A DNA stretch of 44,279 nucleotides from Acidobacteriota bacterium (GCA_021828245.1 JAKASC010000001.1:1-44279); one strand, 5' to 3'. Positions 1-44,279 are shown, numbered from the stretch's first letter. Numbers and translations: made by a program. The notes: generated by a model from the sequence alone, not told the origin.

Positions 1-277
1 GGCTCAGCACGGATTCAAGCCTTCGACTCGCCACCCGAAAATCGTGGACGGGCTTGGCCTGCCCGCGCCCCGTCACCTTCGGCGCAAGCTCGGCAATGCG
101 CCGCAATTGCCTCAACCCGAAGCGGGCGAGCATTTGCCGAGGATTGGAATCGCCGGCCGGCCCGGCGGGCTCGGAAGGTGCGACCTTGCTGCTGGCCCTC
201 GCATCGGCCACCTCGCCGCCGTCATTTGGCTTGGGCGCTGCAATCAGCTTGACCACTTGAGCCTTTTCGCGGGGCAT
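1..277 (-). CDS. CHAD domain-containing protein, N-terminal part (continues beyond the window start)
   Basis: My own minus-strand translation from ATG at 277 (GGGAGGG SD-like motif just upstream) gives MPREKAQVVKLIAAPKPNDGG...QAKPVHDFRVASRRLESVLS. The VHDFRVAxRRL segment resembles the first conserved helix of CHAD domains. It is absent from the ORF track because there is no stop codon in the window. Confidence 0.5.
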   Translation of the reverse strand, partial: MPREKAQVVKLIAAPKPNDGGEVADARASSKVAPSEPAGPAGDSNPRQMLARFGLRQLRRIAELAPKVTGRGQAKPVHDFRVASRRLESVLS

Positions 278-719
278 AAGCCCTCCCTACCCTGCACGCG
301 CCGCCCCTCGGCTCTCGCCGTCCAGGCGAGCGGAGCCTTCGCCTATCTACCCTCGAGGGATAGCCGCAGTGTACGCTCACATCTCCCCGTTTGCAATCAC
401 GCCTTGCCGCCGGACCTGCGTGCAATTCCATCGCCATCCTGAGTCAAATCGGTTCGCTCCGCATCCTTGCTTTGCGTTGCGCGCGCCCCCGACCTATAAT
501 TAAAAGATTGCGCGAGAACGCCCTAGAAGACCGAGCAGCCCCGACCGAGTTAGTGCCTGCGCGGACGGCGAGGATGACGACGTGAAGCTGGATAAGCCTA
601 TCCCATCGGCCGCGGATAGTCCGTCGGCCAAGCCCGACTCGGCCGCTGATTTGTTGCCTCGAGGTGCCGCCCTGCCCCCTCAGCTCCAATCCGGCGCCGC
701 GGATCAGGAGGTCATCTCG

Positions 720-3587
720 GTGCGCGGCGCGCGGATGCACAATCTGCGCCATTTGGACTGCGACATTCCCCACAACGCCTTGACGGTGGTGACGGGCGTT
801 TCCGGCTCGGGCAAATCGAGCCTGGTGTTCGATACCATCTACGCGGAAGGCGAGCGGCGTTACATTGAGTCGCTCTCCGCCTACGCCCGTCAATTTTTAG
901 AGCGCATGGAAAAGCCCGACGTGGACCGGATAGATGGCTTGGCGCCGGCCATTGCTATTCGCCAAAAAAACTCCACGCGCAATCCGCGCTCGACCGTGGC
1001 GACGGCCACGGAAATTTACGATTACCTTCGCTTGCTCTTTGCGCGGATCGGTGTGATGCATTGCCCGCAGTGCGGCGACCCGGTGCAAAAGGATCACGTG
1101 GACGCGATCGCGGCCCGCGTCATGAGCCTCGACAAGGGCCGGCGCTTTTATGTTCTTTTCAAACTCGAGCCCCTCTCGCCGGCTAAAGTCAAGTCCGACG
1201 GCCATCGCCCGGCACGCCACGAAGCTTCACCGAGCCAGCACGCCGAGCCTTCTCCTGCCTCGGCTGCGCCGCGCGACGCGCTGAAATCTCGCCTGGAAGC
1301 CCTGCGGGCGCGAGGCTTCAACCGCCTCTACCAGGATGGAAAAATATTTGATTTCTCCGCGCCCGAATCCCTCCTGGAAGCGGATTTTCCCCGTCCGCTT
1401 TACGTGCTGGTGGATCGGCTGGCCGTCCAGCCGGACCTTCGGCAACGGTTAATTGATTCGGTGGAAATTTGTTACCGCGAGGCCGGGGAAGCCCTGTTGG
1501 AATTCGTTGCTCCGTCGGGCCCCGCCGAGGCCTGGCTTTTCAGCGAGCGCTTCGAGTGTAAGCGTTGTGGCATCCGGTTCCCCGAACCCGAACCTTCCCT
1601 TTTCTCTTTCAACAGTCCCTCCGGCGCATGTCCCCGTTGCCAAGGTTTTGGCAACACCATGGACTTCGATCTGGACCGCGTCATCCCGGATAAGAGCAAA
1701 ACGCTCGAAGAGGGCGCCATCGAGCCCTGGACCAAACCTCGCTATCGTTCTTGGTTCAATGAACTTCGCCGCGCGCCTCGCGCGCGAGGTGTCCCGCTGC
1801 ACGTCCCCTACCACCGTCTCTCTGCCGAACAAAAGCGGTGGGTCCTCGAAGGGGATGAAACCTTTCCGGGCATCCACGGCTTCTTCCGCTACCTGGAGCG
1901 GAAGAAATACAAGCTTCACGTCCGCGTGTTTCTTAGCCGCTACCGAGGTTATACCCTTTGCCCTGATTGCCAGGGCGGAAGATTGCGGCGCGACGCCCTG
2001 CACGTGCGCGTCAACGGCAAAAACATTGCCGAAGCGTGCCGGCTTTCGATTGCGCAGGCTCGCGCCTTCTTTCAAGAGCTCCATCTCACGCCCACGCAAC
2101 GCACCATCGCGGGGCGCGTGCTGGAGGAGATTCACTCGCGTCTGAAGTTCCTCGTTGACGTTGGCTTGGAATACCTCACCTTAGACCGTCTTTCGTCAAC
2201 GCTGTCGGGCGGCGAAGCGCAGCGGATTCAACTGGCCACGGCGCTCGGCTCCAACCTCGTAGGCACCCTCTACGTCCTGGATGAACCCTCCATCGGCCTT
2301 CACCCGCGGGACACCCAACGCCTTATCGGAATTCTGAAAAATTTGAGGGATTTGGGCAACACGATCTTGGTGGTGGAGCACGACCCGGAGATTATCCGCA
2401 GCGCGGACACGGTGCTCGACCTCGGCCCCGGAGCCGGCGAGCACGGAGGTCGCCTGGTATATGAAGGCAAGGTCGGTCCACTCCTGGAGGCTCCGGCTTC
2501 CCTGACGGGCCGCTACCTCTCGGGCCAACTCTCAATTCCCGTGCCGAAGGCCCGCCGCTCTCCCGGCCCGCAGTGGCTGCGACTGCGGGGCGCGCGCCAG
2601 CACAACCTCAAAGCGATTGACGTGGATATTCCCTTGGGATTGATGGTGGTCGTTAGCGGAGTGTCCGGCTCGGGAAAGTCCACGCTGGTCCACGATGTTC
2701 TCTACAATACTCTAATGGCGCGGCGCGGCGTAGCCGCTCCTCGCGCCGAGCTTGACGCGCTCAAGGGCGATGAGGCCTTGGCGAATGTTATCTTGATGGA
2801 CCAATCGCCGCTCGGTCGCACGCCCCGCTCCAACCCGCTCACCTACCTCAAAGCCTTTGAACCCGTCCGGGCGTTATTCGCCGCCACGCTCGAAGCCCGC
2901 AAGCGCGGTTACACGCCCGGCTATTTTTCCTTTAACATCCCCGGGGGCCGGTGCGAAACCTGCCAAGGCGACGGCGTGGTGACCGTCGAGATGCAATTCT
3001 TGGCCGACGTGGAGTTGGTTTGCGAAGAGTGCCACGGTCGGCGCTTCAAGCCCCAGGTCCTGGAAATTCGATACAAAGGCAAAAACATCCATGAAGTTCT
3101 ACAATTGACGGTTCGGGAGGCGCTGGCCTTTTTTGCCGGCCATCAGGCCATTTGCTCCAAGCTGAGGATTCTGGATGAAATTGGCCTCGGCTATCTGCGC
3201 CTGGGACAATCGGCTACCACCCTCTCGGGCGGTGAAGCGCAGCGCGTGCGTCTGGCCGCGCACCTCAGCCAGCCGGCCAGCGAAGGCTCTCTGTTTATTT
3301 TCGACGAGCCCACGACCGGTCTCCATTTTGATGACATCAACAAGCTGCTAGGGGCTTTTCGGCGGCTCAATTCCATGGGCGCCACCATCCTCATCATCGA
3401 GCACAACCTCGAATTGCTGAAAGCCGCCGATTGGATTATTGACCTCGGCCCAGAAGGGGGCGAGGCCGGAGGATACGTCGTGGCGGCAGGACGGCCCGAA
3501 GAACTCGTCCGCAACCCGCAATCCTACACGGGAAAGTTCTTAGCCTCGGTGCTGCGGACCCACCCAACCCGCGGCCTGCAAAATTGA
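720..3587 (+). CDS. uvrA: UvrA-family excinuclease ABC ATPase subunit (possibly a UvrA paralogue)
   Basis: Two ABC modules are present (GVSGSGKSSLVFDTIYAEGERRY and SGVSGSGKSTLV Walker A, two LSGGEAQR signatures) along with CxxC zinc modules (CPQCG, CKRCG, CPRCQ, CPDCQ, CETCQ, CEEC). The track ORF starts at GTG 582. An in-frame GTG at 720 preceded by AGGAGG (705-710, 9-nt spacer) gives a canonical VRGARMHNL N-terminus, so I prefer 720. Confidence 0.93.
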   Translation: MRGARMHNLRHLDCDIPHNALTVVTGVSGSGKSSLVFDTIYAEGERRYIESLSAYARQFLERMEKPDVDRIDGLAPAIAIRQKNSTRNPRSTVATATEIYDYLRLLFARIGVMHCPQCGDPVQKDHVDAIAARVMSLDKGRRFYVLFKLEPLSPAKVKSDGHRPARHEASPSQHAEPSPASAAPRDALKSRLEALRARGFNRLYQDGKIFDFSAPESLLEADFPRPLYVLVDRLAVQPDLRQRLIDSVEICYREAGEALLEFVAPSGPAEAWLFSERFECKRCGIRFPEPEPSLFSFNSPSGACPRCQGFGNTMDFDLDRVIPDKSKTLEEGAIEPWTKPRYRSWFNELRRAPRARGVPLHVPYHRLSAEQKRWVLEGDETFPGIHGFFRYLERKKYKLHVRVFLSRYRGYTLCPDCQGGRLRRDALHVRVNGKNIAEACRLSIAQARAFFQELHLTPTQRTIAGRVLEEIHSRLKFLVDVGLEYLTLDRLSSTLSGGEAQRIQLATALGSNLVGTLYVLDEPSIGLHPRDTQRLIGILKNLRDLGNTILVVEHDPEIIRSADTVLDLGPGAGEHGGRLVYEGKVGPLLEAPASLTGRYLSGQLSIPVPKARRSPGPQWLRLRGARQHNLKAIDVDIPLGLMVVVSGVSGSGKSTLVHDVLYNTLMARRGVAAPRAELDALKGDEALANVILMDQSPLGRTPRSNPLTYLKAFEPVRALFAATLEARKRGYTPGYFSFNIPGGRCETCQGDGVVTVEMQFLADVELVCEECHGRRFKPQVLEIRYKGKNIHEVLQLTVREALAFFAGHQAICSKLRILDEIGLGYLRLGQSATTLSGGEAQRVRLAAHLSQPASEGSLFIFDEPTTGLHFDDINKLLGAFRRLNSMGATILIIEHNLELLKAADWIIDLGPEGGEAGGYVVAAGRPEELVRNPQSYTGKFLASVLRTHPTRGLQN

Positions 3588-3648
3588 CCCCCGCCGATCA
3601 CCCACCCGCCGCGCAAGGCTCCGTCTAAAATCGAGTATAATTGTGCTC

Positions 3649-4203
3649 ATGCGAGTTGATTGGCGGATGGCCCTCGCAGCCATGTTACTCGTTGGCGCCT
3701 GGAGCGCGCTTCCCGCCCGGGCGGGCCTGTTTCACCATCCGCTCACCGCGCCCGAATTAAAAGCTAAGATTGCCAAACAAAGAAACCTGGTCAAGAAAGC
3801 TGAACTCCAGATGCGGCTGGCCGGCCTCATCCTGCAACGTGCGGTTCAGGCTTACGATGCAAATCATTTCAGACGCGGCGAGACCCTCCTGAATCGCTAT
3901 CTGGACGAAGCCCGAACCTCCTGGCAAACCCTCGAGCAATCGAGGAAAAACCCTCTGCGCCAGCCGGAAGGCTTTATGCAACTGGACCAGGCTTTTACGG
4001 CCAATGACAGGATCTTGGGAGATCTGCACCGCAGAATCGCTTATCCGGAAAGCGAGGTCATCAAGAAGGCGCAAACAGCAAGCCGAAACATTCACGGGCA
4101 GGTTCTGGATGCTCTCTTTCCCGGCTTGCACATGCGGCGGACGGCGCAGCCTGTGACGCCGTCTCCGCGCAACCTCAAGCGCCAGGCCGGAGTGGTTCGA
4201 TGA
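3649..4203 (+). CDS. hypothetical secreted alpha-helical protein
   Basis: Signal-peptide-like N-terminus (MRVDWRMALAAMLLVGAWSALPARAG). The stop overlaps the next start (ATGA at 4200). TATAAT at 3636-3641 lies 7 nt before ATG 3649, which suggests a leaderless start. The track start is GTG 3643. Confidence 0.6.
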   Translation: MRVDWRMALAAMLLVGAWSALPARAGLFHHPLTAPELKAKIAKQRNLVKKAELQMRLAGLILQRAVQAYDANHFRRGETLLNRYLDEARTSWQTLEQSRKNPLRQPEGFMQLDQAFTANDRILGDLHRRIAYPESEVIKKAQTASRNIHGQVLDALFPGLHMRRTAQPVTPSPRNLKRQAGVVR

Positions 4204-4829
4204 AATTTTCCCGATCGTCACCGCTTCTCTGCGGGGGCGTTGTCCTGGCGCTCGCGGGCCCGCTGAAGGCTCAGCCGCGCGCGCATCTCACCTACGCTGA
4301 GGTTGAGAAACTGCGCAATGCTCAAGATTCCTCCGAGCGCATCAAGGTCTATCTCGCCTTCGCTCAGCAACGGCTCGACCGCGCTCAGGAGTTCGGCAGC
4401 CAACCCGCCGCCGGCTCCCAAGCGACTCGGCTTTTGAGCGAGTATATTTCCATCACCGATGAGATGAAGCGTTGGATTCAATATCAGTACGACCACGGCG
4501 GAGACATGCGCGCCGGCTTGAAGGCATTGATCGAGCAAGGGCCGCGCCAGATTGCGACCTTGCGCCACATGCAGGCGGCCCTCAGCACCGCCCCCCACGC
4601 CGAACGCCACGCCCTGCGGGATGCCATTGCCGACATGACGGACGCGGTGGACGGGGGCACCCAGGCCCTCAGCGTTCAGGAAAAGAAGTTTGGCAAGCTG
4701 AAGCAGGAACGGAAGCTCGAAGCGCGCGAAATCAAGGCTCGCCGCAAAGCAGAAGAAAAACGCAACAAGGAAGAGAAGAAGCTTCTGAAGCGCCTGCGCC
4801 AAAAGCATTCCTCCGACGAAGGGAATTGA
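4200..4829 (+). CDS. hypothetical secreted protein with Lys/Glu-rich coiled-coil tail; distant paralogue of the preceding gene
   Basis: Signal peptide (MKFSRSSPLLCGGVVLALAGPLKAQP). It shares the pattern LT-x-x-E-[LV]-x-K ... LL-x-x-Y with the upstream protein. The C-terminus is KQERKLEAREIKARRKAEEKRNKEEKKLLKRLRQK. It is translationally coupled to the upstream gene. Confidence 0.6.
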   Translation: MKFSRSSPLLCGGVVLALAGPLKAQPRAHLTYAEVEKLRNAQDSSERIKVYLAFAQQRLDRAQEFGSQPAAGSQATRLLSEYISITDEMKRWIQYQYDHGGDMRAGLKALIEQGPRQIATLRHMQAALSTAPHAERHALRDAIADMTDAVDGGTQALSVQEKKFGKLKQERKLEAREIKARRKAEEKRNKEEKKLLKRLRQKHSSDEGN

Positions 4830-4833
4830 GCCT

Positions 4834-5565
4834 TTGCCCTCGCCGACCCCGCGATCCCAACCTTCGCCACCGTTGGACAAGTCCCCCGCCGCCCTGTTTG
4901 AGCGGGTTTTCGATCGGCTTCGCTTGAGTCGGCCTCGCCCCATCTTCGAGGTCGAATTTCGCCCGTTCACAGGCTTAAGGAGCCAGATCGCCCTGCGCGA
5001 TGGCTGCGCCCGGGTTCGCCTTTCCGATCTTCTCCGCTCGGCGCCGCCCATCGTCCTGGAGGGTTTGGCGGAAATTTTGCTCTGTCAGCTTTACCGTTAT
5101 CGGGCCTCACCCGAGGCCCGCGAGTGTTACCTGGCTTGGACTTACCATTCCGAAGTGCGGCGTCGCGTTGAGGCCTTGCGGCGCGCGCGCGCCCGCCTCC
5201 GGCTGCTCCCGCCGCGCGGTGAGCATTTCGATCTGGAGGAAATTTTCCTCTCCCTCAATCGGCGATTTTTCAACGGCGAACTTCCGCCCTGCCGCCTGGG
5301 ATGGAGCCTGCGAGCGGCCGAGACCGTGTTGGGCCGTTACGATCCCGCCCACCGAGCGATTATCATCAGCCGGAAACTTGACGCGGCGTCGGTCCCGCGC
5401 TACGTGGTTGAATATCTGGTGTTTCACGAAATGCTTCACGCGCGGTTCCCTTTGCAACATCGGGGCGGCCGCCGCGTCATCCATTCCCGTGAGTTTCGCG
5501 TGGCCGAAAAGGCGTTTCCGCATTATCATCAGGCTCGGGGGCGGCTCAAGCACGCCTTTGCCTAA
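4834..5565 (+). CDS. SprT-like / DUF45-like zinc metallopeptidase
   Basis: HExxH motif in the context YVVEYLVFHEMLHARF, followed by HSREFRVAEKAFPHY. Upstream is RFFNGELPPCRLGWS...VLGRY, typical of SprT-like domains. The start is TTG, 4 nt after the preceding stop. Confidence 0.7.
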   Translation: MPSPTPRSQPSPPLDKSPAALFERVFDRLRLSRPRPIFEVEFRPFTGLRSQIALRDGCARVRLSDLLRSAPPIVLEGLAEILLCQLYRYRASPEARECYLAWTYHSEVRRRVEALRRARARLRLLPPRGEHFDLEEIFLSLNRRFFNGELPPCRLGWSLRAAETVLGRYDPAHRAIIISRKLDAASVPRYVVEYLVFHEMLHARFPLQHRGGRRVIHSREFRVAEKAFPHYHQARGRLKHAFA

Positions 5566-5658
5566 ACCCGTTCCGAGGGGCGCCAGCCGCATCGAGCGAG
5601 GAACGGCGCTGCGGGGTTCGCGCCTTGCCGTCCCACGGGACGGCGGAAAGGCATCCTG

Positions 5659-7719
5659 ATGCGCATCGCTCGGTTTGTTCCACTCGCGTTGACGGTGGGG
5701 TGGTTGTGTTCGGCGCCCGCCGCGCAAGCCGCTTCGCCGGTCGTCGTGACCTCGCCGAATGGTCAACTGGCTATCACCTTGGAAATGAAGTCGAACCCCC
5801 AGCCCTATCGCATAGGCAACCGCCTTTACTATCGTGTCTCCTACAAGGGTCAACCCGTTTTGGCGGATTCTCCTTTGGGCATCGAATTTAAGGGCGCGCC
5901 CCCGCTCGACCATGATTTCCGGATGACCGCCGTGGAGCGGCGGTCGGGCAATCGGACCTGGCACTGGGCCTTTGGAGCGGAAAGCACGATTCGCAATCAT
6001 TACCGTCAAGCCGTCGTCTTCCTCCGCGAGCTCGAACCGCCGCATCGCCGGCTGGAGATTGTGCTGAGGGCCTACAACACGGGCGTCGCGTTTCGCTACG
6101 TTCTTCCGCAACAAGCGGCTCTCGGCAGGTTCACCATCGCCAATGAGGAAACCGGGTTTTACTTCGCCCGCCCCGCCACCGCGTTCGCCCTCGATCTGGG
6201 CCGATTCAACAGCAATTACGAAAGTGAATTCCGCCACATCCCGCTCAGCAAGATTCTGCCGGAATCCGTGGTGGGCTTGCCGCTGACCGCTCATTTGAAC
6301 GGCGGCCCGTGGGTGGCGTTGCTCGAAGCCGACCTCACCGATTACGCCGGCCTCTATGTGGGCGGGGCGCCTGGCGTTCCCAACGGCCTCCAGGCTCGGC
6401 TTTCGCCTTTGCCCAATCATTTGGATGAGGCCGTGGTGGGCCAAACTCCCAAGACCACCCCGTGGCGCATCCTGCTGATGGCGCCCCAAGCCGGCGGCTT
6501 GATTGAGTCTTCCGAACCTATGGTCCTCAACTTGAGCGCCCCCACCGCCATCGCCGACACTTCATGGATTCAGCCCGGCAAGGCCGCCTGGGATTGGTGG
6601 TCGGGCGATTACGCTCGCGGCGTCAACTTCAAACCGGGCATGAATACCGCAACCCTAAAACATTACATTGCCTTCGCGGCTAGAGCCCATCTGCCCTACA
6701 TGTTGATTGACGCCGGATGGTCGCCCGCCGTAGATGGCGTCTGCTCCGCCATCAAGCCCGACTCCTCGGCCGTTCCCTCGCGAGGCTGGTGTGTCCACAA
6801 TGACATCACCCGTTGGGTTCCGCGTGTCAATCTTCCCGCCCTCCTTCAGTACGCCAAAGCAAACAACGTGAAGATCCTACTTTGGATTCACTGGACCGCC
6901 GCGGCCGAGCAAATGGACCAGGCCTTCCCCCTCTATGAAAAGTGGGGTGTGGCGGGCGTCAAAGTGGACTTTATGGATAATGTGCCGGACGACCAAACGA
7001 CGGTGAATCTTTACCAGAGATTGGTCAGCACGGCGGCGCGCTATCACCTCATCATTGATATCCACGGCGCTTATAAGCCGACCGGCCTCCGGCGCGCTTA
7101 TCCGAACTTGCTCAACCGCGAAGGGGTCATGGGCTTGGAGTACGACAAGTGGAGTTACCGCGAGACGCCGCGCCACGACGTCACCTTGCCCTTCACCCGC
7201 ATGTTGGCCGGGCCCATGGATTACACCCCCGGTTGCTTCAACAACGCCACTCGCGCCGCCTTCCGCCCACGCAACGTGCAGCCCATGTGCCAAGGAACCC
7301 GCGCCAGCCAGCTTGCCATGTACGTGGTCTATCTGGCCCCTTTGGAAATGCTCGCCGATTATCCCGAAGACTATCTCGGTCAGCCCGGCTTTCAGTTTTT
7401 GGAAAAGGTGCCGACGGTGTGGGATGAAACTCGAGCGCTGGACGGCGAACCCGGGCGGTATGTCACCATCGCGCGTCGTCATGGCGACCGTTGGTATTTG
7501 GGCAGCATGACCAACTGGCACCCCCGCGAATTGGACGTGCCGCTCAATTTCCTCGGCTCAGGTCGCTACCGCGCCACCCTCTTCCTCGACGGCCCGCGCG
7601 CAAATCAAGATGCCAAGAGCTTGACCATTCGGAAGCAAACCGTGACGCCGGCCGACACGTTGCATTTACGGCTCGCTTCGGGCGGCGGGGCGGCGGCCAT
7701 TTTTACCCCCCTCCGGTAA
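5659..7719 (+). CDS. glycoside hydrolase family 97 (alpha-glucosidase/alpha-galactosidase-like), secreted
   Basis: Signal peptide MRIARFVPLALTVGWLCSAPAAQA. The N-terminal SPNGQLAITLE beta-sandwich start and the catalytic-barrel segment WGVAGVKVDFMDNVPDDQTTVNLYQRLVSTAARYHLIIDIHGAYKPTGLRRAYPNLLNREGVMGLE match my recollection of GH97. The length of 686 aa is typical. Confidence 0.8.
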   Translation: MRIARFVPLALTVGWLCSAPAAQAASPVVVTSPNGQLAITLEMKSNPQPYRIGNRLYYRVSYKGQPVLADSPLGIEFKGAPPLDHDFRMTAVERRSGNRTWHWAFGAESTIRNHYRQAVVFLRELEPPHRRLEIVLRAYNTGVAFRYVLPQQAALGRFTIANEETGFYFARPATAFALDLGRFNSNYESEFRHIPLSKILPESVVGLPLTAHLNGGPWVALLEADLTDYAGLYVGGAPGVPNGLQARLSPLPNHLDEAVVGQTPKTTPWRILLMAPQAGGLIESSEPMVLNLSAPTAIADTSWIQPGKAAWDWWSGDYARGVNFKPGMNTATLKHYIAFAARAHLPYMLIDAGWSPAVDGVCSAIKPDSSAVPSRGWCVHNDITRWVPRVNLPALLQYAKANNVKILLWIHWTAAAEQMDQAFPLYEKWGVAGVKVDFMDNVPDDQTTVNLYQRLVSTAARYHLIIDIHGAYKPTGLRRAYPNLLNREGVMGLEYDKWSYRETPRHDVTLPFTRMLAGPMDYTPGCFNNATRAAFRPRNVQPMCQGTRASQLAMYVVYLAPLEMLADYPEDYLGQPGFQFLEKVPTVWDETRALDGEPGRYVTIARRHGDRWYLGSMTNWHPRELDVPLNFLGSGRYRATLFLDGPRANQDAKSLTIRKQTVTPADTLHLRLASGGGAAAIFTPLR

Positions 7720-7748
7720 TTCAAGGCTATACTTGGAGAGGAGCCGCA

Positions 7749-8168
7749 ATGCCCTATTGCCCCAAGTGCATGACGGAATACGTTGAGGGCACCACCGCCT
7801 GCGAGGATTGCGGCGGCAAGCTCCTGGCAGGCACGCCGCCCCAGGAGCCGTCACCCGTTGAGCATCCGGCGGGGCTTTTGGGCAACTGGCTGCGCTCTTT
7901 GGTGGGCGCCGGAGACGCCGACGATTCGCCACCGATAAAGACCGTGCGGGTTCGCACCTTCAGCGGCCCGACGGCCGTCCTCGACGCCGAGTTGGCGCGC
8001 AATGTACTTGAGGCTCAGGGCATCCCGGTCATCCTTCCCGGCCAATCTTCCATCGAGTTGCTTCCCTTTCTCCAAATCCCGCTGTTGGTTTCGGAATCCG
8101 ACGCCGAGCGAGCCACCCAGATTTTGCGCGATTACTTGGACTCTTCCAGCCCCAACGCCGCCAAGTAA
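7749..8168 (+). CDS. zinc-ribbon plus DUF2007-like (putative signal-transducing, PII-fold-like) small protein
   Basis: ATG at 7749 is preceded by GGAGAGGAG. The N-terminus MPYCPKCMTEYVEGTTACEDCGG is a CxxC-x13-CxxC ribbon. The C-terminal part (VRTFSGPTAVLDAELARNVLEAQGIPV...SESDAERATQIL) resembles DUF2007. The track ORF (7491) extends upstream into GH97 and is unlikely to be the real start. Confidence 0.6.
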   Translation: MPYCPKCMTEYVEGTTACEDCGGKLLAGTPPQEPSPVEHPAGLLGNWLRSLVGAGDADDSPPIKTVRVRTFSGPTAVLDAELARNVLEAQGIPVILPGQSSIELLPFLQIPLLVSESDAERATQILRDYLDSSSPNAAK

Positions 8169-8280
8169 CTCTGCCCGGCCGCGCAACGCCACCTTCCTTT
8201 TCCCGTTGGAAAGCTCGCCGCCAACTTCCGCGGGCGCCATCTTGCGCGATAATAGAAAAAGAGGAGCTTGACGAACCACC

Positions 8281-10089
8281 GTGGCGGACCATCCCCTTCG
8301 ACCCAAAGCCGACGCCCTTCCCGCTCGCCCCGGCGTGTATATCTTCAAGGATGAAACCGGACAGCCCATCTACGTCGGCAAAGCCAAATCCCTCAAGTCC
8401 CGTGTCCGCTCTTACTTCCAGCCGGGCGACGAGAAGCACGAGCGCCTGCTCGACCTGGCGCGCGATCTTGAATTCATCTTGGTGGACAACGAGAAAGAGG
8501 CGTTGGCGCTTGAAAACAACCTCATCAAACAATTTAAGCCGCGCTATAACGTCCTGCTCCGCGACGACAAAACCTATCCCTACATCCAACTCACCTTGGG
8601 CGAGCGCTACCCCCGCGTCTATGTGACGCGGCGCCTCCGCAAAGACGGCTCTCGCTACTACGGCCCCTATTTTCCCGCGCGCCTTGCCTACCGCGTGGTG
8701 GATCTGATCCATCGCCGCTTTCTGATTCCTTCTTGCCGCGTGGACTTGACGCGCCCGCATCCCCGCCCTTGCCTTCAGTACTACATCCACCGCTGCCTCG
8801 GCCCGTGTGTGGCCGGCTTGACCACACCGGAGCGCTACGCCGAAGCTGTCCGCGACGTGCGGCTGCTGCTCGAAGGCCGGGAAAGCGACCTCATCCGCGA
8901 ACTCCACGAGCGCATGATGAAGGCGGCGGAGCTCGAGCATTTCGAGGAAGCGGCGCGCTACCGCGACCAACTTTCCACCATCGAGCAACTCCGCGAAAGA
9001 CAAAAAATGGCCGCAGCTTCCGGGGACGATTTCGATGTTTTTGGGTTCCACCGAGAAGCCTCGCAGATGGCCGTGAACCTTTTTCACCTGCGGGGCGGAC
9101 GCACCGTGGACCGCCGCGAATTTTTCTGGGAAGACTTGGAGGAACCCGATCTCGGCAACATCTTCTCCGCCTTGGTCCGCCAGGTGTATCTCGATCAACC
9201 CTATCTGCCGTCGGAAATCTACGTGCCCGCCGACTTCGACGATCGCCCCCTGCTCGAGGAAATGCTTAGCGACAAACGCGGACGCGCGGTGCGCATTGTC
9301 CCCCCGGAAGCCGGCCGCCGGCGCGCGCTCTTGGAACTCGTCGCTCGCAATGCCCGCCACTCCTTTGACCGCCGCTTCCGCGTCCTCAAGCCACCCAGCC
9401 GCGAAATGATTGAGGCCCTGACGGAGGCGCTCGATTTGCCCTCTCCCCCGCGCCGCATTGAAGCCTTTGATGTGTCGCATCTTCAGGGCAGCGAAACCGT
9501 CGCCTCGATGGTGGTGTGGGAAAGAGACCGCATGGAAAAATCGGCGTATCGCAAATTCATCATCAAAACCGTCCCGCAAAACGACGACTTTGCCAGCCTC
9601 AAGGAAGCCGTGGGACGGCGCTATCGCCGCCTGCTCGGCGAAAAAAAGCATCTGCCCGATTTGATTCTGATTGACGGCGGCATCGGGCAACTCCATGCCG
9701 CGGCAGAGGCTCTGAATAATCTGGAGATTATCAATCAACCGCTCGCCAGCATCGCCAAAAAAGAGGAAATCATCTATGTTTATGGCCGCGAAAATGAACC
9801 GGTCGTCCTCGACCGGCATTCGCCCGCGCTCCACCTGATTCAGCAAATCCGCGACGAAGCCCATCGCTTCGCCATCAGCTTCCATCGCTCTCGCCGGAAT
9901 CGCCAAACCTTGACCACCGAGCTGGTTGCCATCCCGGGCATCGGCTCGCGCACCGCCCAGCGGCTGCTGGAGCACTTCGGCAGCCTGGACAGGGTTAAGG
10001 AATTATCCAAGGACGAGTTGTGCCAAGTGGTCACTCAAAATCAAGCGGAGAATATCGTTTCCTATTTCCATCGTCACGCGGCTGGATAA
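8281..10089 (+). CDS. uvrC: excinuclease ABC subunit C
   Basis: GIY-YIG N-terminus (PGVYIFKDETGQPIYVGKAKSLKSRVRSY...LENNLIKQFKPRYN), a UVR domain (EHFEEAARYRDQL), an RNase H-like endonuclease domain and a C-terminal (HhH)2 (IPGIGSRTAQRLLEHFGS). Confidence 0.95.
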   Translation: MADHPLRPKADALPARPGVYIFKDETGQPIYVGKAKSLKSRVRSYFQPGDEKHERLLDLARDLEFILVDNEKEALALENNLIKQFKPRYNVLLRDDKTYPYIQLTLGERYPRVYVTRRLRKDGSRYYGPYFPARLAYRVVDLIHRRFLIPSCRVDLTRPHPRPCLQYYIHRCLGPCVAGLTTPERYAEAVRDVRLLLEGRESDLIRELHERMMKAAELEHFEEAARYRDQLSTIEQLRERQKMAAASGDDFDVFGFHREASQMAVNLFHLRGGRTVDRREFFWEDLEEPDLGNIFSALVRQVYLDQPYLPSEIYVPADFDDRPLLEEMLSDKRGRAVRIVPPEAGRRRALLELVARNARHSFDRRFRVLKPPSREMIEALTEALDLPSPPRRIEAFDVSHLQGSETVASMVVWERDRMEKSAYRKFIIKTVPQNDDFASLKEAVGRRYRRLLGEKKHLPDLILIDGGIGQLHAAAEALNNLEIINQPLASIAKKEEIIYVYGRENEPVVLDRHSPALHLIQQIRDEAHRFAISFHRSRRNRQTLTTELVAIPGIGSRTAQRLLEHFGSLDRVKELSKDELCQVVTQNQAENIVSYFHRHAAG

Positions 10090-10139
10090 TATATAGACCG
10101 GTTGGACGGTATAACAATAATCCATTCTTAAACAAAGAC

Positions 10140-10168
10140 TTGACAATCCTGTAAAGCCGTGATTTAAT
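10140..10168 (+). promoter_or_regulatory. sigma70-like promoter (TTGACA-17 nt-TTTAAT) heading a ~360-nt leader before ytxH-like gene
   Basis: TTGACA at 10140-10145, a 17-nt spacer, then TTTAAT at 10163-10168, in an AT-rich patch of an otherwise GC-rich intergenic region. Confidence 0.35.
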
Positions 10169-10534
10169 GTGACGTGGAGTGGTCATTTAGTGCTGTCGCA
10201 AGAACAGCCGGCTGGGTTGCCAGGCACGCTACGCGCCAGGGGGCCGGGAGGGCCGGCCGAGGGTGAGCAAGGAGGCTCCATGATTGACCTTGCGAGACGT
10301 GAGGTCATGTTGCTTAGGCAGGGGCCAAATCCCAATCGGCCAATACGCCAAGCAACTCGTGGAATTTGAAGCATGAAGCTGGGGACACTGGCGAGGTTTT
10401 TGGGGGGAGAATTTAGTCGTCGGGTCAGGTCTGGGTAGGGAGGGCCGAACTTTACGATTCCTGGCTAGCATCACGCTGGGACAGCAAGGGGATCGCAGCC
10501 GGAGGAGAAAAAACGCATTCTCGCGGAGGTCACC

Positions 10535-10831
10535 ATGAGTGAAGATAATGGCAGTTCCAAGTTCGCATTCTTTTTGGCGGGAGCGGGCATCGGCGCCATT
10601 TTGGCGCTCCTGTTTGCGCCGAGGTCGGGAAAGGAGACGCGCGACTATCTTTCGCAAAGAGCGGGCGAAGGGCGCGACCTGATTTCGGCCAAAGGGCGCG
10701 AGTATCGCCGTCAAGCCGGAGAGTATGTTGACAAGGCCAAGGATGTGGTGGCCAAGCAAAAAGAGCAGCTCTCGGCGGCGCTCGAAGCCGGCAAGCAGGC
10801 TTATCAGGAAGAAAAAACGAAGTCGCACTGA
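10535..10831 (+). CDS. YtxH domain-containing protein
   Basis: FLAGAGIGAILALLFAPRSGKETRDYL is the YtxH signature: an N-terminal TM helix followed by a charged helical tail. GGAGG lies upstream of the ATG. Confidence 0.8.
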   Translation: MSEDNGSSKFAFFLAGAGIGAILALLFAPRSGKETRDYLSQRAGEGRDLISAKGREYRRQAGEYVDKAKDVVAKQKEQLSAALEAGKQAYQEEKTKSH

Positions 10832-10873
10832 GGCGGCGGACGGCAGGCGCTTCGGACAGGGAGGGATGGAACG

Positions 10874-11386
10874 ATGGGGCACGATGCTTTGCTGACCTTG
10901 TTTATTGCGATCGCCGCGGCGGCGATTGCCCTCCAAGCCGCCGCCCTGTGGGGCATCTATCGGGTTGCCGAGCAAATTCAAAAGGAAATCCGGCAGAGCC
11001 GCGAGAACCTGCGCGAGCAATTCGGCCCGCTGGCGCAATCCCTCACGGAAATCCTCGCCGACTCGCGTCAGCCGTTGGCGGCTGTGACCGGCAATCTTGC
11101 CGAGGCCAGCCGCGTCTTGCGGGAGCGCGTGGCCTCGATAGACTCGCTCGCCGGCGAGCTCGCCGAGCGAACTCGCCTGGAGATGAGCCGCGTGGATCAG
11201 GCCATCACCGATATCCTGGAAAAGGTTGACACTACCACCACCCTGATTCAGAAAAGCATCGTGGCGCCCATCGCGGAAATCTCCGCGCTGGTCAAAGGGA
11301 TTCGTTCGGGGCTTGGGTTTCTGTTTTCCCGCCGGCCCGCTTCAGCAACCCGCGACACGACCTCAGACGACCCCATGTTTATTTAG
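10874..11386 (+). CDS. membrane-anchored coiled-coil protein (DUF948-like)
   Basis: One N-terminal TM helix (LLTLFIAIAAAAIALQAAALWGIY) followed by long helical repeats. Pairing with a YtxH gene is the usual DUF948 context. The family assignment is from memory only. Confidence 0.5.
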   Translation: MGHDALLTLFIAIAAAAIALQAAALWGIYRVAEQIQKEIRQSRENLREQFGPLAQSLTEILADSRQPLAAVTGNLAEASRVLRERVASIDSLAGELAERTRLEMSRVDQAITDILEKVDTTTTLIQKSIVAPIAEISALVKGIRSGLGFLFSRRPASATRDTTSDDPMFI

Positions 11387-11670
11387 CCCTCATTTTCCCA
11401 AGGCACGATTGTTTTGAAATGTGAAACGCTGCGCCGGCCGGCTCTCGGCACCTACCGCAAGACGCCCGACTTCAATCGGGCTTTTCGCGCCCGGCTCGGC
11501 GTCGCGCTCTTGAAGTGGCGCCGTAGCACCTTCCGCAAACACGTCGGCTTGACTCCGCCGGGCCGAGTGCTAAACTCGGCGTCATAGGTAGGCAATCAAA
11601 CGAAATGCCAGGAGGTCCGCTGATGAGCCTCTCGGGTAAGGGGCTGCGGAAAAGCCTGGGGCACGGCTCG

Positions 11671-11735
11671 CCGCTAATCACATACCAAGAGCCGCAAAGG
11701 AAGCCAAACTGCGGCTACCTTTGCGCTACCCCGCT
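11671..11735 (+). repeat. 65-bp direct repeat A, copy 1 (left border of island)
   Basis: ccgctaatcacataccaagagccgcaaaggaagccaaactgcggctacctttgcgctaccccgct matches 17281-17345 at 61/65 positions in the same orientation, at an offset of exactly 5610 bp. Confidence 0.9.
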
Positions 11736-11792
11736 CCACAGCGGTGGTCGCCGCCTGATGCCCAAAAGAAACGTTTCCTCCGCCTCCAAAGG

Positions 11793-11816
11793 AAAAAAAC
11801 TCTTGGTGTCCAAGAG
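11793..11816 (-). terminator. Rho-independent terminator of the SNF2 gene
   Basis: The minus strand reads CTCTTGG-aca-CCAAGAG followed by TTTTTTT (plus strand: A7 at 11793-11799, hairpin at 11800-11816). It lies 55 nt downstream of the SNF2 stop. Confidence 0.65.
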
Positions 11817-11871
11817 AGAATCCACTTGCCTCAACAAGGACGGACCATCGGTTACCGTGCATGCATTTAGT

Positions 11872-14370
11872 TCAGCCCGGTGGGGCGGCGAAGAGGGCGA
11901 GCAGCTCCTCTTTGGAAACTTCCTTGCGAAGGTCGTCGACTTCAACCACGCTGTCGAATAGATCCTTCTTCTTTTCGAGGAGTTCGCCTATGCGCTCTTC
12001 AATCGTTCCAAGAGTGTGAATCCGAAATACCTTCACAGCTTTTGTCTGGCCGATTCGGTGAACTCGGTCAGTTGCTTGATCCTCAACGGCGGGATTCCAC
12101 CATCTGTCGTAATGGACAACACAATTGGCTTCCGTCAGGGTCATGCCGAGTCCGCCAGCACCAAGGCTGATTAGAAAGAAGGAAGCCTCGCCCTTTTGGA
12201 ATCGATTCTTGAGTTCCGCTCTTTGGGCTACAGGCGTCGCCCCGTCTAGGTAGAGATAGGGGAGCTTGCGGTCTTCGAGAACCTTACGCAGAATCTGCAA
12301 CATCTCAGTGAACTGACTGAACACCAGAGCCTTTTCGCCCCCCTCAATTATCTCTTCGAGGATTTCCACAAAGGCTTCCAGCTTCCCTGACCGTTGGTAT
12401 ATCGTTTCATAATTCTTCTTGACTAGTGCGGGATGGCAACAGATCTGCTTGAGTCTCAAAATCGCGGTGAGTATCGAGGTGTCGATTTTGACCATGCTTC
12501 CGGGGAGGCGCTTAATCCTATCCCGTTCGGAAGCGGCATACGCTTTGTAAAGGTGCGCTTGTTCGGGAGTCAGTTCGCAATAACGGTCGAGTTGGATTTT
12601 CTCGGGAAGTTCGGATTCCACTTGGCTTTTTAGCCGACGAAGTTTGAAGGGAGCGATCTTCTTCTTAAGCGCTTCCACTGCGGTCCTGCTGCCCTCCTTC
12701 ATTATTGGAATTTCGAAGTTCGACCTAAATTGGGTCGCGGACCCCAAATAGGACGGCATCAAGAAATCGTAGAGGGACCAAAGCTCGCTCAATCTGTTTT
12801 CGATTGGCGTGCCCGTGAGGGCAAGTTTATGCTTCGCAACCAGCCTCTTGCAAGCCTTCGCGGTCGCAGTCTCGTGGTTCTTGATCTTCTGTGCCTCATC
12901 CAAGATCACGTAGTCCCAAACGATTTTTGAGAGACTCTCCACATCGTTGAGAACGGTCGTATAGGTTGTAAGTAGGGCGTCATAATGCTTAAACCCTGAA
13001 AGGAGCTTGTCTCGGCCCGGTCCGATATAACGCTTAACCCTGAAATCAAGGACTGACCGCCTGAACTTGGAAAAATCCTCCTCCCACGTGCTCAAGACGC
13101 TCGGTGGACATACGATCAACGATGTTCCTGGGTGTGCCTCGGACTGGGCGCATAGCAGGCAAACAATTGTCTGCACGGTCTTGCCGAGGCCCATTTCGTC
13201 AGCAAGGACTCCATTCAGTCCGTATTTCCTAAGAAAGCAGAGCCAGTCGTGTCCGTACTTTTGGTATTGACGGAGTTGACCTTGGAGGGTGTCCGGTATG
13301 GGACACTCATCAATTTTGGAAAATTCTGCGAGGCCCTGCACGAATTTAGCGTAAGCCTCGGACATATTGATGGTGCCGACTGAGGCGAGGAGCGATTGGA
13401 CCTCGGAGAAATTGCGCGTCGGAGTCCTGAATTGCTCATCAACATCTTCGACCTCTGGAACCTCCTTGATCTTGTGGGAGACCCGCGCGTGGGTTTCATT
13501 ATCGACCTTGATCCACGATTGCTCACGACGGATGAATTGTTGGCCCGTCGGGAGGTTGGCGACTTCGCTGTATGGCAACTTGAACCGTTCGGCTTCGTAT
13601 CGGACATCAAACCAGATCCACGGACCGTCCACGTGCAGTGAAACCTTTGGCTGAAATGAATCCGTCACAACCCTCTGCGCTTCGAGCCTCGGGTCTATGT
13701 GAACGTGGTGCTCAGCCCGCAATTTCTGAAGGTCATAAAGCAGGAAGAGAGGGATCTGGTCACCCGTGAGCGTGGATGTGCCGAGTTCATTAGAGAGGAT
13801 TGCGTACTTCTTTTCTTCTGGCTTGCGGTAAAAGCCCTTTGGCGCGTGGATGAATTTGGACCCTTCTAGAAACTTGGCCTCACCCTTCTTGTCGATCCGG
13901 GTAGAGAGGTCAGGGTCCACAAGCGAAGTCCTGACCTCGACCCGGTCTCCTTCCAAATTTACGTCGCGGGCATATTCGAGGGGCCGACTGTCGACTTTTA
14001 CTCCCTCTGCTTGCAGTGTGAATGCCGTGGCCGCCTTCGCTCGCAGGTAGAGGAGGATTTCAGGAACGTCTTTTTCGTGGAACTTAAAGCCGCGAGTCGG
14101 GTCGAAAACCGGGTCCCATTCCGCCAAGTGTCTGAGGGTCTGTCGGTTCTTTTGGGCGACCTTGAAATACCGCCCTCCGACCTTCACCCGTCGAGGAATG
14201 GTATTCAAATCGGTCAAGCGGTACGCTGCGTCTCGGTGAGAGAGATGCACATCCACATATAGGAATTCGGCGCCTTGAGAGACATCCACCTTAAGGTTGA
14301 TGTCACGAGTACCGGGGAACAACCGGGAGAAGGCAGCGACAACTCTGCTTCGAAGTGATCTCATTGCCAC
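11872..14370 (-). CDS. SNF2-family DEAD/DEAH-box helicase/translocase with ~350-aa N-terminal accessory domain
   Basis: SNF2_N motifs: LADEMGLGKTVQ (motif I), ILDEAQKIKN (DEAQ box, motif II), LALTGTPIENRLSELWSLYDF (motif III). Helicase_C motifs: ALVFSQFTEML, FLISLGAGGLGMTLTEAN, DRWWNPAVEDQATDRVHRIGQ. The N-terminal 350 aa has no motif I can name and may be a bacterial SNF2-associated domain. The start is GTG 14370 or ATG 14364, with no obvious SD. Confidence 0.9.
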   Translation of the reverse strand: MAMRSLRSRVVAAFSRLFPGTRDINLKVDVSQGAEFLYVDVHLSHRDAAYRLTDLNTIPRRVKVGGRYFKVAQKNRQTLRHLAEWDPVFDPTRGFKFHEKDVPEILLYLRAKAATAFTLQAEGVKVDSRPLEYARDVNLEGDRVEVRTSLVDPDLSTRIDKKGEAKFLEGSKFIHAPKGFYRKPEEKKYAILSNELGTSTLTGDQIPLFLLYDLQKLRAEHHVHIDPRLEAQRVVTDSFQPKVSLHVDGPWIWFDVRYEAERFKLPYSEVANLPTGQQFIRREQSWIKVDNETHARVSHKIKEVPEVEDVDEQFRTPTRNFSEVQSLLASVGTINMSEAYAKFVQGLAEFSKIDECPIPDTLQGQLRQYQKYGHDWLCFLRKYGLNGVLADEMGLGKTVQTIVCLLCAQSEAHPGTSLIVCPPSVLSTWEEDFSKFRRSVLDFRVKRYIGPGRDKLLSGFKHYDALLTTYTTVLNDVESLSKIVWDYVILDEAQKIKNHETATAKACKRLVAKHKLALTGTPIENRLSELWSLYDFLMPSYLGSATQFRSNFEIPIMKEGSRTAVEALKKKIAPFKLRRLKSQVESELPEKIQLDRYCELTPEQAHLYKAYAASERDRIKRLPGSMVKIDTSILTAILRLKQICCHPALVKKNYETIYQRSGKLEAFVEILEEIIEGGEKALVFSQFTEMLQILRKVLEDRKLPYLYLDGATPVAQRAELKNRFQKGEASFFLISLGAGGLGMTLTEANCVVHYDRWWNPAVEDQATDRVHRIGQTKAVKVFRIHTLGTIEERIGELLEKKKDLFDSVVEVDDLRKEVSKEELLALFAAPPG

Positions 14371-14414
14371 GGTAGTTGGGTTGCCGGCAAGAGCATGCCC
14401 ATTGCCGGTAGCAG

Positions 14415-14443
14415 ATTATACGGCAAAGGATCCGCTTTTGTTA
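14415..14443 (-). promoter_or_regulatory. candidate promoter of the SNF2 gene (TAACAA-17 nt-TATAAT on minus strand)
   Basis: On the minus strand, TATAAT lies at 14420-14415 and TAACAA at 14443-14438 with a 17-nt spacer, about 45 nt upstream of the start codon. Confidence 0.4.
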
Positions 14444-14484
14444 CCTAGCTTTAAGTCGTCTCGGACAGCGCCATGCGCTTTACT

Positions 14485-14715
14485 AGCAGGTAGATACAAG
14501 CGCAGAGGCGCGCGTCCTAGGCGCTTCTGTGCGGCGTTTGCGGCGTCGGCGACGGCAATCAGACGTTGGAAAACAATGGACCACAACCAGGTCAACGGCC
14601 GCAAGGGTTGAACGGCCCGGCGCGTGGCGCGGAGGTGGGGAGTGTGAAACTCTGCGGCTCTTTCCGGCGGGCACCGGCCCGAGCCGCAGAGGTTGCGCCG
14701 CGCAACCTCTGCGCT
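14485..14715 (+). repeat. ~225-bp direct repeat B, copy 1 (between methyltransferase stop and SNF2 promoter)
   Basis: Aligns with 16925-17148 in the same orientation, with about 14 substitutions and one 7-nt indel (roughly 93% identity by hand alignment). It ends in a 14-bp perfect hairpin at 14685-14713. Confidence 0.9.
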
Positions 14716-14781
14716 TGTATCTTAACTTCGTTGTGTTCAGAATCCTTCTGACGAAGGGTTGGGTTCGGCGGGAAGGCCGAT

Positions 14782-15972
14782 CTACCCCGCTGCGGGGCGC
14801 GCCTCTCCAGCGGGGTTGCGAGCGAGCTTTCTGATGAGGAGGATGGTTTCGTGCTTGGTGGTCTGCGTTCTTCTTCGGGCGCGGCGTGCGTCGGGAATCT
14901 CATCCACCAGCAACTTCTCGGCCGATGCGCAGCGATGGTAGAGGCTCCGAACGGTTTCCGCGAGCGTTGAGGCGGAGTCTCGGCGACGGCCGTCCCTGTG
15001 GTAGTCTCCCAGGACCAAGACAGCGCACTTGCCCGGCTTGAGCAGCCGCAGCATTTCGCCCAAGGCCAGGGTCATTTGCGGGACGTACACCCGCTCGCTG
15101 GAGGTTAGCCCCGCATCAATCTCCCGATAATCCTCTACGCCCAAAAACCAAAGCCTTAGCCTGTTGTCGCGGCCATAATCCAGCGCCCCGTAGTAGGGGG
15201 GGCTGGAAATAACGGCATCAACGGAGTTGTCCGCGAGCGGCAGGGACATGGCATTCTCGTGCAGCACAACGCGGTTCAGGTCCGGCCTGGGAGGTTCAAA
15301 CCTCCGATAGGCGCGCGCTATCTTTGCCAAGAACCGCGGCCGGACCGGCCGGTAGCAGTAGAGGTCAGGATATGCCGCCGGAGGGTATTTTTTAATCCGG
15401 AGGTACGGAACTAGGTGGCTGGCGGGATAGGAAAGGAAGCCGGGGCGGACATGGTGCAGAATGCCGAGAAGGCACGCTAGGAGGAAGTACTCCCGCCGGC
15501 GTTTCAGGACACTGGCCAAGGCCACAGCCTCCTGGAGGGTTTGAGGATGGAAAAACGCCCTGACCCACGCTGGCACTTCATCCACACTAACCTTTTCGTC
15601 GGCGGCCTGTTCGAGGCTCTGAAGAGCTCGTGCCGTCGCCTCGGCGTGCGTCGCGGGGGCCGACAGCTTCCCCATGGTCAAGACGTAGGCGTAAGGGTTA
15701 AGGTCATTGCCAATCGCATGGCGGCCACACAGGAGGGCCTCGAGGGGCACGACGCCCGACCCGCAAAAGGGGTCGAGCACCACGTCACCCTCACGGGTGA
15801 ACTCTTCGATGAGGGCACGAGCCATGCCGGATTTCATTTTTCCGACGTAGGGGGACAACTGGTGGATGGAGTTCTCCTTGGCATTGAAGCAGCCCTCCCA
15901 CAGAGACCCATCAATGCCGGCTCTCCCCGTGGCCGCGCTCGGCTGTTGAAATAGGCCTGGTTGCCTAAGCAT
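14782..15972 (-). CDS. alpha-class (X-I...TRD...IV order) N6-adenine/N4-cytosine DNA methyltransferase, SPPY type
   Basis: The AdoMet motif region is at the N-terminus: HQLSPYVGKMKSGMARALIEEFTREGDVVLDPFCGSGVVPLEALLCGRHAIGNDLNPYAY (motifs X and I). About 165 aa further on is the catalytic motif IV DAVISSPPYYGALDY, then MLRLLKPGKCAVLVLGD. ATG 15972 overlaps the upstream stop as ATGCTTAG. The longest track start is 15993. Confidence 0.85.
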   Translation of the reverse strand: MLRQPGLFQQPSAATGRAGIDGSLWEGCFNAKENSIHQLSPYVGKMKSGMARALIEEFTREGDVVLDPFCGSGVVPLEALLCGRHAIGNDLNPYAYVLTMGKLSAPATHAEATARALQSLEQAADEKVSVDEVPAWVRAFFHPQTLQEAVALASVLKRRREYFLLACLLGILHHVRPGFLSYPASHLVPYLRIKKYPPAAYPDLYCYRPVRPRFLAKIARAYRRFEPPRPDLNRVVLHENAMSLPLADNSVDAVISSPPYYGALDYGRDNRLRLWFLGVEDYREIDAGLTSSERVYVPQMTLALGEMLRLLKPGKCAVLVLGDYHRDGRRRDSASTLAETVRSLYHRCASAEKLLVDEIPDARRARRRTQTTKHETILLIRKLARNPAGEARPAAG

Positions 15973-16831
15973 TGGTGATGCTTTCCTCCACAACGTTACC
16001 GAGGTGCAGTATTCGAGTGCGCCTCATATAGACCTCTCTCCCGCCCCTGGCAGCCGAGACCAGATGAATCTCCACTGACCAGGTGTGCTTCGCTTGGTCG
16101 CGTGGCGCGACTCCGAAGACGTCCAGAACCATCGCTGGCAGGTAAAGGGACTCGAGCGAGTGGGTTGGAGGGGACGGCTGCTGGGGCGTGGGGCGCTCGC
16201 GGGGCATCAGGAAGATGTCAGGAGAGATTTGGTCGTTCGTCACGTGCCCTTTATACTTGGGACACCTTCGTAGAGGGCAGCCGCACAACTGGTCCTTGAA
16301 GAAAATCGCGTCCACCACTTTTCCGCGCCTCATCAGGTCGTTGGCGAGCCTGTTGACCACAATCGAGTGAACCCCTTGCGAAGGCTGGTTGATGATGGAG
16401 CCGTCCAGGTGGCACCACATCACAAACTCCTGCGCCCAGGGAGGCCGCTCTGTAATGGTGATGCTATTTCCTTCGCCGCCCTTCACGTCCAGGGCCGCGG
16501 CGACGCGGGGACGCTCCGTGAGGATAATCGTGAAGTCGTGGCGCGTGGCTTTCTTCGTTGGTTCGAATCCGGCAATCTTTGCACTGTTAGCCAGGCGCGA
16601 AAGGACATCGGCCACCATCTGATGGCGCTGGGTGAGCGAGGAGGCGATAAAACTGCCTCGAATCGTCTCTACGGCGGAGCGGAATATGCGTTTGGGGTGG
16701 TAGTCCTCCGGGTTGACCCCGGCGGACCGCAACACGTCGGGATGGCGGTCGTCGAGATTTCGTAAGAGGTCGATGGCAGGATTGATTTGCGCAAGGGCGG
16801 CCTGGTCGTGCGAGCAAGGTAATATGGGCAT
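15965..16831 (-). CDS. uncharacterised protein, putative PD-(D/E)xK restriction endonuclease partner of the methyltransferase
   Basis: ATG 16831 (MPILPCSHDQ...) is preceded by GGAGG. It contains RHDFTIILTERPRVAAALDVKGGEG, i.e. D-x15-D-V-K, which fits the PD-(D/E)xK pattern, plus a Cys/His cluster CGCPLRRCPKYKGH. It is translationally coupled to the methyltransferase by an 8-nt overlap. The function is inferred only from the motif and context. Confidence 0.45.
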   Translation of the reverse strand: MPILPCSHDQAALAQINPAIDLLRNLDDRHPDVLRSAGVNPEDYHPKRIFRSAVETIRGSFIASSLTQRHQMVADVLSRLANSAKIAGFEPTKKATRHDFTIILTERPRVAAALDVKGGEGNSITITERPPWAQEFVMWCHLDGSIINQPSQGVHSIVVNRLANDLMRRGKVVDAIFFKDQLCGCPLRRCPKYKGHVTNDQISPDIFLMPRERPTPQQPSPPTHSLESLYLPAMVLDVFGVAPRDQAKHTWSVEIHLVSAARGGREVYMRRTRILHLGNVVEESITNA

Positions 16832-16860
16832 CTGGGGCCGGGGCCTCCGGGTTCCGGCCA

Positions 16861-16869
16861 ATTATACCA
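16861..16869 (-). promoter_or_regulatory. extended -10 promoter element (TGGTATAAT on minus strand) for the nuclease-methyltransferase operon
   Basis: The reverse complement of 16861-16869 is TGGTATAAT, about 30 nt upstream of ATG 16831. No convincing -35 is present, which is consistent with an extended -10 promoter. Confidence 0.4.
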
Positions 16870-16924
16870 CGCTCCCTGACACTCCCGCCGCGCGAGCTTC
16901 TCGCACGGGCCCTTCGATGTGCTG

Positions 16925-17148
16925 AGCAGGTAGCGCAGAGGCGCGCGTCCTAGGCGCTTCTGTGCGGCCTTTGTGCCGTCGGCGCCGGCAATCAGACGTT
17001 GGAAAACAATGGACGGCGACCAGGTCAACGGCCGCGAGGGTTGAGCGGCCCGGCGCGTGGCGCGGAGTTGCGGAGTGTGAAACTCTGCGGTTCTTTCCGG
17101 CGGGCACCGGCCCGAGCCGCAGAGGTTGCGCCGCGCAACCTCTGCGCT
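16925..17148 (+). repeat. ~225-bp direct repeat B, copy 2 (upstream of the nuclease-methyltransferase operon)
   Basis: See copy 1. It ends in the identical 14-bp hairpin at 17118-17146. Confidence 0.9.
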
Positions 17149-17280
17149 ACTAACTAACTTTTCCTACGAGGCGGATGGGTTTCCCTCCAAGGCCGCTTCG
17201 AGCGTCCAGAGGTACCGGTGACCCATTGTTCGACGGAAATTCTTTTTGCTCGCGAGCAGCGGGGTTTGCCGCCCGCGCCA

Positions 17281-17345
17281 CCGCGAATCCCACACCAAGA
17301 GCCGCAAAGGAAGCCGAACTGCGGCTACCTTTGCGCTACCCCGCT
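17281..17345 (+). repeat. 65-bp direct repeat A, copy 2 (right border of island)
   Basis: 61/65 identical to 11671-11735. It is immediately followed by a 10-bp perfect hairpin, ctgcaattgc-ccacgtc-gcaattgcag (17344-17370). Confidence 0.9.
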
Positions 17346-17405
17346 GCAATTGCCCACGTCGCAATTGCAGTCCAGGGGTGCCGTTTTCTGCGGCCGGGCG
17401 GCGAA

Positions 17406-17939
17406 TTAGGATTGTTTTTGCAAAGCGGGCAGGATGTACTTGGTCAACAGTTTTTCGTAGCGCGCGCGGACTCGATGAGTAATTGACGCGGGGGCGGGCG
17501 GCTCGGCGTCGTTGGCGCGGAGGTAGAGGTCTCCCGTTTCGCCGAAAGGCCCCGCGTGAATTTTTTCAAAGGTTTCAATGTCATAGCCGCCGAACTTGAA
17601 AACCTGTGCCGGGGTGTAGGTTTTTAGTTGCGAGGGCGTCAGCTTGGCCACCGAGCGGACATGAATTTGAAGCCGGCCGAAAAATTTCTTTTTGTTGTAA
17701 TCCACGCTGAGAACGCGCTGATATTCCTGAGCGGGGTTTTGAGGATTTTTGTATATGCCCGCGAGGAGGCAGAAATTTTTGAGCTTGCCGCCAAAAGAAT
17801 TATTCAGAAGTTGATAGAGCTCCGGCGTGACATCGCCCACACTGCTGAGGGGGGCGCTTCGGTGTTTGCGTCGGGCCAATGCGCCGAGGCTCAGCGTCAG
17901 GGTCGCTGCCAACGTGAGCGTCCAAACCTTCGCCGCCAT
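17406..17939 (-). CDS. hypothetical secreted protein
   Basis: ATG 17939 is preceded by GGGAGGG. Signal peptide MAAKVWTLTLAATLTLSLGALA. I recognise no family. The track start at 17975 lacks an SD. Confidence 0.6.
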   Translation of the reverse strand: MAAKVWTLTLAATLTLSLGALARRKHRSAPLSSVGDVTPELYQLLNNSFGGKLKNFCLLAGIYKNPQNPAQEYQRVLSVDYNKKKFFGRLQIHVRSVAKLTPSQLKTYTPAQVFKFGGYDIETFEKIHAGPFGETGDLYLRANDAEPPAPASITHRVRARYEKLLTKYILPALQKQS

Positions 17940-18105
17940 AATGTTTCCCTCCCTTTTTTGCCCTTGGCAGGGCACGTCCCAAAATGAAAACTCAACCGGA
18001 GCGTGAGCATATCACCGCGCCTCTCGGAATCCAACCGTGCGCACCGGGTGCAAGATGCTTAGCAGCTCAGGGCGCGCTCCTCAAGGCAGCGATTGGCCGG
18101 GGTCG

Positions 18106-20520
18106 CTAGCGGGAAGCGTTGGCCTCGGCGAGCGGCGGATAGAGCAAATACTGGGCGCGCAGGCGCCGAAATTGTTGAAGCGGCCTTTGCCACTCGTATT
18201 GAATATAGCGAGGGTCCACGCCGGATTGGATTTGATGGACCACCCACCGGGCGCCGATGAGGCGCAACGTTTGGTTCAGCTCGAAGTTTTGAGGGAACAG
18301 CTTCCACAAGGCGGAGGCCAGCTCCACGCCCATTTCCGGAGTGTCGAGGGCTTGACGGTCAATCAACACGATTTGCACGCCATGACAAACCTGGCCGGCA
18401 AATTTGTTGCGGCGCGGGGTGAAATTCACCGGGATAAAGCGCACTCCTTGGATGCGTCGGGCGTTCAGATAATCGGCCAGCTTCTTTCCGTTTATCCACG
18501 GCGCGCCGACGTACTCGAAGGGACGGCCCGTGCCGCGGCCGACGCTGACGTTGGAGCCCTCAATCATGGCGACGCCCGGATAGAGCGTGGACTCGGTGAG
18601 CGAGCGCAAATTGGGAGAAGGATCAATCCATTGGAGGCCCGTCTCGTCATACCAATCCGTGCGCTCGTAGCCTCGCATGCGGATGACGTGGAGCTGGACG
18701 TGAAGATGCTCTTGATGATTGTACATCTCCGCCAGCTCGCCCGGGGTCATGCCGTAACGGATGGGAAGCTCAAAGTAACCGACAAAGGAACGAAGGTCGG
18801 GGTCAAGAATCGGGCCTTCCACATTGGAAGCCTCAATCGGGTCCGGGCGGTCGAGCACGTAAAAGGGGAGATGATGCTGCCCCGCCGCTTCCATGCAGTA
18901 GCCGAGCGTGGTGATGTAGGTGTAGAAACGCACCCCCGCGTCTTGAATGTCGTAAACCAGGGCGTTCAAACCCTGCAGCTCCGCCGAGGTGGGGCGTCGG
19001 GTGCGGCCATAGAGGCTGTAAACGGGAAGGCCGGTATAGGGCTGGCGCGTGGAATGAACCGGCCGATTGACATTGGCGTAAAGGCCGCTTTCGGGACTGA
19101 ACAGCGCCACCAGCTTGACGCCCGGCGCGTGGTCCAGGACCTCGTAGGTGGGCCGGCCTTTCCGGTCCACGGCCGGGCTGTTCGTAATGAGGCCAATGCG
19201 CAAGCCGCGTAACGGGGCAAAGTGTTCGGCTTCCAAAACGTCAATGCCTGTTTTGACCTGGCCGTTCCGAAGACCGCTGATGCGATAGCTGCGCATCAAC
19301 CCGTAATAGCCGGTCAAGGACTTACGGCTGTTGAGAATCTTTTGTTCGGACGTCGGGCCGAGGGCCGCCGCCACCACGGTGGCAATGCGCGCTTCAAGAG
19401 AAATCACGTTGCCGGTTCCGTTGGGATGCACGCGGTTGGTGAGCACAATGACGTAAGTGTCGGAAACCGGATCAATCCAGAGGTCCGTGCCGGTGAATCC
19501 CGTGTGGCCGAACGAGCCGACCGGAAACAGCGCGCCCCGGTTGGAGGCAAAAGGTGAATCAATATCCCAGCCGAGGCCGCGAACCGCCATCTTGTCGGGC
19601 GGCTGTTGCGGGGTGGTCATCTTCTCGACCGACAGACGGCTCAGAATGCGGACCCCGTGATAGGTGCCGCCGTCCAACAGCATTTGGCAAAAGATGGAGA
19701 GGTCGTGGGCGTCGGAGAACAAGCCCGCGTGGCCGGCCACGCCGCCCATGCGCCGCGCCGTCGGGTCGTGAACCACGCCCCAAAGAATCGGGCCGGTGGT
19801 TCCGTAGAGATGCTGCGTCGGCGCAATCCTCCAGCGGAGCTGGGCGGGAGGATTGAACATGGTCGAGGTCATGTGAAGCGGAATAAAGATGTGCCGCTCG
19901 CAATAGACATTCAGCGGCTCGCCGGAAACGCGCTGCACCAATTCTCCCAGCGTCTCGAAGTTAATGTCGCTGTAAAGGAATTGGGTGCCGGGCGGCACGA
20001 TGGGGCTGACTTGCTCGATCATGCGCATGGCGGTCGCGTAGCCAGACCATGGGGTGCTCAAATCGAGGTCAGGAGGAAGGCCGGAGTAATGCGTCATGAG
20101 TTCGCGCACGGTGATATTCTGCTTGCCGTTTTCGGCGAACTTCGGCCAGTAATCGCTGACCGGATCATCCAGGCGAATCTTGCCTTGCTCGACCAGTTGC
20201 ATGATGGCGGTGGTGGTGGCGACGACCTTGGTGCAGGAGGCCATGTCAAAGATGGTATTGAGGCGCATCGGCAGCTTGCGAGGCACCAGGCGGCGATATC
20301 CAATGGCGCGCTGATAAACCACGCGACCGTTGTGCCCCACCAGGACGACGGCCCCCGGCGTCTGGTGCTGGCGGATGGCGGTTTCGACGTCTTGAACGAT
20401 CGGCGCCAGTCGAGCCGTCCAGGCGACGGGAGAAGCCGCCGGCTTGCTGCCCGCGCCCCACGCCCGTCCGGCCAACAACAAACAACTCACGACGAAGATT
20501 CGCTTGCCATAAAAAGACAT
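18106..20520 (-). CDS. fusion protein: beta-lactamase-fold serine hydrolase (AmiE/YbbE-like) + DUF1343 exo-beta-N-acetylmuramidase (NamZ-like)
   Basis: The N-terminal half carries SxxK (MASCTKVVATT), YSD and HTGFTG motifs of class-C beta-lactamase/PBP-fold hydrolases. The C-terminal half (GIDVLEAEHF...RIGLITNSPAVD...LVALFSPESG...GLPVYSLYG...YDIQDAGVRFYTYITTLGYCMEAA...YVLDRPDP...SFVGYFELPIRYGMTPGELA) matches DUF1343/NamZ (B. subtilis YbbC). The signal peptide starts at ATG 20520 (MSFYGKRIFVVSCLLLAGRAWG). Confidence 0.85.
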   Translation of the reverse strand: MSFYGKRIFVVSCLLLAGRAWGAGSKPAASPVAWTARLAPIVQDVETAIRQHQTPGAVVLVGHNGRVVYQRAIGYRRLVPRKLPMRLNTIFDMASCTKVVATTTAIMQLVEQGKIRLDDPVSDYWPKFAENGKQNITVRELMTHYSGLPPDLDLSTPWSGYATAMRMIEQVSPIVPPGTQFLYSDINFETLGELVQRVSGEPLNVYCERHIFIPLHMTSTMFNPPAQLRWRIAPTQHLYGTTGPILWGVVHDPTARRMGGVAGHAGLFSDAHDLSIFCQMLLDGGTYHGVRILSRLSVEKMTTPQQPPDKMAVRGLGWDIDSPFASNRGALFPVGSFGHTGFTGTDLWIDPVSDTYVIVLTNRVHPNGTGNVISLEARIATVVAAALGPTSEQKILNSRKSLTGYYGLMRSYRISGLRNGQVKTGIDVLEAEHFAPLRGLRIGLITNSPAVDRKGRPTYEVLDHAPGVKLVALFSPESGLYANVNRPVHSTRQPYTGLPVYSLYGRTRRPTSAELQGLNALVYDIQDAGVRFYTYITTLGYCMEAAGQHHLPFYVLDRPDPIEASNVEGPILDPDLRSFVGYFELPIRYGMTPGELAEMYNHQEHLHVQLHVIRMRGYERTDWYDETGLQWIDPSPNLRSLTESTLYPGVAMIEGSNVSVGRGTGRPFEYVGAPWINGKKLADYLNARRIQGVRFIPVNFTPRRNKFAGQVCHGVQIVLIDRQALDTPEMGVELASALWKLFPQNFELNQTLRLIGARWVVHQIQSGVDPRYIQYEWQRPLQQFRRLRAQYLLYPPLAEANASR

Positions 20521-20632
20521 AGAAAACCTCGCGCTCCGCAAGAACGTCGTTTTCACGGAGGAGTCTTTTCCTATATACTCGCCACCCGTTGCTGTCAATC
20601 GAAAGATTTTCGGGCCTTCGGATCGAGCAGAG

Positions 20633-22426
20633 GTGAAGATGAAAATCAGCTCTCTAGATTGGGCGGTGGTGGTGGCTTACTTCGGCGTCAACCTGGGCAT
20701 CGGCCTTTATTACCGCCGCAAGGCCAGCCAAAGCACAGATGATTTCTTCGTGTCCGGGCGGGAAGTGAGTTGGTGGCTGGCCGGGACTTCCATGGTGGCG
20801 GCGACCTTCGCCGCCGATACGCCGCTCGCGGTGACCGGCCTGGTGGCCACGCAAGGCATCGCCGGCAACTGGCTGTGGTGGAGTTTTTTATTCAGCGGGA
20901 TGATGACGGTTTTCTTTTTTGCCCGACTGTGGCGAAGGGCCGAGGTCATTACCGACGTTGAATTTGTGGAATTGCGTTATTCGGGGAAGGCCGCCGCCTT
21001 CCTGCGCGGCTTTCGAGCCCTCTATTTTGGCATCCTGATGAATTGCTTAATCGTCGGATGGGTCAATTTGGCGATGGAAAAAATCCTGGGGGTAGTGTTC
21101 GGCGTGGGGGAATACACAGCCATTCTGATTATTTTTGGAATCATCGGGTTCACCTTTCTTTACACGTTTATCTCCGGGCTTTGGGGGGTGCTGTGGACTG
21201 ACCTAATTCAATTCGTCATCAAGATGACGATGGTCACGGTGCTGGCCTACTACGCCGTGGAAGCGGTGGGCGGCATGAGCGCGCTCAAGCGGAAGCTCGC
21301 AGGGGTGGATGCGGCCCATCGCGCGGCGCACCCCGGAACAGGCTCCATCCTTTCTTTCTTCCCTTCCTGGCACTCCGCCTGGATGCCTTTTCTCACGTTT
21401 GCGATGTATCTCGGGGTGCAATGGTGGGCCAACTGGTATCCGGGGGCCGAGCCGGGCGGCGGCGGCTACATTGCACAGCGAATTTTCTGCGCCAAGGATG
21501 AGAAGCACTCCCTGTGGGCCACCCTATGGTTCAATATCGCGCAATACGCGATTCGGCCCTGGCCCTGGATTCTCACGGCGCTCGCTTCGGTGATTCTCTA
21601 CCCGCACCTCAAGGATCCGGAAGTCGGTTACATCAAGGTGTGGGTGGACCATCTGCCGGGCGGCTGGAACGGATTGATGCTGGCGGCGTTTGCGGCCGCC
21701 TACATGTCCACCATCGCAACGCAAATGAATTGGGGCTCTTCGTATATTGTCAACGATTTCTACCGGCGCTTTGTGGTGAAGAACAAGGACGAGCATCATT
21801 ACGTCATCGCCTCCAAGCTGGCGACGGCGTTGCTGGCCGTGCTGGGGGCGGCCGTCTCCCTGGTGATGACGACCGTGGCCGGCGCGTGGGAGTTGCTGCT
21901 GGGCATTGGGGCGGGCACGGGCGCCGTGTATCTGCTGCGGTGGTACTGGTGGCGAATCAATGCCTGGTCCGAAGTCGCCGCCATGACCTGCGCCGGGGTG
22001 AGCACGTTGGTTTTGCGCACCCTGGTGCATTTCTCCGGCTCGGCCCCGGATGTTTTCGCCAAACAGGTGCTGGTCACGGTGGTCGTGACGACGATGGTGT
22101 GGCTGGCCGTGACCTATCTGACCGCGCCCGAAAAGGAATCCAAGTTAATCGAATTTTACCGGCGTGTGCGGCCGGGCGCCGCGGGATGGAAACCCATCGC
22201 GCGGCTGGCCCCGGAGGTTGAGCCGACGAGCGACGGCTGGTATAACCTAATGGATTGGCTGCTCGGCTGCCTGATGGTCTATGCCGCCATGTTCGGCACG
22301 GGAAAAATCATTTTGGGTCACGTGCTGCTCGGGGTTGTGCTGCTGGTGGTGGCGGGCGTGGCAGGATTTGCAATTTATTGGGATTTCTCAAAGCGAGGCT
22401 GGGAGAAATTGTCCGGCAAGGCGTAA
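20633..22426 (+). CDS. sodium:solute symporter family (SSS) transporter
   Basis: About 13 predicted TM helices. The N-terminus DWAVVVAYFGVNLGIGLYYRRKASQSTDDFFVSGREVSWW is typical of the SSF family. It is divergent from the NamZ fusion and upstream of murQ. Confidence 0.85.
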   Translation: MKMKISSLDWAVVVAYFGVNLGIGLYYRRKASQSTDDFFVSGREVSWWLAGTSMVAATFAADTPLAVTGLVATQGIAGNWLWWSFLFSGMMTVFFFARLWRRAEVITDVEFVELRYSGKAAAFLRGFRALYFGILMNCLIVGWVNLAMEKILGVVFGVGEYTAILIIFGIIGFTFLYTFISGLWGVLWTDLIQFVIKMTMVTVLAYYAVEAVGGMSALKRKLAGVDAAHRAAHPGTGSILSFFPSWHSAWMPFLTFAMYLGVQWWANWYPGAEPGGGGYIAQRIFCAKDEKHSLWATLWFNIAQYAIRPWPWILTALASVILYPHLKDPEVGYIKVWVDHLPGGWNGLMLAAFAAAYMSTIATQMNWGSSYIVNDFYRRFVVKNKDEHHYVIASKLATALLAVLGAAVSLVMTTVAGAWELLLGIGAGTGAVYLLRWYWWRINAWSEVAAMTCAGVSTLVLRTLVHFSGSAPDVFAKQVLVTVVVTTMVWLAVTYLTAPEKESKLIEFYRRVRPGAAGWKPIARLAPEVEPTSDGWYNLMDWLLGCLMVYAAMFGTGKIILGHVLLGVVLLVVAGVAGFAIYWDFSKRGWEKLSGKA

Positions 22427-22464
22427 GGTTACAGACGCCCGTCACAAAGAGCCTCGCAGATTTC

Positions 22465-23502
22465 ATGTCACCACCTCGAAAGATTTCCGACGGGGCGAAG
22501 CTGAATCGAGCCTCGGGCTCTCGAAGCGGCGCGCGCGAGCGGGTGACGGAGCGGGAAAACCCCGCTTCGGCGGACCTGGAGCGGAAGAGTGTCGTAGAGA
22601 TTTTGAAGCTCATCAACCGCGAGGACCAAAGGGTTCCGCGGGCGGTCGTCAAAGTGATTCCTGCCATCGCGCGCGCGGTGGAGTTGGCTTCGGAACATAT
22701 GGCGCGCGGCGGAAGAATGATTTATCTGGGCGCAGGGACGAGCGGGCGACTGGGCGTGCTCGATGCGGCCGAGTGCCTGCCGACTTTCAATACGGACCGC
22801 ATTCAGGCCGTGCTGGCCGGAGGGCGCCGCGCGATGTTTGCTCCGGTGGAAAAGGCCGAGGATTCTCCGAGTTTGGCTCGGCGGGACTTGCGGCGCATGC
22901 GCGTCTCGAAAGCGGACGTGGTGGTGGGGATTTCAGCGAGTGGACAAACGCCCTACACGCTGGCGGGCGTGCGCTACGCGCGGCGGCTCGGGGCCAAGAC
23001 GGTAGCGATTACCTGCAATCCGGCGGCGGCGTTGCGGCGCGCCGCCGACATAGCGATTGTCCCGGTCGTCGGACCCGAAGTGATTGCCGGGTCGAGTCGA
23101 ATGAAGGCGGGCACGGCCCAGAAGCTGGTGCTCAACATGCTGTCCACCGCGACCATGACGCGGCGGGGACATGTGTTTTCCGGATGGATGATCAACCTTC
23201 GGGCGACGAATCGAAAGCTGCGGGAGCGCGCCACGCGAATTCTGATGCGGGCGGCGGGGGTCGAGGCCCGGTCGGCGGCGCGGGCCTTGCGCCGAAGCGG
23301 CGGAGATTTGCCGGCGGCGTTGCTCATGCTCACCCAACACCTTTCGCCGCAGAACGCCAAGCGATTGCTCCGGCAAGCCGATTCTCCCGCCAGCGTGATT
23401 GGGGCCGTGCTGGAGCGCGGGGCCGAACCACGGCGTGAAAACTCGAAAAGGACGCGGAAGGCGCGAATCAGCGCCGGGCGCGGTGAATCTAACAGGTTAT
23501 GA
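22465..23502 (+). CDS. murQ: N-acetylmuramic acid 6-phosphate etherase
   Basis: SIS domain with IYLGAGTSGRLGVLDAAECLPTFN, ISASGQTPY and GSSRMKAGTAQKLVLNMLST. ATG 22465 is chosen because the longer track ORF overlaps the transporter. There is a basic C-terminal extension of about 30-40 aa. Confidence 0.9.
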   Translation: MSPPRKISDGAKLNRASGSRSGARERVTERENPASADLERKSVVEILKLINREDQRVPRAVVKVIPAIARAVELASEHMARGGRMIYLGAGTSGRLGVLDAAECLPTFNTDRIQAVLAGGRRAMFAPVEKAEDSPSLARRDLRRMRVSKADVVVGISASGQTPYTLAGVRYARRLGAKTVAITCNPAAALRRAADIAIVPVVGPEVIAGSSRMKAGTAQKLVLNMLSTATMTRRGHVFSGWMINLRATNRKLRERATRILMRAAGVEARSAARALRRSGGDLPAALLMLTQHLSPQNAKRLLRQADSPASVIGAVLERGAEPRRENSKRTRKARISAGRGESNRL

Positions 23503-24686
23503 ATACCCTCAAAGCGATTTTGGCAGGAACCCTCTACACGCCGCTGGCGGAAATCCGCGACGCGGTGGTGCTCATCGAAGAGCACCGCATCGTCAAAGTG
23601 GGGACACGGCAGGAGGTCAAAATTCCGAAAGAAGCCGTGGTGATGGACGATAGCGACCGCATCGTAGCGCCGGGAATGATGGACCTGCACATCCACGGGG
23701 CGGCGGGCCACGACCTGATGGAAGCGAGCGCCGAAGCGGTGACGGCCGTGGGTCGCTTTCTGGCGCGACACGGAACCACCGCGTTTGTTCCCACGACCAT
23801 TACCGCCCCCCCGCCGACCATCCGCGAGGCGGCGCGGGGTCTGGGCGAGGTGATCCGGAACTGGGATGGGCGGCACGGGTTGGGCGAGTCGTCACCGTCG
23901 GCCGAACCGCTGGGGCTGCACTTTGAAGGCCCTTTTCTCAACACGCTTCGCCGCGGCGCGCAGACAGCCTCGCAGATTCAGCCGCCGTCCTTGGCCATGA
24001 TGCAGCAGTTCCTGGAGGCTTCCGCCGGAACCACGCGGATTGTCACCTTGGCGCCGGAGATGGAGGGCGCGCTCGAGATGATTGCGTTGCTGCGACGGAA
24101 CAACGTCCGCGTGGCCATCGGTCACTCCAACGCCACCTGGGCCGAGGCGCAAAAAGCCCTCGAGGCCGGAGCCACTCACGCGACCCACGTTTACAATGCC
24201 ATGCGCCCGTTCTCGCACCGCGATCCGGGCATCGTGGGGGCCGTCTTGACCGAAGACCGGCTCAAAGGCGAACTGATTTGCGACGGCTTTCACGTGGATC
24301 CGGTGGCCGTTCGCCTGCTGCTGCGGGCGAAGGGCGTGGAGGGGACCCTTCTGGTGACCGATAGCTTGAGCGGGGCGGGGATGCCCGACGGAGAGTATCG
24401 CGTGGGCGAAATGAGGGTGCGGCTGGAAAACAGCGTTTTGCGAACCATGGAAGGAACGCTCGCGGGCAGCACGTTGACGCTCGATTTGGCAGTGAGAAAT
24501 CTGATGCGCTTTACGGGTCTCCCCTTCCAGCAGTGCGTGATGACGGCAACCCTCAATCCTGCCCGACTGCTGGGCGTGGAACAACGGAAGGGCGTGATCG
24601 CCCCGGGCGCCGACGCGGACTTGGTGGTATTTGACAAAAACTATTTCGTGGCTCAGACCTACGTCCGAGGGCGGGCCGTTTTGTAA
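23499..24686 (+). CDS. nagA: N-acetylglucosamine-6-phosphate deacetylase
   Basis: Motifs DLHIHGAAGHD, LHFEGPFLN, IGHSNATWAEA and ATHVYNAM. The start overlaps the murQ stop (ATGA). Confidence 0.9.
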   Translation: MNTLKAILAGTLYTPLAEIRDAVVLIEEHRIVKVGTRQEVKIPKEAVVMDDSDRIVAPGMMDLHIHGAAGHDLMEASAEAVTAVGRFLARHGTTAFVPTTITAPPPTIREAARGLGEVIRNWDGRHGLGESSPSAEPLGLHFEGPFLNTLRRGAQTASQIQPPSLAMMQQFLEASAGTTRIVTLAPEMEGALEMIALLRRNNVRVAIGHSNATWAEAQKALEAGATHATHVYNAMRPFSHRDPGIVGAVLTEDRLKGELICDGFHVDPVAVRLLLRAKGVEGTLLVTDSLSGAGMPDGEYRVGEMRVRLENSVLRTMEGTLAGSTLTLDLAVRNLMRFTGLPFQQCVMTATLNPARLLGVEQRKGVIAPGADADLVVFDKNYFVAQTYVRGRAVL

Positions 24687-24696
24687 CCGAAAGGCG

Positions 24697-25989
24697 ATGG
24701 ATAAGTTTCACATTGTGGGCGGGAAAACGTTGGAGGGTCGCGTCGCCATCAGCGGCGCCAAGAACGCGGCGCTGCCGGCGATGGCGGCGGCTTTGCTGAC
24801 CTCCGAGCCGGTCGAGTTGGCCAACGTGCCCCGCGTACGCGACATTGGAACGATGCGCAGCCTGCTGGATGAACTGGGCGTGGACTCTTCCATCGCCCAC
24901 GAAGAGTATGGCATTCGGCTGCGGATTGAAGCGCGGCAACTGCTGAGCCCGCTCGCGCCGTACGAGTTGGTGAAACAGATGCGCGCCTCGGTATTGGTTT
25001 TGGGGCCGCTGCTCGCCCGGTTCGGGCGCGCTCAGGTTTCTCTGCCGGGCGGATGCGCCATTGGCGCCCGGCCCATCAATTTGCACATTCAGGGACTCGA
25101 AAGACTGGGCGCGCAAATCCGCATCGAGCATGGCTATGTGAAGGCCACAACGGACGGCCTGAAGGGAGCGCTGTTTGCCTTCGATACGGTCTCAGTGACC
25201 GGCACGGAAAACCTGATGATGGCCGCCACCTTGGCGGAGGGCGAAACCGTGCTGGAAAATGCCGCTCGGGAACCCGAAGTGACGGACTTGGCCCGCCTGC
25301 TCAATAAGATGGGAGCCTCGGTGGAGGGAGCGGGGACGGAGACCCTTCGCATCCGCGGCGTCGCAAAGTTGCACGGCGCCAGCCACACTATTATTCCCGA
25401 CCGCATCGAAGCGGCCACCTTCCTGGTGGCGGCGGCGATGACGCACGGCTGCATCACGCTTGAGCGGGTTGAACCCGGCCACTTAACGGCGGTCGTGGCC
25501 AAGCTCGCGGAAGCGGGGGTGAACGTCACCGCCGACTCTTCGGGGCAGGGGAAATCAGAGCAGGCTTCCCTGCAGGTCACCGGCCCCACCACGCTCCGCG
25601 CCGCGGACGTGACCACGGGGGAATATCCCGGTTTCCCGACGGATGTGCAGGCTCAATACATGGCGCTGATGACCCAGGCGGAGGGTTCTTCGGTCATTAC
25701 GGAAACAATATTTGAAAACCGGTTTCTCCACGCCCTGGAGCTGATGCGGATGGGAGCGGACATTCGGGTGGAGGGCCGCCACGCGCATGTGCGCGGAAGG
25801 ACTCCTCTCAGCGGAGCCAAGGTGCAGGCTTCCGATCTGCGCGCCAGCGCCTCGCTGGTGCTGGCCGGTCTGGCGGCGGAAGGGGAAACGCTGGTGGATC
25901 GCGTGTACCACATTGACCGCGGATATGAGCGCATTGAAGAAAAATTGACTCGCCTCGGCGCCTCCATCCGCCGGATTTCCGAAGCCTAA
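24697..25989 (+). CDS. murA: UDP-N-acetylglucosamine 1-carboxyvinyltransferase
   Basis: [42 protein letters not shown] (active-site Cys loop), and a conserved C-terminus [14 protein letters not shown]. The ATG at 24697 is chosen for homology to canonical N-termini. Confidence 0.95.
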
Positions 25990-26119
25990 GCCCGGCCTTG
26001 CCGATTCGCCGTAGCGCCCTTCCCCCGTGAGAAGTTACAATGAGAAGGTAACTTCGATGCCGGACCAAGCGCCCGAGATTTTCTTATATCTAGACTATTT
26101 TTTATGAGGCTGACCCAGC

Positions 26120-28543
26120 ATGGATTTTCAAATCAAACCCACGTCGGAATTCAAAGAGCTTTCTCTCCAAGAAACCTTGGCCTTGCTTCATTCGAGCGAA
26201 GACGGGCTTTCCAGTTCCAGCGTCAAGGAGCGGCTGGCATTTTTTGGCAGAAATGAAATCAGCGAGGAGAAACGAAACCCGGTTCTGGACTTCCTGGGAC
26301 GTTACTGGGGACCGATGCCATGGCTTCTCGAGTTGGCCATGGTGCTTTCCGTGTTGCTGGGCCGAACGCTCGAAGCCGTCATCATCTTTTTCCTGTTGAC
26401 CATCAACGCGATCATCGGTTTTCTTCACGCCCGCGGGTCCCAGAAGGCGGTGGAGCTGCTCAAAAAGCGGCTTGCCATCCAGGCCAAAGTTCGCCGGGAC
26501 GGCGAATGGAAAACCGAAGAGGCCGGCGGCATCGTGCCGGGCGATCTTCTTATCGTGAAGCTCGGCGACATTGTTCCGGCGGACGTGAAGATGCTGAGGG
26601 GCGAGCTGTCGGTGGATGAATCGGCGCTGACCGGCGAATCGCTTCCGGTGGGGAAACAACCTTCCGACATTGTTTACTCGGGGGCGGTCGTTCGGCGGGG
26701 AGAGGCCCAATGCGTCGCCATCAACACCGGCGCCAACACTTACTTCGGCAAGACGGCGGAGTTGGTGAAAATTGCCAAGCCCAAGTCGCACCAGGAAGAG
26801 ATCATGATGGCGATTGTGAGGTACATGATGTACCTCGGCGTGGGGGCGTCCTTGGTGGTGGCCCTGGACGCCTTCACGATGCACATCCGGCTGCTGCTCA
26901 TCGTGACCTTCATCGTGGTGTTCCTGATGGCCGCCGTGCCGGTGGCTTTGCCGGCGGTCATGACCATTGTTCAAGCCGCCACCGGCATGACGCTGGCGAA
27001 AGAAGGGGTTTTGGTGACGCGGCTGGACTCGATTGAAGACGCCGCCTCGATTAGCGTCCTTTGCCTCGATAAAACGGGGACGATTACTCAGAACCAACTC
27101 GCGGTGGCCGACAGCATTCCCTTCTCCGGCTTCACCTCCGAAGACGTCATCCGCGCCGCGGTGCTGGCCTCGCGCGCCGAAGGGATGGACCTTATTGACT
27201 TGGCCATCATTAACTGCGCCAGAGAGCGGGGCATCCATCTAAATTCCCATCGCCAGATTTCTTATACGCCCTTCAACCCCGCCATTAAGCGCACCGAAGC
27301 CGTGGTCGAGAGCGAGGGCCGCTCCTATCGCATCGTCAAGGGCGCGGCGCCGGTTGTCTTGGCGATGTGTCGAGGCGTGGACCGCGCCACCTTGGCCGAG
27401 GTGGATGAGAAAATCGCCGCCCTGTCGAAAAAAGGTTATCGGACGCTCGCCGTGGCGCAGTCGGTGGACGGCGACCCCGAAAACCTGAAACTGACGGGTC
27501 TCATTCCGCTGGCGGACCCGCCGCGCCCCGACTCCAAAAAGATGATTGAGGAGATTCGAGAGCTGGGCGTCAAGCCCATTATGCTGACCGGCGACGCTTT
27601 GCCCATTGCGCGGGAGATTGCCGGGCAAGTGGGCATCGGAACGCACATCATTCGCATGGCCGATATGGAGGGGGTGCCGGAAGACCTCCAAGCCGAAAAG
27701 GTGGCGTCCAGCGACGGGATGGCGGAAATTTATCCGGAGGACAAATACCGCATTGTCAAGCTGCTCCAATCAAAAGGGTTCATGGTGGGCATGACCGGCG
27801 ACGGGGTCAACGATGCGCCCGCCTTAAAGCAAGCCGAAATGGGCATCGCCGTCAGCAACTCGACGGACGTCGCCAAAGCGTCGGCCAGCGTGGTGCTCAC
27901 GCAGCCGGGCTTGGGCGTTATTGTGGATGCCGTGAAGCGAAGCCGCGAGACCTACCAGCGCATGTTGACGTGGGTCCTCAATAAGGTGACCAAGGTGGTT
28001 CAAGTAGTCGGGGTCCTGACGCTGGGATTTTTCCTGTTGCACGAGATGGTGATTTCGATGCTCGACATGGCGCTCATCCTGCTCGCCAACGATTTTGTGA
28101 CCATGTCGCTGGCCACGGACAACGTGACGCACACGGTTTCGCCCAACAACTGGAACGTGAAAAATATCACCTTCGCTTCGCTCGTCATCGGCGCGCTGGC
28201 GGTCGTTGAAGGGATGGTCGTGGTGCTCTGGGGCGCCCACCACTTGGGAATGGCTTTGCCGCAGCTCCAAACCTTCGTCATGCTAATGCTGGTGTTTACC
28301 AGCCAATTCAATGTTTTGATTCTCCGCGAGCGCCGATTTTTTTGGAACTCGCTCCCCGGCAAAGCGCTCCTCACCTCCAGCACGACCGCCATCGTCGCTT
28401 TTGCATTTCTGGGAGTGTACGGGGTGATTATCCCGGCCTTGCGGCTGAATGACGTTCTGGCCGTGTTGGCCTTTACGGCTGTCTTTACGGTTTTGATGGA
28501 TGTGCCGAAGCGGTATGCGTTCGAGAAATTCGGCGTGGCCTAA
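26120..28543 (+). CDS. P-type ATPase, P3A (plasma-membrane H+-ATPase)-like
   Basis: Motifs LTGESLPV (TGES), CLDKTGTITQN (DKTGT), MLTGD and MTGDGVNDAPALKQAEMGIAV. The N-terminus GLSSSSVKERLAFFGRNEISEEKRNPVLDFLGRYWGPMPWLLE resembles plant, fungal and archaeal H+-ATPases. Confidence 0.85.
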   Translation: MDFQIKPTSEFKELSLQETLALLHSSEDGLSSSSVKERLAFFGRNEISEEKRNPVLDFLGRYWGPMPWLLELAMVLSVLLGRTLEAVIIFFLLTINAIIGFLHARGSQKAVELLKKRLAIQAKVRRDGEWKTEEAGGIVPGDLLIVKLGDIVPADVKMLRGELSVDESALTGESLPVGKQPSDIVYSGAVVRRGEAQCVAINTGANTYFGKTAELVKIAKPKSHQEEIMMAIVRYMMYLGVGASLVVALDAFTMHIRLLLIVTFIVVFLMAAVPVALPAVMTIVQAATGMTLAKEGVLVTRLDSIEDAASISVLCLDKTGTITQNQLAVADSIPFSGFTSEDVIRAAVLASRAEGMDLIDLAIINCARERGIHLNSHRQISYTPFNPAIKRTEAVVESEGRSYRIVKGAAPVVLAMCRGVDRATLAEVDEKIAALSKKGYRTLAVAQSVDGDPENLKLTGLIPLADPPRPDSKKMIEEIRELGVKPIMLTGDALPIAREIAGQVGIGTHIIRMADMEGVPEDLQAEKVASSDGMAEIYPEDKYRIVKLLQSKGFMVGMTGDGVNDAPALKQAEMGIAVSNSTDVAKASASVVLTQPGLGVIVDAVKRSRETYQRMLTWVLNKVTKVVQVVGVLTLGFFLLHEMVISMLDMALILLANDFVTMSLATDNVTHTVSPNNWNVKNITFASLVIGALAVVEGMVVVLWGAHHLGMALPQLQTFVMLMLVFTSQFNVLILRERRFFWNSLPGKALLTSSTTAIVAFAFLGVYGVIIPALRLNDVLAVLAFTAVFTVLMDVPKRYAFEKFGVA

Positions 28544-28694
28544 GCCAAGGTTGAGGGAACCGGGTCTTGACTTGCACGGGCGATTGACGCCGCGCAACTC
28601 ATCGAGGCCTTAACAGCGGTTGGCGACAATCTTCCTGGGCGTGCAAACCCCGGGCGAGCGCCGAGGCCGATGAAATCGGCCGCGACGCTCCGAC

Positions 28695-29867
28695 TCAGCG
28701 GCTCGCTTCCTCCATCGGCTCGTAAAGCTCTCCGCCTTTTATCGTGACCACGGGCGCCAACTTCTGTTTGCCGAGTCGGCTTTGCCCGTCGGCATCAATG
28801 AAGGTGAATTCGCCTTCCTGAAGTTCCAACACACTGAGGTCGGCTTCCGCACCGGGCTGGAGGGTCCCTACTTTGGCCCCTAAATCAAAGACGGCGGCGG
28901 CATTGACGGTGGCGCGACGAAGAACCTCCGAAAGGCTCATGCCGAGGAGCAAAAACTTGGAGAGCGTGGTCACTAGATCAAAAACCGGACCGTGAACGTT
29001 GGCCGAATAGAGGTCGCTCGAAATTGTGTCGGGCAGGAAATCCTGCGCCAAGCACCTTTCCACGACATCGAAGGAAAAACTGCCTGCACCATGCCCCACG
29101 TCAAAAAGAACCCCGCGACGGCGAGCCTCCAAGACCTCACGGCGCAGCCTGCCCTTCGAGTCTAAAATCCCATGCCGATGGCTGTGATAAATGTGGGTGA
29201 CTACATCCCCCTGCCGCATCAGAGGGAGGAGCTTCGAGAGGGGAGTATAAGAATTGCCGATGTGAACCATGAGCGGCAAGTTGCAGCGGTCGCGGACGGA
29301 TTGGGCGCGGAGCATCCCTTCGTAATCATGCGAAGCGGTGTATTGCCGGGAAAAGCGGATTTTGAAACCGACAATCGTCCCTCGATTTTCCTCGGCGACG
29401 CGCACCGCCATTTCCGGGACGCAGTAGCGCAAATCCTCCAGTTCGCCCAGGCGAGGCGTGCTCCCGGCCACCATGCCGATGGCGACAACGTGGAGCAAGG
29501 CACGAATGCGGGTGCGGGCGCGGTCTATGACAAACCGGCGAAAAGCGGGAAAGGTCAGTGCTCCCGAGGTGCCCGCATCAATGACGGTCGTGACGCCTCG
29601 ATGGAGGCAGTAGGGGTCGGGGTCAATGCCGTAGGGTCCTACGTCGGGAAAGACGTGCGCGTGAAGATCAATCAGCCCCGGAACGACAATCTTGCCGCGA
29701 GCCTCGAGCACCCTCCGCGCCGCCGAGCGAGGAAGATTTTCGGCAAGCCGGGCGACTTTGCCTTCACGAAGGGCCACGTCGCGGACGCCATCAAGATTCT
29801 GGGCAGGGTCAATAACCCTGCCGCCTTGGATGATCAGATCGTAGCGTTCCGGCCCGCTATTTTCCAT
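28695..29867 (-). CDS. amidohydrolase-superfamily metallo-dependent hydrolase (deacetylase/dihydroorotase-like)
   Basis: GLIDLHAHVF (HxH metal site) after an N-terminal beta-sandwich (DLIIQGGRVIDP), later H and D ligands (VHIGNS, FDVGHG, SSDLYS), and a C-terminal ADLSVLEL...VTIKGG. Confidence 0.75.
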   Translation of the reverse strand: MENSGPERYDLIIQGGRVIDPAQNLDGVRDVALREGKVARLAENLPRSAARRVLEARGKIVVPGLIDLHAHVFPDVGPYGIDPDPYCLHRGVTTVIDAGTSGALTFPAFRRFVIDRARTRIRALLHVVAIGMVAGSTPRLGELEDLRYCVPEMAVRVAEENRGTIVGFKIRFSRQYTASHDYEGMLRAQSVRDRCNLPLMVHIGNSYTPLSKLLPLMRQGDVVTHIYHSHRHGILDSKGRLRREVLEARRRGVLFDVGHGAGSFSFDVVERCLAQDFLPDTISSDLYSANVHGPVFDLVTTLSKFLLLGMSLSEVLRRATVNAAAVFDLGAKVGTLQPGAEADLSVLELQEGEFTFIDADGQSRLGKQKLAPVVTIKGGELYEPMEEASR

Positions 29868-30092
29868 GCCAGGGAGCTGCGCCGCGGCAGCGACCCTTAA
29901 GCGTTTCCCATGTCATTGAGGGAAATCGTCAACCGCGAAATTGGCTGAGCTTGCCTGCCATCGAGCATGGGCGGCTGTGGCGCGCCAAACACTCCTTCAC
30001 CATGTCCGGTGTGGCACGGGCGTCCCGCCCGTGCAGGAGCACGGCCTAGATGGCCATGCCACACGCCCACCGCTGGAGTGGGCTATCCGCCG

Positions 30093-30866
30093 TCAGGCCC
30101 CGCCCGTCTCCCGCGCCGGCTCACGGTGAAGGCACGCTGCCCGGATGAACTCGCGGTTCATTCGCGCAATGTTCTCGAGCTTGATCTCCTTCGGACAAAC
30201 CGCCTCGCATTCACCGTGATTGGTACACGCCCCGAAAAGTTCGGCCTGCATTTGGGCAACCATGTTGAGGGCGCGGCGCTCGCGTTCGGCCTGTGCTTGA
30301 GGGAGCAAGGCCAGGTGGGAAATCTTGGCGGCAGTGAAGAGGGAAGCGGAGGCGTTTGGACAAGCGGCGACGCAGGCACCACATCCGATGCACTGCGCCG
30401 CATCCATCGCCAAGTCGGCCTTCGTCTTTTCGACCGGGAGAGAGTTGGCCTCGGGCGCGCCGCCCGTGTTGACGGAAACATATCCGCCCGCCGCGATAAT
30501 CCGGTCAAAGGCGCTGCGGTCCACGATGAGGTCTTTGAGCACAGGGAACGCTTGGGCGCGCCACGGCTCGAGCCACAATTCTTGGCCATCCTTAAAGTGC
30601 CGCATGTGCAACTGGCAGACCGTGGTGCCGCGCTGAGGGCCGTGCGCAATGCCGTTAATCATAAATCCGCAGGAGCCGCAGATGCCTTCGCGGCAGTCGT
30701 GATCGAAAGCCACCGGGTCTTCGTTGCGGGAGATCAAATCTTCGTTCAAAACGTCCAGCATCTCTAAAAACGACATGTGCTCGTTGACGTTCTGAACCTC
30801 GTAGCGAACCATTTTGCCCGGGCTTTGCGGGTCTTTTTGCCGCCAGATGTGAAGGATGAGTTTCAT
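30093..30866 (-). CDS. sdhB: succinate dehydrogenase/fumarate reductase iron-sulfur subunit
   Basis: Three Cys clusters: [22 protein letters not shown] and [12 protein letters not shown]. Confidence 0.9.
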
Positions 30867-30914
30867 GAGGTTGCTTTTCTTGCCATATCAGGAAACGAAC
30901 GTGTTCTCCCCGAA

Positions 30915-32831
<1,917 letters not shown>

Positions 32832-32906
32832 GGATCAATCCTTCAATCGCTAACCGTGGCCGCGTCGCCGAATTTGAGCCGCCGAGCCTGACTTGCGGCG
32901 CCTGCG

Positions 32907-33608
32907 TCATCTGACCAAACCGCTCACCACCGCCAGCGGTATGGAACAAAAGCCAATTCCAATCGCGACGGCAATCACCTTGGAAGCCATCTTGAGCACG
33001 GGCGTGTAGCGCGGGTGGGCGATGCCGACGCTCTGGCACATGCTCCACAGGCCGTGATACAGGTGAAAGGCCAGGCAGAGGTTGGCGATGATATAGAAGG
33101 CCGCGACCGGCGGGCGCGTGAAGCTTGCCACGATATTGCGATGCACCTGCCCAAACTCGAAGCCGGGGTTGAAGGCGCCGAAGGTCAAGTCCAGCAGATG
33201 ATAGATGACGTACAGCAGAATGATGGGCCCGCTCCACACCATGGTGCGGGAAGCGTAGCTGGAGGCAACCGGCGTCCACCGAACATAGCCCTGCTTCCGG
33301 GCTTCCAATTTGTTTAAAACAGAAAGCTGCCAGGCCGCGACGATGTGCAGGATGACCGCGACCAGCAAGATAATCCGTGCGCTCCAGAGGAGTTCCGGAA
33401 TTGCGTGCAGTTGGGCCGCGTACACGTCGATCGGCCATTGGCCGTTCGAGTCCTTGGGCAGATAGATCAGGAGGTTCCCGATGAGGTGCATCACGATGAA
33501 ACCGAACAGTAGGAACCCCGTCACCGCCATCACCACTTTCTTGCCGACGGCGGAGCGATAGAAGGTGATCGTTCGTTCAGCTTCCTGGTTGATAGCGACC
33601 GTGGCCAA
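32907..33608 (-). CDS. sdhC: succinate dehydrogenase cytochrome b subunit (single b558-type anchor, type B enzyme)
   Basis: Five predicted TM helices with conserved His residues. It is the first gene of the sdhCAB order and there is no sdhD. Confidence 0.8.
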   Translation of the reverse strand: MATVAINQEAERTITFYRSAVGKKVVMAVTGFLLFGFIVMHLIGNLLIYLPKDSNGQWPIDVYAAQLHAIPELLWSARIILLVAVILHIVAAWQLSVLNKLEARKQGYVRWTPVASSYASRTMVWSGPIILLYVIYHLLDLTFGAFNPGFEFGQVHRNIVASFTRPPVAAFYIIANLCLAFHLYHGLWSMCQSVGIAHPRYTPVLKMASKVIAVAIGIGFCSIPLAVVSGLVR

Positions 33609-33950
33609 TGTGCGTTTGACTCCCGTGGGGTGAAGCTCGCTTAACCCTTTCCGATGGGATGGTTCGGCAACCCGGAACGGCTAAGCCGCTTGGCGAATGC
33701 TTTATGTTAACCTAGCGCGTGCCCGCCGCGCAACCGTGGAAATGATGCCATGAACTGGATCGCGTCCTTAGCCGTCGAAAGCCGACGTCGCTTTTTAGCG
33801 GCGGAGCGATGGGGCGAGTTGCTCAAGCCGCGCAATGGTGTTCCAACTGTCGAGGGCAGGACGTTGACGTCCGCCGTCGCGCGCTGCCGAGCGGGGTTCG
33901 AGAGAAGAGGCTCGGACGCTATGGCGCGAGGGTCGGCGGCGCGGTTTTCT

Positions 33951-34823
33951 CTACCAGCCGCGAAGATAGAGCGCCTGAACCACGACGGCGGCAACCAGAC
34001 AATAGATGCCGAACAGATACCAGCGTCCTTGCTCGAGCCAACGCGAAAGCCATCTCAGCGCCAACAGGCCGGCCACAAACGCGCAAGCCATGCCCACCAC
34101 GCTGGGCGTGAGCGCGGCGGCCCAGGGCACGTTCACGCCTGCGCGATGGGCGGCGCGCAGCAGACGATAAAGTTCGCGCGCAATGGCCAGGGGCGTGATG
34201 GCCACCGCCATGGCAAAGCTGAACGACTCAATCTCCATGCGGTCGCCGTCATTCAAAAGCCCCGCGGAAATCGTCGAGCCGGAGCGCGAAAAACCGCGAA
34301 ACGGGATGGCGAAGCCCTGCGCGATGCCCATGACGAGGGTGTCGAGCCCGCTCACGCTGCGCCGCGCTCCATTCGGGGCAACGCGCGCGCGCGCTTCCCG
34401 CCATCCGGCGTAGAGAATCAACAGGCCGCCCGCCGCGAGCGCGGGAGCAATCCAATTGAGTTTGTGAAACAGCGCTTCAATGGCCACGGGGTGTCCGTTG
34501 CGCCCCAGAATGCGCTCGACCACGAAAATCACCGGCAAGGCCACGATGCCGCTCACAAGCGACGCAACAAAAATCAATTGGACAAAGCGCCAGAAAGCCT
34601 GCCAAGTGGAAAAAAAAGTTTCGACCCAGCGCCGCCAAAAATAGACGATGACGGCCAACATGGTGCCCGTGTGCAGCATAACCAGCAGCAGCGCATTCGC
34701 CGGCGTGGACATGTTCTGGCGGAAGAGTTCCGCAACGACAATAACGTGCGCGGAGCTCGAAACCGGCAACAGTTCGGTCAGGCCCTGAACGATGGCAAGA
34801 ACAATGGCTTGATAGATGGGCAT
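33951..34823 (-). CDS. uppP: undecaprenyl-diphosphate phosphatase
   Basis: N-terminal IVQGLTELLPVSSSAH, RFSRSGSTISAGLL and eight TM segments. Confidence 0.9.
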   Translation of the reverse strand: MPIYQAIVLAIVQGLTELLPVSSSAHVIVVAELFRQNMSTPANALLLVMLHTGTMLAVIVYFWRRWVETFFSTWQAFWRFVQLIFVASLVSGIVALPVIFVVERILGRNGHPVAIEALFHKLNWIAPALAAGGLLILYAGWREARARVAPNGARRSVSGLDTLVMGIAQGFAIPFRGFSRSGSTISAGLLNDGDRMEIESFSFAMAVAITPLAIARELYRLLRAAHRAGVNVPWAAALTPSVVGMACAFVAGLLALRWLSRWLEQGRWYLFGIYCLVAAVVVQALYLRGW

Positions 34824-34873
34824 GAAGGTCTCAGGTCGGAAGACTCGGGTTTAGATGATCGCCCTTGGCCGCC

Positions 34874-36529
34874 TCATACCTCCAGCACGACCGGCAGGAC
34901 CATGGGGCGCTTGCCGGTTTGCTCGTCGAAGTGGCGGCGGAGGGCGGTGCGAATTTTTTCTTTGATCACGCCCCAGTCCGCGATCTCCTCGGCGTTGGAT
35001 TTTTCGAGCGTGGCCAAAATGACCTGGCGCGCGCTCGCGGCGAGTTCATCCGCCTGATCCATGGGGACAAACCCGCGAGAGACGATTTCGGGCGGGGCTT
35101 CGAGCCGGCCGGTATGTTCATTGATAGCCAGAATCGGGATGACAATGCCATCTTCGGAGATGTGGCGGCGCTCCTTCAGAATGACGTCGCCCACCTCATC
35201 CAGGGTGCCGACGTCAATGCAGACGCGGCCCACCGGCACGCGGCCGGCTTTGCGGGCCGAGCGGCCGTCGAATTCCAGCACGTCGCCGCTCTCCAACAGA
35301 AAGACCTCCCCGATGTTGCCGTTCATCTCGCGGGCCATGGCGGCGTGGCGGGAAAGCTGGCGGAATTCGCCGTGGAGAGGAATGAAATAGCGCGGCCGCA
35401 CCAGGCTCAACATGAGTTTGAGTTCTTCGGCGCTGCCGTGGCCGGAGACGTGCACGGGCGGTTGAGAGCCGTCGTCGTAATAGACCTGGACCCCGCGGCG
35501 GCAAAGATGGTCCATCATGCGGAAGATGGACTTCTCATTGCCGGGAATGATCCGCGCCGAAAGAACCACGTCGTCGCCCGGCTCGACCGAAACCCAACGG
35601 TGCTGGTCCACCGCGATGCGGGAAAGCGCCGCCATCGGCTCGCCTTGACTGCCGGTCACGACCAGCGCAACGCGGTTGGCAGGGAGCTTGCGGACTTCCT
35701 GCGGCTGAACGAGCAGGCCCGGGGGAATGCTCAGCTTGCCCATTTGGAGGGCAATTTCAGAATTCTGAAACATCGCGCGGCCGACAAAGCAAAGCCTCCG
35801 GCCCTGCTCGCGCGCGAGGTCGGCGATGATTTGCATGCGGTGCAGCGAGGTGGAAAAGCACGAAAAAACCACGCGGCCTTTGGCGGTGGTCAGGATTTCG
35901 AGGAAGCGCTCGCGAACGGCTCGCTCGGAAGGCGTCATGCCGGGTCGCTCGGCGTTGGTGGAATCGGAGAAGAGCGCCAGAACGCCTTTCCGCCCGTAAT
36001 CGGCCAGCGTGTGCAGGTCGCTTTGCTTCTGGTCGGTCGGCGTGGGGTCGAGTTTGAAATCGCCGGTATGAATGACGGTGCCGAGCGGCGTGGTCAGCGC
36101 CAGCGCGCCCGATTCGATAATGCTGTGGGTCAGATGGATGAACTCCACGCGAAAAGGCCCAACATCGAAAGGCGAGCCAGGACGCATCTCGCGCAAGTCC
36201 GCGCCTTCCTCGAGGCCGTGCTCCGCCAGCTTGGCTCGCGCCAGCGCCAGCGTGAAGGCCGAACCGTACACGGGCGCGTCAATTTCATCGAGCACGTAGG
36301 GCAAGGCGCCGAGGTGGTCCTCATGACCGTGGGTGAGCAAAATGGCGCGAACGCGGTCGCGATTCTCCCGAAGATAAGCGATGTCCGGGATGACGATGTC
36401 CACGCCGGGCAGTTCGGCGTCGGGGAACATCACGCCGCAGTCCACGACGACCACATGGTCTTCGTATTCGAAGGCCATCATGTTCATGCCGAATTCGCCC
36501 AGGCCGCCGAGCGGAATGGCCCTTAGCAC
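34874..36529 (-). CDS. rnj: ribonuclease J (metallo-beta-lactamase/beta-CASP)
   Basis: LLTHGHEDHLGALPYV (HxHxDH), GDFKLD, beta-CASP motifs (SGHGSAEELK), and a typical length of 551 aa. Confidence 0.9.
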   Translation of the reverse strand: MLRAIPLGGLGEFGMNMMAFEYEDHVVVVDCGVMFPDAELPGVDIVIPDIAYLRENRDRVRAILLTHGHEDHLGALPYVLDEIDAPVYGSAFTLALARAKLAEHGLEEGADLREMRPGSPFDVGPFRVEFIHLTHSIIESGALALTTPLGTVIHTGDFKLDPTPTDQKQSDLHTLADYGRKGVLALFSDSTNAERPGMTPSERAVRERFLEILTTAKGRVVFSCFSTSLHRMQIIADLAREQGRRLCFVGRAMFQNSEIALQMGKLSIPPGLLVQPQEVRKLPANRVALVVTGSQGEPMAALSRIAVDQHRWVSVEPGDDVVLSARIIPGNEKSIFRMMDHLCRRGVQVYYDDGSQPPVHVSGHGSAEELKLMLSLVRPRYFIPLHGEFRQLSRHAAMAREMNGNIGEVFLLESGDVLEFDGRSARKAGRVPVGRVCIDVGTLDEVGDVILKERRHISEDGIVIPILAINEHTGRLEAPPEIVSRGFVPMDQADELAASARQVILATLEKSNAEEIADWGVIKEKIRTALRRHFDEQTGKRPMVLPVVLEV

Positions 36530-36748
36530 GTGTGAGTTCGCGGAGATACCTTTTGCTCCTTTAGGACGTTCATAAGCGGAACTTAGTTATAGCACAGATG
36601 GGGCAGCCCGTGCCGACGGTTTTCTGTTTTTGAACGGAATCCTTCGCCCAGCTCAGCCGAGCTCCGAATGATTTTTCGTTAAGCCGCAAAAATACCTGCG
36701 GGTCACAAAGTCGGTTCAACGGCGCGGGCCGCTTGACCTCCGGCAGGG

Positions 36749-39139
36749 ATGAGTATAAAAACAGCGATGCCGAGCCCATCAATCGAAATGCGCTTGAAGG
36801 CGGAAGGAGGTGGCGTGGCCAGCGAGGATGAAGGTTGTCGGGGATTCGCCTTGCGGCGAAGGTTGCTGATCGGCGTGGCCCTGATGGCCGCGTCCATCCC
36901 GGCGAGGGCCGCCGCCCTCACACCGCTATTTCGCCGAGGTTATACCGTCATCCCGACACCGCAAGAAGTGACGTTCCATGGAACGAGCTTCAAGTTCAGT
37001 GAGGGCTGGCGTCTGGCGCTCGGCGAAGGGGTCAAGCCGGACGATGCGGCGGTAAAGGTGTTGGAAGACGATTTGAAAAAGCGCGACGGAATCGCGCTCG
37101 AAACCGGCCGAGGAACGAGAGTCATCACGCTTGTGATGAGGCCGGGCGCCGTAGCTATTGGTCGAGCGACGGACCAACATCGGCCGGCAATTCGGCGACA
37201 GGCCTACCGGCTCGAACTGAGCGAAAGCGGGATTCGCATCACGGCCAACGCCGAAGCCGGATTATTCTACGGCGCCGAAACCTTAATCCAGCTTGTCAAA
37301 CGTGCCAACGGGAAATTTTGGTTGCCGACGGCAACCATTACCGATTGGCCCGACCTCGAAAACCGATTTATCTATTGGGACGATAGCCACCACTTGGAAC
37401 GCGTGGCGGCGTTCAAGCGGATGCTCCGCCAGGCGGCGTTTTATAAGATCAACGGCGTTGCCATCAAATTGGACGGGCACTTCCAGTACAAAAGCGCCCC
37501 CGCCGTCGTTGAGCCTTATGCGCTCTCGCCGCAGCAGTTGCAAGGGCTGACCAATTACGGGCTGAGATTTCACGTCAAGCTGATTCCCTACCTCGACGCT
37601 CCGGCGCATATCTCGTTTGTGCTGAAACATCCCGAGTACGCGACATTGCGGGAGTTTCCCGACAGCAATTACGAACTTTGCACGACGAACCCCGACACCT
37701 ACAAGCTGCTCGACGGCATGTACCGCGAACTGATGGACGCGAATCGCGGCGTGAATTATTTTGTGCTCTCGACGGATGAGCCGTATTACGTTGGCTTGGC
37801 CGACAACCGCCAATGCGATGAGGCGGCGTTAGCCAAGAAGCTCGGAAGCGTGGGCAAGGTGGAAGCTCAATTCCTCGACCGCGCGGCCGGTTACTTGCAC
37901 GCGCACGGGCGGAAGGTCATTTTTTGGGGGGAATATCCGCTCGAGCCGAGCGACATTCCGTCTCTGCCCGACTATCTCATCAACGGCGAAGTTTACGGCC
38001 CCGCGTTCGACCGCGCCTTCAAGGCTCACGGCATTCGCGAAATGATTTATACGTCCACGGAGGGCGTGGAGCCGCTCTTCCCCAATTATGCTCGGCTGCC
38101 CGCGCCGCAACTTTTTAATCCGGTGCGCATGACGAACCGGTTGCGGGCCATGTACCGCAAAATCTCGTTTGATTCGGCGCGGCAAAACGCAAACTTGATG
38201 GGAGTGATGGTCGCCGGCTGGGGCGATGAAGGGCTAAATCCGGAGACGTTCTGGCTGGGCTACACGACCGGCGCCGGTTGGGGGTGGCATCCCGCCTCAC
38301 CGAGCCCGCAAGAGGCCGCAGCCAGCTTTTATCGTCTGTTCTACGGCTCGGGAGCGCGGGACATGGCGCGCGTGTATCAGTTGATGAGCACGCAGGCGGA
38401 GTTCTGGAATAGCAGTTGGGACCTTAAGCCTTCGACGGCTCGAAAACCCATCTTTGGAAACTCGCGCGGCATCTTTCATCCACGACGCCCGGCCCTGGAT
38501 CAGACGCTGCCGTTGCCGCCTGTGCCGCGAGGACCCTATCTGCGGCTCGCTTTTGACTGGAGTAAAGCCAACGCACGACGAGTGAGGTTGGCCCAGGAAT
38601 TGATGCCGAAGAATCAAGAGTTGAGAGAACTGCTCCATGAGAACATAATGTCCGCGCAACTTAACAGATACAACCTGCAGGTTTTCTTGACCATTGCTAA
38701 TCTCGAACGGCAGAACCTGCAGATGCTCGTGGAGATGGACCAGATCAGCCGGGCGCTCGAAGGCGCGGAGGAGGCGGCAGCGCAGGTTCAGCCGCAGCGG
38801 GCGGTGGCGGATTTGGACCAAGCGCTTGCTTTAGCTTGCCGGATCAGAAAGCAACGCGACGCCGTCCTCCAGAACACCGTCGCGGTTTGGGACAAGAGCT
38901 GGTTGCCGCGCGTGGCGGAAGCCAATGGGCGCACGTATTTGAACGAAGTGGACGACGTGAAGGATCACCTGCCTGGGCGAACGGTGGATATGAGCTATTT
39001 GATTTATCGTGAGCTGATCCTGCCGCTCGGCCAATGGTATCGGCAAGTCGAGGAGGCGCGAAATCGTTATGCGCTCACGAATGGCCTGCCGGCGAGAACT
39101 GAGCCGCTGGAATGGGGAAAAACCGATCTCAAGCCATGA
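36749..39139 (+). CDS. secreted glycoside hydrolase family 20-like protein (beta-N-acetylhexosaminidase-like) with long helical C-terminal region
   Basis: Twin-Arg-like signal (RRRLLIGVALMAASIPARAAA). It starts with a GH20b-like domain (VIPTPQEVTFHG), then ITDWPDLENRFIYWDDSHH, and a D-E pair in FVLSTDEPYY. The assignment is from motif memory only and the start is uncertain (36749 or 36791). Confidence 0.5.
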   Translation: MSIKTAMPSPSIEMRLKAEGGGVASEDEGCRGFALRRRLLIGVALMAASIPARAAALTPLFRRGYTVIPTPQEVTFHGTSFKFSEGWRLALGEGVKPDDAAVKVLEDDLKKRDGIALETGRGTRVITLVMRPGAVAIGRATDQHRPAIRRQAYRLELSESGIRITANAEAGLFYGAETLIQLVKRANGKFWLPTATITDWPDLENRFIYWDDSHHLERVAAFKRMLRQAAFYKINGVAIKLDGHFQYKSAPAVVEPYALSPQQLQGLTNYGLRFHVKLIPYLDAPAHISFVLKHPEYATLREFPDSNYELCTTNPDTYKLLDGMYRELMDANRGVNYFVLSTDEPYYVGLADNRQCDEAALAKKLGSVGKVEAQFLDRAAGYLHAHGRKVIFWGEYPLEPSDIPSLPDYLINGEVYGPAFDRAFKAHGIREMIYTSTEGVEPLFPNYARLPAPQLFNPVRMTNRLRAMYRKISFDSARQNANLMGVMVAGWGDEGLNPETFWLGYTTGAGWGWHPASPSPQEAAASFYRLFYGSGARDMARVYQLMSTQAEFWNSSWDLKPSTARKPIFGNSRGIFHPRRPALDQTLPLPPVPRGPYLRLAFDWSKANARRVRLAQELMPKNQELRELLHENIMSAQLNRYNLQVFLTIANLERQNLQMLVEMDQISRALEGAEEAAAQVQPQRAVADLDQALALACRIRKQRDAVLQNTVAVWDKSWLPRVAEANGRTYLNEVDDVKDHLPGRTVDMSYLIYRELILPLGQWYRQVEEARNRYALTNGLPARTEPLEWGKTDLKP

Positions 39140-39198
39140 TGAGCGCGATGGAAAAAGACGCGGAACGGGGCCGGCGAGCTCCTCATCGCGCCTGCCTA

Positions 39199-39226
39199 TT
39201 GACAGTCATAAGGTTTCTGGTATAAG
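39199..39226 (+). promoter_or_regulatory. sigma70-like promoter (TTGACA-16 nt-TATAAG) heading a ~230-nt leader
   Basis: TTGACA at 39199-39204 and TATAAG at 39221-39226. The next start codon is at 39465. Confidence 0.4.
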
Positions 39227-39464
39227 CACTCAAGGCTCTACCCATGACAAATCTCCAGCGTGGACCGTTTCCGCCGTCGCTAGGGGTCTCGGCCGTCTGA
39301 AGTCCGCGCAAACCACCCGAGCAAAAGGTTGCGAACGGCGATGCGAGGCTGCTGCCGAGGTGGGTTTTGCGGCCGCACCGTTCTCTCTTTGCCGAGGGGC
39401 CGCGGCGCGTTATTGCTCGTTATGAAGTCCATTGCATTGTAAAATCACCAGCAAGGAGGAAGCC

Positions 39465-40688
39465 ATGTTGACCGCGACGGCCAATCTGATTCTGCCCACG
39501 ACAACCACGGGTTCATTTCCGCGTCCGCGTTGGTTTGATGTCTCGATGTGGGGGCGGCCTTTCGACACTTGTATGCTCGACGTGCGCTTTCGGGAAAAGT
39601 TCCAGGACGCCATGGCGGTGGTCATCGGCGACCAAGAGCGGGCGGGGTTGGACATTCTGACGCACGGCGATTTCCACGTGGATGAAGACCTGGCGGGCCG
39701 GGCCTGGCATCACTATCCCTTGCAGCGCTGGGCGGGGCTGGAGGGAGATTACTTGCAGCCGGAGGAAACCACGGCGCCGTGGCTGCACTATCCGCCGGGC
39801 ACGCTGCTGAATGAAATCTACACGGGCTGGCGCTGGCCGCACGTGGTGGGCAAGATTGAACATCGGCCACTCGATTATCCGAAGCTCTGGCGCATCGCGC
39901 AATCGAAGTCGGGCAAGCCCGTCAAGTTCGGCACGTGCTGCTCGCAGGTGATGGCGCTGTTTCTCGACATCCACACGCCGCGCTACAAAGACAAGCGCGA
40001 AGTGATTTGGGACATGGCGGTGGCCATGAACAAAGAGCTTTTGGCGCTGCGCGATGCCGGCGCCCGGTGCATCCAGACGGAAGAGCCGACGTTCCACTTT
40101 ATGGCAAACACCTATGGCAAAGACCACGCCGAAGTGAAATTCATGATTGACGCATTCAATCGCGAGGTCCAAGGGCTCGACGACGTGGAATTGTGGATTC
40201 ACACCTGCTGGGGGAATCCCAATATGCAGCGGGTGATGGAGGACACCAGCTACGCCAACTCCATCGAAATTTATCTGGAGCGCTGCCGCGGCGACGTGTG
40301 GACACTCGAAATGAAGGACCGTCATCAGAAGGACATCGAGCTTTTTGCGCCGTTCAAAAACGACCTGAAGAAGAAAATCGCCATCGGCGTGGTCAGCCAT
40401 CGGACGCTCCAAGCCGACCGGCCGGAAGACGTGGCGGCGGAGATTCGCCAGGCGCTGAAATACATTCCTGCGGAGCAATTGATTGTCTCCAGCGATTGCG
40501 GCTTTGGCCGGCAGGGCGCGAACCGCGAAATTGCTTTTTATAAAGCGAGCGCCATTGCCCAGGGCGCCAATATCGTGCGACGCGAACTTGGTCTGCCGAC
40601 GACGTACGTACCCGCCGCCGACCCGAAATTGCAGGTGGACGTCGTCCCAGGCCGCGACGTGGCGCGAGCAACGGACGGACGCGGTTAA
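39465..40688 (+). CDS. cobalamin-independent methionine synthase C-terminal-domain family protein (Meth_synt_2 / core-MetE-like)
   Basis: LPTTTTGSFPRPRWF at the N-terminus, HTCWGN and SSDCGFG (Zn-ligand His and Cys positions of the MetE catalytic domain). It is a single-domain protein of 407 aa. AAGGAGGA lies upstream of ATG 39465. Confidence 0.8.
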   Translation: MLTATANLILPTTTTGSFPRPRWFDVSMWGRPFDTCMLDVRFREKFQDAMAVVIGDQERAGLDILTHGDFHVDEDLAGRAWHHYPLQRWAGLEGDYLQPEETTAPWLHYPPGTLLNEIYTGWRWPHVVGKIEHRPLDYPKLWRIAQSKSGKPVKFGTCCSQVMALFLDIHTPRYKDKREVIWDMAVAMNKELLALRDAGARCIQTEEPTFHFMANTYGKDHAEVKFMIDAFNREVQGLDDVELWIHTCWGNPNMQRVMEDTSYANSIEIYLERCRGDVWTLEMKDRHQKDIELFAPFKNDLKKKIAIGVVSHRTLQADRPEDVAAEIRQALKYIPAEQLIVSSDCGFGRQGANREIAFYKASAIAQGANIVRRELGLPTTYVPAADPKLQVDVVPGRDVARATDGRG

Positions 40689-40871
40689 GCCGCCGGCCGG
40701 CATTGACCACCGCTTCCTCACGCCAAGCCAAACCTCGCACGCGCCTCGGCTGCCGGACGTGAAAGTCGCCTCAGCCTTGGGGCAATACGCGGACGGAAAA
40801 AGGAGATGTCACCCGGCCGCGACGCTGCCACGGCAAGTTTTTGACCGACCTGTTAAGATAGACTACGGAGG

Positions 40872-41927
40872 ATGCGAAAAAGCGTGGAGAGCCTGCGCAA
40901 GGACGGAGCCCGGAGTGTGGGCCGGCGGGTGATGGCAATTTATGCCATTTTGCTGGCCGTGAATTTGGGCGCGTGGGTATGGGCCGCGGTGGTTTTTCAT
41001 CCTTACCCGATTTTGCTGGGGACGGCGTTGTTGGCGTATAGCTTCGGACTGCGCCACGCTGTGGACGCCGATCATATCGCCGCCATTGACAACGTGACGC
41101 GCAAATTGATGCAGGAGGGTCAGCGCCCGGTCGCGGTGGGCTTTATGTTTTCACTCGGTCACTCGACCGTGGTGGTGCTGGGCGCAGCGGCCATTGCCGG
41201 AACCGCCATGGCGCTCCAGCTTCACATGGGCACGATCCGTCAGTTGGGCGGGATCATCGGCACGATAGTTTCGGCACTGTTTCTGTTTGCCATCGCCGGA
41301 GTCAATCTTATCGTGCTTCGCTCCGTGTACCGGGTGTTTGCCAAGGTTCGGCGCGGCGAACCTTACGTGGAGGAAGACTTCGATCTTCTGCTCGGCAGCC
41401 GAGGCTTTCTGGCGCGGCTGTTCCGTCCCGTCTTCCGAATGGTCAAGCGCAGTTGGCAGATGTACCCGGTGGGCGTTTTGTTCGGACTGGGCTTTGACAC
41501 GGCGACGGAAATCGGCGTTTTGGCTCTATCCGCCGCCGAGGCGTCGAAGGGCTTGCCGTTTTGGAAGATTCTGGTGTTTCCGGTGCTTTTTGCGGCTGGC
41601 ATGTCCTTGATTGACACGACGGACAACATTCTGATGCTCGGCGCATACGGGTGGGCCTTCGTCAAACCCGTGCGCAAGCTTTATTACAACTTGACGATTA
41701 CCTGCGTCTCCGTGATGGTGGCGCTCGTGGTGGGAGGCATCGAAGCGCTCGGACTGATGGCCGAGCAGTTTCATTTGCAGGGAACCTTCTGGAACGGCGT
41801 GGCGCGGTTAAATCACAATTTCGGGGTTCTCGGCTATTTTATCATCGGCCTTTTTGCCTTGAGCTGGATCGTGTCCATTGCGGTTTACAAGTGGAGGCGC
41901 TTCGACGAGATTGAAGTGGATGTTTAA
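40872..41927 (+). CDS. HoxN/HupN/NixA-family nickel/cobalt transporter (NiCoT)
   Basis: Signature LRHAVDADHIAAIDNVTRKL, plus FSLGHSTVV, LFGLGFDTATE and eight TM helices. The start could instead be ATG 40932. Confidence 0.85.
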   Translation: MRKSVESLRKDGARSVGRRVMAIYAILLAVNLGAWVWAAVVFHPYPILLGTALLAYSFGLRHAVDADHIAAIDNVTRKLMQEGQRPVAVGFMFSLGHSTVVVLGAAAIAGTAMALQLHMGTIRQLGGIIGTIVSALFLFAIAGVNLIVLRSVYRVFAKVRRGEPYVEEDFDLLLGSRGFLARLFRPVFRMVKRSWQMYPVGVLFGLGFDTATEIGVLALSAAEASKGLPFWKILVFPVLFAAGMSLIDTTDNILMLGAYGWAFVKPVRKLYYNLTITCVSVMVALVVGGIEALGLMAEQFHLQGTFWNGVARLNHNFGVLGYFIIGLFALSWIVSIAVYKWRRFDEIEVDV

Positions 41928-42080
41928 GGCCGAGCAGGACGTGAGCTCCGAAGGCGCTTGTCCAAAGCAAGGCGTGCACCTCGCCCGTCGTTATGACGTG
42001 GGCTTCGCCTAGCGGCACTTGGGCCGCAGCCTTCCGCATCCAGCGACAATCCTTGTTCAGCGCATCGGAGCGACGGCTCC

Positions 42081-43007
42081 TCAACGGCGGAAGCCGCGAT
42101 AGAAACCTCGCCGGAAACCACCCCATTCGTAATCAAAACCAATAAAGAAAGGAGAATAGCCGCCGTCCCACCACGGCCAGGGGCCGTAAACGGGATAGCC
42201 GCAAGCGGCGCACGGCGGGGGACCAGGAGGAACAAATTGCGGGCGATGCCGCAGCGTGGGAGGCCCTTGGCGGGCGCTGTAGTCGGATTGAGTCACCGGG
42301 CGGAAAGCCACCTGACTCTCGCGGGTGGAAAACGTAACCGGGGATTCCAGTTCAAAGGTCAGTTCGGTTTCGGCCGGAATGACGGCCGGGCGGCCGCGGG
42401 TCAGCAGCACGCCGGCGAGTCCGGCACCCGCGCCAATGGCCGCGCCGATGCCAGCGCCTTCGCCGCCGTTGGCTGCCGCGCCGATAATCGCACCCATCCC
42501 GGTGGTGGTTCCAACCGCCTCGGCATCGCGGCCCCGGGAGGTTCCCCCGGAGGTTCGCACAAGCTGGGTTTGGACGGGAACCTGTTGGCCATCCACAAGA
42601 ATCAGCCGGCTCAATTCAACGCTGAGGCGTGAAACCCCACGGATACGCCCCGCCTTCTTCGCCACATCCACGCGACCAATGACCGTCTCCCCGCGGCGCG
42701 CCACGACCCATCCGTTGACGACCAACGGCTCAACCAGTTCGCCGCGAAACAATTCGCCCGGCTTGTCGCGGTTGCTTGAAAGATAATCCGAGGTGCGCAT
42801 GATGATGAGGGTTCCGGCAGGGAGCGTTAAGGTGGACGGGACCTCGGCGTAAGGCGGATCGTTGTTCGCCGCGCCGGCCGCGGGCGGGCCATTGGGAACG
42901 GAGGTATTCTGCCCGGCCCAGAGCGGCGACGCGGCGACGGCCAACACCAGCAAGACGCCCGCTCGGCCGGCGAGTGGTTTGTATCGGTTAGCCTTCAAGC
43001 GACGCAT
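42081..43007 (-). CDS. secreted glycine-zipper protein with aromatic/Arg-rich C-terminus
   Basis: ATG 43007 is preceded by AAGGAG. Signal peptide MRRLKANRYKPLAGRAGVLLVLAVAASPLWAG. Glycine-zipper segment GMGAIIGAAANGGEGAGIGAAIGAGAGLAGVL. The tail is PWPWWDGGYSPFFIGFDYEWGGFRRGFYRGFRR. Confidence 0.55.
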   Translation of the reverse strand: MRRLKANRYKPLAGRAGVLLVLAVAASPLWAGQNTSVPNGPPAAGAANNDPPYAEVPSTLTLPAGTLIIMRTSDYLSSNRDKPGELFRGELVEPLVVNGWVVARRGETVIGRVDVAKKAGRIRGVSRLSVELSRLILVDGQQVPVQTQLVRTSGGTSRGRDAEAVGTTTGMGAIIGAAANGGEGAGIGAAIGAGAGLAGVLLTRGRPAVIPAETELTFELESPVTFSTRESQVAFRPVTQSDYSARQGPPTLRHRPQFVPPGPPPCAACGYPVYGPWPWWDGGYSPFFIGFDYEWGGFRRGFYRGFRR

Positions 43008-43377
43008 GGATGGTGACTCCTTGGTGACCTGCCCTCCGGGCAAGCTGCGTTGCCCGGCGGTACTGAGCTTGTCCGGCCGAGGGGGGACCTTCAACCCGAC
43101 GCCGGAGGGAGGTTCCACGCAATGCCTGCAACCCCTTGGCCGGCATGCAAGCTCAACTTGCGGGCTCGCGACCGTAAGCGGCGGCCGGAAAACCGAACCC
43201 ACCGTGCCTCGTAGCACGTTGCGTGCCGATTTTGCTGAAATTAGGTTTCTTACTGAAAAAGCGAAGGTTATGGCGTTGGAGCAGGTTGCGACTCATAGTC
43301 TTTGAAATTCGGGGATGGCTGGATTTCACCTCTGGGTGATGGATTTCAACCACCCGGCGCGAGAGTCGTCGAGGGCA

Positions 43378-44112
43378 CTATGAACGGGCTGAGGCGGCTC
43401 GGATGCCGGCGAGGGAAAAATCGGCGATATGGCGAGCGATACCGTCAATGACTTGGGGAGTGAATTTGAGGCCGCGCGTCATGCGTTCGAAGACCGGGCG
43501 CGAAGAGTAGTAAAACAGGCACTGGGCTTGAATGCTGACGGCGCATTGCCAGACCCGCTCGTCGCGCACCGTAGAACCCATCAGCGTGGCGACCAGCGCG
43601 CCGAGGCGTTGGGCGTTTGGACGAATGCCACGCTCGATAATCAAGTCCAGCGCCGGCGAGGGCTCGAGCATTTCGCGGCCCAGCAGCCGGTCCATCCAAT
43701 TCTCGCTGCGCGCGGATAGGAGACGACCGAGGAAATTGCGGACGTAGGCGCGGAGTTGCTCTTCCGGCGTCAGCGCGGCGTCCTGGGGGATGAGGTCGCC
43801 TTTAGCGGTCTCCATGTGGTCGGCAAGCCAACCGATGACTTCTTTGTAGAGCCCCAGCTTGCTGCCAAAGTAGTAGTTAACCGCCGCCAGGTTAACTTGG
43901 GCTACGCGGCAGATTTCACGAACAGTCAAATCCTTGAAGCCGCGCTCGGCGAACAAGCGAGCGGCATGGCGAAGGATGCGCTCACGGGTATTGTGGTCGG
44001 GGACCGACGACCCGGACGGAAGAGATGAGCGGGCGCGGCTGGGGCGAGTTCCACGGCGGGCACGACGGCGCGGGCGTTCAGGCGCGGCTGGTTGCGGAGG
44101 AAGCAACGCCAT
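43378..44112 (-). CDS. TetR/AcrR-family transcriptional regulator
   Basis: HTH region [50 protein letters not shown] 44112 is chosen because the 44157 start overlaps the upstream ABC gene even more. The N-terminal tail is Arg/Pro-rich. Confidence 0.85.
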
Positions 44113-44279
44113 GGGGGAGCAATCGTCCTTTCTCCAGATGCCGGATGACGCTGGCAAAACCCGCGGCGCGCGGGTCGTGGGTTACCATGACAATCGGCTT
44201 GTGAAAATCGCGGTTCAAACGGCTGAGAATTTGTAAAATCTCTTCCGCCGACTGAGCGTCCAGGTCGCCGGTCGGCTCG
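44078..44279 (-). CDS. ABC transporter ATP-binding protein, C-terminal part (MacB/LolD-like; continues beyond window end)
   Basis: My own minus-strand translation gives [54 protein letters not shown]...*. This covers the end of Walker B (D)EPTG-LD and the H-loop VTHD. It is not in the ORF track because its start lies outside the window. Confidence 0.7.

What the first reader, a model, noticed from the sequence alone, without database searches (positions are those of the whole stretch)
16925..17150. Element B is a highly structured ~225-nt module: four GCAGAGG/CCTCTGC motifs, two mutually exclusive folds, and compensatory differences between copies
Seen in sequence, coordinates for copy 2 with copy 1 in brackets. 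The 5' end GTAGCGCAGAGG at 16930-16941 is complementary to the 3' end CCTCTGCGCTAC at 17139-17150. In copy 1 the 7-nt 'insertion' at the 5' end (AGATACA, within 14492-14508) is exactly complementary to unique sequence just past the 3' end of the repeat (TGTATCT, within 14706-14722). This gives a perfect 17-bp terminal stem, so the terminal pairing is kept with different sequences in the two copies. Internally, CTCTGCGGTTC at 17083-17093 [CTCTGCGGCTC 14650-14660] pairs with GAGCCGCAGAG at 17114-17124 [14681-14691]. The single C-to-T difference turns a G-C pair into a G-U pair, which is tolerated only at the RNA level. The second strand of that helix also forms a perfect 14-bp hairpin with the 3' terminal motif at 17118-17146 [14685-13]. 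The result is two exclusive conformations: a nested closing stem plus inner hairpin, versus a 3' hairpin. Inference: this could be a switch-like structured RNA (cis-regulatory or ncRNA), a MITE-like element with terminal inverted repeats, or an array of protein-binding sites. I do not recognise it as any Rfam family.
Basis: seen in the sequence. Interest (0 to 1): 0.7.

Follow-up and report, generated by a model that had tools for sequence, protein, structure and literature searches.

The report
REP-hairpin cluster flanking a restriction-modification operon
The 225-nt "structured module" is a cluster of repetitive extragenic palindromes (REPs) from a family linked to a REP-associated transposase in peat-soil Acidobacteria, present as two local copies around a restriction-modification operon; it is an ordinary kind of bacterial repeat, not a new riboswitch-like RNA.

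Summary
The sequence observations are correct. Two 224-230-nt copies (14492-14722 and 16925-17150, 93-94% identical) carry the stated inverted motifs and fold better than shuffles.

The interpretation mostly dissolves once relatives are collected. Every GCAGAGG/CCTCTGC arm belongs to a REP hairpin with consensus (AGCGG)GGTAGC-GCAGAGG-stem/loop-CCTCTGC-GGCTCTT. I found about 270 such REPs in 121 metagenome contigs. Their unconstrained upper stem covaries strongly, they mostly sit as GTAG-outward pairs, and in about 25 contigs they flank a 173-aa gene that matches the REP-associated tyrosine transposase (RAYT) model.

Element B is REP (forward) + spacer + REP tail fragment + REP (reverse). That makes it a GTAG-outward REP dimer or trimer, like a REPIN or BIME. 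The "mutually exclusive folds" are repeated REP arms. The "compensatory 7-nt change" is an alternative REP head (AGATACAAGC) that recurs elsewhere. Seven B copies show no covariation for B-wide helices, and there is no Rfam match.

One thing is unusual. The B composite exists only in this species and sits at three loci, each next to a DNA methyltransferase. Copies within a locus are each other's closest relatives, which suggests local duplication or recombination around defence cassettes.

Verdict: new member of a known kind, modest interest.

The parts
16925..17150 (+). Element B copy 2: a REP cluster (a GTAG-outward dimer with a third, half unit inside).
   Evidence: Direct repeat D1; alignment; REP-model hits inside it.
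14492..14722 (+). Element B copy 1: the same composite, 93-94% identical to copy 2, with the alternative AGATACAAGC head at both ends.
16923..16973 (+). REP unit 1 of copy 2: GTAG head, GCAGAGG arm, and a degenerate 3' arm TCTGTGC that pairs through G.T.
   Evidence: nhmmer with the REP model: E 3e-7 against all loci and 2e-10 on B alone. It forms a hairpin in the MFE fold.
17083..17098 (+). Half REP: CTCTGCGGTTCTTTCC, matching the 3' arm plus tail of the REP consensus (copy 1 equivalent at 14650-14665).
   Evidence: REP model positions 42-57 aligned here. This arm varies without compensation among B copies.
17114..17156 (-). REP unit 3 of copy 2, reverse orientation: GTAG + CGCAGAGGTTGCGC-G-GCGCAACCTCTGCG + GCTC tail.
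   Evidence: REP model hit E 0.0033 against all loci and 2e-6 on B alone; perfect 14-bp palindrome (I15).
14499..14540 (+). REP unit 1 of copy 1 (alternative head at 14492-14501).
14681..14722 (-). REP unit 3 of copy 1 (alternative head at 14713-14722 on the - strand).
   Evidence: (I14).
11682..11735 (-). The lower stem is GCAAAGG/CCTTTGC, a compensated variant, and the upper stem is AGCCR/CGGCT.
   Evidence: Best REP-model hit in the window, E 1.2e-13; sequence.
17292..17345 (-). Single canonical REP ('element A' copy 2), 125 nt to the right of B copy 2.
   Evidence: REP-model hit E 4.9e-13; D2.
15965..16831 (-). Type II restriction endonuclease gene (288 aa), lying between the two B copies.
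   Evidence: PADLOC REase_II E 3.7e-24; 288-aa homologues always sit next to the methylase.
14782..15972 (-). DNA methyltransferase gene (396 aa), lying between the two B copies.
   Evidence: Pfam N6_N4_Mtase; PADLOC MTase_II.
11872..14364 (-). SNF2-family helicase gene (830 aa, ZorD/DpdE-like), lying between REP A1 and B copy 1.
   Evidence: Pfam SNF2-rel_dom and Helicase_C; PADLOC; the exact 830-aa product is called in independent assemblies.

Best explanation
Element B is a composite of repetitive extragenic palindromes (REPs) of the GTAG-headed type. Reading the + strand, it consists of:
- a forward REP (GTAG head, GCAGAGG arm, partly decayed second arm);
- a spacer of about 110 nt;
- the tail half of another forward REP;
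- a 20-nt GC-rich loop;
- a reverse REP that ends in CTAC.

The GTAG heads therefore face outward. This is the arrangement of REP 'head-head' dimers, of REPINs, and of the REPs that flank RAYT transposase genes.

Shown:
- The unit hairpin belongs to a large family in peat and soil metagenomes.
- The part of the stem that my search pattern did not fix covaries strongly.
- The family is physically linked to RAYT genes.

Inferred from what is known of REP/RAYT systems:
- The hairpins form on single-stranded DNA and are the substrate of a RAYT encoded elsewhere in the genome.
- When transcribed in the 3' UTR of the methylase or the 5' region of neighbouring genes, they may act as mRNA-end stabilisers or weak terminators.

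The two window copies are most likely not independent transpositions. They are each other's closest relatives (94%, against 74-87% to other full-length copies). [quoted passage not shown]
For: (1) Family.
- A REP model built from 149 unique instances finds 270 hits in 121 loci.
- It also finds six hits in the window, all within 11.6-17.4 kb: both ends of each B copy, A1 and A2.

(2) Structure.
- In 129 unique 49-nt REPs, the four upper-stem pairs are 98% paired with AT<->GC and GC<->CG swaps. Shuffles average 74%, with a maximum of 78%.
- The family also has a conserved T.T mismatch and a conserved G.T closing pair.

(3) Orientation.
- Neighbouring REPs within 400 nt are +/- in 73 cases, -/- in 14, +/+ in 5 and -/+ in 3.

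(4) Transposase link.
- About 25 loci carry a gene between a + REP and a - REP.
- Its product scores 113 bits against NCBIfam NF047646, 'REP-associated tyrosine transposase' (cutoff 80).
- It also matches Pfam Y1_Tnp and E. coli TnpArep (PDB 4ER8, E 1e-18).
- Y1_Tnp is the commonest Pfam family among ORFs within 600 nt of REPs: 12 of 150.

(5) B decomposes into REP units.

(6) The 17-bp stem of copy 1 is the alternative head AGATACAAGC. It is seen at 7 other REPs in 6 metagenome loci (two of them, L124 and L137, identical there), including both REPs that flank a RAYT in L104.

(7) Local duplication.
- Copies within a locus are the most similar to each other.
- In L014 the duplicated segment of about 300 nt includes about 200 nt of non-REP sequence.

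(8) Literature.
- GTAG REPs, predominant head-head dimers with conserved spacers, trimers and heterodimers are described in PMC3733652.
- REPINs as inverted REP pairs served by RAYTs are described in PMC3337134 and PMC3116915.
- RM genes flanked by long direct repeats and 'long target duplication' are described in PMC2853133.
Against: - No RAYT gene lies in the 44-kb window. I could not scan the rest of the source genome, so the REP-RAYT link rests on related metagenome contigs, not on this organism.
- B is longer than most pairs: about 190 nt start to start, against a mode of about 100 nt.
- B is rare. A B-specific 23-mer found it in only one species-level genome, at three loci. That is unlike an actively spreading REPIN population.
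- REPs are absent from the other roughly 38 kb of the window.
- The most conserved part of B is the loop TTCCGGCRGGCACCGGCYCGAGCC, not the REP heads. The REP model does not explain this.
- No empty site carrying a single B copy was found, so the duplication mechanism is untested. The sister species lack both the RM operon and the REPs.
Confidence: 0.82

Rival explanations
1. B is a boundary or landing-pad repeat of a cassette system. Defence cassettes (RM operons, SNF2, DUF3800) enter or move between B copies, either by recombination at the hairpins or because RAYT can mobilise whatever lies between suitably oriented REP ends. On this view B is functionally closer to an attC or att site than to a passive REP cluster.
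For: - The B-specific 23-mer scan of 185,579 species genomes found B only in MAG YP5.bin2, at three loci.
- Each of those loci holds a DNA methyltransferase within about 1 kb of B: this RM operon, a different MTase + NgoMIV-type REase, and DUF3800 + MTase.
- Gene cassettes are bracketed by same-orientation B copies in four cases.
- The RM homology with unrelated genomes (78% nt) stops just inside the B copies, at 14825-16870.
- Two different left-hand junctions of the same RM operon exist in one sample (L002 versus L143).
Against: - No integrase, recombinase or transposase lies in the window.
- There are no attC-type core sites.
- The same RM operon sits in other genomes without B.
- In the wider REP family, neighbouring genes are ordinary, and no methylase family appears among the 25 commonest families listed.
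- The RM operon sits between a reverse REP and a forward REP, which is the opposite of the RAYT-flanking arrangement.
- Only two genomes and three independent loci support it.
Confidence: 0.12
2. B is a cis-regulatory or non-coding structured RNA that switches between a closed form (terminal stem plus inner hairpin) and a 3' hairpin form.
For: - The + strand folds well below shuffles (z -4.6 and -5.8), and better than the - strand.
- The alternative pairings exist in the sequence.
- The core loop is highly conserved among B copies.
Against: - There is no Rfam match, even at E<=1.
- RNAalifold gives a positive (unfavourable) covariation term on 7 copies.
Of the inner hairpin's 11 pairs, 5 depart only by unpaired cells.
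- All helix arms are REP arms shared with hundreds of unrelated loci.
- The + strand is antisense to all flanking genes.
- A low folding energy is expected for any cluster of palindromes.
Confidence: 0.04
3. B is a MITE derived from an insertion sequence by internal deletion, moved by a conventional (DDE) transposase.
For: - It has terminal inverted repeats of 12-17 bp and is about 225 nt long, with several copies.
- IS110-family transposases occur near REPs in two metagenome loci.
Against: - No target-site duplication: the flanks are AGCAG(GT)| ... |TAAC in both copies.
- The spacer shows no remnant of the RAYT gene (best E 0.39 over 72 frames).
- The 'TIRs' are the conserved heads of REP hairpins.
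- Partial copies share the 3' end and are embedded in larger local duplications.
Confidence: 0.02

Closest known systems
GTAG-type REPs and their head-head dimers and trimers (Di Nocera et al. 2013, PMC3733652; Nunvar et al. 2010)
   Same: - A short imperfect palindrome with an unpaired GTAG at one end and a conserved tail at the other.
- Units mostly paired with the GTAG ends outward.
- Heterodimers made of two stem variants, trimers and clusters all occur.
- They are extragenic, often lie downstream of genes, and are linked to RAYT genes flanked by the same repeats.
   Different: - That survey listed GTAG REPs in Proteobacteria, Cyanobacteria, Chloroflexi and the PVC group. For Acidobacteria it reported only tyrosine transposases flanked by long TIRs. 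Here the host is a Terriglobia/Acidobacteria lineage.
- B's spacer (about 150 nt between the two outer REPs) is longer than the 20-100 bp given there.
- Copy 1 lacks GTAG at its right end and carries the head AGATACAAGC.
REPINs of Pseudomonas and Enterobacteria (Bertels and Rainey 2011, PMC3116915, PMC3337134)
   Same: Two inverted REPs plus a spacer that can fold into one long hairpin. They are non-autonomous and associated with a usually single-copy RAYT. Symmetric changes in both arms occur.
   Different: - REPINs form populations of tens to hundreds of near-identical copies dispersed across intergenic regions.
- B has about 7-10 copies at three loci, 73-94% identical, and the copies within a locus are the closest to each other.
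- Mobility was not shown.
BIMEs of E. coli (mosaics of Y and Z REPs with linker motifs)
   Same: A mosaic of two REP subtypes in alternating orientation, with conserved non-REP linkers. The conserved linker may be a protein-binding site. This comparison rests on my own knowledge.
   Different: There is no sequence relationship. IHF or gyrase binding was not tested, and the linker here is longer.
[quoted passage not shown] 2010, PMC2853133)
   Same: A Type II RM operon with no mobility gene, bracketed by 224-300-nt direct repeats 90-94% identical. That paper reports repeats such as 417/423 and 384/412 bp.
   Different: - The defining evidence, a related genome with one copy of the repeat at an empty site, was not found.
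- Here the repeat is itself a REP cluster, a case that paper does not mention: 'REP' and 'palindrom' give no whole-word matches in its main text.
Integron attC sites
   Same: Structured, imperfectly palindromic repeats in the same orientation between gene cassettes. The pairing is kept while the sequences differ.
   Different: - There are no RYYYAAC/GTTRRRY core sites and no IntI gene in the window.
- B is 225 nt against 57-141 nt for attC (the attC size range is from my own knowledge).
- The repeat family is linked to a Y1 (HUH) transposase, not to a tyrosine recombinase.

Membership tests
REP (GTAG superfamily) | Short imperfect palindrome that forms a stem-loop, with the stem kept across copies. 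| tested here: met
   In 129 unique units, the lower stem is 99-100% paired (partly fixed by the search pattern). The unconstrained upper stem is 98% paired with compensatory swaps, against 74% in shuffles. B's end units match the REP model.
REP (GTAG superfamily) | Unpaired GTAG tetranucleotide at one end of the palindrome. | tested here: met
   GGTAGC precedes the stem in the family consensus, although the orientation rule I used required it. It is present at both ends of B copy 2 and at A1 and A2. B copy 1 carries the alternative head AGATACAAGC, with GTAG kept only on its left side.
REP (GTAG superfamily) | Many extragenic copies within one genome. | tested here: inconclusive
   There are 270 hits in 121 metagenome or genome loci, but only 6 units in this 44-kb window, all within 11.6-17.4 kb.
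REP/RAYT system (REPtron) | A RAYT (Y1/HUH tyrosine transposase) gene flanked by inverted REPs of the same family. | tested here: met
   Met in related contigs, not in this genome. About 25 loci have a + REP, the gene, then a - REP. The product matches NF047646 at 113 bits (cutoff 80), Pfam PF01797, and PDB 4ER8. No RAYT lies in the window.
REPIN | [quoted passage not shown] | tested here: met
   Forward REP at 16923-16973 and reverse REP at 17114-17156. The MFE of copy 1 closes through the terminal stem, whereas that of copy 2 folds into local hairpins.
REPIN | A replicating population: many near-identical copies dispersed in the genome. | tested here: not met
   The B-specific 23-mer matches 7 sites at three loci in the only genome that has B. 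Identities are 73-94%, and the nearest relative of a copy is usually the other copy at the same locus. MAG assemblies may undercount repeats.
[quoted passage not shown] | RM genes with no mobility gene, bracketed by long direct repeats. | tested here: met
   224-230 nt at 93% in the window; about 300 nt at 90% in L014 and 160 nt at 91% in L015. No integrase or transposase was found.
[quoted passage not shown] | A related genome with an empty site that carries one copy of the repeated sequence. | tested here: inconclusive
   The conspecific genome L001 has the RM operon and flanking B copies. Sister species at 76% nt identity have neither the RM operon nor the REPs, and synteny ends at window 17413.
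Integron cassette array (attC) | R''/R' core sites (RYYYAAC ... GTTRRRY) and an IntI integrase nearby. | tested here: not met
   No such cores are found at the ends of B (read). No integrase is found among the window's ORFs.
MITE | Terminal inverted repeats plus a target-site duplication. | tested here: not met
   TIRs are present, but the flanks are not duplicated...AGCAG|GTAGC...GCTAC|TAAC....
Structured regulatory RNA (riboswitch-like or ncRNA) | A match to a described family, or covariation that supports the proposed helices. | tested here: not met
   Rfam gives nothing at gathering threshold or at E<=1. The covariation term is +2.57. There are 0 compensatory pairs in the terminal and inner helices. 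Only 7 copies were available, so power is low.

The most novel reading that the evidence does not exclude
The B-type REP cluster is not just a passive repeat. It may be the recurrent boundary or landing pad of small defence cassettes in this Acidobacterial species. On this reading, RM operons and similar genes are captured, duplicated or exchanged at REP-hairpin clusters, either by hairpin-stimulated recombination with long target duplication or by RAYT acting on REP ends that bracket a cassette. That would link REP/RAYT systems to the mobility of restriction-modification genes.
Probability: 0.15. Interest if true: 0.6.

Novelty: new member of a known kind. Interest (0 to 1): 0.3.

Why it matters
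The finding mainly removes a false lead: a well-folding 225-nt repeat with alternative pairings is a cluster of REP hairpins, not a new riboswitch-like RNA.

It also documents a GTAG-headed REP family with its RAYT transposase in peat-soil Acidobacteria. A 2013 survey reported only TIR-flanked tyrosine transposases for that phylum.

The one point worth following is that the composite form occurs only next to DNA methyltransferase or restriction cassettes, as local duplicates. If REP clusters prove to be preferred sites for the gain and reshuffling of defence genes, that would give the still-unexplained 'long target duplication' route of RM mobility a concrete substrate.

Tried and rejected
- Rfam at gathering threshold on the window and at E<=1 on 16850-17400: no match.
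- tRNA or tmRNA as an attachment site: none in the window.
- blastn of B against plasmids and phages: no match. The exact 27-mer hairpin in viral contigs: none. The looser hairpin pattern hit one viral contig with a GCAAAGG hairpin and no REP head; I did not pursue it.
- B as part of the RM cassette: rejected. The same RM operon at 78% nt identity in L006-L012 has no B, and the homology ends at 14825-16870.
- The B spacer as a decayed RAYT gene: rejected. A profile of 18 RAYTs against all six frames of every B copy gives a best E of 0.39. The weak tblastn hit (E 0.19 on 6 kb) did not hold up.
- A general association of this REP family with methylases: not seen among 150 ORFs near REPs. I prepared the 'far' control set but did not run it, because the near set already showed no methylase family.
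- Integron reading: no core sites and no integrase.
- Empty-site search through NamZ orthologues: the relatives at 85-86% protein identity lack both the RM operon and the REPs, so it is uninformative about the duplication.
- In one search my REP1 helix was entered one column out of register. Only the 3' hairpin rows of that call are used.
- The Chloroflexia and Bradymonadia hits of the 23-mer (L013, L017) share only those 23 nt and are chance matches.
- One literature search timed out.

Full report
**1. Observation**

The region reads as described.
- The repeat finder gives one 224-nt direct repeat, 14499-14722 and 16932-17155, 93% identical. An alignment with flanks extends it by the shared AGCAGGT, with a 7-nt indel near the 5' end of copy 1.
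- The 12-nt terminal complement of copy 2 is present (read). The perfect 17-bp terminal inverted repeat of copy 1 (I4) and the perfect 14-bp 3' hairpin in both copies (I14, I15) are all.
- GCGCAGAGG occurs 6 times in the window against 0.85 expected.
- The + strand folds at -128.6 and -133.1 kcal/mol (z -4.6 and -5.8). The - strand folds less well.

**2. Surroundings**

- The two copies bracket a Type II restriction enzyme gene (15965-16831, minus strand) and a DNA methyltransferase gene (14782-15972, minus strand).
- To the left of copy 1 lies an SNF2 helicase gene (11872-14364, minus strand).
- A second, 68-nt repeat lies at 11671-11738 and 17281-17348. It brackets the whole 5.6-kb block.
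- The rest of the window is housekeeping: UvrA, UvrC, GH97, a NamZ/beta-lactamase fusion, a solute symporter, succinate dehydrogenase, RNase J. No integrase or transposase is present.
- Rfam and tRNA scans find nothing.
- The arrangement is real. It recurs at 99.9-100% identity in an NCBI assembly (GCA_027357685.1) and in an ENA assembly.

**3. Related copies of B**

- Homologues of the restriction enzyme led to a conspecific genome, L001/L016 = MAG 'Acidobacteria bacterium YP5.bin2'. Its flanks are 96% identical in nucleotides and its RM operon 93%.
- That genome has B upstream of the RM operon, a diverged B fused to an A-type hairpin downstream, and a 3' half copy nearby.
- The same RM operon at 78% nucleotide identity in other genomes (L006-L012) has no B. 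The homology stops at 14825-16870, just inside the B copies. B is therefore not part of the RM cassette.
- A B-specific 23-mer scanned over 185,579 species genomes hit only that MAG, at three loci. Two other hits were 23-nt chance matches.
- The other two loci hold a different methylase plus an NgoMIV-type restriction enzyme, and a DUF3800 gene next to a methylase. In both cases the cassette is again bracketed by full or partial B copies in one orientation.

**4. The unit is a REP**

- Aligning all copies showed that every B copy, full or partial, and 'element A' keep the 3' hairpin GAGCC-GCAGAGG-loop-CCTCTGC-GCTAC in some form. The A elements have GCAAAGG/CCTTTGC and a different upper stem.
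Judging by the contig names these are mostly peat and bog samples.
- The hairpins have the consensus (AGCGG)GGTAGC GCAGAGG T GGGCG-loop-GCCC T CCTCTGC GGCTCTT. That is a GTAG head, an imperfect palindrome and a conserved tail.
- In 129 unique 49-nt instances, the four upper-stem pairs, which my pattern did not constrain, are 98% paired with AT<->GC and GC<->CG exchanges. Shuffles give 74% on average and 78% at most. A T.T mismatch and a G.T closing pair are conserved.
- The invariance of the lower stem is partly imposed by the search pattern, so it is not evidence.

**5. Pairs and the transposase**

- A profile of the unit finds 270 hits in 121 loci.
- Neighbours within 400 nt are forward-then-reverse in 73 cases. 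The other three arrangements total 22. The start-to-start spacing peaks near 100 nt and runs up to about 190 nt.
- About 25 loci carry a gene between a forward and a reverse REP.
- Its 173-aa product scores 113 bits on NCBIfam NF047646, 'REP-associated tyrosine transposase' (cutoff 80). It also matches Pfam Y1_Tnp and aligns to E. coli TnpArep, PDB 4ER8, at E 1e-18.
- Y1_Tnp is the commonest Pfam family among 150 ORFs lying within 600 nt of REPs (12 members). Two IS110 transposases also appear.
- This is the known REP/RAYT arrangement (PMC3733652, PMC3337134).

**6. Anatomy of B**

The REP profile aligns to three places in B:
- the 5' end, forward, with a decayed second arm TCTGTGC that still pairs through G.T;
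- the 3' end, reverse, with a shortened perfect palindrome;
- in between, CTCTGCGG(C/T)TCTT, which matches only the 3' arm and tail of the consensus.

- The 'four motifs' are four intact arms out of six.
- The 'inner hairpin' is the tail of the half unit pairing with the tail of the reverse unit.
- The 'alternative folds' exist because all units share the same arms.

In the terms of PMC3733652, B is a head-head heterodimer (GTAG ends outward) with a third, decayed unit inside its long spacer. In the terms of PMC3116915, it is a REPIN-like doublet.

**7. The compensatory argument**

- The extra 7 nt at both ends of copy 1 form the head AGATACAAGC.
- The same head, allowing up to 2 mismatches, occurs at 7 REPs in 6 metagenome loci (L082 twice, L098, L104 twice, L124 and L137, the last two identical there). 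In L104 it is on both REPs that flank a RAYT gene.
- It is therefore a family-level head variant present at both ends of one doublet, not a paired mutation that preserves an RNA helix.
- How both ends come to share a head type is unexplained. Hairpin-templated repair and selection by a cognate RAYT are both possible, but neither is tested.
- Across seven B copies, RNAalifold gives a positive covariation term and only local hairpins.
Of the inner hairpin's 11 pairs, 5 depart only by unpaired cells.
- With seven copies the power is low, but nothing supports a B-wide RNA fold.

**8. Why two copies here**

- Pairwise identities show that copies at one locus are each other's nearest relatives. B1-B2 is 94%, against 74-87% to other full-length copies. 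Even the positional orthologue of B2 in L001 is only 86% identical, although the flanking genes are 96% identical.
- In L014 the duplicated segment is about 300 nt long and includes about 200 nt of non-REP DNA.
- This pattern fits local duplication or gene conversion linked to cassette gain, as in 'insertion with long target duplication' of RM genes (PMC2853133). It does not fit independent REPIN transposition.
- The decisive evidence, an empty site with one copy, is missing. Sister species at 76% nucleotide identity have neither REPs nor the RM operon, and synteny ends at 17413.
- The conspecific L001 has a different left junction. Both junction types occur in one sample, ERZ27237313.

**9. 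What it probably does**

Shown:
- It is a cluster of REP hairpins from a RAYT-linked family.

Inferred from established REP biology (PMC3733652, and the E. coli TnpArep work cited there):
- The hairpins form on single-stranded DNA and are recognised by a RAYT encoded elsewhere.
- On the minus-strand mRNA they lie 59 nt after the methylase stop codon and about 100 nt before the restriction gene start, where they could stabilise 3' ends or attenuate read-through.
- A promoter-like site (14444-14415, minus strand) and a good terminator (11816-11800, minus strand) suggest that the SNF2 gene is a separate transcription unit.

Unexplained:
- The most conserved part of B is the linker TTCCGGCRGGCACCGGCYCGAGCC.
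- The composite occurs only beside methylase or restriction cassettes.

**10. Verdict**

- Novelty: a new member of a known kind. It is a GTAG REP/RAYT family in Acidobacteria, and a rare composite form that brackets defence cassettes.
- Interest is modest at 0.3. A minority reading (probability about 0.15) is that REP clusters act as landing pads for RM cassettes, which would be more interesting.

Noticed in passing
window 14492-14508 and 14706-14722; L104 36-52 and 712-728; L082 1675 and 257; L098 1517; L124 604; L137 2831: There is an alternative REP head, AGATACAAGC, in place of GGGTAGC. In B copy 1 and in the L104 REPtron both REPs of the pair carry it, so the head type is coordinated between the two ends. 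The cause is unknown.
   Followed up: partly
L014 2473-2769 and 5390-5691; L015 4442-4601 and 5566-5725: In MAG YP5.bin2, two further defence cassettes are bracketed by direct duplications that include B: MTase + NgoMIV-type REase, and DUF3800 next to an MTase. In L014 the duplication also covers about 200 nt of non-REP DNA. All three B loci in that genome are next to a DNA methyltransferase.
   Followed up: partly
L006 165-218 and 3106-3330 (also L007, L008): In another lineage, the homologous RM operon is flanked by fragments of a RAYT-like gene. An N-terminal 75 aa with the HUH-type motif LPDHGHAI lies on the right and an 18-aa fragment on the left, forming a 54-nt direct repeat. Pfam does not recognise the fragment.
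   Followed up: partly
L002 versus L143 (both from ENA sample ERZ27237313); window 14723-14781: The same RM operon has two different left junctions in one sample: B + Cys/Met-lyase gene in L002, and B1 + SNF2 + UvrC side in L143. The breakpoint lies at the B copy, so these are either two strains or a rearrangement at the repeat.
   Followed up: partly
L144 1-109 (Logan DRR872537): In this short contig, the B copy next to SNF2 is 100% identical to B2 over its first 109 nt rather than to B1. It is either a B1/B2 recombinant or an assembly switch inside the repeat.
   Followed up: no
window 12001-14000: The SNF2 (ZorD/DpdE-like) gene region has 50-53% G+C, against about 60% elsewhere. It has its own promoter-like site and a strong terminator, so it was probably acquired separately from the RM operon.
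   Followed up: no
window 14650-14691 and 17083-17124: The linker TTCCGGCRGGCACCGGCYCGAGCC, between the half REP and the reverse REP, is the most conserved stretch of B. It varies only at the two degenerate positions (and at one further base in the L015 copies) in copies that are otherwise only 73% identical. The REP model does not account for this.
   Followed up: no
L015 4380-4460: Two REP hairpins lie in tandem, in the same orientation, at the end of a partial B copy. This is a head-to-tail arrangement, which is rare in the family (14 -/- and 5 +/+ pairs against 73 +/-).
   Followed up: no
metagenome loci near REPs (alignment A5): Two IS110-family transposases (DEDD_Tnp_IS110 / Transposase_20) are among the ORFs within 600 nt of REPs. 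From my own knowledge, IS110/IS1111 elements are known to target REPs in other bacteria.
   Followed up: no
L025 3174-3875 and 5003-5798: Two identical RAYT genes, each with its own flanking REPs, lie 1.8 kb apart on one contig. RAYTs are usually described as single-copy.
   Followed up: no
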